Assembly: GCA_951406725.2 (NCBI GenBank)
Contig: OX597840.1
Span: 26,846,001-26,910,000 of the forward strand
Direction of reading: 5' to 3'
DNA: 64,000 nucleotides
Source of the DNA: Octopus vulgaris
Taxonomy: Eukaryota
Shown here: piece by piece, positions 1-64,000 of the stretch
Numbering within the stretch: position 1 is the first letter of the stretch
How the letters are laid out: each line of letters opens with the position of its first letter
Made by a program: the position numbers and the translations under genes
Notes under the pieces: model-generated
What the model saw: only the letters and a program-made list of their open reading frames with translations
Database searches by the model: none
Told to the model about the DNA's origin: nothing

Positions 1-580
1 TCCCACCGAGATCGTCTTTACCCTTCATTTTTTTCGGGGTCGGTAAAATAAGTCCCACTTGAGCAGTGGGACTCGTCCTCTCCTCTCAAACATACTGGCC
101 TGAAACCCTGCAACTGGCTAGTATCCCATTAAGTGGGGAAGGTCATCATGTCAATCATTTATACGCCGTGCAAACTGGACAACCGGTCCTATGAGTCCTG
201 AAGCATGGTTTAGAAGCTCGATTTGCAACCAACTGGTTAAAGGTTCAATCCCACTGTGATGCACTTCAGCACAAGATGCTTAGCAGTATTTCTTCCGATT
301 TTTTTACGATCTGAGTTCAAATCCCACTGGGGTCAACTTTACCTTTCATTTTTTCGGGGTCTAAAATAAGTCCCATTTGAGCAGTGGAACTCGTCCCCTC
401 CCCTCAAACATACTGGCCTGGAACCCTGTAACGGGCTAGTATCCCATTAAGTGGGGAAGGTCATCATGTCAATTATTTATACGCCATGCAAACCGGCCCT
501 ATGAATTCTGAGGCATGGTTTAGAAGCTCGATATGCAACCAACTGGTTAAAGGTTCAGTCCCACCGTGACGCACTCCAGC
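1..580. repeat. Diverged tandem duplication (two ~260-270 bp copies, 1-~270 and ~322-580) built from SINE fragments
   Basis: Long shared blocks, e.g. aaacatactggcctg, ctagtatcccattaagtggggaaggtcatcatgtcaat and gcatggtttagaagctcgat, each occur twice about 320 bp apart. Confidence 0.85.
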
Positions 581-679
581 AATCGTCTACAACTATAGCC
601 CCTGGCTGCTTAAAGATTTCTGAGGGAATTTCGGAGGTAGAAACTGTGTGGAATCCCGTTGTGCTTATATGCGTATCTT

Positions 680-754
<75 letters not shown>

Positions 755-955
755 GTGTCCTTATACGCGTGTCTTTGTGGCTATTTGCTGGTTTGTTTAT
801 GTCTCCATGACTTAGCGATTCAGCAGAAGATATCGTTAAAATAAGTTACAGATTTTAAAAAATTAAGTACTGTGGTGGATTCGTTCTACTAAAAATACTT
901 CGATGTGATGCCCCAGCATGGCCGCAGTCCAGTGACTGAAACAAGCAAAAGAAGA
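520..955 (+). mobile_element. Degenerate SINE family B copy with internal (TG)n
   Basis: ggttcagtcccac head, (TG)n at ~684-751 and a ccccagcatggccgcagtccagtgactgaaacaag tail, as in the full copy at 33556-33963. Confidence 0.7.
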
Positions 956-1006
956 TTGAAATACTAGCATTCACCACATCATCACATCATCATCATCATC
1001 ATCATT

Positions 1007-2022
1007 GATGTATGTATGTATGTATGTATGTATGTGTGTATGTATGTATGTATGTATGTATGTATATATGTATGTATGTATGAATGTATGTATGTATGTA
1101 TGTATGTATGTGTGTATGTATGTATGTATGTATGTATGTATGTGTGTATGTATGTATGTGTGTGTGTGTATGTATGTGTGTATGTATGTATGTATGTATG
1201 TATGTATGTATGTATGTATGTATGTGTGTGTGTATGTATGTGTGTATGTATGTATGTATGTGTGTGTGTATGTATGTGTGTATGTATGTATGTATGTATG
1301 TATGTATGTATGTGTGTGTGTATGTATGTGTGTGTGTATGTATGTATGTGTGTATGTATGTATGTATGTATGTATGTAAGCATGTATGTATGTGTGTATG
1401 TATGTATGTATGTATGTATGTATGTATGTGTGTGTGTATGTATGTGTGTGTGTATGTATGTATGTGTGTATGTATGTATGTATGTATGTATGTATGTATG
1501 TATGTGTGTGTGTATGTATGTGTGTATGTATGTATGTATGTATGTATGTATGTATGTATGTATGTGTGTGTGTATGTATGTGTGTATGTATGTATGTATG
1601 TATGTATGTATGTATGTATGTATGTGTGTGTGTATGTATGTGTGTGTGTATGTATGTATGTGTGTATGTATGTATGTATGTATGTATGTATGTATGTATG
1701 TGTGTATGTATGTATGTATGTATGTATGTATGTGTGTGTGTATGTATGTGTGTGTGTATGTATGTATGTGTGTATGTATGTATGTATGTATGTATGTATG
1801 TATGTATGTATGTGTGTGTGTATGTATGTGTGTGTGTATGTATGTATGTGTGTATGTATGTATGTATGTATGTATGTGCATGTATGTATGTATGTATGTA
1901 TGTATGTGTGTGTGTGTGTATGTATGTATGTAAGCATGTATGTATGTATGTATGTATGTATGTATGTATGTATGTATGCACGTATGTATGTGTGTGTGTA
2001 TGTAAGCATCAATGTATGTATG
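1007..2022. repeat. (TATG)n/(TG)n compound microsatellite
   Basis: Seen directly. Confidence 0.98.
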
Positions 2023-2069
2023 CTTTTTTTTGTTTGAGAGAGTTCAAGCTGGTCGCTAACAAAGCAAGA

Positions 2070-2400
2070 ACGTTCAGTGGTTAGAGCGTCGGGCTCACAA
2101 TCATGAGGGTAGTGTGTTCGATTCCTGGACCTGGTTGAGTGTTGTGTTCTTGAGCAAGACACTTTATTTCCTGTTGCTTCAATCCACTCTGCTGTAGAAA
2201 TGAGTTGCGATGTCACTGGCGCCAAGCTGTATCGACCCCTTTGCCTTTCCTTTGGATAACATCAGTGGCATGGAGAGAGGAAGCTGGTATGCATGGGCGA
2301 CTGACGGTCTTCCATGAATAAATTTGACCGGACTTGTACCTCAGAGAGTAACTTTTTACGTGCAACCCCATGGTGACTCATGACCGAAGGGGGTCTTTAC
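2070..2400 (+). mobile_element. tRNA-derived SINE (family E)
   Basis: A-box-like cagtggttagagcg and B-box-like gttcgattcc, followed by gtgttcttgagcaagacacttt. Related heads occur at ~4040-4180, ~21440-21520 and ~49990-50120. Confidence 0.7.
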
Positions 2401-2626
2401 GCTTATGATGATAAGCACAAATACGAATTCATAATCCGGGTACAAGACCTGTAATTCGCATTGATTCGCCATAAATGTTCTCTTTTATCTGGACTTTTGA
2501 CTGTAGAGTCACATCCGCTGGGCAGCTGACCTCTAGAACAATGCCAGACTTTTGTTCTTATCCTACCGAACAATATCAGGTCTGTTATGTTTACACCGAA
2601 TTGCTTCTTGTACCGAAATGTCTCCG

Positions 2627-2627
<1 letters not shown>

Positions 2628-2657
<30 letters not shown>

Positions 2658-2750
2658 TGTATGTATTATGTATGCATGTGTGTATGTATATATGTATGTA
2701 TGTATGTATGCATGTATGTATGTATGAATGTATGAATGTATGTATGTATG

Positions 2751-2781
<31 letters not shown>

Positions 2782-3095
2782 GCATGTATGTATGTATGTA
2801 TGTATGTATGTACGTATGTATGTGTGTATGTATGTGTGTATATATATGTATGTATGTATGTACGTATGTATGTATGTATGTATGAATGTATGTATGTATG
2901 CATGTATATATGTATGTATGCATGTATATATGTATGAATGTATGTATATATGTATGAATGTATGTATGTATGTATGTATGTATGTATGTATGTATGTATG
3001 TATGTATGAGTGTATGTATGTATGTATGCATGTATGTGTGTAGTATGTATGTATGAATGTATGTATGAATGTATGTATGTATGTATATATGTATG
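2628..3095. repeat. (TATG)n microsatellite
   Basis: Seen directly. Confidence 0.97.
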
Positions 3096-3444
3096 TAAAG
3101 AGAGACAGAGGATTCCTTATTTGCTTTGAGCCGAATTTGATTTTCGTATCTCAATTTTATTGGGTAGAATGTTTGCTGACGTACATTACTCAACTTACTA
3201 ACACTCCGGTTGCTTACAAACATGTTCCGGGTTTAAATCAAACAGTAGACAGACATATCACAATTATTTGTATAAATTTATGAAGCTTTTACGCACTTGT
3301 TCCAAAAATTTCTGCAGTAATTCAGTAAATACAAAACATATGACTGATAATAGTAAAATTAAAACTGAGATCAGGTGTAATTGTAGGCACTTCGGTAAGT
3401 ACCAGCTTAGTGGAAGGTATATGTGTGAGACTGCCTAGCTCGAC

Positions 3445-3652
3445 CCTTTTACTTGTTTCAGTCATTAGACTGCGGCCATGCCGATGCACCGTCTTGGAGT
3501 ACATTAGTCGAACGAATCGACCCCAGCACTTGTTTTTTTTATTTTAGGCTCGTCAGTTATTCTGTCGGTTAGTTTTGCCGAACCGCTAATTCATTGTTAT
3601 GCAAACATATCGGCACTGGTTGTGAAGAAGTTGTGAGGCACAAACACAGACT

Positions 3653-3739
<87 letters not shown>

Positions 3740-3800
3740 CAAGCCTCTTCCAGTTTCTCTCTACCTAATCTACTCACAAGGCTTCTCTCGAAGTTTCTAA
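3445..3800 (-). mobile_element. Degenerate SINE family B copy with (CA)n
   Basis: ttttacttgtttcagtcattagactgcggccatg tail, ttttgccgaaccgctaa and an internal (CA)n tract. Confidence 0.75.
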
Positions 3801-3835
3801 ATCCATATGACTTCAATACACACACGCGCGTGCGC

Positions 3836-3935
3836 NNNNNNNNNNNNNNNNNNNNNNNNNNNNNNNNNNNNNNNNNNNNNNNNNNNNNNNNNNNNNNNNN
3901 NNNNNNNNNNNNNNNNNNNNNNNNNNNNNNNNNNN
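3836..3935. other. Assembly gap (100 N)
   Basis: Run of N. Confidence 1.
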
Positions 3936-4497
3936 GCTCGACTGTAGGCGGTGCTCCAGCATGGCCGCAGTCAAATGACTGAAACAAGTAAAAGAGAGAG
4001 AAAAGAGTGAGAGCATAACATCCTCAGCACTAGGTCATGAGTAGCCTAATGGTTAGAACCTTACACTCACGATCGCAAGATTGTGGTTTCGATTCCGAGA
4101 ATGGATGCCTTGTGTTCTTAAGCGAAACACTTCAATTCAGTTATCTGCTGTCCATTCGGCTAAAAACGGGTGAGCCTACGACAAACTGGCGTTCAGTTTA
4201 GGAGGAATGTTGGCCTTCTCGCTTAGGTATCTGGGTGGCATCATTCGAAAGGTACGACAATGCAAGAAAGCGCATTGTGACCAGTGATGTTTAACATCCG
4301 ATAGTCTCGTCAATACAGTGATGGAAGCACTCCGTCGGTTACGACGACGAGGGTTCCGGTTGATCCGATCAACGGAACAGCCTGCTCGTGAAATTAACGT
4401 GTAAGTGGCTGAGCACTCCACAGACACGTGCACCCTTAACGCAGTTCTCGGGGATATTCAGCGTGACACAGAGAGTGACAAGGCCGGCCCTTTGAAA

Positions 4498-4686
4498 CAG
4501 GAAGTAAGAGTGAGAGAAAGTTGTGGTGAAAGAGTACAGCAGGGATCCCCACCATCCCCTGCCGGAGCCTCGTGGAGCTTTAGGTGTTTTCGCTCAATAA
4601 ACACGCACAACGCCCGGTCTGGAAATCGAAACCGCGATCCTAAGACCGCGAGTCTGCTGCCCTAACCACTGGGCCATTGCGCCTCC
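4498..4686 (-). mobile_element. tRNA-headed SINE family D (5' part)
   Basis: Reverse complement begins ggaggcgcaatggcccagtggttagggcagc...gcggtttcgatttccagaccgggcg. Matches 31000-31316 and is related to 22210-22698. Confidence 0.85.
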
Positions 4687-4748
4687 CAGTACTGTGATAT
4701 TACGTATGAGACTACGATGTAAGTAAGGTGTGCCATGTTGGCGCGTCA

Positions 4749-4958
4749 TTCTTTTATTCTTTTACTTGTTTCAGTCATTTTTACTGCGCCCATGCTGGAG
4801 CACCGCCTTTAGTCGAGCAAATCGACCCCGGTACTTATTCTTTGTAAGCCTAGTACTTATTCTATCGATATCTTTTGCTGAACCGCTAAGTTACGGGGCG
4901 TAAAAACACCAGCATCGGTTGTCAAGAGATGTTAGGGGGACAAATACACACACACACA

Positions 4959-5000
<42 letters not shown>

Positions 5001-5170
5001 TACGACGGGCTTCTTTCAGTTTCCGTCTACCAAATCCACTCACAAGGCTTTAGTCAAACCAAGGCTATAGTAGATAACACTTGCCTTGCCCAAGGTGCCA
5101 TGTAGTGGGACTGAACCTAGGACCATATGGTTAGTAAGCAAGCTACTTACCACACAGCTACTCCTGCGCC
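4749..5170 (-). mobile_element. SINE family B, full length
   Basis: Head ggcgcaggagtagctgtgtggtaag, CORE-like ccttgggcaag, internal (TG)n and a cagcatgg...tgactgaaacaagtaaaag tail. Confidence 0.9.
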
Positions 5171-5205
5171 ATAATGCCAGTCCTTTTCTCTCCCTCTCTG
5201 ACTGA

Positions 5206-5251
<46 letters not shown>

Positions 5252-5629
5252 TCTTCATTTCTCTCCCTCTCTTTCGATCGATTAAAATTCTACAAGGCAG
5301 TGCCCCAGCAAGGCCGCACTTCAAATATCAACGACATGTAAAAGTACACAAGAATCGGGGAATAAAGAATGTTTTCCTGCTTAAAAATCAATCTAATTTA
5401 TTCAGCCCAAAAATTTACAAATAAATTTTGATTTCAAAAATATGTAAATATTCGCTTTACATAAATTGTTAATGTCTAAAAATTTTCTGGTAGATTTAAT
5501 TCTGAAGATGTGAATATTCGTTTTGTTTGAATGCTAAGTGAATTAAATTAGAGTGGGAGGGAGAGAAAGAGAGAGGAAGAAAGAGAGAAGGAGAGGCGAA
5601 GAGGAAATGGGAGAGAGTGAGGGAGAGGG

Positions 5630-5684
5630 AGAGACAGATAGATTAATAGATGGATGATAGACAGATGGATAGATAGATAGATAA

Positions 5685-5717
<33 letters not shown>

Positions 5718-5720
5718 GAC

Positions 5721-5814
<94 letters not shown>

Positions 5815-5842
5815 GCAGACAGATAGATAGATAGATAGTTAA

Positions 5843-5898
<56 letters not shown>

Positions 5899-5940
5899 AA
5901 TGACAGACAGACAGACAGACAGGTAGGTAGGTAGGTAAGT

Positions 5941-5994
<54 letters not shown>

Positions 5995-6087
5995 GGATGG
6001 ATGGATGGATGGATGGATGGATGGATGGATGGATGGATGGATAGAGAGAGAGAGAGAGAGAGAAATAGACAGGTGGATAGATAGATA

Positions 6088-6140
<53 letters not shown>

Positions 6141-6167
6141 GAGAGACAAATAGACAGGTGTATATAG

Positions 6168-6222
<55 letters not shown>

Positions 6223-6233
6223 GACAGGTAGAC

Positions 6234-6332
<99 letters not shown>

Positions 6333-6340
6333 GACAGACA
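5630..6340. repeat. (GATA)n/(GA)n/(GGAT)n compound microsatellite
   Basis: Seen directly. Confidence 0.97.
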
Positions 6341-6647
6341 AAAAGATAAGGAGTGTTATTGAAAGAAGTTTGATAATGCAGTGGATTTGTGGTGAGGTGA
6401 TTATAAAGTAGGGGCTAGGGTGACACTCTGCTTATTCATTTCAGCAAACAAAACATAAGGGGATCAGGTATTTAAGATGCTAGAAGTCGTGGCCGTAAGC
6501 TATTTTTGTGTGGTAGAATTCGCTTTGCAAAGACTGCGCGGAATCGTAATAGCTGGAAGCTAGATCGGGAAGAGCTGAAAATTAGAATAATGATATAAAA
6601 ATTGGAATTAAAATAAAATATAATTAAAGAGAGAATGAAAAAGAGCG

Positions 6648-6679
<32 letters not shown>

Positions 6680-6762
6680 TGTATGTATGTATGTATGTAT
6701 GTATGTATGTATGTATGTATGTATATATGAGTGTTTGTATGTATGTGTGTATGTATGTATGT

Positions 6763-6793
<31 letters not shown>

Positions 6794-7587
6794 ATGTATG
6801 TATGTATGTATGTATGTATGTATGTGTGTATGTATGTATGTATGTATGTGTGTATGTATGTATGTATGTATGTATGTGTGTATGTATGTTTGTATGTATG
6901 TATGTATGTATGTATGTATGTATGTATATATGTATGTATGTATGTGTGTATGTATGTATGTATGTATGTATGTGTGTATGTATGTATGTATGTATGTATG
7001 TGTGTATGTATGTATGTATGTGTGTGTGTATGTATGTATGTATGTATGTATGTGTGTGTATGTATGTATGTATGTGTGTATGTATTTTGTGTATGTATGT
7101 ATGTGTGTATGTGTGTATGTGTGTATGTGTGTATGTTTGTATGTATGTATCTATGTATGTGTGTGTACGTATGTATGTTTGTGTGTCTGTATGTATGTAC
7201 GTATGTGTGTATGTATGTGTGTGTGTATGTATGTATGTATGTATGTATGTATGTATGTGTGTGTGTATGTATGTATGTATGTATGTATGCATGATGTGTG
7301 TATTTGCATATGTGTGTATGTATGTGTGCATGTATGCGTGTGTCTGTATGTATGTGTGTGTATGTATCTGTGTATGAACTTATGTATGTATGTATGTATA
7401 AATATATGTAAGTATGTACATATATATATATATATATGAATATATGCATGTATGCCTGTATGAACATATGCATGTATTTATATATATATAAATGTATGTA
7501 TGGATGGATGGATGGATGGATGGATGAATACATGTATGTGTATCGTATGCATGTGTTTGTGTGTGTGTGAGAGAGAGAGAGAGTTGA

Positions 7588-7635
<48 letters not shown>
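6648..7635. repeat. (TATG)n/(TG)n compound microsatellite
   Basis: Seen directly. Confidence 0.97.
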
Positions 7636-7987
7636 CTGTGAATATATTTTTTATAGGGATTCTTGGAGAGAAAGGGAGAGTATGTAACAAGTGGGATGTC
7701 TGGAGACAGGAGACCTAGAAGAGAAGCGATGAAGGAGGTGGGGAAAGGGGGGAAGGGAGGCTGAAAGACAGGAGACAGAAAGAAGGAAGATACGAAAGGA
7801 ATGGAGTGAGTGAGAAGAGTTATTCGGTGATGGGGCGAGGGCTCAGGGGAAAAAAGGGGTAAAAAAGGAATGAAGGCAGAATGGAAAAGAAAGAAAATAA
7901 AAGGATGAAAGAAAAGAACAAATTGAATTAAATTAATGATTGATACATAGCACCCCCACCACCACATACCTATGTAAATAAGGTATG

Positions 7988-8348
<361 letters not shown>

Positions 8349-8396
8349 AAACAAGTCAAGATAGAAAATGCTAAAATAATTTCATAAAGAACATTT

Positions 8397-8434
8397 CAGT
8401 ACCGGTTTCGGTCATTTTGAGACCTTTTCAACTG
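8397..8434 (-). ncRNA. Minimal type-I hammerhead ribozyme-like motif, U3-A8 core variant
   Basis: Minus strand reads CAG-UUGAAAA-GGUC(ucaaaau)GACC-GAAA-CCGG-UA-CUG: helix I CAG/CUG, 4-bp helix II, palindromic helix III ACCGGU, GUA triplet. Confidence 0.7.
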
Positions 8435-8612
8435 TAACGATTAAATAATTAAATTTAGAAAAATTAAAAGAAAAGTTTTTTTAAGGAATATTTGTTTAGT
8501 GTCCAAATATAAGTGGCATTTTCCTTGTTTCTGCCTTTCTCTGTCTCTCTTGTTTGCACTTGTGTGTTCGAGGTCGTTGTGAATTCTTGGTAGGGTAGAA
8601 GAAGAAGAAGGA

Positions 8613-8663
<51 letters not shown>

Positions 8664-8809
8664 TAAGGGTAGAAATTGATATTAATCAATTAAAATCAGT
8701 GACTTAGCATATCTTAAAAAATCCGAAGATTAAAAGTTGTTTTACATACAAAATTTAGAGGACTGATCACTAAAAGTGGACACCGTATATGCTAAACATA
8801 GACGTCAAA

Positions 8810-9486
8810 TTGCCAAATGGAAGATAAACTGGCTGTGATAAACGCCATGAAAAATGTAAAAAGTGGTAGCAATTGCACGATCTTTTGGGATGAGTCGGAC
8901 AACTGTATCGACAATTGTACATAATGAGAACAAGATTTTAGAAGATATTAAATCTGATACCCCAGGGATGAAGAAAGCTGTCATCAATAAGAATAGAGAC
9001 AAAATCTGTGAAGAATTGGAAAGTCTTCTTTCTCTTTGGATTGTTAGGTTTAATCGTTAACGTGCTACTATAGTCAAGAAATCATTCAAGAGAAAGCACT
9101 ATCTTTGAGGATCTGAAGAAAAAATATCCAGATAAGAAAGATGTAGAGCTCAAGGCAAGTTCATGATATTTAAGATGGTTCATGAGATTTAAGCGTCCGC
9201 GAAGTACGGTAAACACCACCAAATTGTATTGGTAAATTTAGATTACTTTTGTTTTACTATACTGTATAAAAAAATAAATATTATTTGTTTGTAAGCTTAA
9301 AATAGGTTTTTTTTGACCAAGTATTATTGAAAATGCATTCATAAATAAACTAGAGAACTGGGAATGGTTATTATCGGTTTAGTCTAGAGACAAGTAAATT
9401 CGTGCAAGCCTAGCCTAGAGACAAGTTAATTTAACATAAATTGTGTCTCCTGAAACCAATTAACGACAGAGGGTGAGGTATGCCTG
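8810..9486 (+). pseudogene. Tigger/pogo (CENP-B-like) transposase remnant with right TIR
   Basis: IARSFGMSRTTVSTIVHNENKI (HTH), EELESLLSLWI, IQEKAL and LKASS...WFMRFK, broken by stops and frameshifts. End 9475-9486 is the reverse complement of CAGGCATACCTC, a Tigger-type terminus. Confidence 0.85.
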
Positions 9487-9878
<392 letters not shown>

Positions 9879-10308
9879 TAAAATTATTAATTTATTAATT
9901 AATAAATTTTACGAAGTAGTTTCGGTATGGAAAAAAACATTATCGGTAAAAACTTATACAAAAAGTTTTTTTATATATATAATTATATATATAATTAAGG
10001 GTTTACCAACAAGTTGATTCGCCACATAACGAAAATTTAGAAATAGCAGCCAAAAGACAGCTAATTCTTTTAACTAGAAAATTATGACTCCACTGACAAC
10101 AATATTTGTAACTCACATAGGCAAAAAGAAGAAAGAATAACGAAATCAAACAGTCTTCGATTAATTATGGATGCGTTTCTGGATTAGTCAATAATTAATC
10201 GTAAGAGCGAAAGTGGAACGGTAGACATACATTGTAACATTCATATACACACGTATATATATGATATATATGTGTGTGTGTGTTTCTATAGGATACATAA
10301 ACACACAC

Positions 10309-10383
<75 letters not shown>

Positions 10384-10468
10384 TATATATACACGTATAT
10401 ACATATTTGTACGTATATATTTATGTATATATATATATGTATGTACATATATGTATGTATATATATGC

Positions 10469-10515
<47 letters not shown>

Positions 10516-11366
10516 TATGTGTATATATATACATTTATGTATTTATATATGTACGTATGTATGTATGTATCTATGTATGCATGTGTGTGTATATTATGTA
10601 TATATGCACATGACGGGCTCCTTTCAGTTTCCATCTGCCGTAACCACTCGCATGATTTTGGTCATACCGAGCCTGCAATACTAGACACTTGCCTAAGGTA
10701 CCGCACAATGGGACTGAACCACGAACCACGTATTTGAAGAAGCAAACTCGCTTACCACAAAGCCACGCCTGGTGAGTGTTCACATTACAGTTCGATATCG
10801 AATAAAAATTAATCAATTATAGCTGCAAAAATTAGAAACGAAAAACTGAAATTTATCTGTTGCCTGGTGCGACATTAGCAGACAGAAAATGTTAAACGTT
10901 TTTAATGTAACGTTTGAACCATTTCAGATATTTTTTCCCAGTTTACTGAAAAATTTTCTAAAAATTTGCGCGCATTCATTCTTTTATTTATTCATTTTAC
11001 GCATTTATCCTTATTAGTCTTATAATTTTTTTGGTAATTGTCGATCCAGCTAGTAGCAAAACTATGTTTCTCCCACTTAATATCTCAGTGGTATAATCTA
11101 GTAATGAAGTTTTATTTTCATTAGCGTAAAATTTACTGCGTGCACACATCATTCTTTGCTCGTTACGTGAGTCTTCATCTGCCTACGCACCGTCAGCGAA
11201 CGGTTATCGTCTACTTCTCGCCTCCAGAGACTACATGAGTTTCCAGATTAATGGAGAATTGTATTTTTAAACTACACACACACACACACAGACACATATA
11301 CATGTATGTACATATGTATGTATGTATATATGTATATATGTATGTATGTATATATGTATATATGTA

Positions 11367-11438
<72 letters not shown>

Positions 11439-11520
11439 GGTCCCGGGTTGAGTCGGGGTTAACCACAGTAAATAAGGTACTCAATACATAGCAGAGTAAA
11501 TTAATTTATTTTGTAGAAGG

Positions 11521-11571
11521 AGCTTCTACAGGACTAGAACTGTTTCATTCAAATGAAATCATCAGGAAGCT
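11521..11571 (-). ncRNA. Type-I hammerhead ribozyme-like motif (left arm)
   Basis: Exact inverted copy of 11657-11707. Confidence 0.75.
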
Positions 11572-11656
11572 TGCTGTCAAAATAAGTTCTGGCATTTATA
11601 CATTTAGGCATTAAATCTGCCTAAATTTATAAATGCCAGAACTTATTTTGACAGCA

Positions 11657-11707
11657 AGCTTCCTGATGATTTCATTTGAATGAAACAGTTCTAGTCCTGT
11701 AGAAGCT
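11657..11707 (+). ncRNA. Type-I hammerhead ribozyme-like motif (right arm)
   Basis: AGCUUC-CUGAUGA-U-UUC(auuu)GAA-U-GAAA-CAG(uucuaguc)CUG-UA-GAAGCU: canonical core, 6-bp helix I, U.U at 10.1-11.1, GUA triplet. Confidence 0.8.
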
Positions 11708-11715
11708 CCTTCTAT

Positions 11716-11747
<32 letters not shown>

Positions 11748-11948
11748 CGTTTATATATTTGTAGTGCACATACATATATATTTATATGTATACATCTAAA
11801 CAAACTTCATTCAGAATCTCTTTATTAAGTCCACTCACACGGCTTTGGTCTAACCGACGCTATATAAGATATTCCACCAACGTACCACGCAGTGGGACTG
11901 AACCGGGAACCATGTGGTTGAGGAGAAAACTTCCCAACACACAACTAC

Positions 11949-12049
<101 letters not shown>

Positions 12050-12438
12050 ATAAATATTAGGGAATAAATCCAAATTTACAGGGAAAAAAATCAGATTTAG
12101 GATTAAATCCAATTTTATAGTAAAATATTATATAATATTAATTAGAGACAAAACCACTATTTTGCAAAACAAACAAGGAAAGACTTAATCAATACATAAA
12201 ATTTTAATAAAAAGTAAAAAATAAAAAGTATACATATATATATTTATGCGCATGTGTGTGTATGAATATATATATATACACACACACACACATATATATA
12301 TATATTTATTTATATATATACATATATATACATATACATGTGTATATGTGTATATATATATACATATATACATACATATATATCGTATATATATATAAAC
12401 ATGTAAATATACATACATACCTACCTCTGTATACATAC

Positions 12439-12503
<65 letters not shown>

Positions 12504-12880
12504 TATCTATATCTACATATATATACATATATATATCTATATCTACATACATACATACATATATATAAATACATATACATATACATATATATATGTATAT
12601 ATACACACACACCCACACATACTTCCATAAATCCATCACTATTATCTTCCATCCGTACTTAGCTGTTCTCTATTCAACTCCACCTTTTGTAACAGTTTGA
12701 TTCTCACCAATCCAACGTTTTCACATTTCCTCTTTCTCTTACAGATCAATCACTCCAGCCCCACCCCACCCCCCAATCATACAGAACCGAATTCCCAATC
12801 ACAATTGATTACATGCTTCATCTCTTGTCCAACACGATTCCTCATCCCAAAGAAATGTCACTTATGCGATACGAACACAC

Positions 12881-12881
12881 G

Positions 12882-12952
<71 letters not shown>

Positions 12953-13223
12953 TATTATTATTATTTATTTATTAATATTATAATTATGATTATTATTATT
13001 ATCATCGTCATTATTATTATTATTATTATTATCATTATTATTATTATTATTATCATTATTATTATTATTATCTATTATTATTATTATTATTATAATATCA
13101 TCATCATCATTATTATTATCATCGTCATTATTATTATTATTATTATTATCATCATTATTATTATTATTATTATCATTATTATTATTATTATCATTATTAT
13201 TATTATTATTATCATCATCATCA

Positions 13224-13257
<34 letters not shown>

Positions 13258-13333
13258 CATCATTATTATCATTATTATTATCATCATTATTATCATCATC
13301 ATCATCATCATCATTATTATCATCATCATCATC

Positions 13334-13378
<45 letters not shown>

Positions 13379-13391
13379 GTCATCATCATCA

Positions 13392-13428
<37 letters not shown>

Positions 13429-13530
13429 CATCATCATCATCATCATTATTATTATTATTACTATTATTATTATTATCATCATCATCATCATTCTTATTAT
13501 TATTATTATCATTATTATCATTATTTTTTA
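12881..13530. repeat. (ATT)n/(ATC)n trinucleotide tract
   Basis: Seen directly. Confidence 0.97.
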
Positions 13531-13871
13531 TTATCACAGTCTTAATGTACAAAATACCATATTTGGTCTTATCCGTTTCTATTGATAACTTCCAAAGTTT
13601 ATGCCACCAAATATGGTCCGTTTCCTTTCCGTAATTCTCACCCTTTCTTCTCATCTTTTATCCTCTTCTTCGCATTCAATTCCCTTCCCCTTAACTTATT
13701 ATTTAGTGTTGCTTCCAGTTAGCGAATGTCTTCGATTCTTTCTGCCACCATAATGATTATTGTGCAATTCCGTGCTAATATTGATATTACATTCTGCGGG
13801 GTTAGGGTTATATATAATCCGTGCATCCTTGCCCTTTGAAAACACATCCATGTATTGAAACTATTGTCTGA

Positions 13872-13917
13872 CATAATAACAACCACTACAGTAATAGTAA
13901 TAATAATAATATTAATG

Positions 13918-13951
<34 letters not shown>

Positions 13952-14085
13952 TGATAGTAATAATAATAATATTAATAATAATAATATTAATAATAATAAT
14001 ATTAGTAATAATAATAATAATATTAATAATAATAATAATAATAATGATGATGATGATAATAGTAGTAATAGTAGTAATAATAATA

Positions 14086-14125
<40 letters not shown>

Positions 14126-14319
14126 TGATGATGATGATAATAATAATAATAATAGTAGTAATAATAATAATCATAGTAATAACAATAATAATAATAATAA
14201 TAACAATAATAACAATAATAATAATAATAATAATAATAATATGATGATGATGATAATAATAATAATAATAATAATGATGATGATGATGATAATAATAATA
14301 ATGACGACGATGACAACGC

Positions 14320-14364
<45 letters not shown>

Positions 14365-14512
14365 CGACGACGACGACGACGACGATGATGATGATGATGA
14401 TGACGATGATGATGGTAGAGGTGGCGGTGGTGGTGGTCATGATGATGATGGTGATGATGATGACACTGACGATGATGAGGATTATTATTATTATTATTAT
14501 TATTATTATTTA
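13872..14512. repeat. (AAT)n/(GAT)n trinucleotide tract
   Basis: Seen directly. Confidence 0.97.
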
Positions 14513-14846
14513 TTTATTTATTTGTCACAGGAAAGCAGATGAGGAGGATATCACAAATCTACAATTTTGCGTTAGGGTTTATACATTTAGACAAAACATG
14601 AGCAGGAAGGAAACGGAAATGTCGATGAAATGAAACAGAAAGCGTACGTGGTATAGAAAGTGCGTGACAACATGAACAATGCTGTTCTCCTGACGCAGGA
14701 GAACGTGCATCAAGAGCCAATCGACAAATCTCACAGATTTCAGCTTACCCTGACCGCCAAAAACATGAGCCCTCACCCAACGCTTCTGCTCAAAATTACA
14801 AGATTATGCTTGGCGTAGATACATTCGCCTCAACTATTTTTTGCAA

Positions 14847-15446
14847 GGCGGCGAGCTGGCAGAAACGTTAGCACGCCGGGCGAAATGCGTAGCCGTATTT
14901 CGTCTGCCGTTACGTTCTGAGTTCAAATTCCTCCGAGGTTGACTTTGCCTTTCATCCTTTCGGGTGTCGATTAATTAAGTACCAGTTACGCACTGGGGTC
15001 GATATAATCGACTTAATCCCTTTGTCTGTCCTTGCTTGTCCCCTTTGTGTTTAGCCCCTTGTGGGTATTAAAGAAATAAGTATTTCATCTGCTGTTACGT
15101 TCTGAGTTCAAATTCCTCCGAGGTTGACTTTGCCTTTCATCCTTTCGAGGTCGATTAAAAAAGTACCAGTTACGCACTGGGGTCGATATAATCGACTTAA
15201 TCCCTTTGTCTGTCCTTGTTTGTCCCCTTTGTGTTTAGCCCCTTGTGGGTATTAAAGAAATAAGTATTTCGTCAACCGTTACGTTCTGAGTTCAAATTCC
15301 TCCGAGGTTGACTTTGCCTTTCATCCTTTCGGGGTCGATTAAATAAGTACCAGTTATGCACTGGGGTCGATATAATCGACTTAATCCCTTTGTCTGTCCT
15401 TGTTTGTCCCCTTTGTGTTTAGCCCCTTGTGGGTAGTAAAGAAATA
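14847..15446 (+). mobile_element. SINE family A, one head plus three tandem ~184-bp bodies
   Basis: Head ggcggcgagctggcagaaacgttagc. Units start at 14895, 15080 and 15264. B-box-like gagttcaaattcc. Probable TSD tattttt(t)gc on both sides. Confidence 0.9.
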
Positions 15447-15646
15447 TATTTTTGCTGCAGTCACTTATCTATTCATAAATTCCCCAAGAGAGAGCGCTTC
15501 CCTCTTCTCCTTTAATTTTCTTTCCAGTAGAACTTAAAATTATTGAAGGGAGAGGTGTCTTTTCTCAATCCTTCCACCCTCGCCCACCACACAATCTCTT
15601 TCGCTATAATTTCGGGCCTTGTGTCTACAGTAGAAAAGAATTAAGG

Positions 15647-15818
15647 TGTTACGTTCTGAGTTCAAATTCCGCCGCGGTCGACTTTGCCTTTCATTCTTTC
15701 GGGGTCGATAAATTAAGTACCAGTTACACACTGGGGTCGATATAATCGACTTAATTCCTTTGTCTGCCTTTGTTTGTTCCCACTGTATTTAGCCCCTTGT
15801 GGGCAATAAAGAAATAAG
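15647..15818 (+). mobile_element. SINE family A body
   Basis: gttacgttctgagttcaaattccgcc...ttagccccttgtgggcaataaagaaataag. Confidence 0.85.
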
Positions 15819-16059
15819 AAAAGAATTATACATCTTAGAAAAATTAAAATCTCCACGAATTTGGCTTATACAGGGACGACGGGCTAGTAATATCTAAAGA
15901 TATGGACGGACATAGTTTATGTAGATACAGGAAAGGATTTATAGAAACGTTTATTAATTCACAGTCAAATTCGTCAGCAAATACTTATTGATCGGAGTTC
16001 TATAATCAACCATTTACTGAAAGTTTTGGTTGAAACAAGGATATTATGTGTGTGTATAT

Positions 16060-16272
16060 TTTTGTGTGTCTGTTTTTGTCCCCCCACCATCACTTGACAA
16101 CATATGCTGGTGTGTTTGCGTCCCCGTGATCCAGCGGTTCGGCAAAAGAGACCGATATAATAAGTACTAGGCTTACAAAGAATAAGTCCTGGGGTCGATG
16201 TGCTCGACTAAAGGCGGTACTCCAGCATGGCCGCAGTCAAATGACTGAAACAAGTAAAAGAGTAAAAAGAGT
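16060..16272 (+). mobile_element. SINE family B 3' half
   Basis: gcggttcggcaaaagagaccgat...ccagcatggccgcagtcaaatgactgaaacaagtaaaagag. Confidence 0.85.
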
Positions 16273-16919
16273 AATCCAACAAAATCTCTAAATTTAATTG
16301 ATTTGCGGATGGATTTTTATGAATTAGACATATAGAGCTAATTAGCTGAAATGATAATTTGAAATAAATTGAAGTCGGTGACAATTTAAATTTCCAAAAA
16401 TTACTTGTAAATTGTTTAAACGAAAATGTAAATATATTTAAATGTCGGTGGGTAAAATAAATTAGCATGCTTCATTAAGACTCGAATTATAATTAAATTA
16501 GTTTGTGATATATGTTAGCATTGATTGAAGTTGCTACAGACATTTCACACGTCTTGATCGCGATGGAGATTTCTTAATAAAAGTTCGATAGCAAAGTTCA
16601 TTGTCGTGGGTGTTGCTGTAACTGTTGTTGTTGCTGCTGGTGTTGTTGTTGTTTTTGCTGTTGTTGCTGTTGTTGTTGGGGCTGTTTTATATATATATAA
16701 TCAGTTTAAAATGCAGCTGACAGCTACTGTGTGAAGAATCTTAGTTTTAATTTTGCATATTTGGTCTGTACGTTGCGCACACATAGGCACGCAGCATATG
16801 TGTGTATGTGTGTGTGTCTGTGTGTGTATGTCTGCGTGTGTATATGTGTGAGTGTGTGTAGATATATATGTATGATTTTGATTTTTTGATTTTTCCAGTT
16901 TCAGCTAATGAGCTTTCGT

Positions 16920-17424
<505 letters not shown>

Positions 17425-17789
17425 TGTTTCTTTATTAGCCACACAGGGCTGCACACAGACGGGACAAATCACAAGGTAGAGCTTTTCTTTTTGGGGATAA
17501 AAAAAGGGGTTAGGTTTTCGATCAAAAGGGATCGTAAAAAGGAAAGAAAGAGGAAAGCAAAAAAAAAAAAAAGAAAACGAAAAGAAAAAGAAAAAAAGGA
17601 AAAAAGAAAATAAAAAAAGATAGATAGATAGATTGACAGACAGATATTATAGAAAGATAGATAGAAAGATAGACAGATAGATAAATAGGCCCGATATTGT
17701 TACTTGGGACGGACAAGAAAAAGTATGAACCGTCACAGATGTCAGATGTCCTGCTGGTATAGCTATCTCTCCGAAAGAGGAGGAGAACA

Positions 17790-17998
17790 GGTTTTACAGT
17801 TCCAGTGATGGATTGGATCTGTAGTCAAATTAGCTTTCTCATTTCTGGTTTTGAGAAGCTTAATTTCTGAAGATTGGTATTTAGGTAGTGTGTTACATAT
17901 CCCAGGGTCCAAATAATCACAGGTATAAACCTGAACTTGTAATCTGGATAGAGTAACTACAGATTTCCCAATAGTTCAGCATAGCTATTCTGTTTTTG
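17790..17998 (-). pseudogene. C-terminal RLE-domain remnant of a non-LTR retrotransposon
   Basis: Manual translation QKQNSYAELLGNL*LLYPDYKFRFIPVIIWTLGYVTHYLNTNLQKLSFSKPEMRKLI*LQIQSITGTVK follows the K..Y..L / P.IIGALG / Q...I.GT pattern also seen at the end of the 39012 ORF. Confidence 0.7.
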
Positions 17999-18089
17999 GA
18001 ATCGTTGTTAGTAGCCAGCTCCTTCCGTGGAGGAAAATTTCACATAATTAAAAATAGAAGAGAGCTTACGTATACATACATCTATACAT

Positions 18090-18288
18090 AGTTAATCGAA
18101 ACAAGAAAGCACAAAAAAACACAACAACGCGAGGACGTGGAACAAATATAGTAATATTGGACGCTCAGGAAAGAAGGAGGGTATAACGTTTCGAGCGGAG
18201 CTCTTCGTCAGAAACATAGGAGAAGGAAAGATCCATAGAAGGGAAGACAGAGGAAAAAATCGCCAACGGTACACACGCGGTCACACAT
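18090..18288 (-). mobile_element. Short Penelope-like pLTR element (family P1)
   Basis: Homologous to 42892-43103 on the opposite strand, and its 3' tail recurs at ~20915-21020. Contains a hammerhead-like motif. Confidence 0.75.
18181..18215 (-). ncRNA. Minimal hammerhead-like motif, extra-A variant
   Basis: GUUU-CUGACGA-A-GAGC(ucc)GCUC-GAAA-CGUU-AUAC, with palindromic AACGUU helix III. Confidence 0.75.
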
Positions 18289-19343
18289 TTTTATATACAT
18301 ACATTTGTACAAACATACATACATTTATATACACTTTCATACATTTATGCATGCATACATACATACATACATACATACATACATACATGCATAGACACTT
18401 ACATACATACACAGATAATCACACATACATACATGCATACACATATACATGCATACATTTATACATGCATATATGCATACATAAGTATATACATACACAT
18501 TTATACATGCACATATAGACACAAAAAGTGTAGATATACATATACAAAGTCTACCACAAACACACACATACTGATACGCATACATACATACATACATTTG
18601 TACAAACATACATACATTTATATACAGATACATACATTTATGCATACATACATACATACATACATACATAGATACATACATAGACACTTACATACATACA
18701 CACACAGACACTCACACATACATACATGCATACATACATACATACATACATACATACATACATACATACATACATACATACATACATTTATACATGCATA
18801 TATCCATACATAAGTATATACATACATACCCATTTATACATGCACATATAGACACAGGAAAGCACAGATATACATATAGAAAGTCAACCACCAACACACA
18901 CATACATATACATATACACGTGCATAGCACTCAAAGCCAGGCAGACAGACACACAGACAGACAGATGTTCTGTTTCCATGCCAGTGAATAATATTAATAA
19001 GTGCAATTATTGATAAGAATTCCAGGATTTAATTCCAGTTATTTCTGTAACAGTACGTGTTCACACACACACACACACACACACACAGTCACACACACAT
19101 GCTCGCGCACGCACACACTCGCTCACCCAACATACTCTCACACACAAACATCCCCAACGCGCAAGCACATACACATATGCATAATAACAGACACTCACAT
19201 ACGAACAACGTACACATAGATACACGCACACACAGTCATACTCACAATGAGAGACTGAGAAAACAGCTTATAGCTACACACACTCATACACGCACATACA
19301 CATACAGACACGCACGTATCTATTATTATTATATATATATATC

Positions 19344-19416
<73 letters not shown>

Positions 19417-19639
19417 CGTACGAATATATATATATATGCATGTGTGTATGCATTCATATATATATATATATATATATATGTATGTGGCTTTGTGATGAGA
19501 AGCTTTCTTCTCAACCACCTGGTTCCAGGTTCAGTCCCACTGTGTGACACTTAGGGCAAGTGGCATCTACTATAACCTCAGGCTGACCAAAGCTTCATAA
19601 GTGGATCTGGCAGATGGAAACTGAAAGAAGCCTGTCATT

Positions 19640-19752
<113 letters not shown>

Positions 19753-19763
19753 CATATATATAA

Positions 19764-19856
<93 letters not shown>

Positions 19857-19861
19857 TATAA

Positions 19862-19943
<82 letters not shown>

Positions 19944-19949
19944 ATATAC

Positions 19950-20140
19950 GCTATGATTGACTGCTAGCTCCAAAGGCTTTTTTTATTCTCCCTCTGTTCA
20001 TTTCCTTGTGTTCCTTTCTGTTGAAGAGCATAGGCTCGAAACACGAAAGACTTTCTCACCTTCCCGAACGTCAAACTAATACACTTGCTTGTTGTTCATA
20101 CACCTATCTTCGTCTTTTTATTTTTTCTGTAAAATTCAAC
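19950..20140 (+). mobile_element. Short Penelope-like pLTR element (family P2) with degenerate hammerhead at 20014-20049
   Basis: CUUU-CUGUUGA-A-GAGC(auag)GCUC-GAAA-CACG-AAAG. Homologous to 33065-33235 and 42205-42406. Ends in (TA)n. Confidence 0.65.
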
Positions 20141-20183
<43 letters not shown>

Positions 20184-20527
20184 CTGGAGCATTCGTCGTC
20201 GTGACCGACGGATTGCCATATTTTTTCTATATATATGAGTGCATACGCCAGCGTATTTCTCTATGCATAAATGAACGTTACGAAGCCATACTCGCACACA
20301 TTCACACCACTGTACGTAAATACTTTTAAGGAACCACTCTTGCCGAATCGTCTGCGCGTCGGGCAAAGTATTAAGCGGTATTACTTCCGGTTGAAATCCT
20401 GCCGAGGTCGTTCCTCCTTTCAAGGTCAGTACAATAAAGTACCAGTCAAGTACTGGGGTCAATGTAATCGACAATACATACCCACCCCAACAATTGTCGG
20501 CCTTGAGATGAACCTTAAACCACTGCA

Positions 20528-20606
<79 letters not shown>

Positions 20607-20756
20607 GATATATATATGTATATATATATGTATGTATATATATATATATATATTGTTGTATTTTTGGGACGCTCATTTATTTATTTATTTATTTACTTCG
20701 CCGAAAAACACACGCACCATATATTCCTTCTTCACTCAATACATACATACATATAT

Positions 20757-20834
<78 letters not shown>

Positions 20835-21273
20835 GTGTATATATATATATACATATACATATATATAAATATATATACATATATATACATATATATATAT
20901 ACATATATATATATTCCCTTCTTTCCTGAGCGTCAATAATACTTTAATTGTTCCACGTCCTGCGTTGCTGTGTTTTTTTTCTCTTTTTTTTTCTGTGTTT
21001 TCTTGTTTGGATTAACTTTATACACGTATATATACATGTATGTATGTATGTATATATGTAAGTGTACGTGTGTGAGCGTGTGTGAAACAGCAGGAGTATA
21101 TTTGGTCTACCTCCAAGTTCTTGGAAAGTTGATAAGGAATCCTTGGAAATTTTTCTCACCTAAAGGTACGGAACAGGTGAACTGTCTAATCTCTCTCTCC
21201 CCCCTCTCTATCTCTATCTCTCTCACTCTTTCTCTCTCTGTTCCCTCTCTCTCCACCTCTCTGTCTTTCTCCC

Positions 21274-21351
<78 letters not shown>

Positions 21352-21569
21352 AATCCATCCATCTATCAGTGTAACTTTGTGTCTGTCTGTATGTGTGTGT
21401 CTATTTCTATATCAGTCTGTCTATCAATCGATCTAGGCAGTTGGACAAATGGTCGTAAAATCGTGGGTTCAATTCCTGGATCGGGCAGCGTGTTGTGTTC
21501 TTCACCGAGGCATTTCTTTTCATATGGCATCAGTTCACACCACAACATTTTATTTCCGGCAAATTGGGA

Positions 21570-21790
21570 CCCCTCAGACACTTTACCAATGCAAGAGTTT
21601 ACCTGGATGAGATTTTGTCCAAAGACGTAGATTGCAGAGGTTCAGTGACATATATTCCTCAATCATCGGATCTCACACCACAAGATAGTTCTTCTTTTTT
21701 ATGGGGACGCTTAAATGATTCAGTTTACGTGACAAAACCAGCAACAGTTGACGAATTGACAAAACCAGTAACTATTGAAGTAATATACTC
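21570..21790 (+). pseudogene. Tc1/mariner transposase C-terminal remnant
   Basis: YLDE...RGSVTYIPQSSDLTPQDSSSFLWGRLNDSVYVTKPATVDEL resembles the WPPRSPDLTPLDFFLWGxLKxxVY motif. Confidence 0.8.
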
Positions 21791-22209
21791 ATAAAGAGTA
21801 CACTAATTTAGTCTTCATGTTTGGAATTTCTTTACTTCGTGTTATCAGCAACACCAGGACCTGAACTGTTATAAATTGATTGAAAACAGCCGATCATAAA
21901 GAAAGATTGGATTTTGTCTGTAGATTCTATTAAGTTTGAGAAAAAAAGATGAAATATATATTTAATAAATACTGACTTTATAACCATACAATATCTATAT
22001 TCTGTTGTGTTACTCTATATATCGTAATCAAAATTTATATATATTATTTTTCATATCTATGAACATGGTGTTAAAAACGGTTAAACAAGTCAAATCCTCA
22101 GAGACATGAGATGAGATTGAAGATGAAGTGAAATAGTTCATAGAGTGTAAATCTATACTAGTCTGTGAAAAGAATATGCCATAATTTATAATGTCTACAT
22201 ATGTATCAG

Positions 22210-22698
22210 GTGGAGGTACATGGCCTAGAGGTTAGAGCAGCGGTCGAGGGATCGCGGGTTCGAATCTCAGACCGGGCGATGAGTGTGTTTATGAGTGAAA
22301 CACATAAGCTCCACGCGGCTCCGGCAGAAGGTAATGGCGAACTTCTGCTGACGTTTTCGCCACAACTTTCTCTCACCCTTTCTTCCTCCTGCATCTTGCA
22401 GCTCACCTGCGACGGACCGGCGTCCCGTCCAGGGATCGCGGGTTCGAATCTCAGACCGGGCGATGTGTGTGTTTATGAGCGGAACTCCTAAGCTCTACGC
22501 GGCTCCGTCAGAAGGTAATGGCGAACTTCTACTGACTCTTTCGCCACAACTTTCTCTCACTCTTTCCTCCTGCATCTTGCAGCTCACCTGCGATGGACCG
22601 GCGTCCCATCGAAGTGGGGAACCTATACGCCAAGGAAACCGGGAAACTGGCCCTTATAAACCAGGCATAGCTTGAGAAGGAACAAGAAGAAGAAGAAG
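22210..22698 (+). mobile_element. tRNA-headed SINE (family D relative) with internal tandem duplication and (GAA)n tail
   Basis: tggcctagaggttagagc A box and gggttcgaatc B box. Body restarts at 22247 and 22431. Confidence 0.85.
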
Positions 22699-22734
22699 TC
22701 ATATGTATAAGACATTAGTATTTGTGAAAATAAG

Positions 22735-23055
22735 GCAGAATCGTTAGCACCGTGGACGTAATGCTTAGCGATGTTTCGCCCGTCGCTACGCTCTGGGTTC
22801 AAATTCCGCCGAGGTCGACTTGGCCTTTCATCCTTTCGGGATTAAATAAGTACCAATTACGCACTGGGGTCAATGTAATCGATTCATCCCCAAGTCCCTA
22901 CAAATTTCAGGCCTTGCGCCTATGAGGAAAAAGATTATTTCGTCTGTCTTTACGTTCCGGGTACAAATTCCTCCGAGGTCGACTTTGCCTTTCATCCTTC
23001 TGGGTCGACTTACCCACCTTTTACTGAAATTGCTGGCCTTGTGCCAAAATTTCGA
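22735..23055 (+). mobile_element. SINE family A copies (diverged)
   Basis: ggcagaatcgttagcac head; ccgaggtcgact occurs twice. Confidence 0.75.
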
Positions 23056-23213
<158 letters not shown>

Positions 23214-23224
23214 CATCATCATCA

Positions 23225-23267
<43 letters not shown>

Positions 23268-23276
23268 CGTTAATAT

Positions 23277-23490
23277 GGCGAGCTGGTAGAATCGTTAGTA
23301 CGCAGGACGAAATGCGTAGCGGTATTTCGCCTCTCTTTTTCGTTCTGAGTTCAAATTCCGCCGAGGTCGGCTTTGCTTTTCATCTTTTCGGGGTCGATAA
23401 AATATGTACCAGTTATGCACTGGGGTCGATGTAATCGACTCATCCCCCACCTCCCTCAAAATTACTGCCCTTGCAGCAAAATTTGAAACC
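23277..23490 (+). mobile_element. SINE family A (alternative tail)
   Basis: ggcgagctggtagaatcgttag...gagttcaaattccgccgagg...gcactggggtcgatgtaatcgac. Confidence 0.85.
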
Positions 23491-24017
23491 ATTATTTTTT
23501 TTTTTTTTTCATAATTAAATTCATCAGAAATTTATAATTAGATTTTAATGTTGGAATCTGAAATATTAATTACTGCTCATTAAAAAGGAATGAATTTCTG
23601 ACTGACTTTTCTTTCCTTTTCTTTGTCTGTTTTCTTTTTTAAGCTTAATAGTTGTCAATGTTTCGAGTTACGGAAAGTAAAATATTATAGATTTATGCTC
23701 AGAAAATTAAATACATATTTGTATAATTACTTAGGAATTCAGACAGGAAAATTTCAGACTAATTAGTTAATTAAATTTTTATTGATTGGGTTTGTTTCGG
23801 GTTACGGAAATAAAATATTTTTATGAATTTATGCATTTTAAAATTAAGTATTTATGTTTTTGTGATTATTTAAATATTAAACGAAGAAAATTTCGGACTA
23901 ATTAATATTTAATAAATGCCGAACAAATATATTTAAAATAGGAAGAAAAAGAAATAAGTTTTGATAAAATTAATGCGCATTTCATTAAATACTCTTTTGT
24001 AAATTTCTTTTCATATA

Positions 24018-24208
24018 CAATGTGTTCAAAAAGTCTCTCCGCAGCGAATTTTTTTTATCCTGCAGAAATCAACCTAGGAACTGCTCACACCGCAGTAAAA
24101 AAAAGTCTTCTACAGTCTAATGTATTCTTTTGTAGTCTTATAGCCATCTTATAAATATTTATTTTTATAATAAAATACTTACTGCGGAGAGAATTTTTGA
24201 ACACCAAA
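24018..24208. mobile_element. Mariner-like MITE
   Basis: 23-bp inverted repeat (24022-24044 vs 24182-24204, 1 mismatch), each copy lying 4 nt inside a flanking TA. Confidence 0.75.
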
Positions 24209-24213
24209 TATAA

Positions 24214-24611
24214 TCTACATATATAAAGCTGAAGTTGTCTGTGTGTGTGTGTGCCAGGTTTGGCAGCCTTCAACAAACACTATCTCCTCCAAGACCCTGC
24301 GGTGCAAGTTGAACAAAATTGTAGAGTATGATAGAAGAAGGCTTGCTCTTCCTTCCGTAGAAGAAAAAATTCAAATCGGACCATGTTAGCACCAAAAATT
24401 ATTTACATCAAAAACGTGCTTTTTTTTCTATGAAAATCCCTATTTTTTACGATTTTTTTACTGCTGTGTCGCCACTTTTCGGTGTATTTCAACCAGAAAA
24501 ATGTTCACTTAAAGAGAATAACAATCTACATAATGCAAAATTTTTTCTTTGCAAAAATTCCAATTCTAAAGGGTCGAAACAAACCCGAGCAACGACGGGC
24601 GATACTGCTAG
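24214..24611 (+). mobile_element. Non-autonomous Helitron
   Basis: A|TCtacatatataaa 5' end, subterminal hairpin cccg-agcaacga-cggg, CTAG|T 3' end, no TSD. Termini match 36863-37369. Confidence 0.85.
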
Positions 24612-24679
24612 TATACCATAAATACAGAAATATTCAAATCACAAAGATTCTATTCGGGTCTTTTACAATCTAAAATTGG

Positions 24680-25782
24680 ATTCAAATTTTGGCACAAAGC
24701 AAAGTTCATATCTGTCCCGAAAGGACGAAAAGTAAAAGTCGACTTCGGCAGCTTTTGAACTCACCCTGTAAAGACAGATGATATGCCATTAAGTATTCTG
24801 CTCTGTGTGGTTGCGATTCTGACAGCTCGCCGTCTTAATATTTATTTATTTATTACCCACAGGGAGCTAAACATAGAGGGGACAGGCAAAGAGATAAAGT
24901 CGATTACATCGGCCCCAGTGCGTAACTGGTACCTATTTAACCAACCCAGAAAGGATGAAAGGCAAAGTCGACCTCGGCGGAATTTGAACTCAGAACGAAA
25001 AGACATACAAAATACCTATTTCTTTACTGCCCACAAGGGGCTAAACACAGAGAGGACAAACATGGACAGACAAAGAGATTAAATCGATAACATCGACCCC
25101 AGAGCGTAACTGGTACTTTAGTTAATCGACCCCGAAAGGATAAACGGCAAAGTCGAGCTCGGCAGAATTTGAACTCAGAACGTAACGGCAGACGAAATAC
25201 CATTAATCATTACGCCTGGCGTGCTAACGATGCTGCCAGCTCGCAGCCCTAAAATTTTTAGGGAGGTGGCCAGTCGATTAGATCGATCCTAGTACGCAAC
25301 TAGTACTTAATCTATCGAACCTCAAAGGATGAGAGGCAAAGTCGACCTCGGTGGAATTTGAACTCAGAACGAAAAGACATACGAAATACCCATTTCTTTA
25401 CTACCCACAAGGGGCTAAACACAGAGAGGACAAACAAGAACAGAGAAACGGATTAAGTCGATTATACCGACCCCAGTGCGTAACTGGTACTTAATTTATC
25501 GACCCCGAAAGAATGAAAAGCAAAGTCGACCTCGGCGGTATTCGAACTCAGAACGTAACTGCAGATGAAATACCTATTTCTATTTCTTTACTACCCACAA
25601 GGGGCTAAACATAGAGGGGACAAACAAGGACAGACAAAGGGATTAAGTCGATTATATCGACCCCAGTGCGTAACTGCTACTTATTTAATCGACCCCGAAA
25701 TTTGAACTCAGAACGTTGCGGCAGACGAAATACAGCTAAGCATTTCGCCCGGCGTGCTAACGTTTCTGCCAGCTCGCTGTCT
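24680..25782 (-). mobile_element. Cluster/array of SINE family A copies
   Basis: Repeated aaagtcgacctcggcggaatttgaactcagaacg and gaaatacctatttctttactacccacaaggggctaaac. Heads at ~25245 and ~25775. Confidence 0.9.
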
Positions 25783-26023
25783 TAATATTGTCAATAAATG
25801 AACTTCTCAAATTTCGGGTGCTTGTGAATCGCTTCTGAGTTTTAGGTGAAACCAACTGTTAACGTGTGAAGAATCTAGAAGATTTCATTGATTAATTTTC
25901 TTAAGTGGATTCTAAGGACAGGATTGTGACTGATTGACGATCTGGAAATAATTGGAGTTAATCACCTAGCCATTAATATTCAGAAAAGAATTCGTATTGT
26001 ATTGTGTGAAAACGATAGCAAAA

Positions 26024-27033
26024 ACCTGTTCTGCAATAAACAGCGACTCACATTTTTTTTTTCAGAAAAAAACACAAAAATATAATTTTAATTTGGATTT
26101 ATGACAGATTAGGAAAACGATTGAACAAGTTGTTCTTAAAACACACTGCAAGGCCTTTCAGCCTTGTGTCAGTCATTTGTAAGCTGGCAGAAGCGTCGTA
26201 TTCCAGGCGGTATTCTTTTTTTCCTTTTTTTTTTTTCGAGTCCTAACGTTCTGGGTTCAAATTCTGCCGAGGTCAAATTTGTTTCTCATTCATTTCAGGG
26301 TTTTGATAAAATTAAGTAACAATCGTGGGATCTTTTCGGTTTGAACGGCAGTTTTTTCTAGCAGTGTCATATGAAATTGTCACCCATAATTATGACCCAA
26401 GTATCGATCTATTGCATTTCAATCTGTTTTAAGGTTAGGGTTAGTTAGGGGGGAAGGGTATCTTTTTATCTTCACAAATGTAAATAAACCCAATCTGTTT
26501 CTTAAATGAGGGACATATTCATACGGCACAGAAAGTTTTCACCTCAATAGACGTCAATGATTGGTTGAAATTGCAGAAATTGAAGAAAAACCAACAACAA
26601 ATATCTTACAAACCATAGAATTTTCTCAATAAAGCCAAGAGAAAAAGATGTTTTATAAACACATTCTACCAGTATACGAAGTTTAACATTTTTTAGTTAC
26701 CTAGAAATTATTTTTAAAAAACTGCCGTTCAAACCGAAAAGATCCACTTGTTCTGCAATAAACAGTGAATTACATTTTCTTCAGAAAAAACATAAAAATA
26801 TAATTTTAGTTCGGATTTATGACAGATTAAAAAAAAGATTGAACAAGTTGTTCTTAAAACACAGTGGAAGGCCTTTCAGCCTTGTGTCAGTCATTTGTAA
26901 GCTGGCAGAAGCGTCGTATTCCAGGCGGTATTCTTTCTTTTTCCGAATCCTAACGTTCTCAGTTCGAATTCTACCGAGGTCAACTTTACTTATCGTTTAT
27001 TTCAGGGTTTTGATAAAATTAAGTAACAATCGT
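26024..27033. repeat. ~290-300 bp direct duplication (26024-26326 and 26746-27033) bracketing the MITE
   Basis: Both copies run from ac(c/t)tgttctgcaataaacag to attaagtaacaatcgt. Confidence 0.9.
26328..26745. mobile_element. MITE with perfect 30-bp TIRs
   Basis: ggatcttttcggtttgaacggcagtttttt at 26328-26357 and its exact reverse complement at 26716-26745. Internal ggttagggttagttaggg. Confidence 0.9.
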
Positions 27034-27124
27034 CTGCTGATGATGATGTAATCGAATGTTCCTTCCCTGAAAGATACTGGCCTTGTCTTGTCCCAACATT
27101 TGAAGAAAATATTTATCATTATCG

Positions 27125-27520
27125 GTTTCGAACTTTGATACAAGGCCAGCAATTTCAAAGAAGGGTTTTAGTCGATTACATCGAGCTCAATACACAATTA
27201 GTACATAACTTATTGACCACGAAAGGATGAAAGGCAAAGTCAACCTCAGCGGTATTTGAACTCAGAACGTATGCCAGAAGAAATGCCGTGAAGTATATGT
27301 TTCTTTTTTGTCCGACGCGGTAACGATTCTACCAGCTCGCTGCCTTACATTATTATTGTTGTTGTTGTTATTATTATTCAGACGGCAAAAGGCATCGAGC
27401 TGGCAGAAACATTAGCACGCCGGGTGAAATGCTAAGCGGTACGTTTGCCGCTACGTTCTGAGTTCAAATTCGGCCGAGGTCGACTTTGCCTTTCATCCTT
27501 TCGAGGTCGATTAAATAAAT
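27125..27520. mobile_element. Two SINE family A copies, divergently oriented
   Basis: Minus copy at ~27125-27345 and plus copy at ~27390-27520. Confidence 0.8.
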
Positions 27521-27697
27521 AATCGATTAAAGTGCTTAGTGACCTTCGATCCTCTTATACATCATGAAAACTGAGTCACCAGCCTCATGAATCCTAGGGT
27601 TAAAGAAAACAATAATTTTTGCATTTGACATTTTCCTCTATAGAAAATTGTATATTTTATCTTTTATTCTTATATATATATATATATATATATATGC

Positions 27698-27730
<33 letters not shown>

Positions 27731-28096
27731 TGTATTTCTGTGTCTGTGTTTGTCTTCCACCATTGCTTGACAACTGATGTTGGTCTGTTTACATCCCCGT
27801 AACTAAACGGTTTGACTAAAAAGACCCACAGAATAAGTACTAGGCTTACAAAGAATAAGCCCTGGAGTCGATTTGTTCGACTAAAGGGGGTACTCCAGCA
27901 TGGCCGCTGTCAAATGTCTGAAACAAGTAACAGACTATATACATACAACGGGCTTCTTTCAGTTTCCATCTACGTAATCCACTCACAAGTCTTTAGTCGA
28001 CTCGAGACAACAGTAAAAGACACTTGCCTCAGGTGCCACGCAGTGGGACTGAACCCGGAACTATGAGGTTGAGAAGCAAGCCGCGCCTGCGCCTAT

Positions 28097-28307
28097 TACT
28101 CTTTTACTCTTTTACTTGTTTCAGTCATTTGAATGCGGCCATGCTGGAGCACCGCCTTTAGTCGAGCAAATCGACCCCGGGACTTATTCTTTGTAAGCCC
28201 AGTACTTATTCTATCGGTCTCTTTTGCCGAACCGCTAAGTGACGGGGACGTAAACACACCAGCATCGGTTGTCAAGCAATGCTAGAGGGACAAACACACA
28301 CACACAA

Positions 28308-28370
<63 letters not shown>

Positions 28371-28541
28371 CATATATACGACAGGCTTCTTTCAGTTTCC
28401 GTCTACCAAATCCACTCACAAGGCATTGATCGGCCCGAGGCTATAGCAGAAGACACTTGCCCAAGATGCCACGCAGTGGGACTGAACCCGGAACCATGTG
28501 GTTGGTTAGCAAGTTACTTACCACACAGCCACTCCTGCGCC
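28097..28541 (-). mobile_element. SINE family B, full length
   Basis: Near-consensus copy with internal (CA)n(TA)n. Further B fragments lie at 27735-28095. Confidence 0.92.
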
Positions 28542-28820
28542 TATACTTAAATTTTTCCCATCATTCCGCTGCCTTCGTGTTCAGGTTTTTTGCTAATCTG
28601 GCTCAACTTTCGTTGGTCACTCTCATATTTTTTTTATTCTGGAATGTCGGAATGCCAAATTCTTCGGTGTTATTCGGTTAAGCTTGAAACTCGTAAATCT
28701 ATCTTCGTCCGTTACTTCCTCGAAATTTCTTTTTTAAACTAGTTCTTTGTAATTTTGTTGGCTTTATTTTTCTTTTACCTTTTTTGGGGGGGATATTCAC
28801 TTGTTCATCTGCTCGCTCGT

Positions 28821-28855
<35 letters not shown>

Positions 28856-28995
28856 CGCGCATGTGTGGGAGTATATACATAAATATATATGTATGTGTAT
28901 ATATATATATATATTCCTGAGCGCCATACTAATACAATTGTTTGTTTGTATTCCACCTGCCTTCGTCTTTTGTTTATTTTCATAAAGCTTCCCGT

Positions 28996-29028
<33 letters not shown>

Positions 29029-29365
29029 GTGTGTGTATATATGTGTGTATTTATGTATATATATATATGTATATATATGTATTTATATATATGCATATAT
29101 CTATATATTTATCTATCTATATGTATATATATGTATATATATATATATATATATACATACATATATGTATATATACATGTATATATATACATATATATAT
29201 ATACTTACGTATATATACACACACACAAACCAACATACATATGTGCATGTGAATGTGTGTATGTATATATGTATTTGTAAATGTATATATATGTATATAT
29301 ATATATATATATAAATACATATATATATGTGCGTATATATATATGTATATATATATACATACGTG

Positions 29366-29397
<32 letters not shown>

Positions 29398-29403
29398 CGT
29401 ATA

Positions 29404-29471
<68 letters not shown>

Positions 29472-29934
29472 TATATATTCTATATTCGTTTTATATTTGT
29501 ATTTGTGTTTTCTTTCTGGTGCTTGATATATGATCGATGTCTAGAACCCGTCTTCTCAAATTAGCTCCTCCGTAGGTATTCAAAATTACTTTTGCACCAA
29601 CCTTATTTTATTTACAGATACAATATGTCTACGCTTACACACTGCTATCCAGTTACTTTACTTGTCTTTTTCTTTGTGCGTACCTCTCGTATTTCTTTTC
29701 AGCCCTTTTTTTTATACAGTTTTCTTCTCTCTCTTTGTTTAACTTTCCCCGAACTGGTGTCAATTAGAGCTGAAGTAAAAAAAAATAAATAGGTAAATAG
29801 ATAATAAATGAATAAATAAATATAACATGGCAGAAAAGGGAAGCGGCTTCAATACGTTATCAATATAGTATCTATTTTTCGGAGAACTAGTTAGTTGCAT
29901 ATTTATTTTTTCTCTTCCAGGTTTGTCTCACTGA

Positions 29935-29939
29935 AACAC

Positions 29940-30003
<64 letters not shown>

Positions 30004-30016
30004 CACACACGCACAA

Positions 30017-30049
<33 letters not shown>

Positions 30050-30062
30050 CACATTCACACAA

Positions 30063-30093
<31 letters not shown>

Positions 30094-30097
30094 TACA

Positions 30098-30154
<57 letters not shown>

Positions 30155-30430
30155 AAACACACACACAAACACACACACACATACACAAACACACACACAA
30201 ACACACACACACACACAAACACACACACAAACACACACACACATACACAAACACACACACAAACACACACACACATACACAAACACACACACAAACACAC
30301 ACACACACACATACACAAACACACACACAAACACACACACACATACACAAACACACACACAAACACACACACACACAAACACACACACAACACACACACA
30401 AACACATACACAGACACAAACATACAAACA
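29935..30430. repeat. (CA)n-type microsatellite
   Basis: Seen directly. Confidence 0.97.
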
Positions 30431-30671
30431 CACACACATTCACCACCACCCTACGCACATACATACTGAAACACTCCCCCACATACACGCACACTTAATC
30501 CTCCACGCACGCACACACTCAAGCCCCACACATGTACACAAATTCCACACACACACACACACACTCACCACCACCCCACGCAATACACACTCAGTCTCCC
30601 CACACACATGGAACTTTCACGACCTACATATTGTTTTTCAGACTCAGAATTTTGGCACTGTGTGTGTGTGT

Positions 30672-30738
<67 letters not shown>

Positions 30739-30761
30739 CAGCAGCAGTAGTAATTGTAGCG

Positions 30762-30795
<34 letters not shown>

Positions 30796-30817
30796 CAGCA
30801 GCAGCAGTAGTTATAGC

Positions 30818-30872
<55 letters not shown>

Positions 30873-30999
30873 TATCTTATCAGCTAACAATTTTTCTTTT
30901 AACCGGTTTCACTAATTGTTCTGCGGCCATGCTGGGGCATTACCTTGAAGGGTTCTAGTCGAATAAATAAACCCCAGTATTTATTTTTCCTGTTCAATC

Positions 31000-31316
31000 C
31001 TCTCCTTTTTCTATCCGTCACTTCCCGCAGAAGAGAAAGCAGGTCAACCCCCGACACCGAGAGCATCGACGGATGGATGAACTGCGCATCCAGGCTCAGC
31101 GGTTGCGTAGGAAGTCGGGGACAAGAAACAGGAAGAAAGAGTGATAGAAAGTTGGAGCGAAAGTGTACAACAGGGGTCGCCACCACTCCCTGCCGGAGCC
31201 TCGTGGAGCTTTAGGTGTTTTCGCTCAATAAACACACACAACGCCCGGTCTGGGAATCGAAACCGCGATCCTCCAACCGCGAGTCCGCTACCCTAACCAC
31301 TGGGCCATTGCGCCTC
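31000..31316 (-). mobile_element. tRNA-headed SINE family D
   Basis: Reverse complement gaggcgcaatggcccagtggttagggtagcggactcgcgg...ggtttcgattcccagaccgggcg, followed by the body shared with 4498-4686. Confidence 0.85.
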
Positions 31317-31896
31317 GTTGTTGCTGTAGTTTTGCTGGTGGTGGTAGCGTAAGGTTTCGATTAAGGTCCTTCACGAGAGAGAAATGTGCAACCAACTGAA
31401 GAATAAACCAAGTTCCTAATTGCAGCGTTGGCTGAGAGGAACGGTAAGAAGGTCATCATGAAAATTAATGAAGACTCGCAGAATTCATAATTATTCACAG
31501 ATTGGTCAAAAGATTAATGTTTCGTTGTTGTTGCTGATGTGGTTGCTATGAGTGTAGTTGTAAAAAATATCCTTAACCAAATGTATTCCTACCATGACCA
31601 ACCCTTATTATTAGACATGGTTGGTCAGAAGTTTTCTTCCCAATGACGTTGGTTCCGTTCAGAGTTAAGAACCACTGCGTGGCATCTTGGGTAAGTGTCT
31701 TCTACAATAGCCTCCAGCTGAACGAAGCCTTGTGAGAGGTTTTGGTTCGGGGAAATTAAAAGAAGCCTGTCATGTGTATATGCATGTGTGTGTGTGAGAG
31801 AGTGGTATAAATATAAGATTTAAGGATCGAGGTGTAGGAAGAAAGTATATATACAGTCTATACAGTAAATATATATATATATATATATATATACAT

Positions 31897-31929
<33 letters not shown>

Positions 31930-32635
31930 GATAGATGGATAGATAGATAGACAGATAAATACATGCACGGATACGTACATACATACATACATAATATATA
32001 AGGCTGTGTGGTTGGCTGCTTCTACAGGAGTGGCTGCGTAGTAAGCAGCTGGTTTCCAAACCACATGGTTCTGGGTTCAGCCCCACTGCGTGGCACCTTG
32101 GGCAAGTATCTTCTACTATAGTCCTAACCACTGGGCCATTGCGCCTCCACCCTGATGCTGTTGTTGTCGTCGGCTAGTCTGTTGTTAGTGGTGTTGTTGT
32201 CACAATTTTTGTTGTTGCTGTTATTTTTGTCGTCCCCTTTGTTGTTGTTGTTGCAATTAAAGCACTTGTTCTTGTTCTTGGTACTGTTTTTTTTTGTTGT
32301 TGATATTGTTGTTATTGCTGTTGTTGTTGTTGCTGTTGTTGTTCTTGTAGTTGTTGTTGTTGTTTTTTGTTGTTGTTGATGTTGCTTTCGTTTTTCAGCC
32401 TCAAATTAATTCTGATCGAAATCTCATACGTGTGTGTATGTATTTGTATGTATGTATGTGTGTGTGTGTGTATGTGTGTGTTTTTTTGTGTTTGTGTACA
32501 TGTGTGTTGGACAGGGGGGGTGCCCGGCACCACCCTGTAAACAGACGGTGACTACACACGATGTAGGTCAAGAGATGACCGACAGTTGACCTATATCTCA
32601 TATGACCCGAATCTCTTTCAGCTATCAAATGACAA

Positions 32636-32687
<52 letters not shown>

Positions 32688-32807
32688 CATTCAGGCAAAA
32701 ACAATTTTCTGGGAAAAACTTTAAACATCTTACCATTCGCCTTTCACTGCTTTTGAGTTTGTGAGTGTATGTGTGTGTTTGTACGTGTGTGTTGTGTGTG
32801 TGTGTGT

Positions 32808-32857
<50 letters not shown>

Positions 32858-33064
32858 AGCAGACAGACAGACTATCTACTTCCCCGTGTCTGTGTTCATG
32901 TTAACAGTACCACCGTTTTCTAAAAATACCACTGGCTATGAGTGACAGACGAGTGATAGCGATTCCATGAACTCAGAGAAAGGATGTATGTGTATGTATG
33001 TGTCTGTGTGTGTGTGTGTGTGCGTCTGTGTCTGTGTGTGTGTTGTTTGTGTGTGTGTGTGTAT

Positions 33065-33230
33065 TTGACCGCTAAATCAACAAGTTTTTTTTTTCGTTCT
33101 CTCTGTTTATTTTCTCTTATACCTTTCTGTTGAAGAGCATAAACTCGAAACGTAGAAGACATTTTCATTTTCCCAAGCGTACACCTGCTTGTTATTCATG
33201 CACCTGTTTATAAATTTCAACAATAAATTT

Positions 33231-33235
<5 letters not shown>
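33065..33235 (+). mobile_element. Short Penelope-like pLTR element (family P2) with hammerhead-like motif at 33123-33158
   Basis: CUUU-CUGUUGA-A-GAGC(auaa)ACUC-GAAA-CGUA-GAAG. Ends in (TA)n. Confidence 0.65.
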
Positions 33236-33283
<48 letters not shown>

Positions 33284-33393
33284 ACGCTTCAATTCTATGC
33301 TGCTGCCGCATTATGTCGTACGCGAATGAGAGGATTTGCATCCCCAACCAAGAATTTCTGATGTAACACATGTCCTTGTGGAAGTTGTTGTGC

Positions 33394-33471
33394 GCGGCTG
33401 AAGAAGGCCACAGACATACATTATGCATTGTTATAAATCTGTCTAATAAAGGCCCGAAACATATGTACCGC
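33394..33471 (+). ncRNA. Hammerhead ribozyme-like motif with enlarged helix II
   Basis: GCGG-CUGAAGA-aGGCC[41 nt]GGCCc-GAAA-CAUAUG-UA-CCGC, with palindromic ACAUAUGU. Island 33282-33508 lies between (TA)n tracts. Confidence 0.75.
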
Positions 33472-33504
33472 TGAATCCTTGGCATCATGTTTTTATTTTG
33501 ATCA

Positions 33505-33555
<51 letters not shown>

Positions 33556-33556
<1 letters not shown>

Positions 33557-33963
33557 GAGTGGCTGTGTGGTAAGTAGCTTGTTTACCAACCACATGGTTC
33601 CGGGTTCAGTCCCACTGCGTGGCACCTTGGGCAAGTGTCTTCTACTATAGCCTCGGGCCGACCAAAGCCTTGTGAGTGGATTTGATAGATGGAAACTGAA
33701 AGAAACCCGTCGTATATATGTATATATATATATGTGTGTGTGTATGTGCGTGTTTGTGTGTCTGTGTTTGTTCCCCTAGCATTGCTTGACAACCGATGCT
33801 GGTGTGTCTATGTCCCCGTCACTTAGCGGTTCGGCAAAAGAGACCGATAGAATAAGTACTGGGCTTACAAAAGAATAAGTCCCGGGGTCCAGTTGCTCGA
33901 CTAAAGGCGGTGCTCCAGCATGGTCGCAGTCAAATGACTGAAACAAGTAAAAGAGTAAAAGAG
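33556..33963 (+). mobile_element. SINE family B, near full length
   Basis: ggagtggctgtgtggtaag A-box-like, gggttcagtccc B-box-like, CORE-like gcaccttgggcaagtg, internal (TA)n(TG)n and a (gtaaaaga)n tail. Confidence 0.92.
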
Positions 33964-33979
33964 TATATACATACACACA

Positions 33980-34013
<34 letters not shown>

Positions 34014-34433
34014 ATACAGAAATACAACTATACAATTACATACCAGCCACTGGTATTTATTTATTCATTTTTTTTTTTGTATTGTGTGAAAACATCCTGA
34101 TGAGGTGAGGGTCAGTTTTAAAATTATGAAATATATCATATTACTTGTTATATACGACAGTGATTCAACAATTTGAAGACAAATGTAGCTGCTGTTTCCA
34201 GCATTTGTGTCCACTTGGTCGAGGCCCACCACACTCGTCGGCTCTCTTACGTATTCCTGTAGATTTATCGCAGAACAAGAAGACACGGCTACATTAGCCT
34301 GAGACCAGAAGTGGTGCCGTATGTTTAAACAGAACCATTATTACTGTCATTCTTCGAGAACGACATGATACATAAGCGATCGTGTGTACATACATACAAA
34401 AGCAAACACATACACATCTATATATATATATAT

Positions 34434-34497
<64 letters not shown>

Positions 34498-34498
34498 A

Positions 34499-34535
<37 letters not shown>

Positions 34536-34548
34536 GTATATATATTTA

Positions 34549-34607
<59 letters not shown>

Positions 34608-34693
34608 CACTGTCATTTTCGAGAACGACATGATATATAAGCGCTCGTGTGTACATACATACAAAAGCAACACATACATCTATATACACACAA

Positions 34694-34819
<126 letters not shown>

Positions 34820-35444
34820 TATATATATATATATAAATATATATATATACACATACACACACATACACACAGACACGCATATATATATATATATATATCT
34901 TAGCTTTGTTATATTGTAGTGGTTATCTGAGGCTGCATAGTAATTAGATTTAGACGCTTTGTAGTAACATCACTGCGATATCAGATATGATAATACATAT
35001 ATCAATAACAATTACAGCAAGTCCTACCATTTGCAAATATGTTCGTCTTGATAAAATTTAATTTACTTTGTAAAGCCTCTTCTAAATTAATTTTCGAAAC
35101 CGCGCCACTATCACCACCACCACCACCACCACAAACGCCGCCATCTCCACCACCATCCACGACGACGACAATGGCGACAACGGCGACATGTTGTACGTTG
35201 CGTTACGTTACGTTACGAAACCCAGTCCATAAGATATGGCAGCTTATCAAACAGATATCATTTGATATTAAAATGCACAAAAGAGGCATTGAATATTGTA
35301 ATGAAATTATGTATTCTGTGTTCGGCACACAAGAACAGTGGAGTTCCTTCGATTTTTGGCGCCAAAAGAATTAAAAAGAAAACAGGTAGATACGTATGGT
35401 AATGTTTTATATTAAATACATGCATCATAACTGGTTAGCCGTTG

Positions 35445-36012
<568 letters not shown>

Positions 36013-36658
36013 ACGGTCTTTGATACAATATTTAAGTTCGATTACAGAAACAAATAAAGTGTTGTTATTCAAAGATTTGCAAGTACATGGCTCTTCGATT
36101 TATATTCAAACTGTCGTTCCTAGTGTTTTATTAAATTTTGGTTTGAATATATGAATAAAATTCACGCTGCTTTTGTCGTCTGTTGAACGGAAATATGGCC
36201 GACATTCAACTTAGAAGACAATGACTGTTGTGTTATGGTAGTTCGTTGTTATTTGTTGTTGTTGTTGTTGTTGTTGTTGTTGCTGTTGTTGTTATTGTTG
36301 TTGATGTTGTTGTTGATTAGCATGAGGTCATCTTTGATCCGGCAGACTTATTAATAAAGGTAATCGCAGAGTCATTAGATTGTCAAACAAAATGCTTCGC
36401 GGTGTTCCTGGCGATTCTTTACGTTTTGTGTTCAAATTCCGCTGGGTCGACTTTGTTTTTACATTTTTTTTCAGGGATGTAAAGCACTCGATACGATGTC
36501 ATTGATAAGGGCCCTCCTCTAGAAATTTCAGGCCTTGCGCACATATTTGAAAGGATTAAGGCAGCGAGCTGGCTGAAACGTTAGCACGCCGGACGAAATG
36601 CTTAGCAGTATTTCGTCTGCCGTTACGTTCTGAGTTCAAATTCCGCCGAGGTCGACTT

Positions 36659-37369
36659 AAAATGGAAAAAAATGATGGTAAATTTTTTTTTAAATCGTAG
36701 ACTCATCGTTGACGCGCGCTAATACCCAGAAGGGCTCGATATGAATCACGACTATAAGATACCCGGATTTGGTTAAACTGCACCACAAAATGTGGGAGTA
36801 GTTAGGAATCTAAATCGTAGGAGACAGACACACACACACAACTTCACTTTTATATATAAAGACTAGCAGTATCGCCCGGCGTTGCTCGGATTTGTAAGGG
36901 AAATAACTATATAAGCATTTTTAGAGAGTTACTTCCCTTATAAATTCGGGCTTTCTTAGCCATTTTTGTTTTGGTGTCTTCAAGCATGAAGTCGTTGTTC
37001 TAAAAGAACGCTGGTTTCCTTCACAACGCATTACGACGTTGATTTCTTTACACTCCCTTCCCCACAGCTTCACGAGGGAGGGAAGGGGGAGAAGCAAACA
37101 GGTGCAGCTGTGAGCGTGGACGCCAACTCCGCCGCCATCGACATACGATGCATTTTATGCATTAAAATGGAATAAAAAATGATGTTAAATTATTTTTAAA
37201 ATCGTAGACTCATCGTTGACGCGCGCTAATAGCCAGACGGGCTCGATATGAATCACGACTATAAGATACCCGGATTTGGTTAAACTGCACCGCAAAATGT
37301 GGGAGTAGTTAGGAATCTAAATCGAAGGGGACAGACACACACACACAACTTCACTTTTATATATAAAGA
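36659..37369 (-). mobile_element. Head-to-tail non-autonomous Helitrons (complete copy 36863-37369 plus 3'-truncated copy 36659-36862)
   Basis: Minus strand: A|TCtttatatataaaagtgaagttg ... ccgagcaacgccgggcgatactgCTAG|TCtttatatataaaag. The truncated copy abuts a cut SINE A head (36560-36658). Confidence 0.88.
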
Positions 37370-38379
37370 TATATATTCTCACATATAGCTACAATGTGTT
37401 TACATGTATCGTTACAGGCAGTGAGCAAGCAGAATCGTCATTACGCCGAAAGAAGTGCTTCGCCGCATTTTGTTCGTCTTCCCGTTCTGAGCTAAAATTT
37501 CGTAGAGGTCGAGTTTGCGTTTCATCTTTCTGGGGCCGATAAAATAAGTACCAGCAGAACACTGGGGTTCAATATAATCGACTTAGCCCCTTCCCATAAA
37601 CTGCTGGCCTTGTGCCAAAATATGTATGAATATATTTATAAATATATGAAAACAGACATATATAGGTTTTCCTCTGTGTGTGTGTGTATAAGTATGCATG
37701 TGTATGTGTATATATGTGTGTGTATGTGTGTGTATGTCTGTGCATATGTGTGTTTGTGTGTGTGTGTGTGTGTCAGAAATAGCCATTATTTATTTTCAGT
37801 TTTATTTGCTTTTGAGGTATTTAGCATTTTTATAAAAAATAACATTATTTCCTTAATTATTCACTGCAACAGACAGACACACACTGACACACACACACAC
37901 ACACACACACGCGCGCGCGCGCATAACTAGATTCCTCCTTATCTCTCTCTCTCCCTCTCAACACACACACACACACAAAATGGTGTCCTAGTTTCTATCC
38001 GCCGCCTCGCTCTATCTCATCTTTGAAGGCATGTTTTTTACATTTTTACATTGTGCATGTGGTATATTTTAACGCTCAATGTGTTCTTTATAAATTGCTT
38101 GAACAGAAAGCAGATGTCAAGATAAAGAAGCTACGGCTCTTTCACAATCATCTCTCAACAATCTCCAATCAGGGCAAGGCGTTGCTGCTATTTCCAGCCG
38201 CGTAAATAATGCATAAGGACCGTCGCCATATTTATGCCACGCTGCTTAGCTGCCAAACACGCACCAATCTTAATCACTGCTGATGCTGTTTTGGCTTTAA
38301 AAATGCAAAAATTGAAAGAATCCGAACAACTTAGGATCATTTTTTTACTTGAAGATTACCATAATAGATGTTAATGGTA

Positions 38380-38387
38380 ATAATAAC

Positions 38388-38475
<88 letters not shown>

Positions 38476-38512
38476 TTAATAATAATAATAATAATAATAA
38501 AAACTAATAATA

Positions 38513-38548
<36 letters not shown>

Positions 38549-38550
38549 GT

Positions 38551-38631
<81 letters not shown>

Positions 38632-38690
38632 AAGAAGAAGAAGAAGAAGAAGAAGAAGAAGAAGAAGAAGAAGAAGAAGAAGAAGAAGAA
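38380..38690. repeat. (AAT)n followed by (AAG)n
   Basis: Seen directly. Confidence 0.97.
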
Positions 38691-39827
38691 TGTGGTAGAG
38701 ACCTTATACAACTGGAAAACTACTATAAAATAACCACCATAGGACTGCAAAAATATCTACTTCAGAAGGAAGGAAAACTGATACAAATAGCGGCAAAACA
38801 CAAGCAAAACAAAAAACTGTTCTCAGTATTTAAGGAAGCTGACAAATACAAACAAGAAATCATACCACCTAATAAATATGAAGAAGAAGAAGAAGAAGAA
38901 GAAGAAGAAGAAGAAGAAGAAGAAGAAGAAGAAGAAGAAGAAGAAGAAGAAGAAGAAGAAGAAGAAGAAGAAGAAGAAGAAGATGAAGAAACAACAAAAG
39001 CTATAAAACAAATGAAATGCAAACTAAAAATAGAACAGCAACGAACCATGATAAAACGATGGCAAGAAAAGCCCCTTCATGGTAAATACTGGACTAAACT
39101 AAACGCAAAAGAAATAGACAAAGACAAATCCCAGCAATGGTTGAGAAGCTCAGGACTCAAAGCAGAAACAGAGGGATTTTTAATTGCAGCACAAGACCAA
39201 AGCCTCCCCACCAGAAATTACCAAAAACATGTAATGAAAAGAAATATAACAAGTAACTGCAGAATATGTGGAGATGGACAAGAAACAATAAATCATATTA
39301 TCTCTAGCTGCCCAGTCCTGGCTAAGAAGGAATATATTCACAGACATGACAGAGATGGAACCTACATACATTGGAAGCTATGCCAACATTATGGAATAAC
39401 AACAGAAAAAAGATGGTATAGGCACACACCAGAAAAGGTCACAGAAAACGAGAAAGCAAACATACTCTGGGATATGCCGATACACACAGATAGAGAAATT
39501 AAGGCCAACAGACCAGATATAGTTGTCAAAGATCATGAAGAAAAAAAATGCTTTCTAATTGATGTATCAATACCGGCTGATGACAACGTGTCTCTAAAAG
39601 AAATGGAGAAACTCTCAAAATACAAAGACCTGGAAATAGAGGTAACCAGAATGTGGAATCTAAAAACAGAAACAATTCCTATCATAGTAGGTGCATTAGG
39701 CATGATAAAAAAATATTCAGACAAATACATAACAAAAACACCAGGACTTACAAACACATATAACATACAGAAAATTGCACTACTAGGCACTGCACACATC
39801 CTACACAGAACACTTTCCATACAATAA
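38691..39827 (+). CDS. C-terminal part of the LINE ORF: end of RT thumb, CCHC zinc knuckle and PD-(D/E)xK restriction-like endonuclease (no native start; 5'-truncated)
   Basis: GRDLIQLE (GGRGL-like), PLHGKY, ETEGFLIAAQDQ, CRICGDGQETINHIISSC, RHD, RPDIVV...LIDVSIP...EKLSKYKDL, PIIVGALG. The frame extends upstream of the ATG at 39012 through a poly-Glu tract. Confidence 0.9.
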   Translation, partial: CGRDLIQLENYYKITTIGLQKYLLQKEGKLIQIAAKHKQNKKLFSVFKEADKYKQEIIPPNKYEEEEEEEEEEEEEEEEEEEEEEEEEEEEEEEEEEDEETTKAIKQMKCKLKIEQQRTMIKRWQEKPLHGKYWTKLNAKEIDKDKSQQWLRSSGLKAETEGFLIAAQDQSLPTRNYQKHVMKRNITSNCRICGDGQETINHIISSCPVLAKKEYIHRHDRDGTYIHWKLCQHYGITTEKRWYRHTPEKVTENEKANILWDMPIHTDREIKANRPDIVVKDHEEKKCFLIDVSIPADDNVSLKEMEKLSKYKDLEIEVTRMWNLKTETIPIIVGALGMIKKYSDKYITKTPGLTNTYNIQKIALLGTAHILHRTLSIQ

Positions 39828-39921
39828 CCATCAGAGCATCACAACAAATCACAGCACATACCCAAGGCACACAGAGCTGCGCTCGGTAGTGAAGTGAAAG
39901 CACGCTATAAAAATAAAACTA

Positions 39922-39924
<3 letters not shown>
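38691..39924 (+). mobile_element. 5'-truncated R4/Dong-like non-LTR retrotransposon in (AAT)n
   Basis: Open frame 38691-39827, then a ~97-nt 3' UTR, then (AAT)n from 39925. Confidence 0.9.
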
Positions 39925-39999
<75 letters not shown>

Positions 40000-40009
40000 T
40001 ATAATAGTA

Positions 40010-40403
40010 ATGGTTTCAAAATTTGCCACAGGGGCAGCAGTTCTAGGGGAGGGGATGAGTCGGTTACATCGACCCCAGTGCTCAACTGGTACTTAATTTA
40101 TCGATCCCAAAAGGATGAAAGGCAAAGTCGACCTTGGCGGAATTTTGAACTCAGAACGTAGCATCAGACGAAATACCTATTTCTTTTACTACCCACAAGG
40201 GGCTAAACACAGAGAGGACAAACAAGGACAGACAAACGGATTAAGTCGATTATATCGACCCCAGTGCGTAACTGGTACTTAATTTATCGACCCTGAAAGG
40301 ATGAAAGGCAAAGTCGACCTCGGCGGAATTTGAACTCAGAACGTAACTGCAGACTAAATACGGCTACGCATTTCGTCCGGCGTGCTAAAGTTTCAGCTCT
40401 GCC
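40010..40403 (-). mobile_element. SINE family A, head plus two bodies
   Basis: Same gaaatacctatttc junction at ~40171. Confidence 0.85.
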
Positions 40404-40432
40404 TTATAATAATGATAATAATGATAATAATG

Positions 40433-40474
<42 letters not shown>

Positions 40475-40640
40475 TAATAATAATAGTAATGATCATGAAG
40501 GTGATCATGATGAACTGGCAGAATCGTTAGCACCCTGGGCAAAATGCTTAGCGGTATTTCATGTCATTACGTTCTGAGTTCAAATTCCACCGAGGCCGAC
40601 TTTGCTCTTCATCCTGTTATAATGTATCAATATTTTCGCT

Positions 40641-40691
<51 letters not shown>

Positions 40692-41980
40692 CTTTCTCCC
40701 CTCTCCTGCCCCTCTCCTTCCCCTCCTCTCTCTTTTTCTCTACTTCCTCCTCTCCTCTCTCTTTCTCTCTCCTTCCTCCCCTTTCCTTTCTCTCTCTCTT
40801 CCTACTTCTCTCTATCACCCCTCTTTCTCTCTCCCTCCTTCCCCTCCCCCTTCTCTCTAATCTCTGTTTCTACATCTCTCTCTTCTGTGTGTGAGCATAT
40901 CTTTCCTTATGGAAACCGTTTGTGTCAATTGTACTCAAATAATAAATTTCAATGCCTCTTTCTATCTCTCCCTCTTCTTCTTCTTCTTCTTCTTCTTCTT
41001 CTTCTTCTTCTTCTTCTTCTTCTTCTTCTATCTTACCCTCTCCCTCTGAATGAGTATTATTGCACGTGGTGGGCACATCTGTGTTCTTACGTACAGAGCC
41101 AAAAATTTCTAACACCAAAACAGGATAAATATCCAATCACCAGTGCCAAAAAGGCAACGCCCAACTGTCTCACTCCGCCTAGGTCTTCTTTATGCAACGC
41201 TACCTTCCTTTTTTAAAGATGAAGACGTGCAATTAGATGAAAACTTAGCAGCTATTTCTTGCCGGTTCAGTGACCACAATCAGATCTCTGTTATTAAGTT
41301 GATACAGTATCGTTAATGTAGTTTAACCCTCGAACAAATTTACTCCACCAGGAACATTATTAATAGGCATTGAAGCCAGGATAAAATTTTATGATAAATG
41401 CATGAAAGGAAGGCTCAGAAGATGTGATTGCTATTTCCAGGTTGACTGACTGCCTGGAGGCTTTTACGTTTTATTAATAATATCCGGTGCTTTTCATAAC
41501 TATAGAGGGAATTTAGATGTTAGTATATAAAGTGTTTCGTACGCATAAAGTATATAAACCAACAAAAAATTTATTCTGTATATTAATAGTAATATATTTA
41601 TATTTAAAATATTATTAATATATAAAGAGAAATATAGTAATGTATTGAGTATCGTGTGTTACTTTCTAGAAACACCTGCGATACGTGTAAATATGCGAAG
41701 TAGAAACAGTACTATACTGTATATCATTTTTATTACTTTTATATTTTGTATATATAATGTGTATACAGGCGCAGGAGTGGCTGTGTGGTAAGTAGCTTGC
41801 TTCCTAACCACATGGTTCATTTTCACCTTGCTCCAGTCCACTCAGCTGGCAAAAATGAGTAATCCTGCGACGGCTCGGCGTCCCGTCCAGGTGGGGGAAT
41901 TTCTCCGCTTCTGAAACCGGGAAACCGAACCTTATGAGCCTGGCATGGCTCGAGAAGAAACATTTATTTATATACTTATA

Positions 41981-42051
<71 letters not shown>

Positions 42052-42204
42052 TTGCTTCCCAACCATATGGTTCCGGGTTTAGTCCCACTGCATGGCACCT
42101 TGGGTAAGTGTCTTCTACTATAGCCTCGGGCCGACCAAAGAAAGTCTTGTGAGTGGATTTGGTAGACGGAAACTAAAAAAAGCAAACCCCGTCGTATATA
42201 TGTT

Positions 42205-42406
42205 GATTCGCTAGTCTCTGCAAGCATTTTTTTTTCTCTCCTTGTTTCTTTCTGTGTTTCTTTTCTGTGTATCTTTCTGTCGAAGAGCGTAGGCTCGAAA
42301 CGTAAAAGACTTGTTTTATTTATTTTCCTGAGCGCCATACTAATACAATTGTTTGTTTGTATTCCACCTGCCTTCGTCTTTTGTTTATTTTCATAAAGCT
42401 TCCCGT
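42205..42406 (+). mobile_element. Short Penelope-like pLTR element (family P2)
   Basis: Its 3' tail cctgagcgccatactaatac...aagcttcccgt(ta)n recurs at ~28915-28997 (+) and ~52077-52160 (-). Confidence 0.75.
42272..42309 (+). ncRNA. Minimal hammerhead-like motif, A6U plus extra-A variant
   Basis: UCUUU-CUGUCGA-A-GAGC(guag)GCUC-GAAA-CG-UA-AAAGA: 5-bp helix I, 4-bp helix II, palindromic ACGU. Confidence 0.7.
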
Positions 42407-42449
42407 TATATATATATATATATTTATATATATATGATAGACACACAAC

Positions 42450-42640
42450 GTTCTTCATCCAGATAATTACGAATTTTCTGAACTGACTCCATTCAGACAT
42501 CCTTCTCTCACCGAAAGCTCTCACCCTCTCTCTATCGTCATCGAACCTCTTGTGCCAGTGAAAAGAGTTAATATATAAGATTTACGGAGCATTTCATAAA
42601 TTTCTGAAGTGGCTTGGTGCAAAGCTTTAGTAGAGATCGA
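42450..42640 (-). pseudogene. Possible mariner transposase N-terminal (HTH) remnant
   Basis: ATSEIYEMLRKSY and RAFGERRMSEWSQFRKF loosely resemble mariner N-terminal motifs. Highly degenerate. Confidence 0.35.
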
Positions 42641-42825
42641 GCCTACAAACGTCCCGATTGCATTCTGCAATCTCACCACAAGCGCCAAGCAGGGTTTAGT
42701 TGGTGTGCTCGAAATGGTATAACAGTGATCAGTTTTAGTCTGGAATGCACCACGTGCACACATGTACATATAGGTAGATAGATACTTAGATATAGACACA
42801 GACAGACATACCTATATATATATAT

Positions 42826-42883
<58 letters not shown>

Positions 42884-42891
42884 ACCTTGTG

Positions 42892-43103
42892 TGTGAGACC
42901 TTGTGTGTACCGTTGGCGATTTTTTTTTTCCTCTGTCTTCCCTTCTCTGGATCTTTCCTTCTCCTATGTTTCCGACGAAGAGCTCCGATCGAAACGTTAA
43001 ACCCTCCTTCTTTCCTTCTTTCCTGAGCGTCCAGTAATACTATATTTGCTCCACGTCCTCGCGTTGTTGTGTTTTTTTGTGCTTTGTTGTTTGGATTAAC
43101 TTT
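42892..43103 (+). mobile_element. Short Penelope-like pLTR element (family P1) with mutated hammerhead at 42968-43002
   Basis: GUUU-CCGACGA-A-GAGC(ucc)GAUC-GAAA-CGUU-AAAC. Homologous to 18090-18288. Ends in (TA)n. Confidence 0.75.
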
Positions 43104-43264
43104 ATATATATACATATATACACACACACAAATATACACATATATAAATACATGTGTACGTGTGTATGTGCGTGTGTGTGTGTATATATATACACAAATA
43201 TAATTACCTGTTACACGAAGAATTGTGTAACTATACTATGGCTCTCTCTTTCTCTCCCTTCCTT

Positions 43265-43298
<34 letters not shown>

Positions 43299-43478
43299 CA
43301 TCTATATATATATAGTAAGCCCTGCCAATATACATATATATATATATATATATATATGTATAAATATATATATATAGGAAATTGGTGGTTCATCAACTTT
43401 TAGACATTAAATTATCGTTAACTTATTTATTTATTAAACTGATAATTACAATAACACAACCTCTAACTTTCTTCAAGT

Positions 43479-43511
<33 letters not shown>

Positions 43512-43538
43512 ATATATATACATACATACATACATACA

Positions 43539-43596
<58 letters not shown>

Positions 43597-43629
43597 CGTG
43601 TGGCATGTATGTATAATAATGCCCTCTAT

Positions 43630-43667
<38 letters not shown>

Positions 43668-43706
43668 CGGAAAATTACCAACGAAAAACATTACCAACAT
43701 TACCAT

Positions 43707-43744
<38 letters not shown>

Positions 43745-43842
43745 TGTGCGTGTAAATATATATGTATATATGCATGCAGGTGTGTATGTACACATGTGCA
43801 TATATAAAAATATATATATATATATATATATACACGCACACA

Positions 43843-43903
<61 letters not shown>

Positions 43904-44240
43904 GTATATATATATATATACATATATACATACATACATGTATATTTATCAATTAATTTTTTTACTTATTATTCTCTCAATTTCTTCGTTTGTATATTTA
44001 TAGAAAATGCTTCCGACACTTGTAGACAATTGCCTGATGATTTCTGGGAACGTAAGGGAAATAATCGTATTAACGAAATCTCCCTCGAGGTATATATTAT
44101 GAACTTCCCGCTTCATCGAAATGCACTGAAGTCTCTTAGTTTGATTGGCCTTCTTAACCTTCTCAAAAAGGCATTATATATATATATATATATATAGGTG
44201 TGTGTGTTTGTTTGTGTATGTATGTATGTGTGTGTATATA

Positions 44241-44282
<42 letters not shown>

Positions 44283-44284
44283 TT

Positions 44285-44424
<140 letters not shown>

Positions 44425-44594
44425 TGTGTGTGTTTGTTTGTGTATGTATGTATGTATGTATGTATGTATGTATATATATATATATGTATATATATGCGTG
44501 TGTGTATGCATATACTTTTAATGTTGTCTGTGACATTTTTCTTCGGGCGTTGAACTAAAAATATTCTCTGTGATCGTCCCTGACATCTATCATT

Positions 44595-44675
<81 letters not shown>

Positions 44676-45418
44676 GTTTCTGTGGATAATACTCATATGT
44701 TATAAATGTACATCTGTATCTTGTTATATATATATGCTTGTATGTATGTGTGTGTATATAAGCATGTATGTATGTTTGTGTTAATATACGCGTTTGGTTT
44801 TTGTGTCTGTGCGTCTATATATCGCCCGGCGTTTTCGGCATCGAATCAGTGAACAAAATAATGGTGATATATGAACCGTATTTGTTAAGTCTTTTTACTC
44901 CCGAAACCGTTTTTCTTTTTGTTTCATTTCTTGCGTTCAATAACTGATCGATAAAAGTTGTATCAAACAGAATATCGATTACGCTCGTTATAATTAAAGG
45001 CCAAGCCCCCGTTATGTCCTCTGTGTAATAAATGAAATGAGTTAATGATTTTAAGGATTAACTAATTAAATGATTTTAAGGATTAACTAATTAAATTAAT
45101 CAATTAGAGAGAGAGTGAGAGAGGAATACTACATTATCCCGAGAATAAGCGCGAAGACCGAGTTTTATAAAGATGAGTCGACGAAGCGAAATTTACAAGT
45201 GTTTCTGCCGGGGAAATCTATTTCTACGCATGGTTGATAGTCACTTCCGGTTGAGTGCAAGGTCAAATGTACTATAACGGTAGACAGACGTGGCTGTGTG
45301 TAAGAAGATGGCTTTGCTACCACGTGATTTCGTGTTCAATCCCATCGTGCGGCATTTTGATAAATTCTCTTCCACAGCAGCCTCTGAGCGAAATTGGAAG
45401 ACGGAAACTATGTAAAAG

Positions 45419-45469
<51 letters not shown>

Positions 45470-45474
<5 letters not shown>

Positions 45475-45812
45475 GTTATTTGACTGTGGCCATGCTGGAG
45501 CACCGATTTTAGTCGAGCAATCGACCCCAGGACTTATTCTTTGTAAGCCTAGTACTTATTCTATCGGTCTCTTTTGCCGAAACGCTAAGTTACAGGGACA
45601 TAAACACACCAGCATCGGTTGTCAAGCGATGCTGGGGGGACAAACACGGTCACACAAACACACATACACACATATATACGACGGGCTTCTTTTAGTTTCC
45701 GTCTACCAAATCCACTCACAAGGCTTTGGTCAGCCCGAGGAGGGTATAGTAAAAGACTCTTCCCCAAGGTGAACCCGGAACCATGTGGTTGGTAAGCAAG
45801 CTACTTACCACA
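45470..45812 (-). mobile_element. SINE family B
   Basis: Matches 28097-28541 with small deletions. Confidence 0.88.
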
Positions 45813-46085
45813 CATATATATAAGAAGGTTTGGAGAGGATGTATAGGTATTATATGTTAGAAAAAATAAAGTACTCAGAAATCTGGATAGTTGTACATTT
45901 ACAGATTTTTATCAATATGTTACATGTTTTTATAAATTATATATTAGCGCTTGTATCTACTCTAGTAGATTCTTTAGATTTGAATCTTTTTCAGAAGATT
46001 CGTCTCTTTTTATAGTATTATTGAGTGTGTAGGGGTGGAGAGAGATATTGGATAGTAAAAGAGGGTGAGGAATGGGGAGAAATTG

Positions 46086-46508
46086 AGAGAGTGTATGTGT
46101 GTGTATGTGTGTGTGTGTGTCTGTGTATCTGAAAGGAGAGGCAATGGAAAAGAGAAGGAAAGAAAGAAGTGTTTACATCTATTCAGCTGTTCAATTCTTT
46201 CAATAGATGACAAGTTGGTTAATAAAAGTTATTTTTCAAAAAATTGCCTGGATTTATTATCATCGTCATCCTCAGTGTCCAGTGAGAGAGAGTGTGTATG
46301 TGTGTGTCTGTGTGTGCCTGTGTATCTCAAAGGGGTGTCAATGGAAAAGAGAAGGAAAGAAAGAAGGAATATAGGAAGAAGAAAAGATTGTGTTTACATC
46401 TATACAGCTGCTCAGGTCTTTCAATAGAAGATGACAAGTTGGCTAATAAAAGATATTTTTCAAAAAATTGTCAGGATTTATTATCATCATCATCATCATC
46501 ATCATCCT
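46086..46508. repeat. Diverged tandem duplication (~46086-46272 and ~46285-46508)
   Basis: Shared caatggaaaagagaaggaaagaaagaag, tgtttacatctat, gatgacaagttgg and ttttcaaaaaattg..ggatttattatcatc. Confidence 0.85.
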
Positions 46509-46596
46509 TGTCCAATATTTGATTCATCGTGCTGGTATGGGTTGGAAAATCTGGACGTAAGATTGTTTCTATTCATGTATATGTACATATGTATAG

Positions 46597-46638
<42 letters not shown>

Positions 46639-46725
46639 AATACAAAATTACTGCTTACTTTACAAGAGTGGTCCTTCATCCAGTACAAATCATTACAAAG
46701 ATAGTGATATTTCACCAGTCACAGC

Positions 46726-46803
<78 letters not shown>

Positions 46804-47533
46804 TATATATATATTCTATCTGGTTTCAGCTCACGAGGTGTGGCCATGCTGGGGCAGCGCCATTCGGTGTTGTTACATGATTTTACTTCACGAATGCTTT
46901 TTAGCAATTGACATTTGGTGCATGAGAGAGTTTGATGCAGCAGCCCTCATCTGCATATATATATCGTTTTGGGATTTGGTTTGCAAGATTCTTTATATGA
47001 GTTCGTGTGTTGAAGCATATTCTGTTGTGTCTGGGGAGAGTTATTCTCCTTTAGTGCCTTATAATTTAATACATTCACCGGTAAAATTTCCATTTATTTC
47101 TCATTTTTATTTTCCTAAAATTTCGTTGCGTCTTGCAACCTTTCAGTAGTCAAGACTAGATACATCTGCACTGCCGGATGCTCCTGAACCAGTTGTTGAG
47201 TGCCCCATCCATGAGGAATCAATACTAGATGTGTCGAAATGATTGTCGTGATTAATAATAAATACTCGTATATTCCATCCTCCGTCTTTCATTTGCCAAA
47301 TATATGTATATACATGAATATATAATACTTCCTCCTGGCTCTTTCTCAATTTTCTATTATCCTATCGTCCTGTTTTAGCTTGATATGCCATGTGAGCAGA
47401 GCTCGAAGATTGCGTGAAGGCACCAGCTGGGTTATAAAATTTTGTCTGAGAAGTTTAGCATCGCATGAAACTATTAATAGCTCATAAAATTATTTAGCGT
47501 TTATTAATTTTAAATACTTAAATATATATATAT

Positions 47534-47631
<98 letters not shown>

Positions 47632-47648
47632 ATACAATTCTTGTTAAT

Positions 47649-47699
47649 AGCTTCCTGAAGATTTCTCTTGAATGAAACAGTTCTAGTCCTGTAGAAGCT
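47649..47699 (+). ncRNA. Type-I hammerhead ribozyme-like motif (same family as 11657-11707)
   Basis: AGCUUC-CUGAAGA-U-UUC(ucuu)GAA-U-GAAA-CAG(uucuaguc)CUG-UA-GAAGCU. Differs from the other copy only at N7 and loop II. Sits in an ~85-bp island in (TA)n. Confidence 0.8.
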
Positions 47700-47714
47700 C
47701 CTTCTATATAATAA

Positions 47715-47757
<43 letters not shown>

Positions 47758-48054
47758 AATAAGATGCATACACACATACATGCATACATACATATACGTG
47801 TGTGTGAATATGAGATAGTGATGGAATGTATGTGAGTGGGCGCGGGTGTGTATGTGTGTGTGTCCAACACATTGCAGCCTCAATCATATTTATATATATA
47901 CATATATATATATGCATCTGTGTGTGTGTGTGTATATGTATCCCAAATCAGGCTAATCTAATAAACAACGAAGAGACCGATGATAACGACTATAGTCAGA
48001 ACATCAATATCCACAACAGTAAAAGGAAAAGCAGCAGCAGCAGCTGTGTTACTG

Positions 48055-48127
<73 letters not shown>

Positions 48128-48132
48128 TAGTG

Positions 48133-48172
<40 letters not shown>

Positions 48173-48207
48173 TAGTGGTAGTAGTAGGTAGTGGTAGCGG
48201 TAGTAGT

Positions 48208-48240
<33 letters not shown>

Positions 48241-48248
48241 CTGTAGTG

Positions 48249-48288
<40 letters not shown>

Positions 48289-48362
48289 CTGTAGTGGTAG
48301 CGGTAGTGTTAGTAGTAGTAGTAGTAGTAGTGGTAGTTGTTGTAGTAACGGTAGTGGTAGCG

Positions 48363-48447
<85 letters not shown>

Positions 48448-48480
48448 AAATAGTAGTAGTAGTAGCAGCAGTAGCAGTAA
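48055..48480. repeat. (AGT)n trinucleotide tract
   Basis: Seen directly. Confidence 0.96.
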
Positions 48481-49398
48481 CAATAGCATCAGCATCAAGA
48501 CCATCAGAAGCAACAACAAGAAGACAACAACATCCACAACAACAACAACAGTGTCACTGAGAACAACGTCAGTATTCTTTCTTTTCGATATTTTTTTCCA
48601 CGTTGTTTCTTGTCAGTCATTTTTGCAGAAACCGGAAAAAATCCCCCAAAAATAAAAAAAAATCCATAAAAAAAGGTGTCGACTTCGATTATCAGAACAT
48701 CTGATAAAAAATTCCTCTGAGGAATCACAGCAAAAACTTCCATTTCCAACAGAATCTCTTCTTTCTCCTCATTTCTTTCTCTGCTTCGGTTCTTTTGCTT
48801 TTGTTTATATTTATATTTATTTCATAGAAATTTTATTGGTATTTATTTATTTATATATTTATTTATTTATATATTTATTTATTTATATATTTATTTATTT
48901 ATTTATATATTTATTTATTTATTTATATATTTATTTATATATTTATATATTTATTTATTTATATATTTATTTATTTATATATTTATATTTATTTATTTAT
49001 ATATTTATATATTTATATATTTATCTATTTATTTATATATTTATTTATTTTATTTATTTATTTATACGTTCGTGTTTAATATATATTTCGTTTCTTTTTT
49101 TTTTGTATTTATTTTTACGATAAATCGTATTTCGAAAACTGTTTGTTTGTTTATTTCTTTGCTCGTTCAGATAGAAGCAAAACATGCTACATGGACAGAT
49201 ATATACCCACGCCGTTCTCTCTCTATATATCACTATATATATATCGCTAACTCCATGTCAATCTCCTCTCTTTTTTCCATCACATATATATGTATACACA
49301 CACACAAACACACACATATATATATATACATAGTCAATATCTTCTCTTTCTTCCATATATATATATATATATATATGGTCAATCTCCTCTCTTTTTCC

Positions 49399-49432
<34 letters not shown>

Positions 49433-49442
49433 ATATATATAT

Positions 49443-49482
<40 letters not shown>

Positions 49483-49578
49483 ATGCATACAGAATGTATA
49501 TATATATGTGTGTGTGTGTGTGTGTTTGTATATCATATATTTATCTATATATGTACGTATATGTGTGTGTGTATATAT

Positions 49579-49627
<49 letters not shown>

Positions 49628-50121
49628 TGCGAGATCAGGCATAAATTATAATGGTTATTGACAATGTCTATTTTCAGCATATCTGGCATGAGAATTTTTC
49701 TTTTGCCCTTATTTTATAAGTTATTTATATATATACATGCATATATATGTCTATATATATAAACTCACACACATATATAGATATGTGTGTTTGTCTGTCT
49801 CTCTGTCTGTCTGTGTTTGATTTTATGGCATTTTAATAAAGACATTCTAACGTTAATCCGATGGGTAATTCTACACTTTTGTAGAGTACAGCTTTATCAT
49901 TCTTAAACTAGAATGCAGTTGAAAGTGACCTCGAAGTTTCGGCCAGTTATGTATATAGATATATGTATTTATATTCAGAAATGTGAAAGCGCGTGACTTA
50001 GTGATCAGGAAACATACGTCTCACGATAGCAAGGTCATGAGTTCGAATCCCGGGCGGAGCGTTGTGTCCTTCAGCAAGACACTTTATTTCAGTTTATTGC
50101 TACAGTCCACTCAGCTGGTAA

Positions 50122-50157
<36 letters not shown>

Positions 50158-50300
50158 CCGTGTGTGTGTGTGTTTACTTAAATTCAGCTGAATATCGTAC
50201 TTATCCATAGAATTTCAAAGTAAGGTGATTAAAATCAAAATAAGGTATAATTATACTAATGTGTCCATCTATTCTAATTTAATTAAATTCTATGACTTTG

Positions 50301-50387
50301 TGCAGCTGAAGATTGCTCTACATTTTAAATTGATGTAATGATTGCATTGTTCAAATCAATGGAGTTGCATGAAACGATCGTACTGCA
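50301..50387 (+). ncRNA. Hammerhead ribozyme-like motif with enlarged helix II
   Basis: UGCAG-CUGAAGA-[58 nt: uUGC...GCAu]-GAAA-CGAUCG-UA-CUGCA: canonical core, palindromic ACGAUCGU. (TA)n follows 37 nt downstream. Confidence 0.8.
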
Positions 50388-50774
50388 TTACTTCTGGATA
50401 TCGTTGTTGCTTATTTTGATATATATACATACATACATAATACACACATACATACATACATACATACATACATACATACATACATACATACATACATACA
50501 TACATACATACATACATTATATATATACACAGGCACACATATATATACGTGGGCTTGTGATGTGTTTTATCTTTGTGTGTACACCCGCGCAGAAACACAC
50601 ACACACACACACACATACACATTGCTGTAGACATACATACACACACGTGTTTGCTGCTAATTCTTCCTAAACAGCTTTCAATACCATTCCATCCCTCAAA
50701 TACGTTTATCGTTTCTACAATCTACGAAATCCCAGCTAATCTGTAACTGATGTTTCTGTCTCCGCTTTTCATTA

Positions 50775-50861
<87 letters not shown>

Positions 50862-51405
50862 ATCTCTATCTATCTCTTTCTCCTTCTCTCACTCACTCCT
50901 GTCTCTCTCTCTTTCCATATCTTTCTCCTCGCACTCACCACTCTCTTTCTTTCTATCTCTTTCTACTTCTCTCACTCACCCACCCTCTCTTTCTTTCTAT
51001 CTCTTTCTACTTCTCTCACTCACACTCTCTCTCTTTCCATCTTTTTCTCCTCGCACTCACCCCTCTCTTTCTTTCTATCTCTTTCTCCTTCTCTCACTCA
51101 CCCCCTCTCTCTCTCTTTCCATATCTTTCTCCTCTCATTCACCCCTCTCTTTCTTTCTATCTCTTTCTACTTCTCTCACTCACACTCTCTCTCTTTCTAG
51201 CTCTTTCTCCTTCTCTCACTCACCCCTCTCTTTCCTTCCATCTCTTTCTCCTTCTCTCACTCACCTCCTCTCTCTTTCTATATCTTTGTCCTTCGCTCAC
51301 TCACCCCTCTCTCTTTTTCCATCCTTTTTCCTCTCACTCACCTCTCTCTCACTCTCTCTTTCTCCTTCTCTGACTCACATCTCTCTCTCTCTCTCTCTCT
51401 CTTTC
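50775..51405. repeat. (CT)n-derived pyrimidine-rich minisatellite
   Basis: Recurrent ctttctccttctctcactcaccc-like units. Confidence 0.9.
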
Positions 51406-51439
51406 AATTTTTCATTCATTTATTCTTTCCTTCCTTCAC

Positions 51440-51740
51440 TTTTTTCAGTCATTTGGCGGCGACCATGCTGGAGTACCGCCGTTTGTCAAACAAATCGACC
51501 CCAGGACTTATTCTTTGTAAGCTTAGTACTTAGTTTATCGATCACTAAAACCGAACTGCTAGGATACGGGGACGAAAACACACCAACATCGATTATTAAG
51601 TAATGGTGGGGTACGAACACAGACTCACAAATGCACACACTTACACACACACACATACACCCACACATACGCACACACACACACATATACAGATATATAT
51701 ATATATATATAAAAGACGGGCTTCTTTCAGTTTCCGTCTA
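51440..51740 (-). mobile_element. SINE family B 3' part
   Basis: ccatgctggagtaccgcc, aatcgaccccaggacttattctttgtaag and gacgggcttctttcagtttccgtctac. Confidence 0.8.
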
Positions 51741-51856
51741 CGCAATTCCCTCACACATATTAAATATGTGTGTGTGTGTGTGTATATGTATGAATTTATG
51801 TGTGTGTGTCAAATGACTAAAAGAAGTAAAAGAATGAAATAATATATATATGCTGA

Positions 51857-51893
<37 letters not shown>

Positions 51894-52044
51894 GTATGCA
51901 TGTATGTATGTATGCATGTGTGTATGTGTGAGAGTGTGTGTGAGCATGTATATATGTATATGTATATATATATATATGCATATATATATATATATGCATA
52001 TTTTCATATATATATATACATATATGTATATATATATATATATA

Positions 52045-52079
<35 letters not shown>

Positions 52080-52247
52080 CGGGAAGCTTTATGAAAATAA
52101 ACAAAAGACGAAGGCAGGTGGAGTACAAACAAACAATTGTATTAGTATGGCGCTCAGGAATATAAATAAATATATATACACATGTGTTTATACATAAGTA
52201 TATATATATGTGTGTGTGTCTGTGTGTGTAAACATATATATATATAT

Positions 52248-52304
<57 letters not shown>

Positions 52305-52376
52305 TATATATGCACTTTATGTATATATTGGTAACCTGCAGGATATCTATATAGACATACATACATTCACACACGG

Positions 52377-52413
<37 letters not shown>

Positions 52414-52779
52414 CATACATATACTTTTATAATCTTAAAATCACATGCTCTGGGAACGTTATCATCTTAAATTTGGTTTCACACAATTGTGTGTGTAAGT
52501 GTAGGTATATCTTAGTGAGTAATAATGTGTGTACATGTGTGTGTGTGTGTGTGTGTATGTGTGTGAGGGCGTTAATATGCGTTTGCGTGTATATTTTTCT
52601 ATGTGTGTATACTCATGTGTGTATATATATATAGAGGTTGTGTATGAGTGTGTGCGTACGTGTGTCAGTGTGTTTAGGTTTTGAATTACTGTAAGTGTTC
52701 GAACAACAGGCGACATAAACATTGGAAATGGACAATAAATAGTTCTCCCGCTTCTGTTATAACTATCACCTGCCGAATC

Positions 52780-52908
52780 ACCATCACCATCATCATCATC
52801 ATCATTATCGTCATCTTTTCGACATCGCCATCACCGTCACAATCACCATCATCGTAATCAGCTTCCGTCACTATAACCACCATCACCACTGCCGTCATTA
52901 AAATCGTC

Positions 52909-52940
<32 letters not shown>

Positions 52941-52968
52941 CACCGTCATCATCATCATCATCATGACT

Positions 52969-53002
<34 letters not shown>

Positions 53003-53228
53003 CAATCATCATCATCATCATCATGACCATCACCATCATCATCATCATCATCATGGCCATCATCATCATCATCATCATCACCATCATCACCGTCATCATC
53101 ATCATAATTGTCATTATCGTCATCATCATCATCATCATCACCATATTCATCGTCATCATCATCATAATTGTCATAATCATCATCATCATCATCGTCATCA
53201 TCATCATCACCATCATCACCATCATCAC

Positions 53229-53260
<32 letters not shown>

Positions 53261-53318
53261 CCGTCATCATCATCATAATTGTCATTATCATCATCATCAT
53301 CACCATCATCGTCATCGG

Positions 53319-53356
<38 letters not shown>

Positions 53357-53535
53357 ACGTCGTTGTCTTCGTTGTCATCGTCATCATCATCATCATTACC
53401 ATCATGACTGCCACCACAAACCCACCATCATCAGCCACTTCATCATCTTCTTCCTCCTCCTCCTCCTCCTCCTCCTTCTCCTCCATATCATCATCATCAT
53501 CATCATCGAAGTCGTCGCAGTCATCGTCATCATCA
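52780..53535. repeat. (ATC)n trinucleotide tract
   Basis: Seen directly. Confidence 0.96.
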
Positions 53536-53776
53536 ATCTCCTAGCAATTTGAGCAATTTGATTTTTTTTTTAACAAAAACAGACATTTCGTTTAATCATT
53601 GTTTTGTCGGGGTCACCACACCACCACCACCACCACCATTTCAATTTTTTCCCCCTTTCTCTTCTTTTGTTTCTTCTGTGAAAATCAAGTTGATGCTAAC
53701 TTGCAAATTTACAGCAATTACCAAAGACAGATACATCATCCTCGCAAATATATTTATACATATACATACATACATA

Positions 53777-53838
<62 letters not shown>

Positions 53839-53847
53839 AATGTATAC

Positions 53848-53908
<61 letters not shown>

Positions 53909-54360
53909 TGTATATATACATGTAGATGTAGGTACGTATATATATGTATGTATGTATGCATATATTTTATTTATTAAATTATTGTATGACTGAGCGCCCT
54001 CGCGTCGTTTCGTTTCTTTCCTTTCTCCAAGTAAGTTTATATATATATATATATATATATATGTATACTTTTATATATATATATATATATTATATATATA
54101 ATATATATATATATATACACATATATGTCTCTGTGTGTGTATACGCACACATACATATATATACGTGTATATAGGGATATATAAAAATATATATTTGTGT
54201 ATGTATATACATATATTATGTACTTACATATAAATATATATGTATGTATGTATGTATGTACACACGCACACACATATATACATAATACATACATATATAT
54301 TTATGTATATGTATATATCTGTATATGCATAAATATAAATATACAGGTGTGTATGCAAGT

Positions 54361-54448
<88 letters not shown>

Positions 54449-54553
54449 ATATGTATGTATATATATATATATATATATGCGTATATGTATATATAATATA
54501 TATATATATATGTATGTATATATGTATGTGAATATAGTATATATATATATATA

Positions 54554-54585
<32 letters not shown>

Positions 54586-54601
54586 CATATACTTATGTAT
54601 T

Positions 54602-54632
<31 letters not shown>

Positions 54633-55170
54633 GCATACATACACACCTATATGCATATGCGTGTATGTATATATATAGGTATAGCTATATATATATGATA
54701 TGCAGTAAAATTGCCAACAAAACTTTCGCATAATGATGTTGCTTACGGAATTGTTATTCGTGTTGTTACTGTCGTTGTTATTGCGTTTTGTTGTTGTGAC
54801 GCTGTGATTGTTATGCTTGTTCTACTGCTTATTGTTTCAAGATATTTGTTATTTTTATCGATGTAGAAGAACATGGACGGCGATCGTAAATAACGGTTTT
54901 AACATTTATATTTCATTTATGTATTTACTTACTCGGTACTGTTTGCTTGTTTTAGTCATTAGACTGCGACCAAACTGGAGCAACGTCTTCAAGGGGTTTT
55001 ACATGAATAAACTGGACCGCCGCAGCAATTATTATTATTATTATTTTGTTTTCCAAAGCATGGTGCTTATTCCATCGGTCCCTTTTTGTCAGAGCGCTAG
55101 GTTACACGGACGTAAATAAAAGAAGCATCAATTGTAAAGTGGCGAACTTTATATATGTGTGTGTATATAT

Positions 55171-55215
<45 letters not shown>

Positions 55216-55414
55216 TCGCATACTGAGTGGTAGGAAACAAGCTTCCCTTAAACCACATGGTTCCAGGTTCAGTCCCACTGCCTGGCACCTTGAGCAAGTG
55301 TCTTTTACTGAAACCTCGAGCCGTTCAAAACCTTTTGAGTGGATTTGGTTCACGGAATCTGAAAAAGCCTATCGTATATATATACATGTGTGTTGCCACC
55401 ATGTCATTACATGT

Positions 55415-55647
55415 CTCTCTTTTACTCTCTTTTACTCTCTTTTACTCTTTTACTTGTTTCAGTCATTTGACTGCGGCCATGCTGGAGCACCGCCTTCAGT
55501 CGAGCAACGCGACTCCGGGACTTATTCTTTTGTAAGCCCAGTACTTATTCTATCGGTTTCTTTTTGCCGAACCGCTAAGTGACGGGGATCTAAACACACC
55601 AGCATTGGTTGTCAAGCAATGCTAGGGGGACAGACACAGACACACAA

Positions 55648-55684
<37 letters not shown>

Positions 55685-55855
55685 CATGTATACGACAGGC
55701 TTCTTTCAGTTTCCGTCTACCAAATCCACTCACAAGGCATTGGTCGGCCCGGGGCTATAGCAGAAGACGCTTGCCCAAGATGCCACGCAGTGGGACTGAA
55801 CCCGGAACCATGTGGTTGGTAAACAAGCTACTTACCACACAGCCACTCCTACGCC
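55415..55855 (-). mobile_element. SINE family B, full length
   Basis: Near-identical to 28097-28541. Plus-strand B halves at ~55225-55375 and ~55915-56080 bracket it, suggesting a nested insertion. Confidence 0.92.
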
Positions 55856-56794
55856 TATGTATGTATGTATGTATGCATGTATGTATGTATGTATGTATGC
55901 GTGTGTGAGTGTGTGCTTCTTGGTGTGTTTACGTCCCCGTAATCAAGCGATTCAGCAAAAGATGCCGATAGAACATGTACCGGGTTTACAAAGAATAAAT
56001 CCTGAAGTCGCATTGCTTCGACTAAAAGGCGGTGCTCCAGCATGGCCGCAGTCAAAGGGCTGAAACAAAGTAAACGAATAAAAGAAAAAACGAGTCCATA
56101 GAAACACGTACATGAAATCGAATACGTGACATTGTTTTTTCGTAGCATTCGATTTTATATATGCCATCCGAAATATTATAGCTTTTCCTATTGTTTCCAT
56201 CATATCATTACATGTGCATCGTTTTTATGGTGAGCGTTCTAAGGTTATTGAAAGTCTGGCATTTATAATGTTCTTTTGCGTGATTTTAGTTTTTTCTAAC
56301 ATTTAGTTCGCTTATATCAAACTGTTTCTCAGTTCTTGTTGAAACTTTATACAATTTTTAAATTAATTGAATATATTAATTTCCATTTCCAGAGAAATCG
56401 ATTTGCTTGACATTTGAAACTATTATTCAATTTCGAAAAAATAATTAACAAAATATAAAATATACAAATTTAATTTAAACGATAGTTCAAAGTGTGGTCT
56501 ACCGCAAATATAGAAAAAGAGAAAATGGAAGAAACATAATGAAAAGATGAAAAACCCAAAACGGAAGTGATTAAGTGGTCTTTTGCAAACGTCAAATACG
56601 AAAAGAAAATTATGTCTAAATAGACGCAGGCATAGCTGTGTGAGTAGGCGCAACTGCGACCCTGTGGTGAGAAATTGCTTCCAAACCAACTTAATCCGAG
56701 TTCAATTCCACACTGTGGGATTATCCTTTAATGTAGTCCCGTGCCGACCAAATAATAATAATAATTATAATAATAATAATAATTATTATTATTA

Positions 56795-56904
<110 letters not shown>

Positions 56905-56907
56905 GTA

Positions 56908-56972
<65 letters not shown>

Positions 56973-57036
56973 GATAATAATAATGATAATAATAATGATA
57001 ATAATAATGATAATAATAATAATAATAATAATAATG

Positions 57037-57108
<72 letters not shown>

Positions 57109-57114
57109 GTAATA

Positions 57115-57457
57115 ATGTGGCATCTCAAGGCGACTACAGTACCAGTGATTGTAGGATCTCTAGGAACTATAAAAAAAAGGTACTGATACCTATTTGAAAA
57201 TGAGACCAGGCTCACCATCCCTACAGGAAGTGCAAAAAATCGTATTAACTGGAACGGCTCATGTACTGAGAAGAGCACTATCGCTGTGAAAATAACATCC
57301 ATCCATGAATTTATTTAGTTATTGATTTTTAAATACATATTTTATCTGTGAATTTGCGTGTGTAATCTGATAATGCATACAATGCCCTTCTCTGCCCTAG
57401 GTGTATGGGAAACACTTGGCGAGAAACGGAAGAAAATTTGAAGAAAGAAGGAAAAAA
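57115..57457 (+). mobile_element. 3' end of an R4/Dong-like LINE (second family) in (AAT)n
   Basis: MWHLKATTVPVIVGSLG...LQEVQKIVLTGTAHVLRRALSL* plus 3' UTR, with (AAT)n on both sides. Confidence 0.88.
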
Positions 57458-57500
57458 CATACTAATAATAATGATGATGATGATGATAATAATAATAATT

Positions 57501-57531
<31 letters not shown>

Positions 57532-57541
57532 TAATAATAAC

Positions 57542-57609
<68 letters not shown>

Positions 57610-57616
57610 TAATAAT

Positions 57617-58054
57617 TTATTAATTGACATGAGTATTCCCTGTGATCACAATATAGCGGCGAAAGAATTTGACAAGATTAGTAAATATAAAGACCTGCTA
57701 ATAGAAATTGAAAAAATGTGGCATCTCAAGGCGACTACAGTACCAGTGATTGTAGGATCTCTAGGAATGATAAAAAAAAGGTACTGAAACCTATTTAAAA
57801 ATGATTCCAGGCTTACCATCCCTACAGGAAGTGCAAAAAATCGTATTAACTGGAACGGCTCATGTACTGAGAAGAGCACTATCGCTGTGAAAACAACATC
57901 TATTCATGAATTTATTTATTTTTTAATTTTTAAATACATATTTTATCTGTGAATTTGCGCGTGTAATCTGGGAATGCATACAATGCCCTTCTCTGCCCTA
58001 GGTGTATGGAAACCACTCGGCGAGAAACGGAAGAAAATTTGAAGAAAGAAGAAA

Positions 58055-58055
<1 letters not shown>
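57617..58055 (+). mobile_element. 3' end of an R4/Dong-like LINE (second family) in (AAT)n
   Basis: LLIDMSIPCDHNIAAKEFDKISKYKDLLIEIEKMWHLK aligns with the RLE of the 39012 ORF. (AAT)n on both sides. Confidence 0.9.
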
Positions 58056-58123
<68 letters not shown>

Positions 58124-58124
<1 letters not shown>

Positions 58125-58664
58125 CAAGGCAGTGGCTCTCATGGCTTCTGATCTTAACTGATTGGAAGTGTTATCATGTACATTGTTTTGTCTTGGTATA
58201 AAAGATGGGCTACAGCAAATATTCTGCTCAATACCACAGATTTGCTTGTCAGTTGTTTGACCTTAACCAGTTGAGCATGTCCCTTAGTGGCTGACGATAT
58301 GTGCATCTCTGATCACGAGCAGAAGTAGTGGGGGAGCATCATAGCCATGTGTTGAGAGGGATTCTTTGAGGTTTGAATAATTCACCTCTGGAAACATCGG
58401 TGGTTCTTTCAACATCCTTAAACAACCCTTATTCAGGGACCTTTTGAGCGGGATGGGTTACTCAACCTGAAGAAAATTCTAACTGGGCCCCACCTGCAAG
58501 GTCATGTGCTTTTTATCTTGATATGAGATCACCATGTCGCGCACATATGGTTGTGATGCATGTGCCTGGTGTACCTTTATCAGACGGGTAGTCATGATGG
58601 GTATATTGGGCTTCGTATATTTTACTCCAGTGTCACTTTGATGGCATGCACTGCTCTCTCACTC
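58124..58664. mobile_element. Unclassified ~540-bp insert flanked by (AAT)n
   Basis: Higher-GC island bounded on both sides by (AAT)n, between Dong-like fragments. No recognisable ORF. Confidence 0.5.
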
Positions 58665-58681
58665 AATAATAATAATAATAA

Positions 58682-59310
58682 TTCGATAGTATTCCCCACA
58701 CGTGGATCCTCGAAACACTAACCATGAACAAGGTAGCACCAATAATTATAAAATACATGAGACACTCTATGAATAAATGGCAGACAGTGCTACAGCTCCA
58801 AACAAAAGAAGGGACTCGTGAAATCCAAAGCCATCCCCATTAGAAGAGGAATATTCCAGGGAGACACGCTCTGCCCACTCCTTTTCTGCTTGGCACTGAC
58901 ACATTTTCTGTTTGGCACTGACACGAGAAATATAATGACAGGATTTAGGATACACCACCCAAAATCTGACATAGAAAAGCTATATATACAACTTATAGAA
59001 GTTGGTAGAGGCCTTATACAGTTGGAAAGCTATTATAAAATAACCACCATAGAACAGCAAACATTCCTATTTCAGAAGCAAGGAAAACTAATACAAATAG
59101 CCACAAAACACGAGCAAAATAAAAAACTGTTTTCAGCATTTTAGGAAGTTGACAAATACAAATAAGAAGTCATACTACCAAACAAATATGAAGAAGAAGA
59201 AACAACAAAAGCTATAAAACAAATGAAATCCAAACTAAAACTAGAACAGCAACCGACCATGATAAAACGATGGCAAGAAAAGCCCCTTCATGGAAAATAC
59301 TGGGCTAAAT
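58682..59310 (+). pseudogene. Internally deleted RT fragment of an R4/Dong-like LINE
   Basis: FDSIPHTWI and IRRGIFQGDTLCPLLFCLAL (RT motifs) joined to HHPKSDIEKLY..VGRGLIQLE. The 3' part is homologous to 38691-39100. Confidence 0.9.
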
Positions 59311-59685
59311 TCTAGAGTCGAAATTCCGCAGTGTTTCACTAGGTGTGTTAGAAAGGGCGACTAAATCGTTCTCAAAACGCATAGTATCGTCTAAAAAATA
59401 ATAAAGGATATATTTAATGATGATGTTTATTAAACCATATTTTATTTCTGAGATATTTAACTCTTTAACAAGGTGACTTTTCTAGCTGCGTTGTAAAAAC
59501 AATGTTTTTGTAGCTTTCTCATTTTACGACGTCTGAAAGAAATAAAAAATGGCGACTTGATTAAATAAACAAGCGGTCATTTATTATTGAATAAAACAAG
59601 TCCACAGAAATTTGAAAGCATTGCTGTTTATCACTGTATCTTAGTAATTGCACAACAATATCTTTGTTGCATTTGTTGTTGTTAT

Positions 59686-60297
<612 letters not shown>

Positions 60298-60655
60298 TCT
60301 TTAAAATATTGTATGTTTTATTTAAAAAATATATTTTAGTAATAAAATATTATAACGTTTGGGAATCTAATGGCGCACGTTTGAACAAATCAGGTATGGA
60401 ATATTTGGGAAAAGCAAAAGCGAGAAACGCAGTGATAAAACAACATATATTTTAATCAATAGACTTCTATTTACATATTTAATACGTCAATATTTTATTT
60501 GTAAAGACATCGACGCGATAATGTTGATCAATATATTTCATATGCAATGCTATCTCTCTACATAAAAGTATACTGCTTCCCCAAGAGGTTTCACAAAAGC
60601 TAAATAAAAGTCTCGTGGTTAATAAACAGAATTTATTACAAGAAATATTGAAAGT

Positions 60656-61590
60656 CGACGAGCTAACAGAAACGTTACCACTCAGGGTATTTCGTCTGTC
60701 GCTATGTTCTGGGTTCAAATTCCGCCGAGGTCAACTTTGCCTTTCATCCTTTCGGGGTCGATAAATTAAGTACCAGTTATGCACTAGGGTCGATATAATC
60801 GACTTAATCCGTTTGTCTGTCTTTGTTTGTCCTCTCTGTGTTTAGCTCCTTGTGGGTAGTAAAGAAATAGGTATTTCGTCTGCCGCTACGTTCTGAGTTC
60901 AAATTCCGCCGAGGTCAACTTTGCCTTTCATCCTTTCGGGGTCGATAAATTAAGTATCAGTTATGCACTAGGGTCGATATAATCGACTTAATCCGTTTGT
61001 CTGTCTTTGTTTGTCCTCTCTGTGTTTAGCTCCTTGTGGGTAGTAAAGAAATAGGTATTTCGTCTACCGCTACGTTCTGAGTTCAAATTCCGCCGAGGTC
61101 AACTTTGCCTTTCATCCTTTCGGGGTCGATAAATTAAGTATCAGTTATGCACTAGGGTCGATATAATCGACTTAATCCGTTTGTCTGTCTTTGTTTGTCC
61201 TCTCTGTGTTTAGCTCCTTGTGGGTAGTAAAGAAATAGGTATTTCGTCTACCGCTACGTTCTGAGTTCAAATTCCGCCGAGGTCAACTTTGCCTTTCATC
61301 CTTTCGGGGTCGATAAATTAAGTATCAGTTATGCACTAGGGTCGATATAATCGACTTAATCCGTTTGTCTGTCTTTGTTTGTCCTCTCTGTGTTTAGCTC
61401 CTTGTGGGTAGTAAAGAAATAGGTATTTCGTCTACCGCTACGTTCTGAGTTAAAATTCCGCCGAGGTCGACTTTGCGTTTCGGGTTCGATATGTGAAGTA
61501 CCAGTTGCGTTTTGGGATCGGTCTAATCGACTGGCTCCCCTCCCCCAAAATTTGGGGTCTTATGCCTAGAGTAGAAAAGAATATTCTAAA
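60656..61590 (+). mobile_element. SINE family A tandem array, four 184-bp units plus a diverged fifth
   Basis: Units start at 60687, 60871, 61055, 61239 and 61423. Confidence 0.93.
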
Positions 61591-61903
61591 CGGCAAAGGC
61601 GACGAGCTGACAGAAACATTAGGACGCCGGGTGAAATGCTTAGCGGTATTTCGTCTGTCTTTACGTTCTGAGTTAAAATTCCACCGAGTTCGACTTTGCC
61701 TTTCGAGATCTATAAATATATATATTATTGCACTGCGGCTATTTTAGACGGCCGTAATACAATTATATCTTGCCATCCTTGTTACTTATTTGCTTTTGTT
61801 CACATACACATACATATGCACAATCTATATGTATATACATAGACACATACATACATATATATATATATATAATCAAAATAAGCAACAAGTATATCCGAGG
61901 TAG

Positions 61904-61991
61904 AGTGGTACAACTGTTTCATGCTACTTCATTTTATTAAACACTGTAAGTATTACATCAGTTTTAAAATGTCGAGCAATCTTCAGTCACT
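61904..61991 (-). ncRNA. Hammerhead ribozyme-like motif with enlarged helix II (homolog of 50301-50387)
   Basis: Minus strand: AGUGA-CUGAAGA-[59 nt: uUGCU...AGCAu]-GAAA-CAGUUG-UA-CCACU, followed by the tail ...ttgttgcttattttgat(ta)n shared with the 50.3-kb copy. Confidence 0.75.
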
Positions 61992-62136
61992 TATAGAAAT
62001 TTTCCAATCAAACGGACCATGCACATTCTTATCTCTATTTCGTTTGCCAACATTATAAAGTGGGTAGATATATAGACAGAGAGGTCGATTTCATTCCTAA
62101 GAACATGATAGTAGTAAATTTACTCTCTGACTGAGA

Positions 62137-62290
<154 letters not shown>

Positions 62291-63080
62291 CATTAGAAGC
62301 ACGCCCTCTCTACTCCACATCCGTCTGTCTAGAGAGGCCATGCCGTTAATGATATCGCAAATGGCAACGAAAGGACTTTGATAAACGCAACTGATCGGCC
62401 AACCAGAAAATTAACCAAACAATCGAATCATTAATTAGTTAAATGTTAACGAATTGACTAATAAAAATGAAAGAAGTGATTTAATACCAGTGTGTGTGTG
62501 TCTGTGTGCTTAGTATTGCTATTATGACTCTCTAGAGATACAACTAAATAACATTATGTAACGTATAAAAAATTCTGGTTTAAAAAATAAAAGAAAAACC
62601 CAATACATGAAAGAAATGCAATTATCAAATTGATAATAGTGTTTTTTGTTGCATTTCGTTATTTTCTAGAAAAACAATAAATGAAAAGATAAAAAAAAAT
62701 GAGCAAACAAATTTTGGAAATGTCATTTTTGTAATTAACATGTTCAGATAATTTTAATTGCGAAAAACATTTCACATAAACGTTTATCTTTGACGACGGC
62801 AAAGCTGGAGCACCGCCTTGAAGAATTTTTAGACGACTAAATCGACTCCAGGGCTTATTTTTTTGGTTTTTAAAGCCTAGTACTCATTTTATCGATCATC
62901 TTTGCCGAACGGCTATGTTATAGAGATGTAACCCCGCTCCCGACACCAAGCAGTGGTGGGGTACAGACAGAGACATAAAGATACACACAGGTACTTACAC
63001 ACACACACACACAAATGCAAACACACAAACACACACACAAACACACACAAGCGCACACACAAACACAAACACACACACAC

Positions 63081-63366
63081 AAAGTCGACCTCGGCGGAAT
63101 TTGAACTCACAACGTAACAGCAGACAAAATATCTATTTCTTTACTACCCACAAGGGGCTAAACACAGAGGGGGACAAAGAAGGACAGACATAGGTATTAA
63201 GTCGATTACATCGACAGCAGTGCATAACTGGTACTTAATTTATCGACCCCGAAAGGATGAAAGGCAAAGTCGACCTCGGCGGAATTTGAACTCCGAATGT
63301 AGCGACGGGTGAAATACCGCCAAGCATTTCGCCCGCCACGCTAACGATTCTGCCATCTCGCAGCTT
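63081..63366 (-). mobile_element. SINE family A, head plus body plus partial second body
   Basis: aaagtcgacctcggcggaatttgaactc occurs twice. Head at ~63360. Confidence 0.88.
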
Positions 63367-63369
63367 TCA

Positions 63370-63438
<69 letters not shown>

Positions 63439-64000
63439 TGATGATGATGATGATGATGATGATGTCTGAAACAGTACCTATCCTTTTAGAACACTTAATT
63501 TTATGTTACATATAAGCAATTTGATATATGTATAAGTAGAAATAATAAAGAGTTGAAATTGTTATCAAATTATTCAATATGTTTATTGTTGCATTGTTGT
63601 TGTATTTCCTTATTTTCTCCAAAAGTCACAAAAATAAAAAAAAAATTAAAAAATATAAAATAAGTAAGAACCAAAATTTCAAAATTGTAATTTTTCAATT
63701 AGAACGTCCAAGCAATTCTATCCGCAAACATTTCTGACGACAGGAAATAATGAAATCCAAACATACAAACACAACAAGTCGTTTGATATGTTGTTGTTGT
63801 TGTTGTTGCCTAAATTTTGCTTGTTTGCTTTTGTTTCAATAGCAAAGACTACGTAGAACCATTTCCTTAATAAAATTATAATAACGTGTTCAGTTATTCT
63901 GTTTCTGGTGGTTAAATTCTTTGGTACGTAACGCTCTTTGCTCCGAAAACTGCGGTAGAGTTAACCATTTCGTTTGAGTGTTTGTATTCATCTGCTAAGA

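What the first reader, a model, noticed from the sequence alone, without database searches (positions are those of the whole stretch)
33282..33508. Third enlarged-helix-II hammerhead with a different insertion sequence
Seen: a 227-bp island between two (TA)n tracts carries GCGG-CUGAAGA-aGGCC...GGCCc-GAAA-CAUAUG-UA-CCGC. It has a perfect ACAUAUGU palindrome and an inner AGACA/UGUCU stem. Its 3' tail (...ttattttgatc..(ta)n) resembles that of the 50.3 and 61.9 kb elements. The same architecture built from different stems suggests selection on structure.
Basis: partly seen in the sequence, partly recalled or inferred. Interest (0 to 1): 0.75.

Follow-up and report, generated by a model that had tools for sequence, protein, structure and literature searches.

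The report
Penelope hammerhead with enlarged helix II
This is one truncated copy of a young, highly repeated animal element, likely the tail of a Penelope-type jumping gene, carrying a predicted self-cutting RNA of a known kind whose second stem is unusually long; cutting is untested.

Summary
The motif is real. The type I hammerhead at 33394-33471 has intact core words, a predicted cut after 33467 and an 8-nt palindrome that folds into a double hammerhead in silico. The island is a 5'-truncated copy of a young, high-copy repeat in (TA)n: sequencing runs of five organism labels hold it, and other copies continue upstream. Its layout matches the hammerheads at the 3' ends of Hydra-clade Penelope-like elements, a known kind; the parent element was not found. 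What differs is a 41-nt insert in helix II (3-10-nt loops in Hydra elements; 29-34 nt in two plant elements). Across the window's three motifs, 7 of 14 pairs change on both sides, supporting selection on helices I-III; evidence for a conserved insert structure is weak. Two leads: an AAUAAA inside the insert 17 nt before the cut, and A-to-I editing of family transcripts that includes the A opposite C at the base of helix II. The editing looks like generic repeat hyper-editing. No RNA ends at the cut were listed. This scan noted palindromic-helix-III and long-stem-II Penelope hammerheads before, on other DNA of this genome.

The parts
33235..33281 (.). 5' (TA)n tract (insertion target); its last two bases also match the longer element in other copies
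33282..33329 (+). Possible last 15 codons and stop of the parent ORF (GRFNSMLLPHYVVRE*); weak, inferred
   Evidence: translation; DNA variants at 33314, 33323 and one upstream site fall in third codon positions (about 1 in 9 by chance); no family match
33394..33397 (+). Helix I, 5' strand (GCGG)
33398..33405 (+). Catalytic core CUGAAGA plus A33405 (mismatched with C33455; edited to I in two RNA-type runs)
33406..33409 (+). Helix II, 5' strand (GGCC)
33410..33450 (+). 41-nt insert closing helix II: 5-bp inner stem in two alternative registers; AATAAA at 33445-33450
33451..33459 (+). Helix II 3' strand (GGCC), C33455 and GAAA core
33459..33466 (+). ACAUAUGU palindrome: 2-bp helix III as a monomer, 8-bp helix III as a dimer (predicted)
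33467..33468 (+). Predicted cleavage site (GUA, after A33467)
   Evidence: no RNA ends listed there
33468..33471 (+). Helix I, 3' strand (CCGC)
33472..33507 (+). 3' tail; the element ends 40 nt after the cut
33508..33553 (.). 3' (TA)n tract, followed by a separate SINE-like repeat
50301..50420 (+). Sister motif, other family: hammerhead with 58 nt between core words, ACGAUCGU palindrome, cut after 50382, tail
61869..61991 (-). Sister motif related to the 50.3-kb one: 59 nt between core words, cut at 61909, AATAAA in the insert

Best explanation
The island is a 5'-truncated copy of a young, high-copy repeat sitting in a (TA)n tract, likely the 3' end (pseudo-LTR) of a Penelope-like retroelement of Hydra-clade type, and its type I hammerhead is predicted to cut after 33467, likely only when two copies pair through the ACAUAUGU palindrome. 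Shown: motif, copy number class, upstream continuation in other copies, (TA)n flanks, compensatory changes between window families, transcription of the family on both strands (editing signature). Inferred: the element's protein nicks (TA)n DNA and starts reverse transcription about 40 nt past the cut site on uncleaved RNA, then stops early, leaving this stump; in a tandem transcript two hammerheads swap strands to form an 8-bp helix III and trim the RNA to unit length, probably slowly and with protein help. The 41-nt insert is most likely a tolerated stem-loop extension of helix II lying in the 3' UTR; a lone copy such as this one is probably inert.
For: Core, helices and palindrome. Unconstrained co-folding of two copies gives the double hammerhead, -35.4 against 2 x -11.8 kcal/mol. 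21 of 24 listed runs, 12 studies, five organism labels hold it. 435-1827 contigs per DNA-type run are laid; mean contig depth at one site is about 100-500 times that of low-depth contigs (rough). Loose ends before 33280 in 3 of 4 runs show one shared upstream sequence, and no run has depth over the 5' TA bases 33270-78. Hydra-clade hammerheads have the same layout: core plus one base, stem II, one base plus GAA, AC..GT helix III, near the 3' end, (TA)n target (PMC8557442 File S1/S2). Palindromic helix III and dimer action are the rule for PLE hammerheads (PMC4209133). Internal RT start on unprocessed RNA, a protein-assisted ribozyme and no reads at the cut were reported for a Poseidon PLE (PMC11167929). 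7 of 14 pairs covary among three motifs.
Against: No RT or GIY-YIG sequence is linked: none among the 150 of about 360 low-repeat frames scanned, and no parent element was obtained. No match of six DNA motifs to Naiad/Chlamys/Hydra consensus text beyond chance hits; the Hydra-1_Obim and Naiad_Ovul 3' ends differ by eye. The ORF-end signal is weak. The conserved G10.1-C11.1 pair of PMC4209133 is not met in the preferred register. Helix I is absent from the whole-island fold. No RNA ends at 33467 listed, and contigs of RNA-type runs cross the site (X14 record 9, X6 record 31). Rfam gives no hammerhead match.
Confidence: 0.7

Rival explanations
1. The parent is a non-coding retrozyme-type unit (a few hundred bases, tandem at source loci) that borrows a Penelope-like enzyme; the island is a truncated monomer of it. 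Ribozyme action would be the same, releasing unit RNAs that can circularise.
For: No ORF was shown upstream; retrozyme monomers are dispersed and derived from PLE pLTRs (bioRxiv 10.64898/2026.07.22.740005); an unchecked scan note reports a long-stem-II retrozyme in TA tracts of this genome (e1-8667016).
Against: Single copy at this locus; no head-to-tail joint in 8 runs (weak, because contigs are short and the unit extends beyond the stretch laid); a possible ORF end at 33282-33329; canonical retrozyme hammerheads have 6-bp helix I and loop-loop contacts.
Confidence: 0.2
2. The insert is a control module: it presents an AAUAAA polyadenylation signal 17 nt before the ribozyme cut, so 3'-end processing and self-cleavage would compete at one site, and A-to-I editing would tip the balance by closing helix II (A33405.C33455 to I-C) and altering AAUAAA.
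For: AATAAA in 2 of 3 inserts (17 and 24 nt before the cut), a one-base variant at the aligned place in the third; background 5-6% per insert-sized stretch; kept in a divergent subfamily's loose ends; U-rich tail downstream. A33405 reads G in 38% (X11) and 18% (X19) of depth and 0 of 136,858 in DNA-type run X2; reading it as G stabilises the fold by about 4 kcal/mol.
Against: Found post hoc in AT-rich DNA; no poly(A) loose end among those shown (33 not shown). Editing at 33405 equals that at 33402 and is below 33313; it comes with 13-16 other A>G and 9-12 T>C places, so it is duplex hyper-editing, during which the ribozyme cannot be folded. The same position is unpaired in all three window motifs and in most Hydra-clade hammerheads. 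No DNA copy with G at 33405 was seen, so edited RNA was not the template of this family. X6 shows no editing.
Confidence: 0.1
3. The motif is a catalytically dead or near-dead relic: the A.C mismatch, 4-bp helix I and lost loop contact abolish cleavage, and the sequence is kept as a binding site for the element's protein.
For: Mismatch at 10.1/11.1, no stability signal; 8 of 9 Xenopus dimer constructs did not cleave; HHR mutants did not impair insertion in vitro.
Against: All core bases are intact in three motifs from two lineages, with compensatory helix changes and three different palindromes; axolotl hammerheads with a U.U at the base of helix II cleave.
Confidence: 0.15
4. This copy has been domesticated as a host regulatory ribozyme at this locus.
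For: None specific; genomic hammerheads with long insertions act in mammalian Clec2 3' UTRs (review passage).
Against: The copy differs from the majority of copies at only two listed sites (33358, 33385), is a monomer with 2-bp helix III, and lies among SINE-like repeats and microsatellites with no gene detected.
Confidence: 0.02

Closest known systems
Hammerheads of Hydra-clade Penelope-like elements (Craig et al. 2021, PMC8557442, File S1/S2)
   Same: Type I; core plus one base, stem II, one base plus GAA; often unpaired 10.1/11.1; short self-complementary helix III; near the 3' end; (TA)n target. The 50.3/61.9-kb motifs share the CTGANGAT-TGC...GCA-TGAA-AC words of the Hydra polyp families.
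   Different: Loop II there is 3-10 nt, here 41 nt with an inner stem; helix III here is a perfect 8-nt palindrome; no sequence match to the one listed octopus Hydra element; no ORF linked here.
Minimal and palindromic-helix-III hammerheads of metazoan PLEs (Cervera and de la Pena 2014, PMC4209133)
   Same: 4-5-bp helix I, palindromic 15.2-16.2/loop 3, extra base after A9, mostly single dispersed truncated copies, predicted dimer action.
   Different: They report a 7-8-bp helix II and a conserved G10.1-C11.1 pair; here helix II is 4 bp plus a 41-nt insert and the base is A.C (the register with G10.1-C11.1 and a bulged C is 3.4 kcal/mol worse).
PLE-X1_sMoe and PLE-X1_sTam hammerheads of spike mosses (PMC8557442 File S2)
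   Same: PLE hammerheads with long loop II (34 and 29 nt), marked there as deviating from the canonical structure.
   Different: Plant, endonuclease-less, 28S rDNA-targeted elements; no sequence relation seen.
Animal non-LTR retrozymes (PMC7229834; bioRxiv 10.64898/2026.07.22.740005)
   Same: Type I hammerhead, short helix III, dispersed monomers, PLE link.
   Different: Defined by tandem units and circular RNA; neither was seen here.

Membership tests
Type I hammerhead ribozyme | Core CUGANGA, GAAA and UH in canonical order | tested here: met
Type I hammerhead ribozyme | Helices I and II flanking the core | tested here: met
   4 bp each; pair probabilities 0.75-0.79 in the isolated motif, helix I 0.0 in the whole island; covariation across three motifs
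Type I hammerhead ribozyme | Helix III | tested here: met
   2 bp as monomer (probability 0.23), 8 bp in the predicted dimer
Type I hammerhead ribozyme | R10.1-Y11.1 base pair | tested here: not met
   A.C in the preferred register, fixed in DNA-type runs; also unpaired in most Hydra-clade motifs
Type I hammerhead ribozyme | Loop I - loop II tertiary contact | tested here: inconclusive
   6-7-nt complements between insert and flanks are at chance level (53% of shuffles); non-canonical contacts not testable
Type I hammerhead ribozyme | Self-cleavage after H17 | not testable with these tools
   no RNA ends listed at 33467, contigs only
Penelope-like element (EN+, Hydra clade) | Hammerhead close to the 3' end | tested here: met
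   cut 40 nt from the end; compare
Penelope-like element (EN+, Hydra clade) | Insertion in (TA)n | tested here: met
   (3' loose ends of other copies also run into TA repeats)
Penelope-like element (EN+, Hydra clade) | High copy number with 5' truncation | tested here: met
Penelope-like element (EN+, Hydra clade) | ORF with RT and C-terminal GIY-YIG endonuclease (RWK, DKT, CxCX5C motifs) | tested here: inconclusive
   none in the window frames scanned; parent element not obtained; 15-codon frame uninformative
Penelope-like element (EN+, Hydra clade) | Tandem or inverted pLTR arrangement at source loci | not testable with these tools
   no genome held; single copy at this locus
Non-LTR retrozyme | Tandem units each with a hammerhead | tested here: inconclusive
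   not at this locus; no head-to-tail joint in 8 runs, a weak test
Non-LTR retrozyme | Unit-length linear and circular RNA | not testable with these tools
   contigs only

The most novel reading that the evidence does not exclude
A group of animal Penelope-like elements has moved its polyadenylation signal into an enlarged helix II, so that mRNA 3'-end formation and dimer-dependent self-cleavage compete at the same site, and host A-to-I editing tunes the ribozyme by turning the A.C mismatch at the base of helix II into an I-C pair: a natural editing-sensitive hammerhead that short-loop descriptors miss.
Probability: 0.1. Interest if true: 0.72.

Novelty: new variant of a known kind. Interest (0 to 1): 0.33.

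Why it matters
Hammerheads at the ends of Penelope-like elements are known, and their role is still open. This family shows that helix II can carry a 41-nt insert in a young, high-copy animal family, beyond the 7-17-nt spacer of the core search in PMC8557442 and unseen by Rfam, so surveys may undercount these motifs. A young family with subfamilies, transcripts and measurable editing is convenient material for asking whether these ribozymes cut in vivo. If the AAUAAA or editing leads held, it would link self-cleavage to mRNA 3'-end formation or to cephalopod-type editing. As it stands this is an unusual member of a known class.

Tried and rejected
No whole genome is held, so copy number and flanks come from run contigs only. 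Rfam: 0 matches at gathering score in the window; 26 weak matches near the finding, none a hammerhead. Exact 21-mer of the motif: 0 matches in metagenome contigs. Degenerate long-helix-II patterns gave 119 metagenome loci (scan stopped at 47 of 64 parts) and 75 viral loci; 0 of 194 had helix I, helix II and the palindrome together, so they are chance matches and also serve as a negative control. No RNA holder is on record; RNA status of X6, X11, X14, X19 is a guess, supported for X11 and X19 by the editing signature. No molecule ends were listed at the cut; contigs cannot show ends. Naiad origin was considered because Naiads target (TA)n and some have half cores 35-50 nt apart; the two octopus Naiad 3' ends read by eye do not resemble the island. 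A pseudoknot between insert and tail is at chance level. The 15-codon frame gave only a 0.76 Atlas hit, below lead level, and no hit in the Craig supplement. The rewired hammerheads noted elsewhere in this genome do not apply: the strand order here is canonical type I. A sequence look-up in earlier findings gave nothing. Lunse et al. 2016 is not held; known only through a review passage. Paper searches listed no paper on animal PLE hammerheads with a 40-50-nt helix II insert, on octopus hammerheads beyond PMC8557442, or on natural editing-gated hammerheads (one engineered design, PMC3923133, listing only). The library lacks most subscription papers, Repbase and Dfam, and I did not see the supplements of PMC4209133, PMC13282606 or the bioRxiv preprint, which may hold such motifs.

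Full report
Observation. The described motif is present at the stated place: GCGG 33394-97, CUGAAGA 33398-404, A33405, GGCC 33406-09, a 41-nt insert, GGCC 33451-54, C33455, GAAA 33456-59, the palindrome ACAUAUGU 33459-66, and CCGC 33468-71, with the predicted cut after A33467. (TA)n tracts lie at 33235-33281 and 33508-33553. A strict descriptor finds 2 motifs in the window and none in 200 block-shuffled windows; a relaxed one finds 6, including the 61.9-kb motif. A degenerate version of the pattern gave 194 loci in metagenome and viral collections, of which 0 had all three helices, so the full arrangement is not a chance product. Rfam does not detect it, and folding energy is no better than shuffles.

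What it is. The window is animal repeat DNA rich in microsatellites and SINE-like repeats; that it is an octopus is my inference from recalled repeat types and from unchecked scan notes, not from a call. No genome is held. The island is held by 21 of 24 listed runs, from 12 studies and five organism labels. DNA-type runs lay 1118, 435, 578 and 1827 contigs. At site 33358 the mean depth per contig is about 100-500 times that of low-depth contigs of the same run, and the summed depth 1,700-23,000 times; the tool warns that depth is not copy number, so I read this only as hundreds to many thousands of copies. This copy departs from the majority at two listed sites (33358, 33385), so the family is young. 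In one search no run has depth on the TA bases 33270-78, and loose ends before 33280 in 3 of 4 runs show one shared upstream sequence (median 134 letters in X11), so this copy is a 5'-truncated piece of a longer element. 3' loose ends of other copies run into TA repeats. One frame, 33282-33329, ends in TGA, and the three DNA variants seen in or just before it fall in third codon positions (about 1 in 9 by chance); it may be the end of the parent ORF, but it matched nothing.

Selection on structure. The 50.3- and 61.9-kb motifs are one lineage (79.5% over 122 nt; inserts 0 of 1000 shuffles). The 33.4-kb insert is at best marginally similar to theirs (31 and 91 of 1000), and the tails share a 10-mer (24 and 14 of 1000). 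[quoted passage not shown] The pair at the base of helix II is a mismatch in all three. Within the 33.4-kb family, 0 of 12 DNA variant sites at 2% or more fall in the 37 core and helix positions of 226 (P=0.11; 0 of 15 at 1%, P=0.06; the variant tables were cut). Loose ends show further subfamilies with different inserts before the same 3' half, but the pieces are not physically linked.

How it most likely works. A monomer has only a 2-bp helix III (probability 0.23). Two copies co-fold without constraints into the double hammerhead with an 8-bp helix III, -35.4 against 2 x -11.8 kcal/mol. This is the known mode for PLE hammerheads, which cleave weakly (PMC4209133, parts 1-2 of 4 read; review passages PMC6765202). 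In the one PLE studied in vitro, reverse transcription starts internally on unprocessed RNA at AT-rich nicks, the hammerhead needs the protein, and no reads end at the cut (PMC11167929, passages and part of section 3). By analogy I infer that the element's protein nicked (TA)n, primed about 40 nt past the cut site and stopped early. The ribozyme would act only in tandem transcripts of source loci; this lone copy is probably inert, and its helix I is not formed in the whole-island ensemble. Cleavage is untested; no RNA ends were listed at 33467, and contigs of RNA-type runs cross it.

Transcription and editing. In one search, X11 shows 14 A>G and 12 T>C places of 40, X19 17 and 9 of 36, the DNA-type run X2 (same organism label) 0 A>G places at 2%, and X6 none. 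Adenosines after G are spared (1 of 25 against 23 of 105, both strands pooled, Fisher P=0.044; three T>C sites that are DNA variants were left out and 4 table rows were not shown), which matches the ADAR preference (PMC5625713 passages, which also report very high hyper-editing in octopus and heavily edited Penelope in lizard). So family copies are transcribed on both strands in duplex context. A33405, opposite C33455, reads G in 38% (X11) and 18% (X19) of depth and in 0 of 136,858 in X2; the essential core adenosines are not among the listed sites. Read as G, it adds a pair and about 4 kcal/mol. I do not take this as a switch: it is edited no more than neighbours, the position is unpaired in most Hydra-clade motifs, and no DNA copy with G was seen.

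A second lead. AATAAA lies at 33445-50, 17 nt before the cut; the 61.9-kb insert has it 24 nt before its cut, the 50.3-kb insert a one-base variant 23 nt before; background is 5-6% per insert-sized stretch. A divergent subfamily keeps it. The spacing and the U-rich tail fit a polyadenylation site (general knowledge). It was found post hoc, and no poly(A) loose end was among those shown.

Comparison with what is known. The closest match is the 3'-end hammerhead of Hydra-clade PLEs: same core-plus-one-base layout, frequent mismatch at the base of stem II, self-complementary helix III, (TA)n target (PMC8557442: passages, sections 6 and 11, supplement parts 2, 24, 52, 53 of 59 and searches). Their loop II is 3-10 nt; two spike-moss PLE motifs in the same table have 29 and 34 nt. 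The listed octopus Hydra and Naiad 3' ends do not resemble the island by eye. It works like a PLE hammerhead; membership in a clade is not shown, because no ORF was linked. A retrozyme parent remains possible (PMC7229834 passages; bioRxiv 10.64898/2026.07.22.740005 parts 1-3 of 5, where 1 of 9 dimer constructs cleaved). Recently active Penelope-like families are reported in Octopus vulgaris without mention of ribozymes (PMC13282606 passages). Passages of PMC13725137 and PMC6155905 added nothing on long inserts. Eight searches listed no paper on this insert size in animal PLEs; the library is incomplete and several supplements were not seen.

Earlier scan notes (unchecked) report dense palindromic-helix-III PLE hammerheads and long-stem-II examples on other DNA of this genome, and edited Penelope hairpins in other genomes. 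They agree with this reading but are not independent support.

Verdict. A real, probably selected hammerhead at the truncated tail of a young Penelope-type family; a new variant of a known kind because of the 41-nt helix II insert. Interest 0.33. The most novel reading not excluded, a polyadenylation- and editing-sensitive ribozyme, has probability about 0.1.

Noticed in passing
window 33554-33712 and 33771-33965: Two-part SINE-like repeat directly after the 3' TA tract; 16 and 14 further matches in the window.
   Followed up: partly
window 38994-39824 (+): Frame with a zf-RVT hit (PF13966, E 1.7e-6), likely a LINE remnant.
   Followed up: no
window 8860-9057 (+): CENP-B N-terminal domain hit (PF04218, E 4.3e-5), likely a pogo/Tigger transposase remnant.
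   Followed up: no
window 62121-62139: Small inverted repeat at the far end of the 61.9-kb island next to its TA tract, possibly the inverted 5' end typical of PLE insertions.
   Followed up: no
window 14895-15446, 22243-22607, 24882-25700: Tandem arrays of about 184-bp units (SINE-like repeats).
   Followed up: no
window 26026-26330 and 26750-27030: Two similar copies of a ~300-bp stretch about 700 bp apart, seen by eye.
   Followed up: no
window 33282-33405 versus 33456-33507: Sense-strand A>G sites are listed at 13 of 30 adenosines in the 5' part, 3 of 17 in helix II and 0 of 14 from GAAA onward; unexplained, perhaps fold-back insertions that leave the tail unpaired.
   Followed up: partly
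window 33405 (runs X11, X19): Both RNA-type runs hold a contig with the same unrelated sequence ahead of 33405: a transcribed copy truncated right after the CUGAAGA core.
   Followed up: no

Follow-up and report, generated by a model that had tools for sequence, protein, structure and literature searches.

The main question raised by this locus is what kind of element left a hammerhead motif with a helix II arm of 58 nt in the genome of Octopus vulgaris, and what such an arm might be for. In the window (the whole stretch of 64,000 nucleotides that was analyzed, from contig OX597840.1), the motif lies at 50301..50387 (+), where the original prediction had placed it: the catalytic core C3-A9, CUGAAGA, occupies 50306..50312 and is followed by the helix II domain (50313..50370), by GAAAC and GAUC, and then by GUA, the last base of which is 50382. 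The six pairs of helix I join 50300..50305 with 50383..50388, and the segment 50371..50382 embeds the GAAA core and the palindromic helix III (ACGAUCGU, self-duplex of -10.0 kcal/mol), with a predicted cut after A50382. The order of the conserved parts, CUGANGA/GAAA/UH, is that of a type I hammerhead. The core of the second copy was also located; it begins at 61986 on the minus strand (61986..61980) and is followed by a 59-nt helix II domain (61979..61921) containing AAUAAA at 61938..61933, with a predicted cut after 61909, the whole forming part of the 3' end of a second family, family B (61868..62142, -), the first copy belonging to family A. A third long-armed hammerhead, absent from the original prediction, was found at 33398..33467 (+); it has a 51-nt arm, is bordered on either side by (TA)n runs, and belongs to the 3' end of a third family, family F (33280..33509, +), the motif of which also adjoins an 842-aa Hydra-type open reading frame (ORF) in locus L102.

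It had been anticipated that standard searches would miss such a motif and, indeed, no Rfam hammerhead match was obtained at E<=10 on 50200..50420, nor at E<=1 in 10 further long-arm loci, which is likely due to the length limit of the model. The same search on the whole window gave 307 matches at E<=1, and all the 150 listed were microRNA models falling on microsatellites, below the gathering score; the mir-297, mir-3149 and mir-466 matches sit on the AT/AC microsatellites of the window, which also harbors SINE-like tandem arrays with 184-nt units (14895..15446, 22243..22607 and 24882..25700). A pattern of the A/B type was matched 1,812 times in the genome and never in the reversed control, so that the motif is not the product of chance. 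A general pattern gave 25,726 genome matches with a spacer of 38-68 nt (420 in the control) and 8,727 with a spacer of 8-37 nt (479 in the control). Of the type I hammerheads of this genome that match the pattern, about three quarters have a helix II domain beyond the length reach of Rfam, and the ribozyme counts of such genomes are therefore far too low.

The constraints acting on the motif were analyzed in an alignment of 17 hand-picked rows, which come from one clade and were aligned on sequence only. The core is invariant bar position 7 in all 17 rows, and helices I, II and III covary in a fold open at helix I: 16 of the 29 pairs change on both sides (5 out of 5 counted pairs in helix I) and 87% of the cells are paired, compared with 33-54% in slid controls. 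The covariation that the original prediction had seen between two copies holds for helix II in these rows; part of the difference between the two copies is instead due to decay of the 61986 (-) copy, the core-proximal helix I pair of which is A.C and the helix III of which is ACAGUUGU, most family B copies having a G-C pair and ACAAUUGU or ACGAUUGU, respectively. These data bear on the idea that the motif has ceased to be a ribozyme, the long arm marking the loss of catalysis and the core letters being kept for some other reason. In favor of it, the G10.1-C11.1 pair is absent from families A and B, which have U.U at these positions, the minimum free energy (MFE) folds pair the core and, in the case of the Poseidon element, no reads ended at the cleavage site (PMC11167929). 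However, the core is invariant while the surrounding helices covary; moreover, U.U is likewise found in Hydra hammerheads described as canonical (PMC8557442) and is the best-tolerated mispair at 10.1-11.1 (PMC3088659). Among the medoids of the 58 long-arm clusters of this genome (arm of at least 38 nt; chance matches likely account for a few of them), positions 10.1-11.1 are G-C in 12, G.U in 9 and U.U in 10. Such a loss of catalysis appears distinctly unlikely.

Concerning the parent element, intact ORFs, the longest of 1091 aa, were reached from a reverse transcriptase (RT) remnant adjoining one family A copy. ORFs of 976-1091 aa lie between same-strand hammerheads about 4.65-4.68 kb apart (L091, L093-L096) and, read by eye, contain the motifs RW(K/R), DKT and YRDD and a C-terminal CxCX5C linker, CxxC and CxH; RWK, RWR and RWA with DKT were found in three families, and DKT is also present in the family A remnant. 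The Hydra clade of Penelope-like elements (PLEs) was defined by Craig et al. by RWK, DKT, a C-terminal GIY-YIG-like domain, CxCX5C, CxxC and CxH (PMC8557442). In the octopus elements the C-terminal GIY-YIG-like domain was assigned by motif reading, with endonuclease (EN) homology in L103 and L106, and the Pfam profiles run on two RT pieces gave nothing useful. In L103, remnants of RT and EN are followed, in sense, by the family A 3' end, and in L106 the family B 3' end is placed in the same way after RT/EN. Other traits of Hydra-type insertion were also found, namely (TA)n targets, 5' truncation and inverted pieces. Judging from these sequence features, the long-armed motifs sit at the 3' ends of Hydra-clade PLEs. 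RT remnants occur upstream of other long-arm families in only 4 of 40 stretches, so most of these families are without an RT link. The unit of about 4.65 kb exceeds the length of less than 3 kb given for the clade, a general trait in that paper and not a diagnostic one, and the named NCBI protein matches are partial and all from Octopus. Two other origins were ruled out: a Naiad PLE, since the EN is C-terminal (Naiad has an N-terminal GIY-YIG) and DKT stands in place of DKA, and a non-LTR retrozyme, since what is dispersed in the genome are truncated copies of a coding element, and the site has no tandem unit.

The same genome contains young Hydra-type families (L091, 2360-7038 on the minus strand, and L092-L099) with Asn-rich ORF insertions and 3' UTRs of 1.2-1.5 kb or longer, as well as a compact Hydra-type family (L288-L317) that encodes 727 aa, has a helix II domain of 10 nt and is present in at least 63 near-intact copies. 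In L103, an insert of about 430 nt with inverted ends (1676-2105), resembling a small DNA transposon, is located just upstream of the family A hammerhead. Two octopus entries at NCBI, under the names "ankyrin-repeat protein" and "Ser/Thr kinase" (P0011, P0019), contain pieces 69-86% identical to the RT and are likely gene models that have taken in transposon sequence.

The window copy fits this picture as a 5'-truncated family A 3' end (50243..50420, +) that shares 95.5% identity with a longer family A copy and terminates in (AT)n/(ATAC)n; it is preceded by an inverted piece of the downstream tail of the element itself (50175..50244, -; blastn identity of 78% over 78 nt and 94% over 51 nt), in the tail-to-tail layout typical of PLE insertions (PMC8557442). 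The searches of the octopus genome returned 1334 (family A) and 2143 (family B) first-look candidates, 40 of which were scored for each family, and the full-length matches of the scored copies are 92-96% identical. Copies are 5'-truncated and have a microsatellite end 35-43 or 116-157 nt past the predicted cut, this end being missing in 3 of 51 scored copies; in two sets of 30 loci, inverted family sequence lies upstream of the copy in 9 and 5 cases.

As for the length of the arm, the claim that such a helix II is atypical is borne out, the arm being 2-5 times longer than in relatives. In metagenomes, the Hydra relatives gave 61 hammerheads in 51 of 77 loci, forming 33 clusters, and in all 33 the arm is of 10-29 nt; 26 of the 77 loci with a Hydra-type RT gave no hammerhead. 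The 77 loci were kept from 556 in a scan with a non-octopus alignment, and for this reason the set is biased away from long-arm relatives; a scan with an octopus-only alignment yielded 599 pattern matches with none confirmed, from which an absence of the lineage elsewhere does not follow. The description of the 58 nt as an insertion has to be revised: the length is right, and it is that of the whole helix II domain, which exceeds the relatives by about 35-45 nt. One metagenomic locus (L262) has the same UUGCUC..GCAU base with an arm of 18 nt, and another (L242) carries, at 2400, a Hydra-type hammerhead with a U3-A8 core variant. Within the octopus genome the arm length is continuous (10-73 nt), and arms of one stem type form graded series on shared basal stems (44 and 68 nt, for example), which fits a growth of the arm at its tip.

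In a quick RT tree built from 39 rows, of which 29 represent metagenome loci from the set of 77 and 10 come from the octopus genome, the eight long-arm rows are gathered on one side of a branch that has an SH-aLRT of 100; this tree has no outgroup and no named Hydra rows, and includes two long branches, one row only 38% filled, L101 labelled from its family member L102, and an L338 link that rests on the inverted layout. Among eight families, the identity of the arm is 0.60 (0.51 when shuffled), below the 0.65 of the downstream tail; an apical UGYAA/UURCA hairpin and a length of 57-60 nt are shared by families the upstream UTRs of which cannot be aligned.

Two explanations have to be weighed here. 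According to the first one, the arm would have no role of its own, having arisen by slippage and duplication in an AT-rich lineage with an expanded ORF and UTR, and selection would only keep it paired, thereby sparing the core. The continuity of lengths and the occurrence of Asn-rich insertions and long 3' UTRs in the same lineage are in agreement with this idea, as is an arm identity only modestly over background; on the other side stand the invariant positions of the arm and a hexamer (see below) that is kept across families with RTs about 65-81% identical. This explanation is possible, and we give it a real, though minority, share of the probability. According to the second one, the arm would be a recognition site for the RT/EN of the element or for a host protein, helping a weak ribozyme to fold or setting up the copying process, and the A-rich hexamer would belong to this site instead of being a poly(A) signal. 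The apical hairpin and the length kept across families with unalignable upstream UTRs, the position of the eight rows on one side of a supported branch, and the protein assistance of the Poseidon hammerhead (PMC11167929) all point in this direction, but the arm sequences of the other long-arm families are unrelated, and the RNA region needed in Poseidon was placed in the first 172 nt of the ORF (PMC11167929). A protein site of this kind seems to us unlikely.

The shape of the arm was predicted to be branched, with UUGC..GCAU at its base and an internal ACAU...AUGU hairpin. These letters are indeed present in both the window and the 61986 (-) copies, but the proposed hairpin (IIa) displays a two-sided change in none of its six pairs over the 17 rows, with 65% of the cells paired, and its partner (IIb) in two of nine, with 53% paired. 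The RNAalifold check on genomic copies gave a single rod, found independently, in which 10 of 21 pairs change on both sides (8/14 and 2/7 in two helices that are 80% and 92% paired). The latter, of seven pairs, is the apical hairpin of the rod (UGYAA-NNN-UURCA type; 50334..50346, +), where one pair appears as U-A, U.G and C-G. Since the rows are related and the rod was taken from their MFEs, its covariation is to be read as support and not as a significance test. The MFE is a single hairpin in 53 of the 58 medoids, and an unbranched rod in the 61986 (-) copy.

A helix II that is branched, or that switches between rod and branched forms, finds support in the MFE of the window copy, which is branched (folding z = -0.15 for that copy alone), and in the conservation of CA at two places and of UG at two, owing to which both registers keep two core pairs each. 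Nevertheless, with the basal pairs forced, the branched fraction reaches 0.94 in the window copy, the mean being 0.07 for family A (26 copies) and 0.02 for family B (33 copies), and just one other family A copy exceeds 0.5. On these fractions and on the covariation a branched helix II was rejected, and we regard the branched or switching arm as highly improbable. According to the folding, the branched form of the window copy is likely caused by two substitutions rare in family A, at 50355 and 50357, where the majority letter is found in 27 and 28 of 30 rows, a set including repeats of the window copy itself. The arm (in the window copy, U.U at 10.1-11.1 and then the rod) likely folds as one unbranched irregular rod of roughly 20-25 predicted pairs, with the apical loop about 20 pairs away from the core; in such a model, an internal loop of the rod may contact helix I.

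A remaining question concerns the hexamer. AAUAAA and AUUAAA are the two main poly(A) signals of animals, and the usual distance from the hexamer to the poly(A) is 10-30 nt. In 15 of the 17 rows one of them is carried by the 3' strand of the arm, at a distance of 22-26 nt upstream of the predicted cut, the exceptions being one GAUAAA and the window copy, where the AUUAAA site of the family (50354..50359, +) was lost through the changes at 50355 and 50357. In family F, AAUAAA lies 17 nt before the predicted cut. A U/GU-rich tract is found 20-40 nt past the cut. Of the 33 clusters of short-armed metagenome relatives (L211-L287), 14 have one of the two hexamers at the cut or immediately past it, where 3.1 would be expected, and among the post-cut hexamers AAUAAA is the commonest (9/32) and AUUAAA the third (5/32). 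The placement inside the arm in the octopus families, and after the cut in the short-armed relatives, would be new. Among the 58 long-arm clusters, which are related to one another, the hexamer occurs in 14 (6.6 expected), 12 of them belonging to the clade of the 17 rows. A strand bias was absent in the bin from -30 to -21 (8 sense and 6 antisense, 56 clusters). Two weak tests of a poly(A) role were negative: no poly(A)-tailed retrocopies were found (4 matches, with 12 in the control and 0 in the upstream control), and none of the loose ends listed for the contigs carries poly(A). That all long arms have a poly(A) signal is ruled out, the hexamer being clade-bound and without a sense/antisense difference. 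As the poly(A) signal of the element, the arm hexamer is a possible candidate, and it is also the best lead to the regulatory or protein-binding module imagined in the original prediction. Contigs from runs guessed to be RNA are unbroken across the motif and uninformative on cleavage. In L095 (3097-3171, depth <5), one contig has clustered A>G changes, three of them in AAUAAA, and another has clustered T>C changes; ADAR editing of transcripts of both strands may be responsible.

On the whole, the interpretation that we consider fairly probable is that the locus is a truncated 3' end of a Hydra-clade PLE with a type I motif and a 58-nt rod-like arm, that the hammerheads of intact elements cut slowly and in a regulated manner, as dimers or with the help of the element's protein, and that the arm is a tolerated extension, possibly carrying a poly(A) signal, and not a new catalytic part. 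Helix III (loop III) is palindromic in 49 of the 58 medoids, which makes this a dimer-type hammerhead; in agreement with this, intact elements combine a short palindromic helix III with two same-strand copies. The window copy has no matching partner, the 61986 copy being antisense and the 33398 copy having a different palindrome, and, solitary and without its hexamer, it is probably inert. Owing to U10.1.U11.1, a 2-bp helix III and the lack of a loop II near the core, a weak activity is predicted. One can imagine that the two hammerheads of an intact element pair through the palindromic helix III and cut after GUA, and that the arm arose through the lengthening, at its tip, of a short ancestral UUGC..GCAU hairpin and was kept paired, so that the core could still fold. 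The hexamer, 22-26 nt upstream of the cut, together with the U/GU-rich tract, might direct polyadenylation near the ribozyme site; cleavage and polyadenylation would each remove the downstream tail, where the genomic copies end (+35-43 and +116-157), and the cut or polyadenylated RNA would then serve as mRNA or be waste, the uncut RNA being the template for copying.

A bolder version assumes that the poly(A) signal moved into helix II, so that one hairpin would choose between polyadenylation at the ribozyme site, self-cleavage and read-through into a tail required for copying, the folding of the arm hiding the signal, that the coupling holds clade-wide in Hydra, the signal of short-armed members lying directly past the cut, and that the approximately 25,000 dispersed copies provide latent poly(A) and cleavage sites to transcripts of the host; we consider this rather doubtful. 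If the hexamer does work as a poly(A) signal, PLE hammerheads would gain a role in the choice between mRNA and template. The families provide natural arm-length variants on one core, and what PLE hammerheads do can be tested directly in the young intact elements, which have 980-aa ORFs and near-identical copies.

Full-text searches of the literature returned no description of the long-arm families or of the arm hexamer, and the known systems resemble them in different respects. The discontinuous CLEC2 hammerhead (PMC6765202) shares a large insertion and a coupling to a poly(A) signal, but it belongs to a mammalian mRNA, its insertion is of several hundred nt, and the signal is 3' of the cut, whereas the octopus hexamer is inside helix II and 5' of the cut. 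The Poseidon element PAc (Frangieh et al. 2024, PMC11167929) offers a mechanistic analogy, its hammerhead lying upstream of two element ends (tail) and of two reverse transcription starts that match copy ends; this hammerhead needs protein in order to cut, and insertion in vitro does not depend on the ribozyme. It belongs to a different clade and overlaps the ORF start, and the part of the paper considered here mentions no long helix II. A partial precedent is given by the two Selaginella PLE-X rows with loops of 28-34 nt; the PLE-X1 hammerheads share an enlarged helix II (9 bp and a 34-nt loop) marked as deviating (PMC8557442, File S2), but they come from a plant and from an endonuclease-less, rDNA-targeting, Chlamys-related element, with two cases and no rod covariation in that table.

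The minimal dimer-type PLE hammerheads of Cervera and de la Pena (2014, PMC4209133) are closer: a short palindromic helix III with predicted dimer cleavage, thousands of solitary copies, and a helix II 'larger than usual' are all shared, and it is by analogy with them that the palindromic helix III of the octopus motif should need a second hammerhead. Their helix II is of 6-8 bp with a conserved G10.1-C11.1, whereas in the octopus motif about 20-25 pairs are predicted, and families A and B have U.U at these positions. The closest system is represented by the Hydra-clade PLE hammerheads themselves (Craig et al. 2021, PMC8557442), which are type I, in sense and near the 3' end, and often have CUGANGA-U-UGC..GCA-U-GAAA and a palindromic helix III, in elements with (TA)n targets and the protein motifs DKT, RWK and CxCX5C. 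These elements are shorter than 3 kb, and those of octopus measure about 4.65 kb with Asn-rich insertions. In all 26 Hydra rows of File S2 stem II is of 3-7 bp with loops of 3-10 nt (7 bp and 8 nt in Hydra-1_oBim), whereas the octopus domains extend over 51-60 nt.
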